In this document: in pieces, positions 1-64,000 of the stretch | Numbering within the stretch: the stretch's first letter is position 1 | Layout: every line of letters begins with the position of its first letter | Assembly (NCBI GenBank): GCA_965112735.1 | Contig: OZ218952.1 | Span: forward strand, 3,906,001 to 3,970,000 | Reading direction: 5' to 3' | DNA length: 64,000 bases | Source of the DNA: Phaeosaccion multiseriatum | Taxonomy: Eukaryota > Protista > Ochrophyta, other classes | The notes under the pieces: model-generated | Seen by the model: only the letters and a program-made list of their open reading frames with translations | Database searches by the model: none | What the model was told of the DNA's origin: nothing | Translations under genes and position numbers: made by a program

Positions 1-1710
1 CTCCTGGTCCTCCTGGTCCTCCTGCCCACCACGCTTGCTGCTCGTCAGACTCTTCGAGAGAAGACAAGGACGACGCACCACCGCCGCTGCCCCAGCTATT
101 GCTGCGCACACTGCGGTGCTCGCCTTCGGGGGAGGAGACGTTCCCCACCCTAGAGCCGTGCGTCGGTGACGAGCCATTGGCAGCAATCATCCGATTGTAA
201 ACACCGTAGCCGTGGGGAGGACGAGGAGGCCGAGGACCATAGTACACCGGCCCGGATGGCACAGTATTGACCGAGTCTGGCCCCGTTCCGTGGGCATGTT
301 GAACGCCTCCGCCCGCCGAGAGGTGGGCGTGGTGACCATGCCCAGTGTGGATGGTGGGCGATGGTGCGATTACGGGTACCGGGTATAGCGCGGCTTGATG
401 GTTCTCAGTCAAGCCGGCTGTTGCTGCTGCTGTATCACCAACTCCTGCTGCTGGAGCCCTCCCCCCTGGACTGGCGCTGAAGCTGACACGATGGTGGGAC
501 GGCGGCGATGGCGGAGATGGCAGTGGAAGGCACACTGGCGTGTCGTCGTCGTGCAGAGGGAAGGCAGAGATCACCGAGCCAAGCTCACTGCTGTCAAGCG
601 CGCTCAGCTCACTACTGTCAAGCGCCTCCGCCGCCGAGCTGGTAAGGCCGCTGGACAGGCTGACGCTGATGCTGCTGGGGGGCGAGGCCTGGAGAATGCC
701 ATCCGCGGCAGGAGGGGCTAAAGGGGGCTGAGTCGGAGCGGCCGTGACGGGGGAGCGCTGGTCCTGCTCGGCTGACTTGCCGACACCCCTTACCCCGTTG
801 GGCTTGACATTGGGCTTGGCATGCTTCTTATCAGATGGGGCAAGATGGAACGACCCCAAAGTCTTGTCGGACGAAGAGGGAGGCGACGCCACAGCCACCT
901 CGTGATGGCGATGATGCGGGGGACACCGATCTTGATGATACCCGCTCAGACCCTCGGACGGAGGAGAGAAGCGCTCGCTGCTGCTGGTGCCGCTGTCCGA
1001 GTGGAAGCTACCGCTGTCCGCGCGCTGGATATAGGAGTAGTTGTCTGCCGGGAAAGTCGCCGTCTGAAGCACGTGGTGCGGAGGGGGGGTAGGAGGAGGA
1101 GGAGGAGGGGGGAGAGAGGGAGGAGGATCAAGAGGAGACCCCCCTCTAAGTTGTAGGAAGCACTGCTCTTGGTCGAGCAGCAGTTGCTGCAGCTGTTGCT
1201 GTACCTCCCGCTGTTGCTGCTGCTGCTGAGCCATTAGCCGTTGCTGCTGCTCCGCCGGAAGAAGCAGGATGGGTGGCGCTGGGAGGGACGGGCCGCTCAA
1301 CGCCCCCACACTCTGCACTACAGTAGTGCCGCAAGGGAGCGCGACAGGATGAGCATCGTGATCGTAGGGCGGGAAGGACATGCATCGATGGTGGTGGTGG
1401 TGGTGGCGAGGTCGATAGGAGACAGCAGTGCTCCTCCCCCCCCCGCCCTTCTTCTCTGCACCCGTTGCTCTTAAAGCAGTATCTCGCTGTGGTCTTGCTG
1501 CTGCTGCACCTGCCGCGGTTGCTACCGTCGCTGCTGTGGTTGTTGCCTTGGCTGCTGTTGCCCTTCGTTGTTTTGAAACTCCAGTGGAGGTAGCAGCTCC
1601 TCCGGGCGCCGACGCGGCCGAAGATGAGCCACCCCCACCAGCGCTAGACGCAGCGACCGCCTCCTGAGGAGCGTGGGTCTTCATGTCTGCCCAAGGCTTG
1701 GCTATGGAGC
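1..1710 (-). CDS. Large exon of a low-complexity (S/P/A/Q-rich) hypothetical protein; runs off the window at position 1. Upstream exons probably include 1807-1815 and one ending at 2000
   Basis: Minus-strand frame is open from the CAG acceptor (1713-1711) to position 1, about 570 codons with no stop (..GSIAKPWADMKTHAPQE..). It is missing from the ORF track because no stop lies in the window. Start codon not identified. Confidence 0.6.
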
Positions 1711-2639
1711 CTGAGGGATTAGGGGGAACGAGGGGGGGAGAGAAGCGGAGAGAAGTCGGGGGAGAGAGCAAGGATAGAGGCAAGTGTCAAGGCGAGAGGT
1801 ACTCACCCAGAAGCGCTACACGGGTCGTACAGACAAGAGAGGCAAGGTTGCGAAAGGACCGGACCGAAGAGGCGTGAGCAGATGAGCGGATGCGGGTAGC
1901 AGAAGCACGTTGTTCGAAGCGAAGAAACGAAGAAGAGGAAGAAAGGGGAAAAGAGGGGGGTGGAGGGGTGGGAAGAGGGTCCAGCGGGAGAAGTCTCACC
2001 CTCGCCACTCTTGCGAAAGAACAAATCGTGCCGGGGCGCTGTGCTCAGGCGCTGCGCCGAGGATGGATGCAAAACTTGTGGCCAGAACTTGCCACGGCGT
2101 CGGCTCGCCCTCGCTGTTGCCCTTCCTCTATCAGTTCCTAACCATGGCGCCTGCCATCCCTCGATGCTGCAGCTTTGCAGCTTTGCACTTTAGTGTGGTG
2201 GTGTCTAGCTGGAGATCAGAGCGATTCAAAAAAGAGCCCTATTTTTCAAGTGGCGACGATGCCTCGGGCGTTAGACGTTTTCGTTCATTTCATTTCATGC
2301 TCACGCTGCATGCTGATGCTGCTCTCTGCATGAGGTCGAGCTTCTCTCTCGAGGGGGAAGTGTTGCCCCTACAGCCTCATATTCATTGCCTTAGTACGTG
2401 TAACTGTCACCATGCCCATATGACATCTTACGTGGCACAATGAGGTGGCACACAGCCCACCGGGAGTAGTAGTCTGTGGCGCTCCCTCACTCTTAGCTTA
2501 TCCACCCTAAAGCTAAAGGAGACTCGGTTCTTTACTAGAGCTGAGGCAAGGCCTCCAAACTTTACAACCTTGCACCCATCTCTTCAAATATTGGCTCACT
2601 TTCCGACTTGCTAGCGATAGCGGGATTGGCTACACCTGT

Positions 2640-2804
2640 CTGTCGGGCATCCGCACCGTGGACGTGGGGTCCCCGCAGCTGTCCATGCACAGCATCAGGG
2701 AGGTGATGGCTACGGACGATGCCATTTACGGCTACAAGCACATCAAGGCCTGCTTCGAGCACTTCGCTCAGCTGGATGCAGAGCTTAGCAAGGGCAAGTT
2801 GTAA
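2640..2804 (+). pseudogene. Isolated C-terminal fragment of aspartyl aminopeptidase (peptidase M18, DNPEP-like)
   Basis: Translates LSGIRTVDVGSPQLSMHSIREVMATDDAIYGYKHIKACFEHFAQLDAELSKGKL*, containing the M18 'GxRTVDVGxPQLSMHSIRE' motif. The expected upstream GSTIGP motif and the rest of the gene are absent. Confidence 0.8.
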
Positions 2805-3513
2805 TACGCAAGTGGCTTTTGCCTGTGAGAAGCCCCTCCCTCCCTCCCTCCCTCCGTCCGTCCTCTACCGTCGAGTGCCTTACTGAGCGCAACCAGCCTG
2901 ACTTGATGCGGGTGGAGCTGTCTCCTTTCTCAAGGCTGCGGCGGCGGCGGCTGCTGCTTTGGGGGGGGGGGGGGGCAAACCCCAGCAAGGCGCACCAAAG
3001 GGCAGTAGTAGCAGCAACCGGAACAGCACCGCAGCGTCAGCGGCATAGCAGGCAGTAACAGCGGTGGTAGCACAGGCAGCGCCTCTGGCTCCTCTTCCTC
3101 TTTCACAGTAGTGATTGCTTAGGGCTGACTCCTTGTACCCCTGTTGGGTGAGCCTCGTGTGTGTGTGCTACGTAAGGCCGTTGGGCCGTTGCGCCAGCCG
3201 GCGTACGCATGCCCTGCCTTCTACACATCCATTTTCTCCTTCTAATCTGCCGGTCCTTCCCTACCTGAAAAAAATGTTTTTGATCTATCGACTCTAAACT
3301 CGCTCTGCTGGAAAAACTCTGTCCTGTCTGCCTGCCTGTCAATTCCTACCCCCACCCACAATTTTCAAAACACACTGCACATTGAAGGCTGCTTTGGCCG
3401 ACGTGCCCGAGATCAACTCCAGCAACGCCAAGCTGTCGACGCAATACTTCTCTCACATGATGGCCTATCAGCTCGTCTCTACTGGATGGTGCTGCTGCTG
3501 CTACTGCTGCTGT

Positions 3514-3546
<33 letters not shown>

Positions 3547-3600
3547 CGCTGCTACCGCCAATGCCCAGGCTCGCCACGCTGCCGTCAATCCCCGGGCCGG

Positions 3601-6135
3601 TCAGCTTGTTGCTGCTGCCGCTGCTGCTGCCTCCCCGCCGCCGCTCTTGCTCTTCCTCTTGCCTCGCTTGCGCTGCGGCGTATCGGATGCCCTCGAGGCT
3701 ATCCCCTGCAGATCAAGACCCTTCAGCTTCCCGCCCCCGCCTGGTTTTGACACCACCTTTTCCCCTGCCAGCACCATCTTCTTGGTCACGCCAAAGTCCC
3801 CGAAGAACACGCTAGTACCCTCTGCTTTGGGCCATTGATCCATGAGTCTGAGAAGTCCTCGGGGCAGCTGCACACGGGCTTGCTTCCTCCACACGGTCAT
3901 GGTTACCTCATGGTTGAGGACTTCCTCACCCTTCCATAGCCACGACATCTGGACCGTTAGAGAACTAGACTTCCTTTTCTTTGCTTTTCCGCCTGAAACA
4001 CATAAAACACGTGGGGATTGGGGAGTTAAGTTCTGTTTCAGTACGAGAAGAGGAAGAGACGGAACGGGAAAAGGAGGCTCAGCTCATCTCTCCCGCTTCA
4101 AAGGAGGGGACGCGCACAGGATACGAAGGCAGTCCTTGCATCGCACGCACTTTAAACACACACACACACACATGCATGCATATGCACCCCCACCCACACA
4201 CACGGCAACACGGAAGAATGTATAGCCGGACTCCTATTTTTCCCACGTACCTGACGCGCTGCCTGTTGTTGAGCGAATGTCAAGCGGTCACATGGCAACA
4301 GCGGTCGGCCAGAGAGACAGGATGGAGGATAAGCGGAAGGGAGAGCGGGCACGGGCGAGCGAGTCAAGCCACACACACGCACGCACAAACAACACACGCA
4401 CACTCGCTCCATCACAACAGGATTGGTGAGTTTCAACTGATTTTGTCCATGTACACCACTCCAACAGACAAACACACATCACACATTGTCAACGACCAGC
4501 AATGTCTAACTCACCTGCTTCCGCTGCATGCACGGACTTGAGCTCGCCACGGCAAGTGCCATGCAGTTTGGCGGCTTTGGCGCTATCGCGCACACCGAGG
4601 AGTGCCCGAGCGTCTCCCTCACAGGCATCGCCCAGCGAGCATCTAAAGCCCTTCGACGCTGCCGCTGCCGGGCCTTTCGGGTGGGGGTGGTGGGGGGAGA
4701 GAGGTGACACACCGGGGACGGCGTCAATTACAGCCAAAGCGTGATGGAAACAGCGCCAGCAACACCCATAGCACACAGCACGCACAAACAACACACGCAC
4801 ACTCGCTCCATCACAACAGGAACATGTACAGACATACAGACATACGCACCCCCCACTCTTTGCTTTGCTCTCTCTTTCACCCACACCCACACCCACACCC
4901 ACCCACACACACGGCAACACGGAAGAATGTATAGCCGGACTCCTATTTTTCCCACGTACCTCCCGCGCTGCCTGTTGTTGAGCGAATGTCAAGCGGTCAC
5001 ATGGCAACAGCGGTCGGCCAGAGAGACAGGATGGAGGATAAGCGGAAGGGAGAGCGGGCACGGGCGAGCGAGTCAAGCCACACACACGCACGCACAAACA
5101 ACACACGCACACTCGCTCCATCACAACAGGAACATGTACACAACTCCAACAGACAAACACACATCACACATCGCACGCACTTTAAACACACACACACACA
5201 CACATGCATGCATATGCACCCCCACCCACACACACGGCAACACGGAAGAATGTATAGCCGGACTCCTATTTTTCCCACGTACCTCCCGCGCTGCCTGTTG
5301 TTGATCGAATGTCAAGCGGTCACATGGCAACAGCGGTCGGCCAGAGAGACAGGATGGAGGATAAGCGGAAGGGAGAGCGGGCACGGGCGAGCGAGTCAAG
5401 CCACACACACGCACGCACAAACAACACACGCACACTCGCTCCATCACAACAGGATTGGTGAGTTTCAACTGATTTTGTCCATGTACACCACTCCAACAGA
5501 CAAACACACATCACACATTGTCAACGACCAGCCATGTCTAACTCACCAGCTACCGCAGCATGCACCGACCGGAGCTCGCCAGGGCAAGTGGTAAGGTCAT
5601 GCAGTTCGGCGGCTTCCTCCTCATCGCGCACACCGAGGAGTGCCCGAGCGTCTCCCTCACAGGCATCGCCCAGCGAGCATCTAAAGCCCTTCGACGCTGC
5701 CGTTGCCGTGCCTTTCGGGTGGGGGTGGTGGGGGGAGAGAGGTGACACACCGGGGACGGCGTCAATTACAGCCAAAGCGTGATGGAAACAGCGCCAGCAA
5801 CACCCATAGCACACACGCACGCACAAACAACACACGCACACTCGCTCCATCACAACAGGAACATGTACAGACATACAGACATACGCACCCCCCACTCTTT
5901 GCTTTGCTCTCTCTTTCACCCACACCCACACCCACACCCACCCACACGCACACAATTCATTCACACGCGCGCACACACACACACACACTCGACACCCACC
6001 ACACGCACGCACACCACACGCACACACACACACACACCACACAGACCCCCCCACTCTTTGCTTTGCTCTCTCTCTCTCTCTCTCTCACCCACACCCACAC
6101 ACGCGCACTCGACACCCACCACACGCACGCACACC

Positions 6136-6177
<42 letters not shown>

Positions 6178-6479
6178 TCACACGCACACACATTCACACA
6201 CACATACACACTGACACGCGCGCACACACACACACATTCACACGCACACACGTGCACTCGCACACACACGCACACGCACACACACATACACAGACCCCCC
6301 CACTCTTTGCTTTGCTCTCTCTCTCTCTCTCTCACACCCACACCCACAGACGTGCACTCGACACCCACCACACGCACGCACACCACACACACACACACAC
6401 ACACACACCACACACACTCGCGCGCACTCGCACACACACACACAGTGTGTATGTGTGTGTGAATGTGTGTGCGTGTGAA

Positions 6480-6510
<31 letters not shown>

Positions 6511-6833
6511 GGTGTGCGTGCGTGTGGTGGGTGTCGAGTGCGCGTGTGTGGGTGTGGGTGAGAGAGAGAGAGAGAGCAAAGCAAAGAGTGGGGGGGGTCT
6601 GTGTGCGTGTGTGTGTGTGTGCGTGTGGTGTGCGTGCGTGTGGTGGGTGTCGAGTGCACGTGTGTGGGTGTGGGTGTGAGAGAGAGAGAGAGAGAGCAAA
6701 GCAAAGAGTGGGGGGGTCTGTGTATGTGTGTGTGCGTGTGCGTGTGTGTGCGAGTGCACGTGTGTGCGTGTGAATGTGTGTGTGTGTGCGCGCGTGTCAG
6801 TGTGTATGTGTGTGTGAATGTGTGTGCGTGTGA

Positions 6834-6875
<42 letters not shown>

Positions 6876-7298
6876 GGTGTGCGTGCGTGTGGTGGGTGTC
6901 GAGTGTGTGTGTGTGTGTGCGCGCGTGTGAATGAATTGTGTGCGTGTGGGTGGGTGTGGGTGTGGGTGTGGGTGAAAGAGAGAGCAAAGCAAAGAGTGGG
7001 GGGTGCGTATGTCTGTATGTCTGTGTATGTGTGTGTGTGTGTGTGCGAGTGCGCGCGTGTGTGTGTGGTGTGTGTGTGTGTGTGTGCGTGTGGTGTGCGT
7101 GCGTGTGGTGGGTGTCGAGTGCACGTGTGTGGGTGTGGGTGTGTGAGAGAGAGAGAGAGAGCAAAGCAAAGAGTGGGGGGGTCTGTGTATGTGTGTGTGC
7201 GTGTGAATGTGTGTGCGCGTGTGAATGTGTGTGTGTGTGTGTGCGTGTGTGTGCGCGCGTGTCAGTGTGTATGTGTGTGTGAATGTGTGTGCGTGTGA

Positions 7299-7338
<40 letters not shown>

Positions 7339-7558
7339 GGTGTGCGTGCGTGTGGTGGGTGTCGAGTGCACGTGTGTGGGTGTGGGTGTGAGAGAGAGAG
7401 AGAGAGAGCAAAGCAAAGAGTGGGGGGGTCTGTGTATGTGTGTGTGCGTGTGAATGTGTGTGCGCGTGTGAATGTGTGTGAGTGTGTGTGCGTGTGAATG
7501 TGTGTGTGTGTGCGCGCGTGTCAGTGTGTATGTGTGTGTGAATGTGTGTGCGTGTGAA

Positions 7559-7591
<33 letters not shown>

Positions 7592-8138
7592 GGTGTGCGT
7601 GAGAGAGAGAGAGAGAGCAAAGCAAAGAGTGGGGGGGTCTGTGTGCGTGTGTGTGTGTGTGCGTGTGGTGTGCGTGCGTGTGGTGGGTGTCGAGTGCACG
7701 TGTGTGTGCGTGTGAATGTGTGTGTGTGTGCGCGCGTGTCAGTGTGTATGTGTGTGTGAATGTGTGTGCGTGTGAATGTGTGTGTGTGTGTGTGGGTGGG
7801 TGTGTGTGTGCGTGTGGTGTGCGTGCGTGTGGTGGGTGTCGAGTGCGCGTGTGTGGGTGTGGGTGAGAGAGAGAGAGAGCAAAGCAAAGAGTGGGGGGGT
7901 CTGTGTGGTGTGTGTGTGTGTGTGTGCGTGTGGTGTGCGTGCGTGTGGTGGGTGTCGAGTGCACGTGTGTGGGTGTGGGTGTGAGAGAGAGAGAGAGAGC
8001 AAAGCAAAGAGTGGGGGGGGGTCTGTGTATGTGTGTGTGCGTGTGCGTGTGTGTGCGAGTGCACGTGTGTGCGTGTGAATATGTGTGTGTGTGCGCGCGT
8101 GTCAGTGTGTATGTGTGTGTGAATGTGTGTGCGTGTGA

Positions 8139-8176
<38 letters not shown>

Positions 8177-8261
8177 GGTGTGCGTGCGTGTGGTGGGTGT
8201 CGAGTGCGCGTGTGTGGGTGTGGGTGAGAGAGAGAGAGAGCAAAGCAAAGAGTGGGGGGGT

Positions 8262-8292
<31 letters not shown>

Positions 8293-8497
8293 GTGTGCGT
8301 GCGTGTGGTGGGTGTCGAGTGCACGTGTGTGGGTGTGGGTGTGAGAGAGAGAGAGAGAGCAAAGCAAAGAGTGGGGGGGTCTGTGTATGTGTGTGTGCGT
8401 GTGCGTGTGTGTGCGAGTGCACGTGTGTGCGTGTGAATGTGTGTGTGTGTGCGCGCGTGTCAGTGTGTATGTGTGTGTGAATGTGTGTGCGTGTGAA

Positions 8498-8528
<31 letters not shown>

Positions 8529-8613
8529 GGTGTGCGTGCGTGTGGTGGGTGTCGAGTGCGCGTGTGTGGGTGTGGGTGAGAGAGAGAGAGAGCAAAGCAA
8601 AGAGTGGGGGGGT

Positions 8614-8644
<31 letters not shown>

Positions 8645-10268
8645 GTGTGCGTGCGTGTGGTGGGTGTCGAGTGCACGTGTGTGGGTGTGGGTGTGAGAGA
8701 GAGAGAGAGAGCAAAGCAAAGAGTGGGGGGGTCTGTGTATGTGTGTGTGCGTGTGCGTGTGTGTGCGAGTGCACGTGTGTGCGTGTGAATGTGTGTGTGT
8801 GTGCGCGCGTGTCAGTGTGTATGTGTGTGTGAATGTGTGTGCGTGTGAATGTGTGTGTGTGTGTGTGTGTGTGGGTGTGCGTGTGGTGTGCGTGCGTGTG
8901 GTGGGTGTCGAGTGTGTGTGTGTGTGCGCGCGTGTGAATGAATTGTGTGCGTGTGGGTGGGTGTGGGTGTGGGTGTGGGTGAAAGAGAGAGCAAAGCAAA
9001 GAGTGGGGGGTGCGTATGTCTGTATGTCTGTGTACGTGTGTGTGTGTGTGTGCGAGTGCGCGCGTGTGTGTGTGGTGTGTGTGTGTGTGTGTGCGTGTGG
9101 TGTGCGTGCGTGTGGTGGGTGTCGAGTGCACGTGTGTGGGTGTGGGTGTGAGAGAGAGAGAGAGAGAGCAAAGCAAAGAGTGGGGGGGTCTGTGTATGTG
9201 TGTGTGCGTGTGAATGTGTGTGCGCGTGTGAATGTGTGTGTGTGTGTGTGCGTGTGGTGTGCGTGCGTGTGGTGGGTGTCGAGTGCGCGTGTGTGGGTGT
9301 GGGTGAGAGAGAGAGAGAGAGCAAAGCAAAGAGTGGGGGGGGTCTGTGTGCGTGTGTGTGTGTGTGTGCGTGTGGTGTGCGTGCGTGTGGTGGGTGTCGA
9401 GTGCACGTGTGTGGGTGTGGGTGTGAGAGAGAGAGAGAGCAAAGCAAAGAGTGGGGGGGTCTGTGTATGTGTGTGTGCGTGTGCGTGTGTGTGTATGTGT
9501 GTGTGTGTGTGCGAGTGCGCGCGTGTGTGTGTGGTGTGTGTGTGTGTGTGTGCGTGTGGTGTGCGTGCGTGTGGTGGGTGTCGAGTGCACGTGTGTGGGT
9601 GTGGGTGTGTGAGAGAGAGAGAGAGAGCAAAGCAAAGAGTGGGGGGGTCTGTGTGCGTGTGTGTGTGTGTGCGTGTGGTGTGCGTGCGTGTGGTGGGTGT
9701 CGAGTGCACGTGTGTGTGCGTGTGAATGTGTGTGTGTGTGCGCGCGTGTCAGTGTGTATGTGTGTGTGAATGTGTGTGCGTGTGAATGTGTGTGTGTGTG
9801 TGTGGGTGGGTGTGCGTGTGGCTGCGTGTGCGCGTGTGAATGTGTGTGAGTGTGTGTGCGTGTCAGTGTGTGTGTGCGCGCGTGTGAATGAATTGTGTGC
9901 GTGTGGGTGGGTGTGGGTGTGGGTGTGGGTGAAAGAGAGAGCAAAGCAAAGAGTGGGGGGTGCGTATGTCTGTATGTCTGTGTATGTGTGTGTGTGTGTG
10001 TGCGAGTGCGCGCGTGTGTGTGTGGTGTGTGTGTGTGTGTGTGCGTGTGGTGTGCGTGCGTGTGGTGGGTGTCGAGTGCACGTGTGTGGGTGTGGGTGTG
10101 AGAGAGAGAGAGAGAGAGCAAAGCAAAGAGTTGGGGGGGTCTGTGTATGTGTGTGTGCGTGTGAATGTGTGTGCGCGTGTGAATGTGTGTGAGTGTGTGT
10201 GCGTGTCAGTGTGTGTGTGTGTGCGCGCGTGTCAGTGTGTATGTGTGTGTGAATGTGTGTGCGTGTGA

Positions 10269-10304
<36 letters not shown>

Positions 10305-13300
10305 GGTGTGCGTGCGTGTGGTGGGTGTCGAGTGCGCGTGTGTGGGTGTGGGTGAGAGAGAGAGAGAGAGCAAAGCAAAGAGTGGGGGGGTCTGTGTGCG
10401 TGTGTGTGTGTGTGTGCGTGTGGTGTGCGTGCGTGTGGTGGGTGTCGAGTGCACGTGTGTGGGTGTGGGTGTGAGAGAGAGAGTCGAGAGCAAAGCAAAG
10501 AGTGGGGACATACAGACATACGCACCCCCCACTCTTTGCTTTGCTCTCTCTTTCACCCACACCCACACCCACACCCACCCACACGCACACAATTCATTCA
10601 CACGCGCACACACACTCACACACATTCACACGCACACACGCAGCCACACGCACACCCACCCACACACACACACACACATTCACACGCACACCACTCCAAC
10701 AGACAAACACACATCACACATTGTCCACGACCAACTCACCAAGTTCCACAGCATGCACGGACTTGAGCTCGCCAGGGCAAGCGGTAAGGTCATGCAGTTC
10801 GGCGGCTTCCTCCTCATTGCGCACACCGAGGAGTGCCCGAGCGTCTCCGTCACAGGCATCGCCCAGCGAGCATCTAAAGCCCTTCGACGCTGCCGCTGCC
10901 ATGCCTTTCGGGTGGGGGTGGTGGGGGGAGAGAGGTGACACACCGGGGACGGCGTCAATTACAGCCAAAGCGTGATGGAAACAGCGCCAGCAACACCCAT
11001 AGCACACAGCACGCACACCCACCCACACACACACACACACATTCACACGCACACCACTCCAACAGACAAACACACATCACACATTGTCAACGACCAGCAA
11101 TGTCTAACTCACCAGCATGGTGATGGGACTTGGAAACCCACACCCCGGCGGCATTCTTCACAAAGGCCCTTTCCCCTTCGCTGTAGCTCCATGTCGAAAT
11201 TCGGGATACATTGGGATAAGCCTTCTGGGCTCCGTCCACCACCGCATCTGTGTCGTGAGAGGTGTTAACGAGGATCTTGAGCTGCCCATCGGTGTTGGGA
11301 TATATGACTCGCTCCCCCTCGGGGTATGGGCCCAGTGGCCCAGTGTAGGACCTGAGGGAAGGCAGAAGGCTCATGACTTCCCTCGGGGCGGGCGCGCGGA
11401 GGGGACCATCATGAATATCAGGCGTACGCTTTGCAGCACTGATTGAGAGCTTCTCCAAGGTCTTCAGTGTCCCATCAAGGGCGAGGAAGGCCTCCCAAGT
11501 CGCTGCGGATAAGCAGGTCATGGTGAGCGAGAGCACGGCTCCGTGCTGCTGTATCGCCCGTAGCACCCTCAAGGCGAGCTCCGCATCCAGCCTGCGCAGT
11601 CTGCCGCTGGACGCGTCAATGCCCCGGGTGAATATGATGGGCTCGAGGCATGGGGTGCCAGGGTGGGCGCGGGCGAGGGCAGCGGTCATCGGCAGGGCCT
11701 GTTCGAGTAAGTTGATGGCCTCTCCCTCCTTTCCGGACTCGCAGAGGACGTTCATGATTGTGTTGAGGGTCATGACGCACTCTCCCGGCGAAAGTGCGAG
11801 CCGCAGCTGGTCCAGGGTGCTCACCACTGCCTTCTGGTCCAGGGTGCTCACCACTGCCTTCACCATGGTCTTCTTCTTCACGTCCTCCAGAATGCACCTA
11901 TTGACGTGCTCCCCAAACCGCATCAGCTGGGCGGTTTCGGGGAGCGCCAAAAAGTCGTGATACCAGCCTGACGGGTTGGCACTCCACAACACTGGGAACG
12001 CTGCCGCTGCCTTCTCAATTTCCTTGCGGATATACCCGGTGCGGGAGAGGCCCAGGACCCCAGTGGGCTTCAGAAGCCCCAGCAGCTCCTTCAGGAGGTC
12101 GCCCCCAATCCTGACCAGACTGGGCGGCAGGCGTGTGACATTCCTTCGGGTTGTTCGGTAGCTGCCGCCGCTCTCCTCTGTGGCTGGCATAGGATGGCCA
12201 ACGAGGTTGAGCATGGCGGTGCCCGCCACATTCTGTGGCCCTCGCCACTTGGCAGTAAATGGCGCATTTCCCTCGTCATGGGAGCGAACCGACACGAAGT
12301 CACACACGAACGCGAATGTCAGGTCCTCAAAGTCCCCATGGTGGGCGACGAAGAGCTTGCTCGAGAAGGAGTCCATGTCGTCGACCGGGACACCCGGATA
12401 ATCGAGGGACTTCATTGTGGGCTCGACAACCAACTCCACGTGAGCGTTCACACAATCTACGTTGCTGGCGTCGGGGTTGTCACGGCGCCACCGCACGAGC
12501 CTCTCCTTGTTCTCCGCTGCCACCTTGACATTCTGCCAGGCGTTGGCACCATCCTCATGGACTATGACCTCCCCCTCCAGCTGGATGAGGTAGAAAGAAG
12601 TGCCATTGCCGCTATCCTGCCTTCTTCGAATGGACGCGACCTTTCGCAGGCGCACCGCCTTGGAAGGAACCCACACCTTCCCGCTGTCACCGCTGGTGGT
12701 GTTGGTGCTGCTGCTGATGTCGAATGTGCTCCCCCTCCCCCCCCCGCCCCCTCCTGCCCTCGCACGGTTGTTGCTGCCGCTGCTGCCGCCCCTGCTCCCA
12801 ACCGTGGCACTAGCCAGTTTCCGTCCTGCACTGGGCGCCGCTGTGCCTGAGGGGATGTTCTCCCGTTCATCGTCGTCAGCGCTGTCGCACACCTCAATGG
12901 GGTCAAGTTGCCCACCCCCACCACCGTCGTCGCGGTGCGCCAGTCCGGGGAGGCATCCAGCTGAGGCGCCTCCGCTGCCACTGCTGCTGCTGATGTCGAA
13001 TGTGCCCCCCCTCCCCCCCCCGCCCCCTCCTGCCCTCGCAGGGTTGTTGCTGCCGCTGCTGCCGCCCCTGCTCCCAACCGTGGCACTAGCCAGTTTCCGT
13101 CCTGCACTGGGCGCCGCTGTGCCTGAGGGGATGTTCTCCCGTTCATCGTCGTCAGCGCTGTCGCACACCTCAATGGGGTCAAGTTGCCTACCCCCACCAC
13201 CGTCGTCGCGGTGCGCCAGTCCGGGGAGGCATCCAGCTGAGGCGCCTCCGCTGCCACTGCTGCTGCTGATGTCGAATTTGCTCCAACTCCCCCCCCCGCC

Positions 13301-13510
13301 CCCTCCTGCCCTCGCAGGGTTGTTGCTGCCGCTGCTGCCGCCGCTGCTGCTGCTGGTGAGGGGAAACAAGTCTTTCCACGAGGCCTGCTTCGAGGCCTGG
13401 TGCTTCTTCTTCTGCCCCGAGGCTGTGGACAGAGAAGGGCCTTGTCCTCTCTTCTCCCCGGAGGCCTTGTTGGGAGGGGGGGGCTGCTCCTGCTCCTTTG
13501 TGGGGTCCAT
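3601..13510 (-). CDS. Mosaic ~1092-aa hypothetical protein; exons 13510-11113, 10904-10740, 5711-5547, 4673-4515, 3992-3601
   Basis: An ~800-codon first exon ends at a GTGAG donor (11112). Three paralogous phase 1-1 exons (165, 165, 159 nt) follow, each with a CCGAAAG acceptor and GTGAG donor. The last exon, after TTTCAG, is in frame with ORF 3601-3948. Total length 3279 nt is divisible by 3. Confidence 0.7.
4140..5800. repeat. Tandem ~1.03-kb direct duplication carrying the duplicated exons, plus a third partial copy (~4910-5135)
   Basis: TCGCACGCACTTTAAACACA... at 4141 and 5171, and near-identical translated segments in the ORF track (4152-4475 vs 5121-5507). Confidence 0.9.
5800..10720. 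repeat. Compound (CA/GT)n higher-order satellite with an internal inversion (CA-rich 5800-6445, GT-rich 6445-10507, CA-rich again)
   Basis: Recurrent modules (GAGAGCAAAGCAAAGAGTGGGGGG, GTGGTGGGTGTCGAGTGCAC, GTCAGTGTGTATG) are interleaved with (GT)n, and their reverse complements occur in the flanks. Confidence 0.95.
12712..13340 (-). repeat. Coding tandem repeat, 276 bp (92 aa) x ~2.3
   Basis: CTGCTGATGTCGAAT recurs at a 276-bp period (CGAAT at 12721, 12997, 13273). The peptide [11 protein letters not shown]...[15 protein letters not shown]...GGRGGT is repeated. Confidence 0.95.
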
Positions 13511-13670
13511 GGACGTCCCCTCCTGCTCAAGGTGTGTGTGAAAAAAAAGAGGCAAGGGTTGGTGGTGATACTAAAGAAAAAAAGGACACCCCCCCCTCCC
13601 CTCCTTCCTCCCTTCCCTCACTCCCGCCACCCGAGCACATCGCATCTCCTACTACTGCCCTCCGCCCTCA

Positions 13671-13671
<1 letters not shown>

Positions 13672-13743
<72 letters not shown>
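13672..13743. repeat. (CTG)24 microsatellite
   Basis: Read directly from the sequence. Confidence 0.95.
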
Positions 13744-14884
13744 ATGTTGCTACTACTGGCACCGCTGCCGGCACCGCTGCTGGCGCCACCCGCGCAGGCG
13801 TCTACACCCCGACTCCTTCCCGCGGGGGGGGCGAGGCGTGGTCCCTTATCCTTGGTTGGCTGGTTGCAGAAGGAGAGAGAGGCCATTGGCGGCGCAGGAG
13901 GTGAGGCAGAGGAGGTACAGGTGAGTTGACCATCACCGCAAAAGCAGCAGAGGGGAAGAGTGACAGCTTTTTGCCCCTTACCGTTCTCTTGGGGGGCACT
14001 CTTCCGCTGCTGCTCTGACTCACGCTGTAGCAGCCGACAGCAGCTGGCGGGAACGCCTCGCTTCTTTCTCTGGGGGGGGGGGGGCAGGTGATAGCAGGAG
14101 GAAGAAAAAGAGGAGAATGGGGTTACACACATGGTGGCTTGTGACTTCGGGGAGTGGGCCACTGCACTGCATGCTGTTTCACACATGATACCTGCTTCGG
14201 CGGCCCATTGCTCCTACTGTATGCCTATCCTCTTCTCCTCCTCTCTTCTTCCCCCCTTTCTCCTTAAATTCTTCTTTTCTTCTTCTTGTGGTACTCTCTT
14301 TTCAGGGCGGAGAAGGCACGCGCTGCCGAAGACCTCCCCCCCCCCCCCCCGCCCCGGCTGCTTCATTCAGCGACAATCCTGCCCTCCGCCCGCCTCCTCG
14401 GTCAGGCCTCGAGTGCTGTCTTGCGGAGGGAGGGACAGAAGGGGCTTGCTTCCGCAAAAAACTCACCTCTGCGGGACGAGCCTGCTGACGTCCCTCTCTC
14501 TCCACCAAGAAGGCCCACACCTCTGGGGGTGCTGCTGGTCACGTAAGGGGCCGGCTGCCGGTGAGACGAAAAGAAAGACCCGGTAACTTGTGGCGGATTG
14601 CGAATTTGGTGGGAATTTCTCAAAAAAAGCCCCCCATGAATTTTTGGCCAAATTTTTTTGCGCCAAAAATGACGGCGTTTCAACGGCTCACCCCCCTCCT
14701 TTTTTTCCCCACTGCTCCTTTCGTCCACTCCGCAACAAAGCCTCGCCTATTTCGCATGCTGTACCATGCCTACGCCTCGTCGTCCTGCTGGTCTAATTGC
14801 CCCCTCTCCCTCCTCCTTTCCTCCCCCTGTACTACTACGCATACTCGTCCTGCATTGGGCACGGGATACCCCGCCACCCGCATG

Positions 14885-15047
14885 TCGGCTCCAGGCGAGG
14901 TTTCTCGGGCCCCCGATAAAGCAGAAGCCCGCGGCGGCCTGCGGCCGAAAGTAAGAAGCCTGCGGCTGGCCTGCGGCCAGAAGCCCGAAGCCTGGAGGGG
15001 GCTACGGCCCAGAAGCCTAAAGCCCGAGAAACCTCGCCTGGAGCCGA
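14885..15047. mobile_element. MITE, 163 bp, perfect 26-bp TIRs, 6-bp TSD CGCATG
   Basis: TCGGCTCCAGGCGAGGTTTCTCGGGC (14885-14910) is the exact reverse complement of 15022-15047. CGCATG flanks both sides (14879-14884 and 15048-15053). Confidence 0.85.
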
Positions 15048-15833
15048 CGCATGGTGCGGCCAAGGAGGAGGCAGAAAAGGTATCGGGAGACGCCGTCGAG
15101 GACCACAAAATAACCGGTAGGTCCCTGTACTACTTGATTCGAGACACCGCGGAGTGGGAGAAGGAGCCTGAGACGATAGAGGCGCTCGGTAGTGAGGTTG
15201 TGGTGCGCATTGGGAGGACCTGGTGGAAAAGCCGTCTAGTGCCATCCACACCCCCCAAACCTTGATCAACTTGTTCTGTGTGGTGCGGAGAGCGGAGCCG
15301 CCGCGGGAGGGAGTCGCTTCATCGAGCAGCAGCAGGAGCAGCAGCAGCAGCAAGAGGAGGAGGAGGAGGAGGAGGAGGAGGAGGAGGAGGAGACAGATGC
15401 AGCAGCTGTTGCTGCTACAGCAACGGTTGGTGATACAGCACCAGTAGAAGCAAAGGGACGCGGGGGGCGCTGCCGCTCGGTGGCCGCCTTCGGAGCGCCG
15501 GGTGACGTTCACCCCTCTCGTTGCGCTGCGCACGCCTCGGGTTTAATGGTGCAAGTGAGGGGTGAGGCGGACGGGCTCTTCTGCATCCACGCCAACTGTG
15601 AAGCCCGTCCGCTCTGTGTTTAGTACCATGTAGAGAGCTTTATGAGGGGAGCAGCAAAACGCTGCTCCTCTTTCTCTCTCTCTCTCTCTCTTAGCAAAAC
15701 GGATACTTCTATCCGAAGTTAATAGATAGGCCAAGGCGGGTGAATGCAGTAAGGCCCGGCCCGGCCCCACCCTCTTGCTTGCGTAATTCTTTGTTTGATT
15801 CCTATAAACCAATAAATTTCCCCTCAGTTTCTC

Positions 15834-18800
15834 TCAGTGCGTGTAGAGGTCCGACACATCGCTGGTGATGTGCATTTCGCCTTCACCGCCGCCTTCAGCC
15901 TGCTTGAGTGTGTGCACGAACTGCTCGGGGATGGGCAGTTCCTTGATGGTGGGCTCACCGTCCTCGTCCTGTCCGGCCACACAAGCACACACACGCACAC
16001 ACACACACACACACACACATGGACGAGCAGAGTAAGCAAGCAAGTCAAACATTGCCAACAGAAAGCATCTCCATGAATGTGCCGCAAGCCCACACGCAAG
16101 CAAAACCGCCCCTCGCGGTGTGGTGGGTCGATAACATAGCTAGACGGCATCAAAACAAATGCGCGTACCTTGGCCGGGAAGTTGATGTTCATCTCGCTGC
16201 TCTTGGAAGTGGTGAAGGTCACGTCCATGCCCTTCTCGGAAACCGTGATGAGCACGCCGTCGCTCTTGTCGATGGCAACGGACGGGACAGAGCCCGTAAT
16301 TTCGATCTGAAAACAACGCAAGAGAGGCGGAGGAAAGACGACGACAACAAGAACAAAGCAAGGACGGGCGTCAAAGGGCGAAGAAAGACAGTCATCTCCT
16401 AGGGTGGCCTCAGCCATACTACACCAGGCATACTACACCGGCAGAGCAACAAGCACAACTCTCTCTCTCCCTTTCTTTCGCTCCAGTGTACCACCAATCA
16501 CAGCCCTCGTCCTCCCTCCAGTTCCATCAAGCACAAGCACTCGCTGGCAGGCAGTACCAACCTTGATGCGCTGGCAGTTGACGGTTTCGACGCTGCTGAG
16601 GGCGTCGTCCAAGATGACCTTGGTCTTCTTGCAGTTGTCCACCACCACGCCCTTGCACTTGCCCGTGATGGTGATGGTGGCGTTGATGCAGCCGTAGATG
16701 TACACCTTTGTGTGTGTGTGTGCGTGCGTGTGTGTGGGGGGGGGGGGGTGGGTGTGTGTGTGTCAAGGTGTGTGGGCGTGTGGGTGTGTGCGAGTGTATG
16801 TGCGTGCGATACATAGGGATAGCGGGGGTGGTGGTGAGGGTCTGCGTATGTATGCGTGCATGTGCTTGTTGGATGCGCAAAGAGAGAGGCGACGGCAGAG
16901 GGGAGAAGCTTCCATGCAGAAAGACGCAGAGGGGGGGGGCGGGGGGCTCTGCCTGCAGAGACATGCAAGCTTGGGTAAACACACGTCCGAGACACCCCAA
17001 TCACGACTCCCAAGAACGAATGGACCCGAACGCTCCAATGAACGTCCGTCCATCTCCGGGCGTGTGAAGTCAGTGAGTCTCCCCTCGCCCCGCCCTCCTG
17101 CACACACTCCCGTCCTGTACCTGGTGTTTGATGTCAGTGACGTCGACGGTGATGGCAGAGCTCTGATTCTCCACTTCCCACTTGTTGCCTGCCCTCTTAA
17201 ATTCGCACTTCTCGACGGGGGGGGAAAGGAGAGGAGGGAAAGGAAGAGCAGCACCAGCGCCAACAGCATCAGTAGCGATAAGGACAGACGATGATGGGCA
17301 AAGCCGAGGCGGCGGTGGTGTGGTTAGCAAAAGGGCCGCGGGCCAAAGAGGCGGTACGGTATACAAGGCAGGTCAGACTCAACACTTGAGCACAACGCTT
17401 TCTTTCGGCACTTGCTTTTCCTTCGTTCTGTGCGTGTGTGTGTGTGTGTCAAACAAGAGCGAATAGAGCTGCTCCCGCGCACGCACGCACCCACGCACCT
17501 TGGGCGGCCCCTTGACCTGATCTCTGCTGTTCACTTTGGGGGCCGTGGGCGGTGCGGGTGCCACCGGGGCAGCAGCTTCATCTCCTCCCGCGTACTCCTT
17601 CCTCCATGTCTGCTGCTCCTTGGTGACTTTCTTGAGGCCGGAGGTGACTTGCAGCCCCTTGCTCAGCTCTCCAAACACATTGGCCAGCCCCCCCCCGCCT
17701 CCCCCTGCTGCAGCCTTGACAGGAGCAGCAGCAGCAGGAGTAGGAGGAGCAGGAGGAGCGGCATCAGAAGCACCAGCAGGAGCAGCAGCCCCTCCTCCCC
17801 CCCCAGCAGAGTAAGAGGCAACGTCGCCACCCCGGGGGTTCCAAGTGATGCCGGTCTTGTGCTGCGTCTCCACATACTCCTTGAGGCCCTTGAGTAGCCC
17901 TTTGAAGGCGTCCACGAAGGACACCTGCTCCGGCGACGTCTGCGGGTTGGCGGGTTGGTTGACAGTTGGCAGCAGCATTATGATGGAGCAGTAGCAATAG
18001 CAGTAGAGGCAGAAGCAGTAAAAGTAGCACGGACAGTTCAGTGAGTTGAAGGAGGAGGCAGCAGGAAATGGGACAAGACGGGGGGGAGGTCGGCGCGTCG
18101 GGGCTTTGAAGTAGGGCAAGGAGAGCGCACGCCGAAAGGGGCAGAGGTTTGGCAAGTTTCCGTCCGATGGGCCTGCTCCGTGCCCTGTGGAGGCACACAA
18201 AAGCAAGCCTCCCAAAACACTTATATAATGTTCCCCTTCTCCTTCCCATGCTTCACACACACGAACCAAGCAGAGCTGGCCAACCCGAGTAAGTCCATCA
18301 GCCCCCTCGGCCAAACGAACGAACCGAACCTGCTTGTACTGCACCCTCAGCTTGTTGGAGTGGTAGTCGCTGCCCCCGATGGCGCTGTCAACGATGTCGG
18401 CAGGGAGGGTAGGAGGCGACATCAGCACCCAGCTGAGGCAGCTCAGGCCTTCGCTGACCATGTTGGCGTGCAGGGCCCAGTCGTCCCGCGACTTGGCGTT
18501 GGAAGCCTCGCCCATGCACTCCTTTAAGGGGCCGATCTTGCCCTGTGTAGTGGAGGGAGGAAGGGAGGGAGGGAGGGAGGGACTCCAAATGAATAGGAGC
18601 ATGACTTGGGGGGTTGACCATCCGGTGTTGCTATGTCTAACCATGAACAGGCGTCTCCGTGCAATCCTTGACACTGCTCAACTTTTCACCAACTTTTGTC
18701 TGCTCTTCTCTCTTTGACTCCCACCCTCTCTGTCGTTCCCCCCTTCTTTCCATCTTCCGTCTCCCTCCCTCTCTCCTCCTCGCATGCGCTATCGCTCTCT

Positions 18801-19429
18801 CTCCCCCTCCCTCGCTTCTCACTACACCCATCTCTCGCCCTCCTCCAGCTTCCCTTCCCTCCCTCTGGCTCTATCCCTCCTTCCCTCTCTCTCTCCTTCC
18901 CTCCCACACTCTTTCTCTACACCTCTCTCTCTCCCTCCCCCCTCCCCTCCATCCCTCCTTCTTCTCTCTCTCCCGCCTTCCTGCATCCGTCCGTCCGTCA
19001 CTCCCGCTCTTCCCCCCTCCTCTCCCTCCTTCACCTCGCCCGCCTCCCTGCCTCCGTCCGTCCGTCACTCCCGCTCTCTCCCTCCGCCTCTCTCCCCCAC
19101 GCATCACTCACCATCATCACCTCCTGCGAAGGCTTTTTGCACTCTGAGGCCATCACCAGGAAGTCCCTTTGCGCCTGCCACGCCTTACTCACGATTGCTG
19201 ACAGCTCCTGCGCCTTCCCCCCCAGCCTCCCTGCCGCCTCTGTGAAGGGCTCGAGCTGCATGCTGACGTGGTCGTCAAACGTTTGGACAAAGGGGGCAAC
19301 ACTTGCTGCGGGAGAGGCCGATCCACCTCCTGCCATTGCTACTCCTCCCCCCGGAGCAATTCCCAGAGAGCCCTCAACGGCCTTAAGCCGCGCCTCGAAT
19401 CCATCCATCAGCTGCTGCATCTGAGACAT
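15834..19429 (-). CDS. CAP1: Adenylyl cyclase-associated protein (CAP/Srv2), ~491 aa; exons 19429-19112, 18542-18330, 17939-17499, 17207-17121, 16705-16562, 16306-16169, 15968-15834
   Basis: N-terminal 'RLxxxE' helix, HFD (SEGLSCLSWV; HKTGITWNP), WH2 (GLKKVTKEQ), CARP beta-helix (VYIYGC..GKCKGVVVDNCKK..SSVETVNC) and ELPIPEQFVH. All introns are GT-AG and phase-consistent. Confidence 0.95.
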
Positions 19430-19780
19430 GCTTCCACTAAGGACGGGGGGCAAGAGAAAGAGGGGGCGAAAGGGAGCCGCAGGGACGGGCAATAAGAGGA
19501 GGGTGTTGGACACAGGAAAGAGAGGGGGGAACGTAAGAAGAGAGAAGATGAGAAAAGAAGTATATCAGTACATGTGTTCAATCCAATTCTTCTTTCCTTC
19601 CATTCGGCTCACCTTTTTCTTCCCCTCCCTCACTCACTCGCCTCACTCACGCACCCGGTACCCGCCCTCACGTATTAAATGGAAAACAGATCAGGAGATC
19701 TGGAGGAAGGAGGATGGAGTAAGGCAGTGAAATTTGAAATTTCCTTCCCCTTTCTTCCCTTTCTTCCACACACCTCCCAA

Positions 19781-19830
19781 ATGGAGGATGAAGACTTGGG
19801 TGTGGGTGGGTTTGGAGCAGAAGTAGTAGT

Positions 19831-19862
<32 letters not shown>

Positions 19863-20546
19863 GAGGAGGAGGAGGAGGAGGACACGAAGAAGAAGAAGAA
19901 GAAACACCGACGCCTACCTTTCACGTTGCCTTGATCAAGAGGCTCTTGATGAAGAGGTGGGAAGAGAAGGGAAGCCGCTCTTCTTCCTCCAGGTCAATGC
20001 GAGCAGGCGTAGTAGGTGAGGAACACCCTGCAGCAAGAGCGGACAGAAAGCTTTCTTCCCTCCTCCCCCCACCTCACTCGCTCGCTTCTGAAATATGGTG
20101 CCTATGTAGAGGGGAGCGACGCAGCCAAAGCCAAGCCCGTGAAGATCTCCGAAGACGCGCTTCATCTCGTTGGCGAGCTGCTGAGAAATATTGTCTTAGG
20201 TAGGTGAGGAGTTCGTTGTCAGCGTGGACTAGCACAGCAAGGAGCTTACTTTTGGGAGGGAGGGGGGGGGGGGAAGAGAAAATGAGAGAGATGGAAGGAG
20301 TGAAGTACACGGTCAGGGGCTTGCTCGGCTTTAAGACACGAGTGCACACTTCAAGGCCGTTGTCTACCCTTGCATGACCTCGCAAAGACTTGCTGCCTGC
20401 CCTCCCCGGTGTAACTGTCCTGTCAACAGAGGCTCAAAGGCGGGCTCAGGAGCAGGCCTTGCTGGATGGCGATGACATGGTGAGCTAGAGGAGAAGAAAG
20501 GAATTTATGTTTACGCGCTTTCCCCGAGGGTTTGGGGCTGGTCGGG

Positions 20547-20621
<75 letters not shown>

Positions 20622-20937
20622 TCGATATCGCTTTGTGCTCGAAATCGCTTTTGCTATGTGCTTCTTGCCGGCTGAGCAGTGCTTCTCCCGCGTGTGCACA
20701 CATGTTTGGTCGTGCACTTGTCCCTCTCCTCGGCGTGGCTCTTGACACAGTCCTTCCTAGGGTTTTTCTCTCTCTCCATTCGGGCTTCTCTGCTGCTGCC
20801 GCTGCTCTTCTGCGGCGCCTCCCTTGCGAATTCGGAAATTGTAAGCACCCCCCCCCTCCGCATCTCCTCCTCCTCCTGCACAGGTGGAGCCGCACCACAT
20901 TGAGAAAGTCATGGTCTCCTTGATGATGGACTTTTGA
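19781..20937 (+). CDS. CENPX: Centromere protein X / MHF2 (histone fold), ~142 aa; exons 19781-20015, 20110-20199, 20430-20479, 20884-20937
   Basis: KISEDALHLVGELLRNIVLEAQRRAQEQA...VEPHHIEKVMVSLMMDF* matches the CENP-X pattern, including the C-terminal 'EKxxxxLxxDF'. Splice phases are consistent. Confidence 0.88.
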
Positions 20938-20985
20938 TTGATTTGATGGTGAGGGGGGTCGTGAGGCGATCATAGCGGCGGCAAC

Positions 20986-21307
<322 letters not shown>

Positions 21308-22217
21308 CGACGACGACGACAACGAAAGCTCCCGCGTGGTGCGTCTTGAATCGCCCCAGAATAACTTTGGCGGGCACCGGAATCGGCTGGACGGAGGCGA
21401 TGCGCAGGCGTGCAGTACCTTCGCTCCACCTGTTGCGGCACTTCCGGCACCTGGCATCTCTCCGTCCGTATATAGTGCGTGTCAGCCCTCCGTGCCATTC
21501 TGCCGCACGGGAGTAGGCGCGTTTCGTTGTCATCAGGCGCCGCAGCCACGGCACTATCGGCAACTTACTATCCCATCGGTGGGACCGCACTCACGCACTC
21601 ACGCCTGAAGAGGCCGCGTGTGCGTATTGGGCCAACCAAGCAGCTCTCAAAGCACACCGAGGCTCACGTTGGGGGGGGGGGGGGGGGGGCAGAAGAGAGG
21701 TCGTCCCCCTCCGCCCATCCCTCCCCAAGTGGACCGACACCGACCGTCACCCTCGAGAGGCTGTGCCAGCGGTGACTTTATGAAGGCCCACAAGAGGGGG
21801 ATACGCTCGCCCGCGGTGGTGACACGCCACAATCGGGAACGAGGAGGGGGAGAGACCATCGCTCGTGGCTGGGCCTTGGGGGCGGCATAAGACGCTTTAT
21901 TCTGTTGTAAACCAACCACATTGATCGAGCTGCCTACAGGGCCGACATCAATCTCTTGAACACAATCAATTAGAGCAGAGGCGAGGAGGAGGGCCGCCGT
22001 CTTTGCTCCGTACGATGACGGCACGCGTGGTGGTGGCAGGAAGGATGAGAGCTTCAACCAGGGCAGGGTATTGTGGTTGGGGGCTTTCATCTAAGCCCTT
22101 TCGTCCCACACAGAAAGTAGGCACTTAAAAAACATTTTCACCCCTATCTCCTCCTCTACAATAGTTACTATTTTTATTTATTTTGTAATAAATAATAAAT
22201 ACATGGTACTTCCTTCG

Positions 22218-22531
22218 CTACAGAGCGGATCTGTCCATCTCCAGCAGCAAGTTGCACAGAGCCACGTGCGAGCTCTGCGCCAGCCCCCCCCACTTGATGA
22301 AGTCTGCCCTTGCCCCCACTGCCAGGTGGCCCAGGAAGGCGTGCTGGTTGTTGCCTTGTGTCTCGTCCCCACACACTATCACCTCCCAGCCTGCGTCCTG
22401 CGCGAAGCGACACAGCGACAAAGCCTGCGCAACCCCACAAGTGCATGAGGGTGTGACGGACGCAGACAACAGTATGTAGGGGTTTGTGTGGTTGTGTTTT
22501 GTCAAAGGAGCAGTATGTACGCACGCACGCG

Positions 22532-22562
<31 letters not shown>

Positions 22563-22593
22563 ACACACGCACAGACAAACACATACACGCACG

Positions 22594-22645
<52 letters not shown>

Positions 22646-25579
22646 GGCAGCCATTGACGGTGTAAAGAGCATCAGATTGAAAGATGGGGCGTACTATAGG
22701 GAGGAGGGATCGGAGGGAGAAGCGTAGGGGGGAGGGGGCATCAGCCGGGGCTGCAAGCACGCTCGGCGCAGGAACTCGGCAAGCAGCAAGGACGTCAAGG
22801 AGCGAGGGATACCAAGAACCGAAGCGAGTTGACAAAGCCGGGCGGCAAAGAGGCCGAACCCTCGAGGTTATGTGTCGAAGCTCTCTAGGCAACCAACCTT
22901 TGTGACGGTTCCTGCTTTATTCAGGGTGAGGACCAGGGAGCCTGCTATCCGCTGCTCGCTCGCCCGCGTAACATCCTCCGCTGAGACAGTCGCATGGAAT
23001 GGAGAAGTGGAGGTGTGGGGGTTGGTTGGGGTGGAAGGACGGGGAGCGAGAGGATGCGGAAGGAGAGTAGGGAAGACAATGCTATGAGTACTGCAAGAAT
23101 GCGCCTCCCCCTCTCAAGTCTTGGGGTCTCTTTTGAGAGCAGCGGCAGCGCACAGCACCTCGAGCGCAACAGCAGCGCACACAAACTTCATGCAGTGGGA
23201 GCGAGTGCCGTCCCTGCACCTCACCCGCACAGTCAGCCAGCCAGCCAAGGCGGACGCACAGAGAGACAGGGGAAACACCGACAAGAGAGAGCCCCTTCTC
23301 ACCCCCCCACCATGAGGACTGCTTTTCTCGCCTCTCACCTGACTCCGCAAACTCGTCTGCCACGATTCGGACCTTCTCCACGGGTGGCACAAGGACTGCC
23401 AAAGCGTCTTCTCCGGCTCCCCCTCCTACTCCTCCTGCTCCTCCTGCTCCTCCTGCTCCTCCTCCTCCCTTTTCTCCTCCTCCTCCTCCGCCCTGTGGCG
23501 ATCCCTCGACTGCGTGGCGCTTCTCCACCTCCGCCTCGTACTCGGCTCTGCGCTCCCCGAGCCCTTCTACTGCCTTCTCTCCGAGCCTGCACAGAACATC
23601 CTTGTCGCCGAGAGCGAGGGGGTCGATGATCATGGAGATGGGGAAATTGCTCATCCACCCAAGGTACATGTCCTTGAGATCTACGGCAGACTTGATCACG
23701 GGGGCGGATGCTGCTGCCGCTGCCGCTGCCGCCGCTGCTGCTTCCTTCGCCGCCCCTCCCTTACCGCCTTTGCCTGACGGAGCTGGCGGTGCGGCTGCAA
23801 CCTCCGATCCATCCTTCTCGGCTATGGAGGCGTCGAACTTGGACAGTCGGTACTGTGTTTGAAGCTCGCCTGTAACGTCGTTCGAGACCTGGAAAGGGGG
23901 TGGTGGAGGGGGGTGAGGCCGGGGGCTGGTTGAGCAAGTGCAGGCGAGAAGTGTAGCACCATGACAAGAAAGGCAGGCTCGAGTGTGCTGATAACGTCTG
24001 TGCTGTGCGTAGGTGTAGGTGTATGTGTGCGTGAAACAGCTCTCCTCACTACGATTGCGAGGCATCATAATTCAAACAATGCCACACATAATCGGCTTTC
24101 TCTCTGTCTGTTGCAACATACACACACGAACGTACACACGAACACGCGTACACACCTTCTCATACAGATCCCCCGCGTGCACGTCAAGGGCGAGCTCCAT
24201 GGAGTTGGCGGCCCCTGTTTGCTTCATTGCCTCTACCACGCACTTGACAGCGTCCTCAAAAGCCTCCGTGCCGGCACCGGCACAGCCCCCCACTGCCAGC
24301 CCGCCGCGGGTCCCTACATTCACGTGTTTCAAGCCGGCCTCACCGCGCAAGACACTCGGGAGTCTCCTCACCACTGCTGCGGTCGCACGTACACTCTCTG
24401 CCGTGGAGATGGGGGTGGAGGCCGAGGAGGAGCCGCCCATGTGTGCTTGCTGCTTGGGCACGAGCAGGAGCTCGGCGGGGAAGAAGGCGGAGGTTCCTTG
24501 GGCGGTCGGACCCCCGTTTAGGATCGAGGTCATGACTGCGGGAACTTTGGTGTCTTGGCCCTCGTAGCCAGCGAGCTTGGCGATGTGGGCGGCGAGGGTG
24601 CAGTCGTTGTGCTTCGCTCCTGCTCTGCAGCACGCCATTGACGCGGCCAGCACGGCGTTGGCCGCGGCATGCTCCGCTCCCAAGGCCTGCACCCCCCCGC
24701 ACACACACACAGGGACGAAGGAAGTAATGTGGCGCAACAGAGAGCGCAGCAGCCAATGGTCAGTGTGTGGAAGGCTTTCATGGAGGGGGGAGAGCCACTC
24801 CCCAAGTGATGCAGGGGTGCAGGGGTTTAGTCATCGTAAAATCCGCGCACTGTCCGGCAGTGCCGGCACCAGCTCACGCGCGCACGTACCGTATCAATGG
24901 CTGCCTGTGCACGGGGGTCTAAGCCCACGAGCTTCTCCGCCAAGACGGTCCGTACAGCTTCCACCGCCTTTGACACCCCGCACCCCTCGTACAACGCCTC
25001 GTCGCCGTCGTATGGCCCGATACTGGTCACAGCTGCGCGTGGGTGGGTGTCAAAGAGGAATGGTGGGGGGGGGGGGGAGGGGGGTGAGTGTATTTCCAGA
25101 GGAGACGCAGAGAACATAAGTAGGGGGTTTGCAAGCAAAGCAAGGGCCAGGGCGGGGATCAGAGGAGCCTAATCTCCCAACAAGTAGACAAGGGAAAGAA
25201 AGAGTTGGGACGAATGATGAGAGCGCGATCGACCGCGTGCGCCAAAGAAGTGAGGCCCTTTACTACCTTGCTCGTTGCTGTGCTGCATACCTTTGAAGGA
25301 CCCTAATGCCGTCACTACTTCGACCTCCAGTGCCGGCAGAGCCTGCGTGTTCAGGATCTGCCGCGCAAAGACGCTCTGAATCTCATTCACAGACGGAGAT
25401 CGAAAACGGAGAATGGATGAGAGCTGGTTCAAGGGATCTGCGGGCCGAACGACCACCACCTCGTTGACCGCCTCGTTGAGTATCCGAGACAGCGCATGGG
25501 CCTCCAAGTAAGCCGTCACTTCTCTCCGCTCTGCGTCCTCCGCCTCCTGCACAACCCCGTCTTTCTTCGGTGCAGACAT
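22218..25579 (-). CDS. Enolase-4-like pseudo-enolase with an N-terminal RIIa/Dpy-30-like docking domain, ~600 aa; exons 25579-25291, 25032-24890, 24686-24156, 23888-23339, 22980-22898, 22424-22218
   Basis: Enolase motifs [47 protein letters not shown] and LNKAGTVT. The N-terminal YLEAH-L--IL-EAVNE-VV-RP-DPL is RIIa/Dpy-30-like. Catalytic motifs are degenerate. Confidence 0.85.
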
Positions 25580-25830
25580 GTAGCCAGCTCCTTGCCGAGC
25601 GACTTTCCGTCCCCTCCCACTCTCCCCCTCTCTTTGCTGTCCTCTTTTTCTCTTTTTGGGGATTATCTTTTTGTTTTGGCGGCGATGCGTTACTGTACTG
25701 ACCAGTTTTAGTTTCAGGTCACCTATCATTCCCAAGGGGGATTGATCCTTGCCGCTCACTCTTGCTCGGTCCTTGCTCTCTGCCCTACGAATCTCCCACT
25801 CTCTCCCATTCGCCGAAACACGTCACGACC

Positions 25831-26715
25831 ATGGTAAGCGGCTCCTTGTCTATCCGGGAAGTTGCTTGGTGGGCCGGTCTCGCTGCTAGCTGCAAGAAAC
25901 CCTTTCCCCTCTCTCTAATCTGCCCCTCGCCGCTCCCCTGATTTGGCCTCTCTCCGCAGTCTGGCCTTCGGAAGCTGTTGCCATTGGCGGACCGCGTCCT
26001 CGTAAGGAGGTTGGCTCCTGTGACGCAGGTGTGTTGAGGGTGGGCATTGATGGGAGGTGTAGAGGCCGGAAAGAACCATGAACTGTTCCAGAAGCTGCTC
26101 CACCTCCCTCCCCTTCCGCAAGAGAAGATGAACCTTTCGGACCCAGCTCTCTTCCCTCTGGCTTTGGATCGAGCGCGAGCTGGCTCTGTCGCGTCTCCTC
26201 CCTCCCAGCAGGAGCACCTTTGGACTGACCAACTCTGCTCCGCCTTCCTCTCGTTCTCGCTTTCCTCTCCATTGCGCTGACTCCATTCAGACCGCGGGAG
26301 GTATCTACATCCCAGAGACAAATACCTCCAAGAACATGGAAGGTGAGGTGCTGGCGGTGGGCCCAGGCCGAACAACAGAGAGCGGAAGCGTCGTGCCTGT
26401 ATCAGTGTCAGTAGGAGACAAGGTGAGAGAGACGGGCATTTGGGGGGTTCCTATTACTTGCTGCGGACGAGAAGAGCAACCTTTATGCGTCTTGTCCTCT
26501 GTGTAGCCATAGTTGGGATGCATAGAGAAGAGCAAACTTGATGCGTCTTATTCTCTGTGTATCCATGGTTGGGATGCATAAAGTAATGTTCTCCCCTCCG
26601 TGTTGCTGTGTATCAGGTGCTCATGCCGGAGTACGGAGGACAGACTATCAAGGTCGATGGAGAGGAGCTGAGTTTGCTTAGAGATGATGACATCTTGGGC
26701 AAGTGGAAGGACTAG
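25831..26715 (+). CDS. HSP10: 10-kDa chaperonin (mitochondrial-type HSP10/GroES), 100 aa; exons 25831-25833, 25960-26028, 26291-26422, 26617-26715
   Basis: LLPLADRVLV, TAGGIYIPE, GEVLAVGPG, VGDKVLMPEYGG and DDDILG motifs. The first coding exon is only ATG, followed by GTAAG. Confidence 0.96.
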
Positions 26716-27600
26716 AAAGGGGTTATATAGGGCGCGCAGAGAAAGATGAGAGGCCGGGGGTTGAGCATCACACGCGAAGGGCCTATGGTAAAGCCAGGGA
26801 AACCATCGAAAAATGAGGTGGATGGGTGGGTAGGAACGGCCATGTGAGCAGAGGAGAGGGTACAGACAGCACTGCGGGGGTGCAATTTTGTCGGAGAGGG
26901 AGGGGCTGGGGAAGGGTGAAATGAATGCGAGTACGTCGTCGCGTCGCAGTCGAGACGTAGAGCGAAAGGCGGCAGCCAAGGAAGGAGACGGCAGACGGAG
27001 CGAGGAAAGTTTTTGGAGAGGGCAGCGTTGCCCAGCCCTGCGATTTATTGCCCTTCGGGAGGGGCCGAGAGTCTTCGCCTCGCTATCGTGGTCAAAGCAG
27101 CACAGAGAACAGTGGGTGCGGGGCTATATGGAGCCCTGAGTCCTTGAGTTTAGAGGGCAGGGTCAGTCCTCAACAGCCCCCGTGGATAGCGGCTCAATGC
27201 GCTTATTAACCACATTGAGCGAAGATGTGGTGAGCAAATGCTTCGCCGGGATAAGGAGGAGAATAGACAGGAGAAAAAAGCCATATTGAGGAGGGATAAA
27301 AGCCAACGAGCAATAGTCAAGAGTGTTTCTTTCTCTCTTCTCTCATGCACCCTCACACAACGAGGTACTCATTTCTCCGCGTTTGTTCATTTCACTTTGC
27401 GGTAGCGGCGGGCGGACATAGAGATGAGATGAGAGAAGTTCGATCAGTATGTTATTATCTGGTCAAAGAAAATAGCATCCGAACCAAACTTCCTGCACTC
27501 GTCGCCGAGCTGTCAGTCACTATCTTGCGTTGCGTTCGTTGCACTGGCCCCTGCCTCCCCTTAGGGAGGAGAGGAGCGTGGCCAATGGAGCGTAGGTAGC

Positions 27601-28640
27601 CTATGCCTCGTTCTTGGAGCGCAGGATCTCCGAGTCTCCCTCGTCCGTGATGGACAGGACGGAGCAGCGGAAGTACTTTCCGCAGGCCGTGCCGAGGTCG
27701 ATGTTGGAGCCCGAGTAGTGGTGAACGGTGCACTTTGAGAGGAGGGCGTAGTACTCAATCTCGGACTTGCGCAGGGGAGGGCAGTTGTTGGAGATGAGCA
27801 CCTGGGAAGGGGGGAGAACAGAAGAGAGGGAGGAGGTTGAGGGAGGGGGGGGGGAGAGGATAAGAGAGGAGGTGAAAGGCTCGTTCCCTACACTGGGCAG
27901 CCAGCTTCGCTAAGGACGAACACACCATCTTGGCCTTGGAGTTCCTCATGGTCTTGAGGGTCTGCTTGTAGCCCAGAGAGGCCTTGCCGGAGCGCATGAC
28001 CAACTGCAGACGGGAGTTGATGTTCTCCGTCGCCTTCTTCGACTGGATTGTTGTTACAGGTAGGCGCACCAACATCAAGAGGGCGGGGAGTCCAGAGAGG
28101 GAGGGAGAGAGAGGGAGAAAGAGAGATGAATGGTACGGTACATGGGGGCGAAAGGCAGGAAGAGGGTCGAGCAAAGAGAGGGGCCACAGAGGTGATGCAA
28201 AGAAAACTCAGGCATGGCATGGCACCCACATACCAGGCAGGCACTTTGGAGTACGCTGCCGGGTTTTGCCCATCCGCCTGAGGCGCGTTCCCCTCTCCTC
28301 GCTCCCTCTACCACACATCCAGCGGGCGTTTATGCGCCCGAGGGAGGTGAGGTGAGCAAGTGAGAGGGGGGCAAGCGACACTGCAGGGTTCTCCTGGGAC
28401 CTTGAGGCTAACCCCTCCTCACACGGGGCCATCTACACTATCTTCCTCTGTCCAGCTGCCTGCTGCTGCCGTCATCAAACGCCCTCTCATCTTCTCCAGT
28501 AGGAAGTGATGGGGATGGTGGGCTGCCGCCTAATCCCATCTCTCAGTTTCAGCCGCCGCGGCGGCCTCTGGCCGCAGCTGCCGTAAGCTTCACATCTGTA
28601 CCATATCCGACACACTCACTGTCTTCTTTCCTGGCGCCAT
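27601..28640 (-). CDS. RPL30: 60S ribosomal protein L30 (eL30), 112 aa; exons 28640-28620, 28042-27926, 27801-27601
   Basis: [23 protein letters not shown]; [17 protein letters not shown]; [10 protein letters not shown]. Confidence 0.98.
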
Positions 28641-28664
28641 CTCTGGATGTAAGTCCTCCGGGCC
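28633..28664 (-). promoter_or_regulatory. Putative L30e-binding kink-turn overlapping the RPL30 AUG
   Basis: RNA GGCCCG-GA-GGA-cuuaca-UCC-AGA-GA-UGG(C)GCC: C-stem GGA/UCC, 3-nt AGA bulge, tandem G.A pairs and an NC stem. The layout is the same as the yeast RPL30 K-turn (ACCGGAG.../...CAGAGAUGG). Confidence 0.75.
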
Positions 28665-30464
28665 GCAAAGCTAAGAAGATAATTGACTGAAGCCACTCAT
28701 CAGGCTGGAGGCGCTGAAATTTCATAGGCCTACGGAGGCCTCCCTATTAGCCCAGGGGGGCCGTGCACACGGCGAGTGGTGAGCGCAGCGAGGCATTTCG
28801 AGTGTGTTAGTTCACTTGAGGGATCAAGGTAAGGTGTGGCTTTGGTGCACAAGTGAGGTGGTTGCTGTGGAGAGTACTTGCTGTGTGTGTGCTGTCAGGT
28901 TTTGATCTTGTACAGATAGGAATTAATGGAGGGGGGGAGGGGGTCCACCTCGATGGGATTGAGAGACAGGAGAAGCAGCGCTGTGACATGAGGAGTGAGA
29001 GACCAGGAAACCTGGCTTACTAAGGAGAGCTGGCTTTTTGCAGCAGCATTACAACGAATGCCAGAGGGTAGAGGCAGCAGCAGAGGAGGAGGAGACGGAG
29101 GAGGAGGAGGAGGAGGAGGAGGGATGAGGAGGAAGGATGGAGCACAATGGGCACTTGATCCCCCTGACTTGAAGAGTATGGCAATGCGTATCGGCAGTGT
29201 GCAAAGCAATGCTTGAACCACGGCAGCAGCAGGAGCCGCCGCAGGACCGCACGCAGCTGAGGGGGATGGATGAAGGAGGCGTCCGGCGAGTGGGTCCTTC
29301 TTCAGATTATAACACATCTGGCAAGTGGACGTCACGTGGCGCTGCAGTGTTGATGGAAGGAAGGCACGATGGTGGGCCTCTGGCCTGATCTTCCGTCATC
29401 AGCAAAGCTGTCTGGAGGATTACAAGAGGAGGAGGAGGCGGGGGGGGGGCAGGCCAAGGTATGCCATAGAGGGCGTCGTACACAGGGAGCAGGTATGCTT
29501 CCCGTCCCTCCGGTATACGTTCTTTCGACTTCCTGCGGTGCGAAAGAGGTGGGGGTGGAGGGGCTGGTGAAGGCACAGCGGCGTCGATCACGTGGATGAA
29601 TGGTGGTACCGGTGTTGGTCCCGTTCACAGGGCAATGTCACTACCACTGCTTCTGCTATTGCGGCTGCTATATCAGCAGTAGTGGTAGGAGGGGGAAGAA
29701 GGGGCGTGCTGGGGGGACTGCTGCCTGTGGCAAGGCATCTTGCTTCCCTTCAAGGCCTCCGAAAAGGAAAGAGCCGGGTGGGAGGTAGTGCAGCTCACCC
29801 TTCCAGGAGGTTTTTTATGCTGATTTCTCTCGTCTCAGGGACGCAGCAGGGAAAGGCCGTCCAAGGAGTCCTGAGACATTACCTCCCCCCCGTTCTGGCC
29901 TGCTGAACTGGTCTGTTCTGCTCCCGGGTACGGGTGCCGTTCAGTGGGTGGACGCGCTGATGGGGTTTTGGGGCCTTATCTTATGCCCGTACCCACACAC
30001 GTGTAGATGATGACGTGGTTGGTTGCTCTCCAAACTCCTTCTGCCTGTGGAAGTCGGGGGGCTTCGTGTATGGAAAGGCAGACGGTGTCGCCGTCTGCGA
30101 GCAGAGCAGCCAGCAGTGAAGGGGGGCGACATGATTTTGAGGTCGGACAGCTCCTCAGCCCTCCAGCACATCCAAATGATAGAGAAGGACTGCCCCTCAC
30201 TCGGCGGACAGGACACGAGGAGCGAGTCGGGTGCCGAGCAGTAACGGGACCTTTCTCTTTTTAGCCAAGCCCCGTGTCTTTGTTTGGTCCTGCGTTGTCT
30301 ACCTGCTTGGGTGTTAAATTTGATTCTCCCAATTATCATGAGCTCACTTCTCCTACACTCCACTCCCCCCCGCCTTCGCCTTGTGCATGCTGTTGCCTAT
30401 ACGCTCTCCCCACACCTCCTCTGCCTGGCCCTATGTGACTGTTTATGACCCACCCATCAACAGG

Positions 30465-31816
30465 ATGCCTGGCATGCATCAGTACCAGGTGGTGGGTCGC
30501 AAGGCCCCCACTGAGGCAGACACCAACCCCCCTGCGTACCGCATCAAGCTGTTCGCGGCCAACAAGGTGACGGCCACGTCCCGATTCTGGTACCTCATGC
30601 ACCAGATGAGGAAGATGAAGAAGACCACCGGAGAGATTCTTGACATCAACGAGGTGAGGGAGGCAGAGGAAGAGAGGCACGTTACCGCTTAATTGCTCGC
30701 TCACGGAAAGGAATGAGGGAAGGATTAGAGGAGGGGGAGAGATGATAGGCATGCATGTGTGGGCGCGGCCGTGTGAGGACCGGAGATGGGGCTGGATGGG
30801 TGGGTGGGTGGGTGGGTGGGTGGTCGGCGAAGAGGGAGAGGGGAGCGAGGTCACAAGGAATGCCCCCCCCCCGCGTCGCATCACCACCTTTGGTGCTATC
30901 GCTCCCTTCTTCTCCATCTCAACCCCCCACCCCCCCCCCAAATGTCTGGTGCCTGCTCCTCCGTCCTTCCCCCTCCCCCTCCCCTACGCAGATCACGGAG
31001 AAGAACTCGTCCATCGTGAACTTCTACGGCATCTGGCTGCGGTACGACTCCCGCTCCGGCACGCACAACATGTACCGCGAGTACAGGGACCTCACCCTGT
31101 GCGGCGCCGTCGACCAAATGTGTAAGTCATTCAAGTCGTTTGGTGTGTGTGTGTGTGTGTGATTTAGGAGTGAGAAGTGTGTCTGACTTCATGCGCTTCA
31201 TTCCCGGCGTCGAGTTCCTTACCATCCACACACACACACACACACACTCCACCCGCACTTACGCTGCCCCACAGACTCCGAGATGGCCGGGCGACACAGG
31301 TGCCGCCCCCGCTCCATCCAGATCATCCGCACTGGCATCCTGGAGGCCAAGGACGTCAAGAGGATCAACATGCTGCAGTTCAAGGTGAGTTGGACGAGGA
31401 GTGCTGCGAGGAGTGATGAACCTCACTGACACCACCACCAAGGGTTTTGTTGTCTTGAGAGGTATTTCTCTTTGTGCAGTAGGGGAAGGGTAATTTCTGC
31501 AGAGAGTCAGGTGGGATGATGGAGCCGTAGCATTGCCTACCAAGGACTTGTCACTCACGGGCAGGCCATGCCCCTCTTCGCTTGTGCTGCTTCGCTTCGC
31601 CCTCCCGCCTGTTCGCTCGTTTGCTTGCACCCTTCCTTCCTCACCCCCCTCCCCCCCCCCTCTCGCTCTCTTTTGTCTGTCCTCGCCTCTCAATGGCCTC
31701 GCACCCCACAGAACTCCAAGATCAGGTTCCCCCTTACCCACCGAATCCCCCGTGCCGCCCACAAGAAGCACCGCACCACCTACAAGGCCAACCGACCCAC
31801 CACCCACCTGGGTTAG
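30465..31816 (+). CDS. RPL18A: 60S ribosomal protein L18a (eL20), 177 aa; exons 30465-30653, 30992-31121, 31275-31384, 31712-31816
   Basis: [50 protein letters not shown] and YKANRP motifs. Confidence 0.98.
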
Positions 31817-32660
31817 AGCGGCGCACAGGCGGCGCACAGATGCCCCATGTACCTTACTGGGGACCTGCAACAACTGCAGCAGTCTGCGCTTTCCCTTCCT
31901 CTTTCCCTTCCATCTCTGGCAGTAGCAGCGGTCGCAGTAGTTGCGTCAGCGGTGATCAGCAGTGATGTGGTCTCTTGCTTACGCTTGAGGCTCGTGGGTT
32001 GGACGGTCCGTTGCGTATGGCGAGGGGCGGGGGTTGTGTGGTCTCTAAATGTGATGGATAATAACACCTCGAACGAACAAACGTGGGCACGCACGCGCAG
32101 CTTACAGATAGCGCGCAGCTTATTTCTTGAAATCGCGCTATCTGGCGTCCATCGCCGTAGCTGACAGCGTACCCACCGCCTACTAGCTGCTGGTCTGTCG
32201 GGCTGCAAATACTTTGATCGACGGCGACGAAGAGCAAGAGAGTGAGGGCGTTATCGCTCTCTGAAACATGTCGAGGATTGGGCGAGATGCGGTGATAGAA
32301 CAATCCATTCTAAGAGACGCCCACAACGACCCGACCCCCCCCCCTTCCCCCTTCCACCCCAAACTACTGTTTTGGCGAGTTTGAACATGCGCATCGTGTT
32401 GAGACAAATCGAATGACTCCTGCAACCTCTAAAAAGTTCAGTTCTATGGCCCTGCAGCCACAGTGGAGGCCTAACAAACTGAAACTCCTGTTCCTTACGT
32501 AAGGGCCATGCGGGTCTTACGTAACGGTGTCTTGCAAAGGGAACTGCACTACGCCAATCGCCTTTTAGCGGTCTCGGAGATATCACTTTCTTTTTTTAAT
32601 TTTTTTTTTAATTTGCTTCCTTCTACGCTCTACCCCCCTCCTTCCACTCCACCCCCAAGC

Positions 32661-32807
32661 TCACAGCGAAGTCCGCCTGAGTGCCCTCTCCTCCCTTCCC
32701 CCCGACCCCTGCACTCCAAAGGGCGGGCCATCACCCCCCCTGTGCAGTATAGACTGCGGCTGCAGCGACTGGCGCTGCATGGGCTGCCCCCCCTCCTCCT
32801 CCCCCTG

Positions 32808-32848
<41 letters not shown>

Positions 32849-34546
32849 TGCCCCCCCCAAACAGACTGGCCGCCCCCCCCGCCCACCCCCTGCCCGAGCT
32901 GCCGCCCCCCCCCCTCTCCTCCTCATCCGTGCCCTCATCCATGTCCGCGTCGCCATCCTCATCTGTCCTCCCTCCCCCCACACCCTCCTCCCCTCCTCCT
33001 CCTCCCCCTCCCACAGGGCCAACAGGGCTGAGATCGACGCCCTGCCTCCTCGCCCACCTCATCCTCTCTTCCGCCTTCGCATCAATCGGGCTGAGTGGCT
33101 CTCTGCGGTAGGTAATGTAGAGCTCCTCGTTGTTGCATGTAAAGGACGCGTACTTGACATTCTGGTGATCCGGAGGGCCCTTCACTGCAACCAACACGTC
33201 CACCACCACCACATGCACGTTGGGGCAGTGATAGAGCTCTGGACAAATGTCCAGCATGGAGGGAACGGCAAGACTCACCAACGCCTCCCCCGCGCCCATC
33301 CTGTGTATAAGCGCACGGCCGCCGTAAGTCACCTCACGTTTGCCGACGCTAAAGTGTACCACCAATTGACCCTCCATGAGAGACTTTAGCACGCCGTTGT
33401 CCCCTAGGAACAGCAGCCTGCCCCTCTCAAGGCCGTCGAAGGGGCAGCTCAGAGTGGAGGTGTAGCACTTGACGCCGCAGGTCCCGCTCGGAACCACCCC
33501 TCCCCCCTCCACCCCTCCCCTTTCTCCTGCCGCCGGGCCTCCCACTGCCCCCACGGCTGCAAACGCGGCGGCTCCCGCTGCCGTATCACCAACTGCTGCT
33601 GTTGCTGCTGTTGCCGCCGCCGCTCCTCCTCCTCCTCCTCCTCCTCCTCCTCTCTCCTCCACTGCCAGCTCCCCTGGCCCAAGCACCTCCGACATGGTCG
33701 CGCCACCCCCCACCTCCGAAAGCACTCGACCCATGTTGCTAAGCTTGGAACTCAAATTGGAGAGCCCACTCATGTTGCTCGTGCTCATATTCGCGCTCAT
33801 GCTCGACCCCACTCGCTGCCCCGCTGGCCCCGACTCCGTCAGCATATCGCCCCACAACGTCGACGAAACGGAGCTCTCCTTCTTGCTGGGATTCAGGCCC
33901 ACTAGTACCTCCGCTGCCTCCTCCCCTGGGTCAACGTCTGCCCCCTCCCCTGGGTCAACGTCCAAGTCGTCATCCAAGTCGAGTCCTACCTGCCTCTCCA
34001 ATTGAGCCTGGAAGGAGTTTTGAGCGAGCAGCCGAACCGCGGGAGGGGGAGGCTCGAGGATCTCCTGCGGTGTTTCTCCCCTCCTGATGTTGGCGTTGTC
34101 TTGGTTTCCCCTTTTACTCAAGGGATTATATGACAGCTGCTGCTGCTGCCCCTGCTGCTGCCCCTGCTGCTGCCATCCGCTACCATCCAGGCAGCCACTG
34201 CTGTCAGGATACTCGTCCCCAGACGCATCGGGTCCGCCAACCCCCATGCCCCTAGAAGTGGGTCCAATGGCAGGATCAGAAGGGGGTTGTTGTGGTGCAG
34301 GAGGCGTCTTGTGGTGCCTCTTGATATTGCTCTTCCTGCCCCGCGGCAGTTCGACGGGCACAGCCTCGATGCGGGCCGAAGGGAACTCCCCCTTGAGGAG
34401 GAAGCAGGGCCCCTCGCTCGGCTGGGGGCCCTTGAACTTGACCTTAATCTCCATGGCACCGTCACCCTCTGCGGCGGGCTCCAGCTCGCACTCCAGAATG
34501 GTGGTGTACTTTGTCTTGAACTTCATCTCCAGGTCCGAGGCAGTCA
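32661..34546 (-). CDS. Hypothetical protein: long terminal exon (~628 codons) with two globular-looking segments separated by a low-complexity linker; upstream exon(s) unresolved
   Basis: 628-aa ORF with coding-like codon use. An AAG acceptor at 34549-34547 follows a CA/pyrimidine tract. No family recognised. Confidence 0.65.
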
Positions 34547-35539
34547 CTTGTGTGTTGCAGTGCAGCAGTGGGAGACAGGGACAGGGAGGAAAGGGGTGCG
34601 TGGGTCATCGAGTCATCGGATTGGGTAGGCAACAACCTCTCTCTCTTGTTCTCTCTACCCCGGAACGCGAAGCCGCCCGCCCCTCGCCATGCGCGCCCCC
34701 CCCCCCCCCCAGGCTTGGTTCGACTCGACTCGCGGCCGATATTGAAGCACGAAAAAAGTGCTCTGTCGACGCTCTCCCACCATCCACGCACGTCACGTCT
34801 TTCTCACGCCCAGATACAGCCCTATTATTATTTCCCTCACGCTCACTCACCATTCTGTGCGGCTCCGGCCAAGTCATGCACGCGGAACAGCCAGCACCGC
34901 TGCTTCTTGGTCCCCTTATTCGACGCCATCCCCGCCCCTCCCTTGTCCCATGCTGCGGCGCCAGCCATGTGTGTGTGTGTGTGTGTGTCGCTGGGTGTCG
35001 CGCCTCGCACAAAGGCACTCTTTGTGTGAGCCTTTGTGTGAGCCTTGAACAATCCACAGCCTCCCGAATCTCTCTCTCTCTCTCTCTTTTAACTATTCAA
35101 AAGTCTTGACGGAGAAAGAAAAGACGTGCGCTCAGTCAAGAGGAGGCCGCGGCGTCCGAGCGTGGCCCAGATCGATCAACAGCTCTGGCGTCTCGTGTTT
35201 TTGTTTTTGCGTGCTCGCCGTTGACATGCTTGGCCTTCCGGTTTCTACGTGCTGTGCCAGGAATCAGTGATGGGGTTGTGAGGAGGCAATTTTTTTGCGG
35301 AAACCGGCCTTCCCGCCAAAGAGAGATAACTGGGTGAACGGACAGCTAATCGGTTTTGCTGCTAACTCTGAAGGATACAGGTTGTTTGAGGTTCCGATGG
35401 CTTTATTGTGCCTCCCTTACCTATGGCTACTCTGGACGCTGAGCAGAAATTCACACGCACCTCTGGAAAGTGGAAAAAGGGGGGGGGGGGGGCGAGGGGG
35501 GGCCAATTTTCCCAGCGGACAGACACCCAATTCCCTTAC

Positions 35540-35602
35540 GTGCCGTACTTATGTATGGATGTGACGTACTTACGTAAGTATGCGACGCACTTACGTAAGT
35601 TT
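35540..35602. repeat. Three 21-bp tandem units with a palindromic ACTTACGTAAGT core
   Basis: GTGCCGTACTTATGTATGGAT / GTGACGTACTTACGTAAGTAT / GCGACGCACTTACGTAAGTTT. Confidence 0.85.
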
Positions 35603-35829
35603 CTAAAAGTAATATCTTTTCCAAGTTCCATTCAATTTTGAGTCCCTTAGTAACTTACTCCCGACTTCTAAAGGTGGCAATGTGTTCGTAAGAGGCAGGG
35701 CCAAGACAGGGAGGCAAGTACGGCGCCAGTAGTGGCTAAAGAAGAAAAAGGGGGGGGGGGGGGGTGGGGGGGGTAGGCCCTGTCCGCAAAACGGGTGTGT
35801 CCGCCCACCCAGTTATCTCTCTAAAGGTT

Positions 35830-36480
35830 TGGGGCGATACGTGCGAGGGAGACGCCAGCGGCCACTCCCACAGCAACACCTGCTGTGCCAGAGATCTGTA
35901 CTGCGTTGAAGGGAGCTGCCAGCCATGTATTGAGGAGGGCGAAAGCTGTTCCAGCGTGTGGTAGAGGCTGCTGCGGCTCCCACTCTTCATCCGGTTCGTC
36001 GTCGCTTTCCACCTACTCCGAGACTGAGGGCGAGGAGTCTCACTGGTCCCAGCCGCGAGGGTCCTGCATCGACGCCTCGCGACCGGCAATCTGGTCAACA
36101 ACCAAATGTCTATACGACCTACGGCCTTCTGGACAGGGAGTCTACCATTGGCGTCTTCCAAGCGTCTGCCGGCACCCAAGGCGATGCTTGCGAGGGGGTT
36201 GGTGGCTACAGCTCGTGCGACCGGGAGGCAGGATTGTTCTGCATCGTCGGGGGGGGGGGTGACTGACGTGGAGGGGGCGGTTGGCTGGTGATGCTTGCGA
36301 AGGCGGCGTGGACAACGGCACGTGTGCAGAGAGGCTCGTGTGCGTGGACGGAGAGTGCGAGGAGTGCGGCCAGGAGGGGGAGACATGCAGTGGGCGGTCG
36401 TGGAACTACGGCAACACGTGCTGCCCTCCTCGGGGGCGTAGAGGGGACTTATTCACCTTCTGTGGGTCCGACGGCAGCAA
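35830..36480 (+). pseudogene. Disrupted Cys-rich repeat protein (GxxC-x(n)-CC/C-x-LxCVxGxC modules)
   Basis: GDTCEGD..CCARDLYCVEGSCQPCIEEGESC, GDACEGVGGYSSCDREAGLFC and GDACEGG..CAERLVCVDGECEECGQEGETC fall in different frames, separated by stops or frameshifts. Confidence 0.6.
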
Positions 36481-36983
36481 ACCCCCCCCCCCCCTCCGTT
36501 CTCTTCTTACTCCTCCTTTGGCGGCACGGGTGTGTGCGTCTCCTCCCGGGGCAGCCTCGGTGAGAGATGCGAAGGAAACGAAGACTATAGCACGTGTAAG
36601 AGGCAGCTACTTTGCATCGGGGTCACGTGTCAGGAGTAAGGTAGTGCCAATCGGGGAGCAATGGCGCCTGCCTGTGGGTGGAGATGCTTGGCGGGCGGAG
36701 CGGGGCGTGGAGCGAGCGGAGAGTGTCCAGAGTATGGCCCGCTGCCCACCTGCCCAGCCTCTTCGCATCTTCACCGGCGGCCTTGCGGAGCTTCATCCTC
36801 TCGTCACTGCCTCCTGCTCCTTCTTTCAAGGGGGCCATCATGTCTTGTTCACAGTATCTTTTCTCTGGTCACTGCCCATTGCCCTTTGAAGGGCCGTCAC
36901 TAGTAAGTCACAATCAGTCTTTATCATAATGGTATGCTCGCGACAGCCCCACCTCCCCGTCTGCCCCACCCACCCAAGGGCAA

Positions 36984-38225
36984 TCAGCACAGAGAGGGTT
37001 CGAAGTCCCCCCCCGGGACAGCATCGAGCGATCCCTCCAGTCCCTCCAGTTCGAGTGCCATGAGGTCGTTATCATCAAAGCCCAAGTCTAGCACAGCATC
37101 AAAGTCGCTGATCCCTCGCTGTTGTTGTTGCTGCTGAGGAAGAGGTGAAGGAACAACTGGAGGAGGAGGGGCCAAGAACCAGCTATCCAATAGCAAGGCT
37201 GCTGCATCCCCCGTCCTCAGCTGCTGCTGCGGCTGGGAAGAAGAAGAAGACTCTACCTGTACCTGCCTCACATCGCCACCGTCGATGACCAACAGCCGCT
37301 CCAGAAACCGCACCGCCCCCGCCGATACACCGCACACACCTCCACCTCCTTCTCCTCCTCTTCCTCCTCCGATGAAGCTCAGCATGGCCTCCACCCCCTC
37401 CCCCTCGAGAACATCAAACCCCGACCGCGACCCAGTGGCGAGAGGAAGCTCCCACGGCCACCGGCAAGTCGCCATGGTCACAAACAGCACCCCGAGCGCC
37501 CACACATCAGCCTTGCGGCCGTCATACATGAACCCTTGGCGAAAGTACTCCGGCGGCTGCACAGCGCCTACCAGTCCCATATCCGTGCCCCCCTGGAACA
37601 CGAAGGTATCAGGATCTACGAAGCCCAAGCCCGCAAGGAGGACGCGGTCTCCCGCCACGTACACACTAAAGTGGTGGAGCACAGCACAACAGTTTGAGAA
37701 TGGGGGAGGGGTGGGGGGGGGGGGGCAGGCAGGCAGGCAGGCAGACAGACAGACAGATAGACAGACAGACGGACACAACGTGCGGTAAGGTGGGATGCTT
37801 GCAGGGGTAAGGTAAGGCAGAACACACAGACGTACACACACACGGAGATGCAGTGCACACACGCGTTCACTACTCCTCAACACACGCGGGGGACACATGA
37901 TAGCAGCGAAGACCCCATCGACTTACCAGTCCGCCGAGATGTTATGGTGGCACATGTTCTGTGAACAGAGGGAGAGAAGGAAGGAAGACAGGAAGGACGA
38001 AAAAAAAAAGCTGCTGAGCTACGCTGGACGTTTCTGACGTAGTACGTAGTTCTATTTCATGTTTCAGTGTTGCCAATCCAGAGAATTCCACGCAAACATG
38101 AGCAACTGAACTCGCCTTGGCTTGCAGATGTGCCAGGGCCGAGAGGAGCTGCCGCATGACGAGCTTGCAGGCCTCGTCCTCCACGCCAGAGCGCTCGTAA
38201 ATGAGGCTCGCTGCAAGAGGCAAGC

Positions 38226-38294
<69 letters not shown>

Positions 38295-38526
38295 TGTGTG
38301 TGTGTGTGTACGTTAGATAGGCAGGAGAGAGAGGAGGCTGGTACAGACTCAGTTGAAGTCAGCAGCCACAGAACCTACATCTTACCGAGGGTGTAGGAGT
38401 TGTCGGTTGGGATATCAAGCATCATATAGATTCGCCCAGAGTGTTCTTCCCTGAAGGCCTCCTGCATTCCTAAAATGCTGGCATGCGGGCTCTGTCCCAC
38501 CGCTTTTCGCTGTGGTTGGGGGTTGA

Positions 38527-38584
<58 letters not shown>

Positions 38585-39558
38585 GATGATGGGCGTGTCC
38601 AGCAGGGCAGGCGGGGGGATGGGTGTGGATAGGTCCAGATGGATGGATGGATGGATGGGTTGGATGGATGGAGGAAGGGACACTCACCACTGCGTTGATT
38701 TCCTTTATAGGATCGTACGAGAGCCGCCTTCCCTCTTGGTCCGGCGTCCACACCTTTATTAAGCAATGCCGCTCGCGAACTCTCAGACTACGAAGGGTTG
38801 AGTCCCCCGCCTGCATATAACCCGGATGGCCGCGATAAAGCTGAACCATCCGATTGCCCGCTATCGGAGGGGCAAGCTCTTGCACCATCCAAATCGCGCC
38901 CTTGACTGTGTCCGACGGCTCCACGTCCATCCAAGGTCGTACTGCAGCCTCGAGCACTCGCCCTCTGTCGCCCAACTCTCTCCCATTCCAATCTCGAAAG
39001 ACATGCTCTCTGTGGAGACGCGGCAAGAGTATACCCAGAAGAGAGAGAGGTGGAGGGATGGGGACTATGCGTCAACGTAGCCCCAGCAGGCGCAGCAGAC
39101 TTTGACACAGCGAGAAGGAGGGGTTTCATCGCGTAAGGGGGGGGGGGGGGGAAGAGGAGAGATGCCGTGGGAGAGGGAGATGATCCACAACAAGAGGGTC
39201 TGGGAGAAGGATAGAAGTACCGAGGAAAGGCAGAGAGGAGTGGGGTCGTGGAACAAGGAGGCGATATACACGGAGGGGGCCTAGGGGGAGAGTACTAGGT
39301 GAGGGGCCGTGGGAGAAGGAGACGATACACAACAAGAGGGGCCATGGGAACAGGAGAGAAGAAAAGAGGAGAAGACTAGAGGAGAGGGGAGATGGAGAGG
39401 CAGAGGATACACAGCAGATATCACGAGGGTGCAGACCGGAAGGGACCAACTCGGGGCGGAGGGACCTAACGCAGAAGTTCAAGACAAACTCCTGGCTGCA
39501 GCAAGGGGGAAAGCTCGTCTCACCTTGCGTTGACAAGTGGATTTCCCGTTGGCTCCAT
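36984..39558 (-). CDS. CAMK-like pseudokinase, ~429 aa; exons 39558-39524, 39009-38688, 38509-38386, 38210-38116, 37958-37927, 37665-36984
   Basis: CLIKVW (VAIK), KEI (alphaC), RQLLSALAHL, CHHNISAD (HRD loop), LLAGLGF (DFG), QPPEYF and YDGRKADVWALGV. All phases are consistent, including one GC-AG intron. Confidence 0.85.
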
Positions 39559-39749
39559 GCTCGGCCTGTCAGAGAGCGAGGTGTAAAAAGGCGGGTATTT
39601 TGCGCGAAGGGAAGTGAAGATCAAAGCGTGCAGGATGTCCGATTTCATGTGAAGTATTATGGGCACATCACGGTGAAAGGTGTGTGGTTGTAAAAAGAGT
39701 CGAAACTGTAAAAATTCGGAAAAAAAGCAGAGGGGAGAGGAGGGTGGCC

Positions 39750-42125
39750 ATGACGGCCTCCACTCACCTCGGGGATAGCCCGATGGTCAGCCAGAAAGGA
39801 GGAGGAGATGGAGGAGAAGGAGGAGGAGGAGGTGCAGAGTATGAAGTGTGCAGAGGGAGCGGTAGAAAGAGGAGTCGGAGCCGCACTGGGAGCAATGGCG
39901 GTAGCACGTACGCTGGTGGCGGCGGCGGCGGCTACGAGGAGAGCCTGAAGAAGAGGGTCGTGGTACGGAGCAGCTCGCTCGTGCACGGTGCAGCAGCAGA
40001 AGGGCGCCGTCTCCCTCCCGCGCCTCAGAAGCTCGTGGGTCTGCGAGCCACCCGGCCCATGACTCCCCCTCCCGGTGGTGCCAAAAGGGGGTCGGGAGGA
40101 GGGATTCATGGGTGGTCAGGAGCCAACAACACGAGTAGATTAAAAGGAGGAGGAGGGGGGAGGAGGAGGAGGGGTGGATTCAGCAACGGCTTCCTGGGGT
40201 GCCACCACGTTGCTTCCTTCCTTGGGCCGAGGAGCCAGGGAGCAGCAGCAAGCCATGCTCTCAGGGACGTCGGATCACACCACCATTCTCGGTGGAAGCA
40301 ATGCGTCGCTGCGAAAGACCTTCTTTACTTTGGCCAATGAGACCTCTTCTGCAAAGGGCGGTGGGAGCGCAGCAGCACGGTCCTCAGAGAGTGATGGGGG
40401 CGGAGTGGGGACCGGGGTCGAAGGCGGTGCCGGAGCCGGAGGAGAGGGAGGAGGAGCAGCAACAGAGGACGGAGCCTTCGAGGCGAGGAAGCTGTCCAAA
40501 GCAGCGGCACTATTGGAGGCCGACAAGCGCAAAATCAAAAGCATACGCTCCTTCTTGCTCAACTTTCTCGAGACCCGCGACGGCTCCATCAAGCTTCGCA
40601 TCGACTTGCGCGAGCATCAGATCGAGACGGGACGAGACGTCACAGATGCCGTGGTGCAGGAGGTGTGTCGCATGAGGCCGGACATGATTGGCCTCAGCCT
40701 GAAACAGTGCGTCAAGGTCAGCGACGTGGGGCTGTGGTGCATTGCGCGTCACTGCGAGGGTCTAAGGGAGCTCAATGTCAGCGGGTGCTTCAGTATCACC
40801 ACCATCGGCCTCCGCTCCCTAGCTCTACGCTGCCAAAAGCTGGAGCTGCTGGACTTTCGCGGCTGCCACAACCTGGACGACACCGCCCTTCGCGTGCTCG
40901 GGGCGGGCTGCTGGGCACTCAAGTCCCTCACACTGAGTCGGTGTAACAATGTGAGCGACGCTGGGGTGGCGGAGGTGGCCCGACTGTGCACGTCCATCAC
41001 GAGCCTCGACATTAGTGAGTGCGCGAGGATCGGAGAGTACGGAGACAAGGCTCTGCTGCAGCTCGGGCGGAGCTGCCATCAGCTAAGGCGTCTGGATGCC
41101 TTCGGCTGCCATCATGTGAATGATCCAGGGTGAGTATGGAGTGCAGTGGGTGGGGTGGGACGAAGCAGCGAAGGAAGGAAGGAAGGAAGGAAGGAAGGAA
41201 GGAAAGAAAGACAGTGCTGTCAGGGTGCGTGGGGCGTGTCACCTCCCTCCCCTCCCTCCCGGACACGAGAGGAAGCGTCTGACCCCCACCCCTTCCTTGA
41301 CCCGTGCCACGAATCCCCCGCAGACTCATCTCCGTGGCCAGAGGCTGCCCCAAGCTCGAGGTGTTGAAGCTGACGGGCTGTACGGGCATCACAGGGGCCG
41401 CCGTGAGGGCCCTCTCCTCGGCGTGCCCCTTCATCAAGGAGCTGAGCCTCTCGGGCTGTGCCAAGATCACCAACAGGGATCTCGAGTTTCTCGCTCAGCA
41501 CAGCCCCAACATCCAACACCTCAACATCGCGCAGTGCCCACAGGTTGGCGAGAGAGCCCTCGCGGCGCTGTCCTCCAAGCTCTCCAGCCTCACTGAGCTC
41601 GACCTCAGCGGCTGCACGGGGGTGAACAGTGAGGCACTCGTGGCCCTTCACAAGGTGAATGCGCGCTTCCTCAACCTCAGCAATTGCCCCGGGGTGGGGG
41701 AGGGGGACGTGGAGAAGCTTGCGCTGAACTGTACGGGCCTGGCGACGCTCAACGTGACGGTGAGTAAGGGAGGGGTGAGTGAGAGGGTGGGTGAGTGTGA
41801 AGACTGAGTGAGTGAGTGAGCGAGTGAGTGAGTGAGTGAGTGATTGAGTGAGTGCCATGATCCCGTGAACCCGATGGCACTCTAAGGCCCATGCTTTATA
41901 CCTTTCAACAACTCTCCCTCTTCTCCTTCCCCGTCTCCCTTCTTTGCCTCCCCTTTTAGGGCTGTGAGCGCATCACGCGAAGGTTTCTGCAGCAGCTGTG
42001 TATGCGTATGAGGTTCAGTGAGCCCGCAACAGACTTTGTTGGGCTACAGCCGAGACCCAACGCCGAGGAGCTGAGGCTGCAGGCAGAGATGGAGGGACGC
42101 ACTCTGCGGGCATGCATCATGATAC

Positions 42126-42159
<34 letters not shown>

Positions 42160-45100
42160 ACGTGTGTGTATGTGTGTGTGTTTACGTGTGTGTGTACGCT
42201 GTGCACGTGTGTGTGCGTGGGTGTATGCGTGTGTGTGTGCGTTGTGTTCGCGTGTGTGTGCCTGCGTGTGCCTGTGTGTGCATGTGTCAGTGTATGGTGC
42301 CCCTCCACTCTCCAACCCCCCACTTCGGTCCCTTGTGGTCCCCTTCCACCCTCCCCTGTGACCCCTCTGCTCCACAGGGACATGTGCGTGGATGGATGGT
42401 GCGCATCCACTCATGGGAGCTGAAGCGGCGCTGGTTCATACGCAAGCGCCTAGTCATGGTGCAAGCACATGCAAGAGGTATGCTTGTGCGCTTCTGGTAC
42501 AGGGGGTGGAGGGAGGCCGTAAGGAGAGAGCACTGCGCTGGGAAGATACAAGCCGTGTGGCACGGACACAAGGCGAGGGCAGTGGCTCGCCTGAAGGTGG
42601 GTGGTGTTCGTAGTAAGTCAGTGGGCGGGTGGGTAGAAGTCCATGGGTATGAAGTCAATGAGTGGGTGGGTGGGTGGGTAGGAAGTCAAATGGAGGGTGG
42701 GCGGGTATGTGTGTGTGCGTGTTGAGTTTGTGGGCAGGCGCATGCGTATAACGCTTCCTTGCTCACCGCGCTGCTCCTACTCCTCAAAACTTGGTCCACA
42801 TACACACGCACGCGCGTGCGCGCACACACACACACATACATTCACACACACACAGCGAGATGCCGTTGGACTGGTGTCTGTCCACCATGAGGCAAGCATG
42901 GAGATTTGTCGCGTGTGGAGGGGCCACAAGGGCCGCAAGAGAGCCCAAGCAGCACGCAACACACGTGCGAGAGAACGCATGCGACTGGCCAGGGTCCAGG
43001 CCACGAGAGAGATTAGCGCCACGCTCGTACAGCGCTATGTGAGAGGGCACTTGGCACAAGGGGTGCTGGAAGAGAGGAGGAGCAGGAGGGAGGAGATCGA
43101 GGCGGCCCAGCGGAGGAGGCAGTCGGCGGCGGTTGTCGTCCAGCAGCTGTATCGCATGGTGAGGCAGGGAGGGAGGGAGGGAGGGAGGGGAGGGGAGGGA
43201 AGGAGGGAGGGGACGGAGGGGAATAGGAGAGGGGTATATATCTCTTCGATCTCGTCAGTTTGTGTGTGTAAATGTGTGCACAACTCAACCCAACTCAACT
43301 CAACTCAACTCAACCCAACTCAACTCAACTCGACTCTCCCTCTCCTCTCGCCCCCCCCCCCCCCGCCCCCCTTCTCTCCCATCCCCTCGCTCTCCCTCTC
43401 TCCCTCTCCCTAAGGTGAAAGCTCGGCGTTCACTGCTTGAGCTTCGAGCCCAGCGTGAGTACCTCATCCTCTGTTGGGACATGGCCTTGCGTGTGCAAAA
43501 GGCGTGGAGAAGCAAGAAGGCCCGCATGCTGCTGTTGGTGCTTCAGCTTATCGAACAGCAGCGACAGCACAGGGAAGCAGCGACGGTGCTGCAGAACTTT
43601 TGGCGCACAATTCGCGCGAGACACCTTACACGGCTGCAGCGAGCGCTCTTCGCCCTCCGACGGCTGCAAGACACGTCGGCCATTGAGGTGCAACGGCTGT
43701 GGCGAGGCTTCAAGGGAAGGAGGAAGGCACACACACGCAAGTTGGAGGTTGAGAAGGACACTCGCGAGCTGCAGGCCTGTCTGCGCATGCAAAAGGTACG
43801 GTTACAGAATAGGTGTCAGGGTGCAGAGACGGGGGTGACGTGTGGTACAAAGTACTACACTCGACTGAACCGAAGTCGGATCGGTCCGGCGGTCGATCAA
43901 TCGGTCGGTCAGTCGGTCATCACTGGAGATCTGCTCGCTAACGGCTTGTCGTTTGCTTGCTATTTTCTTGTTTGTTGTTGTTGTCGTCGTCTTCGTCCTC
44001 GGCCCCTTACCCCCGGCTACGCCATGGGGAAATTACAACACTACTAACCCCTAATGGCCACACGAACCAACCCAACCAAACCCAACCAAACCGAACCGAA
44101 CCGAACCAAACCAAACCAAACCAAAGGTGTGGCGAGGGCACAAAGGCAGGGAGCGATGGGAAGTGCACGCCGCCCTTCGCTTGGTGGAGCTTCAGGCCCG
44201 CCCTCTACGCTTCAAGGTGGTCGAGCTGGAGGAGAAGCGGCGCAAACTCAAGGAGTTGCTGGACAGAGACCACTCTGCCATGCAGCCGTTACGCGAGGAG
44301 GCGAAGGAAATCGCCGATGAACTGTTCCATGTGAGCAACACCAAGGACAAGTGGACCGACTCCGACAAGATCTCTGCCGGAGTGCGGCAGCGCTTCCTCA
44401 CCAAGTTCCTCTATGTGCGGCTCATTGAGGTGCAAAAGCTGTGCGATTCCAAGCTACGCAAGCTGGACAAGGAGATTCTCGCCAAGGAGGTGACGTATCG
44501 AGCCGTCCAGAGGAGCCTCAAGCAGGCTCAGAGGGAGCTCCTGCCCTTCTCCAAGGGGACGGAGGATAAGGTCAAGCGTGGACGTCCGGGTCGGTTGCGT
44601 GCGCTGGTGCGTACACGGGAGCGGTGTGCGCGTTTGATTCAGCGCTGGTACCGTGGAGCGCTGCTGCGTAGATGCCTCTTCTCGTGGTATCGCGAGTATT
44701 GGGTGGTGTGTGAGGACGAGGCGACGGGCGACGATTACTATTACAATACCTGGTCCGAGGAGGTGCGTTGGTCCAAACCGATGGAAATGCGTCTTACGGA
44801 GCGCCTCAACGGGACGGACGAGGACAACGACGATGACGACGACGATGATGATGATGATGAGGATGAAAATGAGGGGCTGAGTGGTGCTGATGACTATAGT
44901 AGCAGCGACGATGACAACGACAACGACGAGGAGGATGAATCTGAGGGTGATGAGGAGGGGGAGGAGGAGGGGGAGGAGGGAGAGGGGGGGGACGAGGACG
45001 AGGAGGAGAAGGAAGCAGGGGGAAGCAGCGGCGGTGGTGGCTCGAGCAACAACAAAAAGAAGACGAAGGTCAAGGTGCCGCGGCTCACGTGGCACGAAAA

Positions 45101-46150
45101 AACGCTCGAGAGCCTCACGCTGTCGTACTGGTACTGCAGCGAGAAGCACGAGTACCGATGGAGGAATCCGGAGTCGGAAACCGAGCAAGAGGGGCAGCGA
45201 GTGGACAGCGCTGGCGGTGGCGGGGGGCAGTCTTGGCTTGATACGGAAGACCCCGAAGCGCTGCTGGAGCGGTCGGAGCGCATTCGTCCCATCGGGCAGC
45301 ATTGGGTGGAAATGAGAGACCGTGAGACTCAACGGACATTCTACACCACCACCAGCGCCAAGCAGGAGCAGGAGGGAGGGGGGGAGGGGGAGGAGGAGGA
45401 GGTACTACTCGTATGGTCCCTAAGTCCACGAAGGGCCCTCGAGACCCCACGGACCCCTCGCCGGGCCAGGCAGAGAGGGAGTCTCGGCGGCGATGACGGG
45501 TGAGTGGGTCGTTAGATTGCTAGTGATTGCGTGTAGTGAGCACGTGTGTGAGTGGGTGTGTGGGTGCGTGTGTGAGTGCGCGTGCGGCGATGTGGCTGGT
45601 CAGTGACGGACGGGAGGCGGGGAAGGAGGGCGTGTGAGTTGGGAATACAGGAGGGAGAGGGGGGCGAGCAGGGTGCCAAGCACAAACTTCACTCCAACAG
45701 TGTAGCTTGTTGGCATTCATTTTATTCACTTATTGTTTCGTTCACTCATTCACTCACGTCCCCACTCACACACCCACTCACTCTCTCACGCACTCGCTCG
45801 CTCTCTTACTCACTCACTCACTCACTCACTCACCCATTAGAGCAATCAATCACTCGCGCACTCACTCACACACGCTAACCCTTACGACCCTGCATGACAT
45901 GACACGATATGACTACAGCCTCACAGGTGTCCGGGATCCGGTAGAGGAGGAGGTGGGGCAGCAACAGGAGGAGGAGGAGGAGGGGGGCGGGGCTGCTGCT
46001 ACAGCTCTGGTGATGAGCGAGTGGGCGGTGTATAGCGACGAGGACGGTACACCTTTCTACCGCAACGAGTGCACGGGGGAGAGCCAGTGGGATGCTCCCG
46101 AGGGCTGGATGGAGGCCGGCCAAACAGCGGCAACGCCGGAGCTGGAGTGA
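39750..46150 (+). CDS. Cys-containing LRR (FBXL/AMN1-type) + multiple IQ motifs + coiled coil + WW domains; exons 39750-41129 (apparent +1 frameshift near 40155), 41324-41759, 41960-42127, 42378-42596, 42856-43158, 43415-43795, 44127-45499, 45919-46150
   Basis: Repeated LxLxxCxx(I/V)xDxG LRRs; IQxxxRG motifs (IQAVWHGHK, VQRLWRGFKGR, IQRWYRG); WW domains (YYYNTWSEEVRWSKP; WAVYSDEDGTPFYRNECTGESQWDAP). Confidence 0.88.
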
Positions 46151-46496
46151 AGAGTGAAGAGAGCGAAGAGAATTAAGCGTGAATCACCACCCATACCAGA
46201 GAACGAGACGACGATGAATGAAAGCAAGAGTGACTGCATGAGTGACTGCACGAGTGAATGCATGAGAGTGATGCACGGGTGAATGCACGAGTGAATGGAT
46301 GAAGGAAGACATTCGCGGTAGGGGTGGTGGGGTGGGCGGATGTTCCCTTCGCATGTCGGCCATAACAATGAAACGTTGTTTTCTTGAAGAGCCATTGATT
46401 TTAAAGACAACGGTGGGGAGCAATTCAGTTTCGAGAGAGAAACCCGCCATGGAGCCATGGGCCTCTCCTCTCCAGTCCCTGTCCCTCTCTCTCCTC

Positions 46497-47118
46497 CTAT
46501 CGAATGAAGCGGCTCTGCTGCTCGAGCCTTTCCAGCAGCGCCAACTCAATATCCAGTGTTTTGTCACTGCCGTGAAGGCTCCCTTTGCCTCCCATACGAC
46601 CACTACTACTAAGACTGCTGCTGCTCTCCCGAAGGCTGTTGACCACTGCTGAGACGTTCGCCAGCCGCCGTAGAGAGGCCAGATCCATGGAAAGGTCTTC
46701 CAGAGTACATGTAGACACGTCTCCACGGAAACCCACTGGGACGCACAGCCACGAGGCAGACTCCCCTTTCGCTGATGCATTTGCCCGCTCGGCTCTTCTC
46801 TGCGGTCCTCCTCCTCGCTCTCCTCCTCCTCGTCCTCCTGCTGCTGCTACTACTGCTGCTGCTACTACTGCTGCTGGTGGTTGTGCAGGCTCACTGGCCT
46901 CTCCTTGTCGGACAGCCCCGGTTGGTAGGCCTGAACCGACGCGCGGCCGGTCCACACAGATAGGCAGGCAGGCAGACAGACAGGCGGGCAAGCAAGGAGG
47001 GAGGGAGGGGACGGAGCAAAGGAGTGAGATAACCACTGCAGCAACAACAACAACAACAACGACGACGACGACGACGACACCAACAACAACACCACCATCA
47101 CCATCACCACCACCCACC

Positions 47119-47149
<31 letters not shown>

Positions 47150-50100
47150 GCAACAACAGCAACAACAGCAGCAGCAGCAGCAGCAGCAGCCCCCTCACCC
47201 CTTCCCTCTCCATCCCCCCCACCCTCACCGCACCCCTCCCCCTCACCTGCGTCGGCAAAGCTCGTCCAGCTCTGTTCGGGCGCTTCGTCCCTCCTCCCCA
47301 CGGGGCAGTGCCAGTGGCCTGTGTCGGGGCTGTACTTCATCTCCCTCGTGAGACCCGGCACTTCGAGAAGGACGCCGTCCATCCACGCCCGCGGGTGGCC
47401 GGCATGGGCGTGGGTGGCACTCGGCGGCGTGGTGGAGCGACGGTCCACTGAGTGAGTGAGTGAGTGAGTGAGTGAGTGAGTGAGTGAGTGAGGGAGTGAG
47501 TGAGTGAGTGAGTGAATGGAGTGAGTGAGTGAGTGAGTGAGTGAGTGAGTGAGGGAGTGAGTGAGTGAGTGAGTGAATGGAGTGAGTGAGTGTGTGAGTG
47601 AGTGAGTGAGCGAGTGGGGTGAGTGGGGTTAGTGAGTAAGTCTGTGAGTCGAGTATGTGAACCAAGAGAGTCAAGTAAGAGAGTCAGTGATGGAGTAAGT
47701 GACTCATCTTCATATTTACGTACCCTCTGTCCTGCGTACTCTTTTCACTAGCTGCACCCTCCCTGCCGAGTCCCTCTGCGGCGCCCTAAGCCCCCCCTGC
47801 AACAGAGACTCGTACTTGTCCTGCGACACGAGCTGGAAGCGCACAACCTGAACAGATGGCAGCACATGGCAGCATACGGCAGCAGATGGCAGCGGACGGC
47901 AGCGGATGGTGGGTCATACCGATTTCGCGCGTGGGGGTGGGGGGTGCGGGGAGTGTATGTGGATGAGGTGTGTGGGTAGAAAAGAGCGGCGTGTGGGGTT
48001 AGGGTGAGGGTGAGGGATAGGGTGAGCGTAGGCCGGCGGGGTGGATGGACGGGGGGCGGGGGCAAAGCAAGCGAGCGAAGGAACGAACTACCGACGAGGA
48101 GAGCGCTGAGTGAGTGCTGCGATGTCTGCGATGTGATGCTACAAGCTGATCTGGGGTGAAAGGGGTAAATTATGCCAGCGGTTCTAGCAAATTAAATTCA
48201 CATTCACAACTTTCCACAACTTCCGCCCCTCCTTACACATGCCAACGCTATCACTCAAGGCTCTACCACAACGTAAACATACTCCCGACACCCTACTTAT
48301 GCCTGAGAAGACTTTTGTTCCGTTATGATGCCATGGGAATCAAGAATTTGAGCACGTTTTGCAGAATGCGAAAGTGTAAATGGGGGATTTAGCACGCGCG
48401 CTAAACGGTACAGTACCGTCTCGTTGAGGGGAACACAATGACATAGCGTCTCAATTGAGAGACCCAAATAGACCAAAGTTAACGGGCTGAGACCGTTGGA
48501 ACGGAAAGAGGGGGGGGGTCCAGTTCGGATACATGCGGCATACCCAGGCATGGAGATGCTCTGTCCGCCCCTCCGCCTTGGTTAGAAACATACACACACA
48601 CATACACGATTTTACAGGGGGGAAGTCTTTTTGGAAAAGCACCGGGCCACATTTGCAGAGAGTGCTCCAAAAACGGATCAGCTGGTACGATGCTACGCTG
48701 CTACACACACACGCACACGTACACGCACACACTACCTGGCCTAGCTGACGGTTTATCATGCCTCACTCACACACGCACATACACACACACAAACACTCAC
48801 GCACCCACGCACCTGTGTGCTGCGCCATCGCTGGAAGATGTGCTCGTCCGTCCCCGTGTAATGCTCACCACCGCCGCTGCCCATGTAGCCGCCGCTGTCC
48901 CTCCTTGGGTCCGAGGGCGAGCGTGGCTTTTGGTGGCTCATGAAGTGATCCGCCATGCGGTCGTTGGTGATCACACGCACCGCCCTCCTGCCATCTGTGA
49001 CGCTGCTGCCCATATGACTGCTACCGCTGCTGCCGCTGCTACCACTACCACCAGTGCTACCAACACTGCTGTTGCCACCACCGCTGATACCACTACTACT
49101 GGTGATGGCTTGGGTGTTGGTGACCATGGAACCCCCCACGGAACGCCTCCACTTGGGCGCGATGTTGTCGTCTTCTCTCCTCGCCACAGTACCGAACATC
49201 CACAAATAATCGTCCAGCAAAGCAGGCGGCACCATAAAGACCTGCTTTCGGGCCTGTGAAAGCGTCAGTGCACATGCGGATGCAAGGAGGGAGAGAGGGG
49301 GGGGTGCAAGAGTTGAGGGGGGCGGGGGGCTGCTGCTGCTGCTGCTGCTGCTGCTGCACCGCTGCTCCGTCATCCATCAACGCACAAGAAACAAGCTCAG
49401 CGGTGCGGTCAGTGAGCTGAGGCTGAATGCCGAAACGGGATCCGAGGGAGAGCTTCAGTTTCAGTGTACTAGACACTTTCCCTTCCCAATTGCCACGATC
49501 AAAGATCAGTGTCCAAAAGATCGACATCCCTCTGAGGCGAAACGCACGAAACGTACCTTCCACTGCCTGACGAGTGCGAGATCCAGCTCCGACGTCGGCA
49601 ACCACTTACTTCCGGTCCTGCTGCGGCTTAGCACAACAGGGCGGGCAAGACTGGAGGGACACACGAGTAGGACGCGCTCGCCACGGGCTTCTAGGTTATC
49701 CACCATCTGTGCGCGTGGATGGGTGGGTGAATTCGGGGGGGGGGAGGGAGAGGGGTGGCGGACGGAGGAGGAGGAGGAGGAGGAGGAGGAGGAGGAGGAG
49801 GAGGAGGAGGAGACGCTAGTGGGTCAGACTGGCTCTGGCGCTCATTCATACAGGGAGGGGGGGGGGGGGGGGTAACCTGCTGGTATATGGCGAAAGAGTA
49901 CCATTGCCTGACCCTGATCCTGACTCCAATCCTGACTCAGACCCTGACCCCGACTCTGACCCTGACCCTGACCCTGACTCCGACCCTGACTCTGACCCTG
50001 ATCCTGACTAAATGACTGACTGATTGACACTGACGCTGAATCTCTGACTCTGATTGACGGACTGAGTCACTCACTGACTTATTAACACACCGACCTCCTG

Positions 50101-51107
50101 TACCGTCTGGAGGTCGAATTCCTTATCCGGAGGTTCTCCAGGCTGTCTATGGAAGCCCACGTTAGCGGCATCCACCAGCACGGTGGGGGGCAAAGGGAGC
50201 TGAGCGATGAACGACTCAAACTCCTCCAGAGCCTGTTTGTGTTAGACAAGGGAGGGAGGGAGGGAGGGAGGGAGGGCGTAAATCAGTAGTCCTGAGGGAA
50301 GGAAGGAGGCACGCTTTCCCTCCTCTCCCTATGCCCCAATGTACCCCCCCCCCACCACCTCCCTCCCTCCCTCCCTCCCGTCCACCTTCTGCTCACCTTT
50401 CTCGGGTCCCTGTACTTTGTGGGCGGGTTCGAGTTGAGCGGGTGCCCGTTGTTCTTGTCCGCACCGAAGAAGCTCCTCGCTCTATCCGTGTCGATATCCG
50501 ACATTATCCCCTCTCGGAAACGCCGTCTTTCATCCCCGGTGAGCTGCCCTGTACGTACATTGAGCGTCGTCTCGCAACACGAACAACGCTGAAGCTCTTG
50601 CTGCGGCTGCTCCTGTATCACTAACTGCTGAAGTTGTTGCGGCGGTTGCTTCCCTCCCCTGCCACCCCCTACGTCCTCTCCTCGAAGAGAGGCAGCAGCA
50701 GCAGCAGCAGCAGTAGCAGGGGAAGGGGGCGGAGGCACCTCTGCTGCCGTACCGTTAACTGCTTCGTCTGCGATGAACACCACTTCGGTGGCCATACCCG
50801 CGTCCGTCAAGGCCGTTGCAGACTGCTGCGATAGCGTCAGCAACTCTGCCGACAACTCCGTGAAAGCGGCATGCATGAGCTGGTGTGTGTCGGATGGAGA
50901 GGGAGGAGCGGCGCGACAGGAAAGGATAGACAGGCGCAACAGAATGATGCACAACACATTTTTTGTCAGTCTTTCACTCACTCACTCACTCACTTGGGTT
51001 TAAGCTAGGGACTCGCTTTCACTCACCGCGGTGAGCTGGTCGATGCCCCTCTTCACTTCCTCTTGTGCCGCCCACCCCTCCTCCACCACTCCCTCCCCTC
51101 CTCCTCC

Positions 51108-51142
<35 letters not shown>

Positions 51143-52563
51143 CTCCTCCTCCTCCTCCTCCTCCTCCTCCTCCTCCTCCTCCTCCTCCTCCTCCTCCTCC
51201 TCCTCCTCCTCGACCCATCTGCACCACCATTTTCTCCCTCTCTGCCCAAGCCACACGAGCCAAGGTGGTAAAGAAGGCCTCCCCCGGGTGATGTAGGCTA
51301 TAGTCCCTGAGCAACCTCCACAGCGCCACCAAGCCCACGGCGCTCCCCTCTCTCTCCAACCGCTCCACCAGCGCTCTGAAGGTGCGCATGGCAGGAGCCA
51401 CACCGCTACCGACCATGTCCTCAAGTGTATCGAGAACCTCCCGTATGTCTCCGTGCTCCACTTGGAGACTGATGAGGCAGCTCCAGCACGCCTGCGAGGG
51501 CACCACCTCTTTTGCCTCGATCGCTCGTCCCGTCTCTATCGCTTGTCCTCCTCCCGCTGCTCGTCGTCGTCGTCCTGCTGCTGCTGGTGCCTGCCGTCTT
51601 CCTACTGCTGCATCATCACCACCTGCTGTATCGTCTGGGTTCTCTTGAAAGAAGGGCGTGCCCTCTCGCATCTCTTCAAAGACTGCCCTCCCTGTGCGGA
51701 GATCCTGCGCGTCGACGCAAAGCTTCATGAGTATGTTGTAGGCGGCCTCAGGCGGGCCCCCTCGCTGCTGCTCGGTCAGCTGACCATTCTTCAGCGCCGG
51801 AGGACGCTGTAGGCGATACCGAGTAGTCGTGCGAATGTCCTTCCCCCTACGCCCCTCTCCTCCTTGTCGTCCTCCTTTCTGCTCGTTTCCTTTCCCATCT
51901 CCTCTTACTGCTTGACGGGGTTTTTCCAGTGCCGCAAACAGCCGCTCTTCCTCTGCTGCTGTCTTGGGCCACTGGCCTTTTAGCCTCATTGCCTCGCGTA
52001 GTCTGCTCTGGGGTGTGGTGCGACTGTTACTGTCACTCGCCTCGCTCGCAGCGACGATGCGATTGAGAGGCTGGAGGTAGAGAACGTTACGGAGCGACAC
52101 GGTTTCCGCAAGACTCCTTTTGCTCCCGTTGGCGCCTGTCTCACCCCCCCCTCCCCCTCCTCCTCCCTCTCCTCTCCCTCCTCCTCCTCCGCTTACTCCC
52201 CTCTTGCGTCGATCAGGGAAGCTGAAGCGACTAACATCATCGAGTCGAATCTCGCCACCATAAGCTTCACTAGTAGTGGGGCGGCGACGGACACCACGTA
52301 CGGAAGAAGAGGATGCCGGTTGCTGCGCCAATGACTCATTCCACTTCTCATGATACTGAGCGCGGTCAGAGTGGTATTGGCGATACTGATGGCCGCGGCG
52401 GTGGCGGTGGTGGTGGTGGTGGTGGTGGTGGGCGTGATAGGGTATACGGGGCTGTAGCTGCCGCGGGAAGGAAACTACCTCATCCATCAACATCTGTCGC
52501 ACCAACGTGCCCTCCAGGCCTGCTACTTCTTCTCCTCCTTCCACTCCCAGCTTCTGCTGCTGC

Positions 52564-52599
<36 letters not shown>

Positions 52600-52766
52600 T
52601 GGTGCTGCAGACGGTCCTGCTGATAGTAGTGGTGGCGATTGCTGCCCTCGTTGGAGATGCATCCGCAGCAATGCGGTGGAAGATTTGCTGGTGCTCCCCT
52701 CTCTCTCCTTCCTCGACTGACGTGCAAGCCAAGGCTCCTGCGCCGTACCTCCCTCAGAAGCCTCAT
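46497..52766 (-). CDS. PRORP: Protein-only RNase P (PRORP), ~1236 aa; exons 52766-51027, 50879-50397, 50232-50095, 49706-49557, 49253-48813, 47847-47724, 47447-47247, 46930-46497
   Basis: PPR repeats (AYNILMKLC..GRAVFEEMRE; CWSCLI..LEDMVGSGVAP), Zn site (CSCC, WHCP, WLC), and NYN nuclease motifs VDAANVG, LDDYLW and ITNDRMADH. The N-terminus is Arg-rich. Confidence 0.92.
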
Positions 52767-52939
52767 GTACTATGAGCAGAAGGTGATGTCCAATGCAGAG
52801 GCGGCCTGCTGTTTTTTCTTTCTCTCTGTATCTACGACTGTATGGTGGCGGCATCCCATCCCTCGTTGCCTAAAAGTAAAGCTCGAACTTTCAATTCCCC
52901 CCCCCGCCTCGACAACTTGGCCTGGAGCATCTCTCTCTC

Positions 52940-53844
52940 ATGTCCAGAGCAATGAGGTAAGGATCAAGGATTTCCCTTGATACATATTGTACCACCTGAT
53001 CCTCTAAATACATCTCCTCCGTTGTCGCTCTCACAACACCCCTTCTCCTTCTCATCCCCTCCTTTGCTTGCAGCGCTCAACTCTTGAGGGCTCCTCTATG
53101 CCGCTCGGGGGGTATCTCTCGATGCCTAGGTGGCTCAACGTCCGCGCTCTTGACCAGCAGCAGCAAGCAGGCACTGCAACAGCAGGAGCGACGGTATAAC
53201 CGTCGGCACTGTCTACAGCAACAGCACCAGCCATTGTACGAGGGAAGTGGTGGGAGTGGTAGTGTAGGCTTCATGTCCTTGTCCTCGGTATCAAGGGTAG
53301 GAGGTGGTGGCTTATACAGCAACGCCAGCAGGAGGAGTATCAGCGGCGGCTTCATCGGCAGCAACTCCAGCAGACGGCAAATGTCGTCAATAGTGGACAA
53401 GATTCAGTCTAAATTAGAGCAGAGGAATACCAAAAAGCAAGGCGACTCCTTCCGCACGCAGCTCAGGGCCATGCGCGATGCAGACAAGTACGATCTTGGA
53501 GACTTCCTCGCCACCCTGGACCAGGAGAGCGGATGGTGGCAGAAGGTACGAGTATGTGTATGCTGGTTGCAATACCTCTATGCCTGTACCTCTACCTGTA
53601 TCTGGACCTGGTTTTTGCCTATTTTATATGTAGTAAGCATGGCATGACTCTCTCTTCCCTTCCTTCCTGACTACCAGGTACCAGGGCTGAACAAGCTCGG
53701 AGGAGGGGAGCAGATGCAGAGAAACAGGGCCATTCTCAATGTGAGTAGGGAAGGGAGGATTAGTGACGCTGCGAACAGGCACTACAGACAGAGAGAGATA
53801 GAGAGGTTTGGATGTGACAGGAGACAGAGGAATGAATAGCCGCT

Positions 53845-53875
<31 letters not shown>

Positions 53876-54703
53876 CACAGCAGAGGCCAAATTGGACTCG
53901 ACGGCGCGAGACATTCGCTGAAGTCCACGGCCACCCCGCAGCACTTTCACTGCGTCCACCCCTCACACTTGATTGTCCTCTGCCCTTTTGTTCTCTCTTT
54001 TCACACTTCGCTGGCCCGCGGCTCGCTCACTCGCTCACTCGCTCACTCACTCACTCACTCACTCACTCACTCACTCACTCACTCACTCACTCACTCACTC
54101 ACTCACTCACTCACTCACTCACTTACTCAGAGCATTCACTCACCCACTCACTCACCCACCCACTCACTCACTCACTCACTCACTCACTACACTCATTTTC
54201 CCTTTCTCTGTGTTGTCTCTGTCTCCGGGCGTCGTCAGGCCTTTACCGAAGAGGAGAGGGCTGACCCTTCCCTCATCCACGGGGGCGTCAGAAAGCGCGT
54301 TGCGGAAACGTCGGGCGAGGTGAGGTGTGATGTGCGTGTCTTGTTCGTTGCCGCGGCGGTGATCCTTCGTGATCCTTCGTTTGCCGTGGGGTGAACGTGT
54401 CTCTTCCTCCCCCCCTACCCAAACAAGCGCAACCACAGCTTCTGATCTCGGCCCTTTGACCTTGGCCCACCAACCCCACAGCCTGAGGAGCAAGTGGCGC
54501 ACGTTCTGGAAAATTTCCGCCAAGCGAATGCCATCTACAACTGGATCCAAGCACGCAAGAAGAAGGGCGAGCGTATCCCCAAGAGTATGGGCGAATTCAA
54601 CTTCCTTTCCACCAAGCCGGGCCAGACCAGGCTGGCGCAATTCATCAACGGAGGGGAGAGGGGGGCCATGAAGCAGCAGCGCAGTAGGAAGAGGATGTTT
54701 TGA
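52940..54703 (+). CDS. SRP54/Ffh M-domain-only protein with a predicted mitochondrial presequence (mL105-like), ~284 aa; exons 52940-52956, 53074-53545, 53678-53740, 54239-54319, 54482-54703
   Basis: YDLGDFLATL..KVPGL..AILNAFTEEERADPSLIHGGVRKRVAETSG..EQVAHVLENF mirrors Ffh FDLNDFxEQL..LPG..AIINSMTxxERxxPxxIxxSRKRRIAxGxG..xEVxxLLKQF. There is no NG GTPase domain, and the N-terminus is R/S-rich and acid-poor. Confidence 0.8.
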
Positions 54704-55907
54704 TTTCCGATTTGCTCCCTCCCCTCCCCTCCCCTCCCTCCCTTCCTCCCTCCCTCTCTCCCTTCCCCCTTTCCTCCCCTCCTTCGTACCCTCCTTCCTC
54801 CTTCTATCCCTGCCTTCCTCGCCCTGCCCCCCCCCTCCCGCCCCTCCGTCCCTCCCTCACAAGAGACTTGAAAAAAACAAAAAACACTTCAGTAAATAGT
54901 ACTAGTACGTAGTAGGAAGGAGGAGTATGAAAAAGTTCGCTTCAACCCACGGCATTCTCTCTTGCAAGGTATAATGATGAGCGGTGGGATGGGCTCGTAC
55001 AAAGCCGAACGCGTCCGCGGTACGAGCCCATCGAGATCCAAGTGGAGTTGGGGTTTGGTGATAGGGTGTACCCAAAATAGAGGGGTACAACCACACAAGA
55101 CAAAAAAGCAAGAGGCTGGGTTTGTAGTATATTATCCGTTCCAGCAGGTACGTACGTATATGGCGAGTCCAAGTCCAATAAAACTTTTTTCTAACTTTTT
55201 TAAGTAGTGATAGTCCCTTCTATACGCCTCTAGGCCCTTCCTGTTGGGTTGCGCTCCAGCCATGCACTGCCCTGACCTCTCTCTCTCTCCTCTCGGCCAC
55301 CATTCGATGGGACAGAAGACGGGGGAGGCCTACAAACAACACACAACCTCTTTTTCTATCAACCCCCCCCCCCTTTGCTTGCACCAAGTCGACAAGAAAA
55401 GCCCAAAAAAAACCCTGTCTTGTGTACCTATTCACTCTAAGCCGCCGCCAATTTGGCTCGCTCGCCCCTTGCCCGCACTGAGCTCCAGAAAAAAGCCTCC
55501 TCTGTCCGGTCCATCATACTCCCACCCCCACTCTGCCTCTAAACCTGTCTGTCTTGTCTTCCTCCTCCTGCCCTCCCCCCCCCCCCGGTCCTCAACCCCT
55601 TCTCCTCCTCCTCCTCCTCCTCCCTCCCTCCTCCTTGCAGCTAAGTGCACGAAGGCAGTCAAGTGAAGAAAAGAAGTCCAGTGAAGCCCCCTTTTGACGG
55701 CGCCAAGGAAACTAGGCATCCATCCTCGCCCAGCGGCGAGAAACTGTTGCTGTTGGGATGAAAGTGGTGGAGACTGTCTGCCGTCCTCCCCCCCCCCCCC
55801 ACCCCATCTCTCCTTCTCTGCAGCCAGACTCCGGAGTAAAATGTGCTCAAACGTGGGTGTGTGTACGTGGAGCATGTAGATGTGTGGGCAACTGAAGTTG
55901 CTCACAA

Positions 55908-57693
55908 TTAACCCTCCAGGGCGGCGGCACCTGCGAGGGGGTGAGGAGAGGGGACAAAAGAGCAACAGAGGGAAAGAGTCAGTACACTCAGTTTGTGTGA
56001 CAGGCAAGAAAAAAAAATCGGGTCGCGTAACAAAATCGAAACGACGAAGGCACCAGAGAGACAAGAAAAACAAGTACCAACCCACCCGCCCCACAACAAG
56101 ACTCGAGAGTAACACACAAGTACGCCAAAAAGTACGCACGCACCTGCCACAATCTCCATCAGCTCCTGCGTGACGGAGGCCTGTCGGGCGCGGTTGAAGG
56201 TGGCGGACATCTCATCCACAAGCTTGGAGGCATTGTCCGAGGCAGACTGCATGGCCTGCATTCGGGCGGCAAGCTCGGAGGCCACGGACTCCTGCAGGAC
56301 TCGGAGCATCTGTCCGTCGAGGTAGAGGGGCAGCATGTAGTTGAGGATGGAGATGGGGTCCTGCTCAAACTGGAAGTCCGGGGTAATTTCCATCTTGTCT
56401 CCCTTGGGCACGGGCTCGCGGTTGACGCTGAACTTTCCGTCCTTGGAGGTGAGCATGAAAATCTCGTCACCCTCCATTTCAATTCCACGGATGGTCAGGG
56501 GCAGGAGGGTACGGATGGATGGGTCGGAGGAGATGAGCGAGTTGAAGCGTGTGTAAATGAGCTCCACCGAGTCCGTCTCGCCGGAGAGGTAGTCGTTGAG
56601 CAGCTCCTGGGAGATGGCGGAGGCAACCTTGGCGTTGGGGTTTTGGGTGCACTCGAACGATCGCACGATGTTGGTCTCGCGCCTCTTGAAGTACTGAATC
56701 ACCTTCTTGCCGATGGTGATGAGCTCCACCTTTTTATTCACACGGAATTGTAATTCAAAACAGGTATGACAAGGAAAGGATTGGTTAATTTCGGGAGGAT
56801 TGGTTGCACATGCCGGAAATTAGGGTAGGTATCCGGCAATCGATTTGGGGGGGGGGGTGAGTTGTACGTTACATACACGTTAACGTTACATGTGACTAGA
56901 TGAGAGATTGGGGGGACAAACACAAAAATGCGGCATCGAGTGTACTAAACCTCCTGTGGGACCGAGAAGGATTCAGAATGGGTGGAGTGGGTAACGCTTG
57001 AATGGGTCCGCCAACCAGACCAGAACCAAGGAAGAGACAACAGCAGAGCAAAGAGAAAAGAGAGCGGCAGCGGAAAAAAGGGAACCAGCACCAACACAGG
57101 CACTTGCTTCCGAAAAAAACTCCTTCAAGCTCTTGCTCCTCCTCCTTCAAGCTCACCTCAAGTCCCTGATCCTTGAGCTCCTTGATACGCTGCTCAGTCT
57201 TCTTGATCGCGTACGAGTTGTACGCTCCGCACAGACCACGGTCTCCTGCTACCGTCACCAACAACACGTGCTTCACCTCCCTCTGCTCCAGCAGGGGCAG
57301 GTCCAAGTCCTCCTTCTGCAGCTGCCCAACGAGAGCACCAAACAGACCCTGCAGGCACTCCGAGAATGGTCGCGTCTTAAGCACAGCGTCTTGTGCCCTT
57401 CGCACCTTGGCTGCTGCCACCAGCTTCATGGCCGTGGTGATCTTCTTTGTGTTCTTGACGGTATCAATGCGCTCCTTCAGCTCGTTACTCTTGCCGTCCA
57501 TCGTAATCGTCCCCCGCACTGTCCTGGTACCCCTGGTGCTTCCGCCTGTCAGGTCGTTCATCCTTTCTACTACGTTCGCTCGGGCATACATGCTCGTCTG
57601 GGAGATTGTGGGAGTGAACTGGAAAGCATCGGAGGTGCCCACCATGACAGCCGCTGCTGCCACCACCGCTACACTTCGCTTCATGAAAACCAT
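55908..57693 (-). CDS. atpC: Plastid ATP synthase gamma subunit, 381 aa; exons 57693-57157, 56729-56144, 55930-55908
   Basis: KITTAMKLVAAAKVRRAQ, GDRGLCGAYN, ASELAARM.AM.SASDNA and ITQEL-like VTQELMEIVAGA. Bipartite targeting: hydrophobic signal peptide then SDA-FQF. Confidence 0.97.
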
Positions 57694-59043
57694 CGTTGCC
57701 TAACACTAGAAGAAGCTGCTACCGTAAGGCCCTGTGTGATGGATGGGCGCAACGCAAAGAGGTAAAGGGAGGGTATGGACGGCGCATACGTGAGGGAAGT
57801 GGCGTTGGGAGGTGGCGGACAGAACGCCGCCATTCCAGCGCATGCAAGCCCGTGCGACGACCCCCTTTGGCCCCGAGGATCTCAACTTCATGCTGCTTCC
57901 TCCTACTGCTGCTGCAGTTCCCCTCTACTCATTGGAGGCAGTTGAATTGAATAAGGAAGAAACGATTACGCACGGCATTTGCAGTCCACAGAAAGCGTGT
58001 GGAGCAAGCACTTGCAGTACTGAGCGGCAAGCCTGAGGGCAGAAGACAACTCTACTGGGACGAACAATGCACATACTTATGAAAACATTGCAACCCACCT
58101 GTCTCTCTCCTTTTGTGTAAGCGAGCCTGAGGTTGGGGGAGGCAGATTGTCGGCACGTTCGGGGGCGGGAGAACGCGGTGAGAAAAGCAATGCAAGCAGC
58201 AGCATCGGGTCAGGGGTATAGAATCCAGCGGCAAATCCAACACAGCCATCCTCGCCATCCCCACGCACCTCGACCAGCTGAGAAGGGCAGTGCTGAGGAA
58301 CCTGATCCACACCTTTTTTGGCTCAAGCATACAAACGCCCCCGGGGGGTGATTTCGGCTGGGGCCTGCGTGTCGCGCCTGGAGAAGTGGAGTCATATTAT
58401 TATTCTTTCGTGAAAAACGCCTTGGCAAGGCCGCAAAACTTGTTGACGGCCTCTGGGCATTTTGTATAGCCACCCGTAAAAGGTATATCGTTGTGAGGCA
58501 CTAAGCAGGCAGCTCAAGAGCGTATTAGGGATAACTAAAAGAGCTAAAGCGACGCCGGATCACGGACGATACGAAAATTACCGACGCTTTGACTAGCGGA
58601 CTTACTTCCCTTTCCCCCCCCTTCCGTATAGCGTTCGCACTGATGGTGTAGCGCGGCACACATGCATACCCTTTGCCCCACTCCTATACTCCTCTCCAAT
58701 CCAACTTGTACGGAATAGATAGAGGTTGAGGGAACCTGAACCTTCTGTACAGCGCCTAGTTCTTCAGGGTAGGGCGGAGCCCGTGACAAGCAAAGCCCTC
58801 CCCACCCCACCCTGGGCTATTCCACGTCTCTACTGAGCTCGCACCTCTCTGTGCCCCCCCCCCCCCCCCGCCCCTTGAGTTCTCCGTCATCCCCTCCGCC
58901 TCCTTTTCAAACCGCTTGACCGCGACTGCTACCCCCACCCCTCGCATAGGGATACTTGCAGCGAAGGTCTAGTCGCAGCCAGAGCCTGTCAATCACAACT
59001 CTTCCTGACCTCTTCGCGCAGCCTGGACCTCTCTGTCGCAACT

Positions 59044-62000
59044 CTATCTGACCTCATCCGTCAGTTTCGCCGATGAGTCTCCAGAAGCCGCTACCGCAGT
59101 TGGTGGTACAGCAGCAGCCGGAGCAGCAGCAGAGGCAGTAGCAGAGGCTGTGGCAGCAGAAGTGGTAGCAGCAGGAGGAGGCTCTCTCTGAACAGAGGAC
59201 GATTCTTTGCTGCCGCTGTCTGGTGCTGCCCCTTCACCCCCCTTCTCCTTCGGTGCTGACTCTGTCCCTGATGCACCTCCTTCTGTCTGCCCTTGCTCCA
59301 AGCCTCCGGCCCCATCAGTGCCCTTCTCGCCCGCCGCTTGCCCGTCCCGATTCGCCTCTGCTTCCTTCACGTTGATGGTCGAATAACGCTGCTCGGAGTC
59401 CGCTGCTGCTGCCTCCTCCCCCGCGGCACCCTTCTCCTCCACCCCCATCCCCTCTCCTCCAGCGGTCGGACCTGCCGGAGCCTTTGTTGTTGAAGGCGCC
59501 TCCTTCTCCTCCCCCGCCCCCTCCTCTCCCCTGCCTGGCTCCTCCCCGCCCTCCCGCTTGACAGCAGCACCTGCTGAAGGCTCACCCTCGCCGAGGCTCT
59601 CGTCACACGTCCCCCCATGTGGGGCCTTGCCTTCTCCTCTCGGAGAACCTGCTGCTTGCCCCCCCCCCTCCCCTCCTTCTCCTTCCCCTCGCTGCTGCTT
59701 CCCTCCCTTGGCCTTGGCACCAGCCGGCCCGGCGGTGCCTTTCGCCTTAGCGTCGGTAGTGGGGCTATTACTATTACCGGAGGATGATGCCGCCTTGTCG
59801 GCCTTGGCCTTTTTCACTCCCTTGGCCTGAAAGAGTAGCAACAAGAGGGAAGCAACAACAACAGTGATGTGAGTGAGAGAGCGAGGGAGTGAATGAGTGA
59901 GTGAGTGAGTGAGTGAGTGAGTGAGTGAGTTGAGTGGGCGGGTGAGTGAGAGGGTGGGGTGAGTGAGTGAGGAATTGGGTTGGTGAGTGGGAGGATAACT
60001 GGGTGCGTGGGTGAGTGGGTGAGTGGGGGGGTGTGGGCGAGTGAGTCCTCCCCCGATAGCTAGGTACGTATTGTAGCAGGTATCCTTACCTTTGGGGGCG
60101 CTTTGTAGTATGTCGGATCCAAGAGGTCTGGATTGTCAGCGAGAGAGGCCCAGCACTGCCAGCGGTACAGAGCAGGGTCCATGGACAAGCTCTCGGTGGC
60201 GGTGGCGGTGGACCCGGTGGTGGTACGCGCACGCTTGCGGCACTCCAGCCACTGCGGTCAGCACAGCAGTCAATACAGAGTGATACAGCACAGCATAAGC
60301 AATAGCAAAGGGCATTGGTGCGAATCTTACATCTCGCCGCTCTACCAGCCACCCATCCACCCCTCTTCCCACAACACCCTCACCTTGCATGGGGCCTGCA
60401 GCGTGTACGTGGTGAGCTCGCTCGGGACAGTGTGGCGGCGAGTGAGATCGTTCGAATGGTCCCCATCAGTAGCAGCATTTCCGTCCTCATCCTTCTTGCC
60501 GTCCTCTTTCACAGCCTGCTCCTCTGTGTCCATCTTGTCTTCTTCTGCCTCCTCCTCGACCTTGCCACCCACTGCCTTCCCCTCCTTCTCCTTCTCCTTC
60601 TCTGCTGCTATTTCCATATCAACGCCGTTGGGCAGCGCTGCCTCTTCTCCGCCTTCTGCTCCTCTTTCTCCCTCCTTCTTCTCCCCCCCTTCCTCTCCCT
60701 CCTCCTCCACCTCCTCTACCTTGCCCCTGAGTGCCTCCAGCTGCGCCTCTAGACCGGTGAAATACCCCTGGTAGATTGAAGACGCCTCACAGCGCTCATT
60801 CCAGCAGAAGCGATCGCCATTCTGCGAAGCAAAGGAGGGGAAGAGAAGGGAAGGGGAAGACATGAGAAAGTCTGTCTAATGGAAGTCTTGAACTCTTCAT
60901 GCCCCCCCCCCCCGCCCCTCTGTCTGTATCCACTCGACTGGCATTTGACCAATTACAATCACAGCCCAAAAAAAAACTCAAACTCAAAACTAAGAGTACA
61001 CTCCCTTCCTCCCTCACTCACCATAGTCTCTACGAAGCACACGTCGCACCGCACAGGGGCGGGGTCAACGCTGAGGTCGATCTCCTCATCGTCGCAGTAC
61101 TCGTCTCTGTCCCTCGCATAGGGGAGCAGCTGCTGGGCCCAGAAGGCGAGGTTGGTACGGTCTTTAGCCTTTTGGATGCGCTCTTCCCAGCGTCGCCGGT
61201 GCAGTTCTTTTTCCTTCATAGCGTCGTTCTTTGAGTTGAGAGAAGCGGACAGAGAAAGAGAGAGGGGAGAGAAAGAGAGAGAAGGCACAGAGGGGGAGGG
61301 AGGGAGAGAGTAAGAGAGAGGTTGAGAAGGAATAGGAGAGAGAGAGCCGCAAACACACACACACAGACGCACACGCCACACAGACAGACGCGCAAAAAAC
61401 ACACACATGCACAAAACCCAAACTTACATGCTTAATCTGCTCCCTTCTGGCCGCTGCTGATGCATCGTCCGCCGCTCCTGCTGCCGAGGTAATGGACGCC
61501 TCCTCTGCTTCGCCCTGCGCTCCTTCTCTAGTGGGGCTACGGCCCCGGCTTCCCGTGGCAGGTTTCCGTGGGGTATCCTCCTTGTCGCCCTTGTCTCCGC
61601 CCCCCGACCCACCACCGCGATCCCCTCCCGCCCCCCCTCCTGCTCCGGCTCCTGCTGCTCCGGCTCCTCCCCCCCCTCCTCCGGCTCCTCGCCCTCCACC
61701 CCCACCCCCCCCTCCTCCTCCTCCTCCTCCCCCTCCTTCATCTCCTCCCCCTCCTCCCCCTCCTCCCCCTCCGGTACCTCCGCGCCCTCCCCCGTCGTCC
61801 CCTCCCTCCCCTCCTGCAGCTCCTCCACCTCCGCCTGCCGCTGCTGAAGCCTTCTTTATCTTTTCCGATGTGTCCCTCTTCATGCCTTCCTTCTCCCCCA
61901 GCAACCCACCACTTCCCCCACCGCCGCCGCCACCACTGCCACAGCTGCTCCTCTTCGGCTCTCTTTCTTCTCCATCCTGGTCGCCTTCGTCAGCCCCCCC

Positions 62001-62168
62001 TCTCTCTCTCTTCCGAGAAGGACCATTGGTACCCTTCTTCTTCGAGTCTCCTTCGGTTTCACTCCTTGAGCTGGATCGGGATCTCCTCGTGCCCCTCGTA
62101 ACAGCCCCTCCCCCCGTGCTGCTACTACTGGTGCTCGTGGTGCGAGGAGCGTCCTCTCCTCCCTCTGC

Positions 62169-62202
<34 letters not shown>

Positions 62203-63555
62203 GCTCCTGCTGCTGCTCCCTTTCTGCCCTTGCTGGTACCGCCACTTTTCTCCGATACTTTCCCATCCGAAGCTTCATCAGACCCGGCTCTTCCTTTCCC
62301 CCCTCCTCCTTCTTCGTCCTCCTCTTGCTCATTTCCTCCTCCTTCCTCTTTCTCTCCTCCTTCCTCTCCTCCTCCTCCTCCTCCTTCCTGTTCTTCTTCT
62401 CCTCCTTCTGCCTCTGCTCCTCCTCCTCCCCCTCCTCCCCTTCCTCCTCCTCGCCCGACAGCAGCAGCGCCCCCCTCTGGCAGCTCCCAGGTGGGCGTGT
62501 ACAGACTGGGGTCGAGCTCATCCGGGTCTTTGAGCAGCAGCAGGTCCAGTTCGTAGGCCCGCTTCGCAATCTCTCCGACGACGGTTCGCAGCTGCACCCA
62601 TCCGTTACCGCTCCGCAGAACTCGTCCTGTGAGTGAGGCACAAGGAAAAGGAAAGCACACGCACACACGCAAGCACGGACGCACAGACGCACGCACGCAA
62701 GAGAGAGAGACGGGGTGGGCCATCTTCAGCACAGCACCGTTGCACGGCCCAAAGGGAGGGGGAGTACAGGCGGTGCTGCTACTACTACTCAAATCACCAG
62801 CTGCTACTGCTCTCAAAACTATTGACGTTACTCTGCTACTACTACTACTACTCCTACTACTCCTACTACTCCTCTACCACTATTCCTACTACTACTCCTA
62901 CTCCTACTACTACTCCTTCTTCTACTACTACTACTACTACTACTACTGCTGCTGCTGCTACAGGCACGGGTCTTCCTACCCACCCATCCACCTGCCATCC
63001 CACCCATCCATCCTACCTGGATGCCCCATGAGGCGCCCCGAGGTGATGCGCACGACCTTCCCCACCCAACTGTCTGCATCCAAAGAAGTCAGCGGGGCCG
63101 TCTCAATGTTGGCCTGGGGATGGGGATACGCGCACAAGAGATGCGAGATGCGAAATAGACAGATGCGGAGATGCGAAATAGATGCCAGATCGGGGGTGGG
63201 ATATTGGAGGGCAAGCGAAGGGTGTGGGACGGGAGCAGGGGAGGAGACGGTTCATTTGCAGCCATGAAGTTCCAACTAGTGGGGGAAACAGTGCGACGAC
63301 GCAGGTCCGAAACGTATCACACATGTGTAACGGCTCATATACCCATATACCTCTCCCCTCGCCCGCTCTTCGAGACAAAAGAGACAAAAGATGGCACTAA
63401 ACAATCGTCAGTATGTATGTGCCTGTCTCGCACCACTGTTACGTACCAGCTCTTTTCGGGCCTTGGCCCAGTTCGCCTCCTTGGCCTTAAATACGGGGGT
63501 AGTCTCGGCCTTGGATCCGGAGAGAGGGCGAGAACCGCGTGCCTCATCATCATCC

Positions 63556-63588
<33 letters not shown>

Positions 63589-64000
63589 CGCCCCTCCCCA
63601 CGATCATTCTCTTGCTCGTCAGCGGCGGCGGCGGTGGCACGAGAAGCAGCAGCATCGGGGCGAGAATGAGAAGCGTCCGCAATGCCATCACTGCCCCCTC
63701 CTTTCTTAGTCGGGCCTGTTGCGGCCGTGGCACCATGGCCCTCTTGGCTGTTGGGATCTGCTACTTCTTCCAACGTCGTTGTCGGGCGAGTCGAAGTAGT
63801 AACAGCCGCAGTTGGCGATACAGCAACAACAGCAGCAGCAGCGGCAGCGGTCGACATTGACGCCATCGACGCTTTGTCGGAAGCATCGGTAGTGGCAGCG
63901 GCGGCGACAAACTCTTGTGCCCTACCATCGCCCTCACCACCGTCACCGCAGCGGCAATGAAATTTGCCGCTGACGGCTCTGCCGCATTTGGCGCAACCTT
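59044..64000 (-). CDS. Large low-complexity protein with a KOW-like motif and a CxxC...CWNxxC Zn-finger-like motif; 5' part lies beyond the window; exons ..-63447, 63113-63017, 62626-61428, 61228-61022, 60821-60384, 60251-60090, 59826-59044
   Basis: WVGKVVRITSGRLMGHPGRVLRSGNGWVQL (KOW-like) and RCDVCFVETMNGDRFCWNERC are both rebuilt across phase-consistent GT-AG introns. Confidence 0.75.

Follow-up and report, generated by a model that had tools for sequence, protein, structure and literature searches.

A conserved predicted kink-turn enclosing the RPL30 start codon in ochrophyte algae, a candidate eL30 autoregulatory switch

The 5' leader of the RPL30 gene in the window (the whole 64,000-nucleotide stretch of Phaeosaccion multiseriatum DNA that was analysed) carries a compact conserved element in which the start codon is part of a predicted kink-turn (K-turn). 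The element occupies 28629..28668 of the minus strand, as delimited by the matches of two covariance models (R2 and R1) and by the alignment of relatives (A3), and comprises an outer helix, the K-turn, a C-helix hairpin, the start codon and the first codons. The leader K-turn is fairly likely to act as an autoregulatory switch for the encoded protein, eL30, mainly at the level of translation, and a yeast-type eL30 feedback loop probably exists far outside the fungi. We infer transcription of the leader, folding of the K-turn, binding of eL30 and repression from the sequence. The K-turn by which RPL30 controls its own expression is a textbook instance of ribosomal-protein feedback in eukaryotes, described in the accessible literature for budding yeast only, with a related candidate motif in other fungi. 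If the proposed switch is real, the stramenopile algae would provide the first case outside fungi.

The RPL30 gene and its predicted kink-turn

The host gene of the element is a three-exon RPL30 on the minus strand, whose product is an eL30 of 112 amino acids. Exon 1 (28640-28620) begins with the start codon at 28638..28640 and encodes MAPGKKT; ochrophyte relatives have an equally short first exon with an identical intron phase. Exon 1 is followed by intron 1 (28619-28043), exon 2 (28042-27926), which was placed by the gene model and by eL30 matches, intron 2 (27925-27802), placed by the gene model, and exon 3 including the stop codon (27801-27601). The acceptor of exon 3 coincides with the exact end of spliced metatranscriptome contigs from a relative of ~94% identity; these RNA contigs span exon 3 and the 3' UTR only. 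The product has a match to PF01248, shares 80-87% identity with eL30 proteins from ochrophytes and also matches the eL30 chains of solved ribosomes and of 1T0K, the complex of L30e and mRNA from yeast. An aromatic residue is required for binding the L30 RNA (F85 in yeast and Y89 in mammals, PMC3706390), and in a by-eye comparison this residue appears to match the F of GKYFR in the window protein. The donor of intron 1 (GUGAGU, 28614..28619) begins at 28619, which is 21 nt past the A of the AUG and 14 nt downstream of C28634, where the outer helix ends. The donor therefore lies outside the K-turn element, in agreement with the claim of the initial annotation that this A precedes the start of the first intron by 21 nt and that the K-turn survives splicing. 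Upstream of the element, a pyrimidine run, UCUUCUU (28673..28679, minus strand), marks a candidate TCT- or TOP-like transcription start region, and a C/U-rich run is located 3-20 nt upstream of the GCG of the outer helix in 4/4 element-bearing leaders. It is plausible that UCUUCUU is a TCT-type start, which would set the K-turn near the cap.

From 28633 to 28664 the minus strand reads GGCCCGGAGGACUUACAUCCAGAGAUGGCGCC, exactly the leader given by the initial annotation, and its coordinates were confirmed; the helices of the minimum free energy (MFE) fold reproduce the K-turn drawn from it. The outer helix is formed by GCG (28664..28666) and CGC (28634-28636); its GCG is invariant across all four taxa in which the element was found, and the sequence farther upstream is unalignable. 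G28663 and C28662 are bulged in the window, and AA occupies these positions in the xanthophytes. The MFE fold of the window uses an alternative outer register, in which GGC (28664-28662) pairs with GCC (28635-28633). The non-bulged strand, CC-G-GA-GGA (28654..28661), is identical at 8/8 positions in the relatives (L087-89, L097 and L156). It provides C28661 and C28660 (5n and 4n), G28659 (3n), G28658 (2n) and A28657 (1n), followed by G28656, G28655 and A28654 as the 5' side of the C helix. The fold and the alignment place a terminal loop, CUUACA (28648..28653), as the closure of this 3-bp helix. The bulged strand, UCC-AGA-GA-UGG (28637..28647), completes the C helix with U28647, C28646 and C28645 and continues through the bulge, L1-L3 (A28644, G28643 and A28642), into G28641 (1b), A28640 (2b), U28639 (3b), and G28638 and G28637 (4b and 5b). 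Its sole change among the relatives is at L1, which is U in L087-89. The AUG occupies positions 2b-4b: its A is the sheared A2b (A28640), as had been claimed, its U wobbles with G28659 and its G pairs with C28660.

The element displays the sequence features of a standard K-turn, with a 3-nt bulge, tandem G.A and A.G pairs on the 3' side of the bulge and GA on the opposite strand, and the same bulge and G.A pattern is also found in L087, L097 and L156. Published rules call for a Watson-Crick C helix that ends in a -1b:-1n pair, most often C:G, and for an NC helix that goes on beyond 3b.3n (PMC6298567). In the window the C helix is GGA/UCC with a C:G pair at -1b:-1n, and the NC helix consists of U.G, G-C and G-C together with GCG/CGC; 100% of the alignment cells of helix 1 are paired. 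Thus, the sequence satisfies every sequence-level rule for a K-turn and is a predicted K-turn. A G at 3n combined with C:G at -1b:-1n favours K-turn folding (PMC6298567). A search of the window leader against Rfam gave no match at E values up to 10. In the window the pairing could be extended toward the 5' splice site by UCUUCUU/AAGAAGA, an extension that is not conserved among the relatives.

The MFE of the 32-mer is -7.7 kcal/mol, and the fold reproduces the drawn helices. As a counterpoint, the C helix of the window has just 3 bp beneath a hexaloop, and the stability of the fold does not exceed that of shuffled sequences (z = -0.3; z = +1.3 for a 141-mer). The folding energy is uninformative here because the energetics of K-turns are absent from the nearest-neighbour model. 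A strict in-register K-turn, with the A of the AUG at 2b and all stems Watson-Crick, is found at 1 of the 1592 ATGs on both strands of the window, and this single ATG is the RPL30 start. The relaxed in-register rate, allowing G.U pairs and any 3n, is 1% of ATGs. The descriptor CCGGAGGA-N(4-34)-UCCNGAGAUGG has one match in the window and is matched in 0/100 dinucleotide shuffles; over 99 fetched loci it matches at RPL30 starts only. A general enrichment of minimal K-turns in eL30 leaders (27 vs. 8.6 in mononucleotide shuffles) was discarded, being confounded by AAGAAG lysine codons.

Conservation among Tribonema-like algae

The window was compared with 80 metagenome eL30 loci and with the genomic loci that encode eL30 proteins in other ochrophytes. 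Tribonema minus bears the element at its RPL30 start in the same AUG register, as do two other Tribonema-like taxa, and the eL30 proteins of this element-bearing group cluster with Tribonema (Xanthophyceae). In the JGI metagenome contigs L087, L088 and L089 the 5' block, gcgaACCGGAGGA, and the 3' block, UCCUGAGAUGGCGCCC, are separated by a spacer of 20 nt. The same 5' block is joined to UCCAGAGAUGGCGCCC by a spacer of 23 nt in L097, an assembly from a public sequencing run, and by one of 19 nt in the genome of T. minus (L156). The corresponding blocks of the window are gcggCCCGGAGGA and UCCAGAGAUGGCGCCA, with a spacer of 6 nt. Across the four taxa two strands are near-invariant, GCG..CCGGAGGA and UCC.GAGAUGGCGCC.

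R2, a covariance model trained on just the three xanthophyte RPL30 leaders, with the window left out, identified 28629-28668 on the minus strand with 26.5 bits and E = 4.9e-5. No other match in the window was significant, the next best having E = 0.72 (128 kb searched, filters off). The model R1 scores the window element at 47.3 bits and recovers T. minus, which is absent from that model, with E = 1.6e-12.

Conservation sets in precisely with the GCG that forms the foot of the proposed outer helix, and the flanks and introns are unalignable. The nucleotide identity of the coding sequences among the four taxa is 80-87%. Their fourfold-degenerate sites are 41-65% identical vs. 17-18 of the 20 non-coding positions of the motif, with pairwise P values for motif against fourfold sites of 6e-5 to 1e-2. 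Intron 2 is present in the window gene and absent from the xanthophyte genes. By coding-sequence identity, fourfold sites and intron content, the four carriers are different organisms and not strains. The comparison supports purifying selection on the element in at least four diverged taxa.

The insert of 19-23 nt in the xanthophytes makes an extra stem of 5-6 bp atop GGA/UCC, in which one compensatory change, from G.U to U-A, was observed. The core pairs never vary, so the four distinct sequences compared, three of which come from one clade, display conservation and almost no covariation (1 compensatory pair). The initial annotation had looked to an alignment of stramenopile leaders for covariation: such an alignment retained the element in four taxa, but the covariation amounts to this one pair and eight ochrophyte loci are without the element. 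In each of the four taxa the intron 1 donor follows the AUG at a distance of 18-21 nt and lies 14 nt past the helix, and among the taxa compared no conserved base pairs were found that involve the 5' splice site.

Proposed translational control and its alternatives

In the proposed mechanism, the RPL30 5' leader would form a small hairpin with a standard K-turn in it, either by itself or through the action of protein. Free eL30, a K-turn binder of the L7Ae family, would recognize the leader as a mimic of its rRNA site when produced in excess over the demand of ribosome assembly. Binding would stabilize an otherwise weak hairpin, of which the C helix has only 3 bp in the window. The clamped hairpin would make the AUG, and perhaps also the part of the leader near the cap, inaccessible to the scanning 43S complex and so repress the translation of eL30's own message, as happens with the mature mRNA in yeast. 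Because the donor is 14 nt beyond the helix, the element should persist in the mature mRNA, which makes translational control the main expected mode. An effect on the splicing of intron 1 may be added as a secondary one, and a direct block of the spliceosome as in yeast appears less likely.

The hairpin or K-turn may be real and selected and yet serve another ligand, such as SNU13/15.5K, NHP2 or eS12, or it may tune the use of the start codon of a very highly expressed mRNA independently of protein. Conservation proves constraint and not the identity of a ligand, several proteins of the L7Ae family bind K-turns (PMC5061560), and the G at 3n and the C:G at -1b:-1n predict Mg2+-driven folding without protein (PMC6298567). 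However, the element is found on the eL30 gene itself and nowhere else in the 64 kb of the window, and among the 99 loci it occurs at RPL30 starts only. In addition, A at L3 is tied to L30, whereas 15.5K and L7Ae prefer U (PMC1874613), and the AUG register equals that of the published yeast L30 site (PMC3706390; PMC6298567). Another ligand or a protein-independent role is therefore unlikely, although it carries some weight.

Binding of eL30 might also have a mainly nuclear output, through a block of intron 1 splicing or through retention or decay of the pre-mRNA, with a minor effect on translation. Yeast L30 prevents the recruitment of U2 by means of its K-turn (PMC8047918; PMC11585973), and the first exon is very short in 4/4 algal genes, with the donor 18-21 nt after the AUG. 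However, the donor is 14 nt outside the helix without conserved pairing to it, and relatives free of the element share this exon 1 and the place of its intron, indicating that the short exon is not linked to the element. An isoform of Tribonema gayanum with another N-terminus (MRFWM) could reflect aberrant processing, but MRFWM is not encoded by the T. minus intron. Taken with these observations, a mainly nuclear output is quite improbable.

That the conserved blocks are DNA signals (a core promoter, an initiator or transcription-factor sites) or a start context, with the K-turn incidental, is very improbable. Ribosomal protein promoters do have conserved elements near the start, and the coding of Met-Ala-Pro partly fixes AUGGCGCC. 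However, the distance that separates the blocks ranges between 6 and 23 nt, the insert itself forms a hairpin, and the blocks are complementary in the exact pattern of a K-turn. The variable spacing, the spacer stem and this complementarity point to an RNA hairpin rather than a bipartite DNA site. Relatives among the ochrophytes that likewise begin with Met-Ala-Pro are unrelated at -1 to -10, which argues against a Kozak or other general start context. A chance resemblance in a GA-rich leader can practically be dismissed: shuffles reach fold energies as good as that of the leader, 1% of ATGs have a relaxed in-register K-turn and the Lys-rich 5' regions of RPL30 genes frequently contain minimal K-turn-like pairs, but the strict K-turn (1/1592 ATGs) and the descriptor (0/100 shuffles) single out an element that is present at the orthologous start codon of three other diverged taxa and is detected by a model built without the window.

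For the favoured translational switch operated by eL30, the four leaders form a natural series, with spacers of 6 to 23 nt, A or U at L1 and the splice site outside the structure, which could separate translational control from splicing control.

Distribution and relation to known systems

The element is absent at the RPL30 starts of Chrysoparadoxa, Phaeothamnion, Discosporangium and Ascophyllum (PX-clade genomes) and from L085, an mRNA-like contig, L093, L095 and L096. These eight ochrophyte loci share the short exon 1 (MAPGKKS, MAPGKKT or something very similar) and have their intron at the same place, and the sequence preceding their AUG is unrelated to that of the window. The exon 3 protein of L085 is the one most similar to the window's (87% identity), yet this locus is without the element. 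About 35 other distinct eukaryote leaders do not carry it either, and brown-algal and diatom-like loci are among those without the element. An Rfam search of the xanthophyte loci at the gathering threshold gave no match at the element. Several candidate matches were rejected. Two of the 80 metagenome loci, L034 and L067, have weak A/U-rich in-register K-turns at true starts, about the number expected by chance, and the others have none there; the matches in L070 are intronic units resembling box C/D snoRNAs and not leaders. A pattern scan of bacterial and archaeal genomes gave 56 matches, of which ~40 (38-nt) are antisense to one conserved coding stretch, which we take to be that of a CstA-like transporter, and the rest have unrelated flanks. 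The same scan of viral contigs gave zero matches.

The features of the yeast system were compared with those of the algal element. Yeast L30 represses both the splicing and the translation of its transcript through a site in the 5' UTR (PMC3706390; PMC6298567). The 3b.3n pair of the yeast L30e-mRNA K-turn is U.G (PMC5061560), and the L30 K-turn has a protruding A, a position at which L30 accepts A or C and L7Ae and 15.5K prefer U (PMC1874613). A yeast RPL30 primer, CAGACCGGAGTGTTTAAGAACC, shows that the 5' region holds CAGACCGGAGUGU, including ACCGGAG (PMC8970588). The window has both of these L30 preferences, with A28642 at L3 and U28639.G28659 at 3b.3n. As in yeast, the predicted K-turn belongs to the putative 5' leader of the gene itself, its non-bulged strand precedes the bulged one, and the AUG region is within the structure, the algal register agreeing with the literature account. 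The yeast ACCGGAG is identical to the xanthophyte strand, and the window has CCCGGAG.

The near-identity to the yeast motif asserted by the initial annotation thus holds for the 5' strand ACCGGAG, the U.G pair and the protruding A, and for the 3' strand it is presumed. We take the yeast 3' strand to be CAGAGAUGG, followed by the donor GUCAGU, and the two yeast strands to be about 40 nt apart. If so, the compact algal hairpin, with an insert of 6-23 nt, differs from the widely spaced yeast strands, and its C helix is GGA/UCC compared with a presumed GUG/CGC in yeast. The 5' splice site of yeast directly follows the AUG inside the structure, whereas the algal site is 14 nt outside. The K-turn of yeast RPL30 (formerly RPL32), whose structure with L30e has been solved (PDB 1T0K), was reportedly the subject of work by Mao (1999), Chao and Williamson (2004) and Vilardell and Warner.

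A fungal 'rpl30 motif' has been described by Li and Breaker (2017) with 47 examples in 26 fungal species, each species among those listed being a filamentous ascomycete (PMC5640933). Similar to the algal element, it is a hairpin in the L30 5' UTR that is conserved and has an internal loop rich in purines, and autoregulation by eL30 is proposed for it (PMC5640933). However, it is much larger, with a long unstructured 5' part and other loop sequences, and the AUG is not placed in G.A pairs (PMC5640933). Its published alignment rows have no alignable core in common with the algal element (PMC5640933).

A second related system is the translational switch of archaeal L7Ae, which acts through a K-turn in the 5' UTR (Daume 2017, PMC5539422; Huang, Ashraf and Lilley 2019, PMC6298567). 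As proposed for the alga, a ribosomal protein of the L7Ae family binds a K-turn hairpin in its own leader and occludes the initiation site, and the low intrinsic stability of the archaeal hairpin is a trait shared with the algal one. The archaeal switch differs in its protein, L7Ae, in its bulge, GAU (L3 = U), and in the occlusion of a Shine-Dalgarno sequence. The archaeal K-turns are predicted to be unfolded without protein, whereas the algal one has G at 3n and C:G at -1b:-1n.

The element is probably lineage-restricted and its likeness to the yeast site probably convergent. Convergence with yeast is the more economical reading since the element is absent from the eight other ochrophyte loci and from ~35 eukaryote leaders. 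The initial annotation had considered the feedback loop either conserved or convergent; of these, common descent is unlikely, most of the intermediate lineages sampled being without the element. The comparison did not establish homology with the yeast site, which lowers the case that the two are homologous and not the case that they work alike. Both elements presumably imitate the conserved site at which eL30 binds rRNA. An ancient origin followed by many losses may be an alternative, convergence being the simplest reading. More specifically, an eL30 switch could have originated independently, through imitation of the K-turn in rRNA, in an ochrophyte branch comprising the Xanthophyceae and this alga, a tentative proposal that may easily prove wrong. 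The features that would have converged on yeast under this same tentative proposal are the strand order, ACCGGAG, A at L3, U.G at 3b.3n and the sheared A of the AUG. If the proposal is correct, burial of the AUG in an eL30 K-turn would be a repeatedly reachable and strongly constrained design, eL30 autoregulation would become open to study outside fungi, and its evolution by mimicry of the rRNA site could be addressed directly.

A tree of eL30 proteins is a polytomy, and together with the absence of synteny it gives no placement of the window gene. The CAP protein of the window has its best matches in brown algae, at ~50%.

The element is also of use in annotation, as it shows where RPL30 truly starts and where its tiny first exon lies. 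Automatic gene calls on several contigs missed both, giving calls of 90 amino acids (e.g. P0009).

Possible K-turn-like pairings and a predicted competing fold in other eL30 leaders

The leader sequence UCGGAGCU recurs in three eL30 loci from JGI metagenomes (L006, L013 and L014), whose source we guess to be a green alga. Together with GGCCGUGAAGA at the start of the coding region (codons 3-6), it could form a minimal K-turn, and the pairing might represent a further independent eL30 site. The pairing is weak and possibly of compositional origin. Sister loci that carry GUC in place of GUG are without either half of the pairing.

In L097, the locus of a Tribonema-like taxon assembled from a public run, the spacer between the K-turn strands is itself a stem. 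The 5' arm of this stem, UUUAGCGG (L097:251-258), is predicted to pair alternatively with the coding sequence CCGCUAAG directly 3' of the AUG (L097:286-293). This competing fold was seen in the L097 prediction only.

False matches of the motif

The K-turn matches in L070, a metagenome locus, are false. They are produced by two box C/D-snoRNA-like units (AUGAUGA ... CUGA), which lie in tandem at L070:470-530 and L070:730-790, in intronic sequence of an RPL30 gene that is plant-like. The 22-nt descriptor, which comprises the two conserved K-turn blocks around a variable spacer, also matched 56 stretches of bacterial DNA (genome contigs L100-L155). Most of these, namely the roughly 40 matches of 38 nt, run antisense to a single conserved protein-coding stretch, which presumably encodes a CstA-like transporter. 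The bacterial matches serve as a warning for scans that use this motif as a pattern.

Neighbourhood, intron and isoforms of RPL30

An exon on the plus strand at ~30474-30650 of the window is presumably eL20/RPL18A-like, as judged by eye from the likeness of its peptide. The exon and RPL30 are arranged head-to-head, ~1.8 kb apart, and the two genes may therefore share one bidirectional promoter region. A (GGA)n/(GAG)n microsatellite lies between RPL30 and eL20, at 29085-29125 of the window.

Transcriptome isoforms of Tribonema gayanum eL30 (P0008, compared with P0199 of T. minus) begin with MRFWM... in place of MAPIKKA.... Either a second 5' exon is used, or the RPL30 transcripts are processed aberrantly, as this N-terminus suggests. 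In T. minus, the RPL30 intron does not code for the MRFWM peptide.

Intron 1 of the window RPL30 contains a near-perfect hairpin of ~80 nt at 28290-28371, with a folding energy of -54.2 kcal/mol (z = -6.3 against shuffled sequences). It may represent an inverted-repeat element or the precursor of a small RNA; Rfam gave a weak mir-3138-like match on each of the two strands, with E = 0.009 and 0.27.

Follow-up and report, generated by a model that had tools for sequence, protein, structure and literature searches.

The 64-kb window analyzed here (the whole stretch of 64,000 nucleotides from the Phaeosaccion multiseriatum contig OZ218952.1) contains a region with similarity to the M domain of Ffh/SRP54. 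The question raised by this locus is whether the domain is encoded on its own or belongs to a longer Ffh/SRP54 gene, to which protein family the product belongs and what it may do in the algal cell.

Gene model and predicted product

A gene of five exons was found on the plus strand at 52940–54703. The coding sequence of 855 nt encodes a 284-aa product, all intron borders are GT-AG, and the GC3 of 0.70 was close to that of the neighboring ATP synthase gamma gene (0.705); the overall GC content of the introns was 0.45–0.59. The spliced product was compared to Escherichia coli Ffh and to the closest relative found, a 237-aa unnamed protein from the brown alga Discosporangium mesarthrocarpum (P0002), which is likewise an M-domain-only protein.

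Exon 1 (52940–52956) consists of 17 nt that encode MSRAM and the first two nucleotides of Ser6, and is followed by a phase-2 intron. Exon 2 (53074–53545) encodes aa 6–163. It contains the remainder of a presequence-like, low-complexity N-terminus (aa 6 to approximately 100), the N-terminal helix of the MAP67 family and M-domain helix 1 (YDLGDFLATLDQ...GWWQK), and aligns with residues 57–120 of P0002 and residues 302–353 of E. coli Ffh. According to the alignments to P0002 and Ffh, exon 3 (53678–53740; aa 164–184) encodes the VPGL motif, a shortened finger loop and the start of M-domain helix 2. Exon 4 (54239–54319; aa 185–211, AFTEEERADPSLIHGGVRKRVAETSGE) is the counterpart of the SMTxxER...SRxxRIAxGSG helix-turn-helix of Ffh. 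The last exon (54482–54703, stop codon included; aa 212–284) encodes the last M-domain helix, a MAP67-type W-x2-ARKKKGERIPKSMGEF motif and a basic tail ending in F.

The four introns are 117, 132, 498, and 162 nt long; all of these lengths are divisible by three, and three of the introns are in phase 0. Each intron contains an in-frame stop, so that splicing is required and the exons cannot be joined by read-through; retention of any one intron would give a truncated and not a lengthened protein. The alignment with P0002 contained two gaps, both of a single residue and both upstream of the exon 2/3 junction. It was gap-free over residues 159–265, i.e., across the three downstream junctions, which shows those exon borders to be correct. 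The evidence for the predicted splicing as a whole consists of homology and conserved intron positions. Contigs from four public sequencing runs of one sample continue through the introns and no splice joints were found in the runs, which thus behave as genomic DNA. The five-exon gene proposed in the initial annotation was in this way confirmed by the GT-AG borders, the coding-like GC3 and the alignment with P0002.

Intron 3 (53741–54238) contains a (CACT)n-type microsatellite at 54019–54197 on the plus strand and also a (CAG)n run, especially at 53845–53870, and both repeats interrupt the short-read contigs of the public runs. In intron 4, two nucleotides are deleted at 54409 in one of the runs.

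The N-terminus of the product is rich in Arg and Ser and poor in acidic residues, with nine R/K, one D/E, and 11 S/T among the first 60 residues, and a hydrophobic signal-peptide core is absent from it. The presequence-like character that had been ascribed to this region was thereby upheld as far as composition is concerned, and the composition is consistent with mitochondrial targeting of the 284-aa protein. Cysteines are found at residues 15, 23, and 52 only. The C-terminus reads ...QQRSRKRMF, as in stramenopile relatives.

Similarity to the Ffh M domain and absence of an NG domain

E. coli ffh was taken for comparison from the annotated K-12 genome (L002:11435–12796, minus strand). In blastp, the spliced product showed 46.6 bits to E. 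coli Ffh (pairwise E = 3e-10), with residues 111–223 of the 284-aa protein aligned to residues 302–420 of Ffh, i.e., to the M domain only. A Smith-Waterman score of 122 was obtained, compared to 34.9 ± 5.3 for shuffled sequences (z = 16.5), and none of the 2000 shuffles scored as high. The similarity begins at about residue 105, and the alignment pairs YDLGDFL with FDLNDFL, VPGL with LPGM, VAHVLENF with VNRLLKQF, AILNAFTEEERADPSLIHGG with AIINSMTMKERAKPEIIKGS, and RKRVAETSG with RRIAAGCG. Gaps made up 20 of the 126 columns, and deletions of six and seven residues flank the finger loop, which is approximately 20 residues shorter in the algal protein than in bacterial Ffh. Homology to bacterial Ffh and eukaryotic SRP54 thus covers the whole M domain and the RNA-binding helix-turn-helix is recognizable; in contrast to these proteins, the algal protein contains neither an N nor a G (GTPase) domain and is not enriched in methionine (6 Met in the last 180 residues).

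Searches with single exons gave a weaker signal. For exon 4 alone (27 aa), SRP_SPB (PF02978) was the sole Pfam match (profile positions 47–71 of 91), although weak (E = 0.021), and all five PDB matches were to Ffh/SRP M domains, the best being Thermus Ffh (2ffh_A, E = 0.038). The C-terminal part of exon 2 and exon 5, each used alone, gave only noise in the Pfam and PDB searches. Both the pairwise similarity to Ffh and the exon 4 match to SRP_SPB agree with the M-domain identity assigned in the initial annotation.

In Ffh, the SMTxxER...SRxxRIAxGSG helix-turn-helix binds SRP RNA. The corresponding motif in the exon 4 region (54293–54325) reads GVRKRVAETSG. Compared to SRKRRIAAGCG of E. coli Ffh, Gly-Val stands in place of Ser-Arg, Thr in place of the first Gly in the closing G-x-G, and Glu in place of one Ala. 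The divergence of this motif that had been pointed out before was thus found to include both the Ser-Arg pair and the first Gly of G-x-G, and the intact SRP-RNA-binding motif SRxxRIAxGSG that characterizes Ffh/SRP54 proper is not present in the algal protein. To our knowledge, an SRP RNA partner has not been described from such mitochondria, and the degenerate motif fits the loss of a 4.5S-type RNA partner.

An NG GTPase fused to the M domain, which is the mark of Ffh/SRP54 proper including mtFfh and cpSRP54, is absent. The upstream neighbor is a gene for a PPR protein on the minus strand (51000–52766; a single ORF of 588 aa, PPR_2 E = 2e-8), and the intergenic spacer between its ATG at 52766 and the start of the M-domain gene comprises 173 bp (52767–52939). 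With the two genes head to head, NG exons cannot be accommodated in this spacer. When the 64-kb window was scanned for motifs in all six frames, neither DTAGR nor LL.[AS]DV was detected; GxxGxGK[ST] was found only in glycine-rich or stop-flanked junk without a credible P-loop, and in all no credible G1, G3, or G4 GTPase motifs were present in the window. In addition, the alignment of the spliced product to Ffh did not extend before Ffh residue 302. An upstream NG-domain exon was rejected on the grounds of the opposite-strand PPR gene approximately 174 bp away and the lack of GTPase motifs in the window. The claim that the M domain stands alone therefore held against the neighboring gene, the motif scan and the start of the Ffh alignment alike.

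The PPR gene contains long runs of Gly, Gln, and His. Its start codon and that of the M-domain gene are approximately 174 bp apart in head-to-head orientation, and because of these closely spaced divergent starts the two genes, both organelle-related, may be driven from one bidirectional promoter. A different arrangement was found in Discosporangium, in which the upstream neighbor encodes a hexapeptide-repeat protein. On the downstream side, a gene for a plastid-type ATP synthase gamma chain (atpC) was found on the minus strand at 55911–57693, convergent with the M-domain gene and made up of ORF blocks at 56899–57693 and 55911–56741. Its best named relatives (66–70% identity) were from the PX-clade ochrophytes Chrysoparadoxa, Choristocarpus, Discosporangium, Undaria, Ectocarpus, and Ascophyllum, compared to about 60% identity to diatom gamma chains. 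By these identities the source of the window is an ochrophyte that is close to the sampled brown algae but lies outside them.

Relationship to the MAP67/mL105 family

A protein family with the same organization, an M domain alone behind a mitochondrial presequence, was described as MAP67 (Pyrih et al., 2021, Mol Biol Evol, PMC8321541). The same study found MAP67 in most major eukaryotic lineages with the exceptions of Metazoa, Fungi, Discoba, and Metamonada, considered it probably already present in LECA, and identified MAP67 as orthologous to the mitoribosomal protein mL105 (PMC8321541). Its Table S7 lists MAP67 from the stramenopiles Blastocystis, Phytophthora, and Ectocarpus (CBN79862.1), as well as from haptophyte, cryptophyte, red, and green algae (PMC8321541). 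As judged by eye, the MAP67 sequences in this table are collinear with the 284-aa protein. In the Tetrahymena mitoribosome, mL105 was located at the exit tunnel and recognized as an Ffh M-domain homologue without NG, with its C-terminal helix inside the tunnel (Tobiasson and Amunts, 2020, PMC7326499). In Polytomella, a green alga, mL105 was likewise seen on the mitoribosome, where it touches a density attributed to the Oxa1 insertase (Tobiasson et al., 2022, PMC9576764). The distribution of mL105 is treated as known from earlier literature in a 2026 preprint that deals with mitoribosomes across eukaryotes.

A search with exon 5 alone (73 aa) against 1.84 billion representative proteins gave five matches at E ≤ 0.001, and among these the Discosporangium protein P0002 was the only true relative (E = 2.7e-8, P0002 residues 170–229). 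The other four (P0001, P0003, P0004, and P0005) are internally repetitive and were rejected as spurious. The full spliced product showed 114 bits to P0002 (E = 3e-35) with 33% identity and 59% positives over 167 aa. With 114 bits to P0002 compared to 46.6 bits to E. coli Ffh, the algal protein is nearer to MAP67 than to Ffh. The C-terminal W..R...G...P motif was also conserved, WIQARKKKGERIPKSMGEF being aligned with WLRARKAKGQRIPKTQEEL of P0002.

P0002 itself scored 29.8 bits to Pfam SRP_SPB, above the gathering score of 27, and covered positions 2–90 of the 91 profile positions. Its best PDB match was 6z1p_AT, the “Signal peptide-binding domain protein” of the Tetrahymena mitoribosome (mL105), with E = 6e-9. 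This alignment covered P0002 residues 71–210 including the C-terminal KG.p.P motif, and Ffh M domains followed at approximately 1e-4 (best Ffh 9e-5). Polytomella mL105 was not among the PDB matches of P0002, and 6z1p_AT was not matched at E ≤ 10 by single exons of the 284-aa protein. The sequence link between the algal protein and mL105 of Tetrahymena thermophila (6Z1P chain AT) and Polytomella magna (PMC9576764) is therefore transitive through P0002. The parallel drawn in the initial annotation to ciliate mL105 as an M-domain homologue proved correct, both from the published structure (PMC7326499) and from 6z1p_AT as the best PDB match of P0002.

The algal protein shares its layout with stramenopile MAP67 (Ectocarpus CBN79862.1 and P0002), i.e., a putative presequence, a helix (..DKI...R..K...F..) and then the M domain, without NG. 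Motifs in common are YDL.DF, GW..K.PG, ER..P..I, and R.RVA..SG within the M domain, and W..ARK.KG.RIP...E followed by a basic tail ending in F at the C-terminus. Compared to P0002 and stramenopile MAP67, the region preceding the domain is longer (about 100 compared to about 65 aa) and of lower complexity in the 284-aa protein. Neither the SEC-C extension (four-Cys metal-binding) of Chloroplastida MAP67 nor the SecA-like tail of centrohelid MAP67 is present, as expected for a stramenopile. A downstream SEC-C exon was considered and rejected, since cysteines are confined to the three N-terminal positions given above and the stramenopile orthologues end at the same place. The lack of this tail fits the ochrophyte placement given by the atpC neighbor.

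The Discosporangium gene was located on contig CAXNAE020005067.1 (L001:4019–7317). Its first exon is also 17 nt long and is followed by a phase-2 intron, with AG|GT inside the codon for Ser6, just as in the gene described here. A phase-0 intron that precedes the last M-domain helix was found at an identical position in both genes (GE|PEE in the 284-aa protein and GC|SEE in Discosporangium). These are the two intron positions common to both genes, and the remaining positions differ. On this evidence the gene is an orthologue of brown-algal MAP67.

Further searches added no relatives. When exon 2, extended by reading into the intron so that proteins of 105–332 aa could be candidates, was used in a word-index search, no match was obtained, not even to the product of the gene itself, and the 284-aa product may thus be missing from public protein sets. 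The same type of search with P0002 detected P0002 only, as a 5-residue word index is too insensitive for a fast-evolving family. An ESM Atlas look-up with exon 5 gave no usable match. An AlphaFold2 model of P0002 made from the single sequence without an alignment was poor (pLDDT 46.9), and a joint MAFFT alignment of P0002 with the separate exons was discarded because the short fragments were misplaced.

Predicted role and alternative explanations

Taken together, we consider it very probable that the gene encodes the ochrophyte orthologue of MAP67/mL105, i.e., of a mitochondrial protein derived from the Ffh M domain and, in Tetrahymena and Polytomella, located at the mitoribosomal tunnel exit. 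MAP67/mL105 would descend from the M domain of an endosymbiont Ffh, the N and G domains having been lost. By analogy with Tetrahymena and Polytomella, the nucleus-encoded protein would be imported into mitochondria through its N-terminal presequence and would be built constitutively into the large subunit of the mitoribosome, at the polypeptide exit tunnel, docking in the place that the Ffh M domain takes on bacterial ribosomes. Its C-terminal part may reach towards or into the tunnel, and the protein may bring the nascent chain into contact with the insertase of the inner membrane (Oxa1), presumably with no SRP RNA, receptor or GTPase cycle involved. Mitochondrial import, ribosome binding and a membrane-targeting role are thus predicted here from the characterized orthologues, and by the same analogy the ribosome-tethered, RNA-free mitochondrial M-domain protein first proposed for this locus appears reasonable.

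As a member of the family, the protein could instead function for the most part in soluble form and independently of the ribosome, as a chaperone or targeting factor for hydrophobic proteins of the mitochondrion. Before the ribosome structures, the proposal for MAP67 went no further than possible binding of signal-peptide-like N-termini (Pyrih et al., 2021, PMC8321541), and ribosome binding in the ochrophyte lineage is itself predicted from orthologues. This explanation is nevertheless improbable, as in both a ciliate and a green alga mL105 is an integral tunnel-exit component of the large subunit (PMC7326499, PMC9576764), and W..ARKKKGERIP is conserved in the 284-aa protein, the counterpart region of Tetrahymena mL105 (the C-terminal helix) entering the tunnel. 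With 6 Met in the last 180 residues, the M domain is also not the methionine-rich groove that characterizes classical signal-sequence binders. Decay of the copy into an unexpressed pseudogene, or a chance open reading frame, was judged extremely improbable. The four intron lengths are all multiples of three and the available reads (four runs, one sample) are genomic only, which would suit such an origin, but the frame is intact over five exons with a GC3 equal to that of the bona fide neighboring gene, and the in-frame stop in every intron makes splicing meaningful. Moreover, the whole domain has been kept, with 33% identity to the orthologue from an alga of another class and with shared intron positions.

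The direct similarity of the M domain to bacterial Ffh would also be expected for a plastid or cytosolic derivative of cpSRP54/SRP54, or for a block of exons from a complete SRP54/Ffh gene in which the NG exons had been overlooked. The next gene downstream encodes a plastid-type ATP synthase gamma chain, but proximity alone does not indicate that targeting is shared. Against such an origin, the product scores far higher with MAP67 (114 bits) than with Ffh (46.6 bits), the upstream neighbor lies on the opposite strand approximately 174 bp away with no credible GTPase motifs in the window, and the M-domain-only orthologue from Discosporangium has kept the start codon together with the 17-nt first exon. 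Import into the complex plastid of ochrophytes needs a hydrophobic signal peptide, and the N-terminus of the 284-aa protein is without one. A derivation from SRP54/cpSRP54, or a missed NG domain, is thus largely refuted and was considered highly improbable.

Returning to the MAP67/mL105 orthologue, its RNA-binding helix-turn-helix is comparatively Ffh-like (RKRVA..SG), and from this it could be proposed that the ochrophyte protein is more than structural, the helix-turn-helix recognizing an rRNA element or the protein cycling on and off the mitoribosome. We regard this as unlikely. If the cycling version were true, the protein would be a nascent-chain sorting factor that decides whether a chain is inserted into the membrane or released to the matrix.

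A stand-alone Ffh M-domain protein that is widespread and built into mitoribosomes is already published, and the family is listed for stramenopiles. The present analysis adds a MAP67/mL105 gene model from a further ochrophyte alga. It also adds two intron positions, that of the 17-nt first exon included, which are conserved between distant ochrophyte classes and suggest that introns in ochrophyte MAP67 are ancient.
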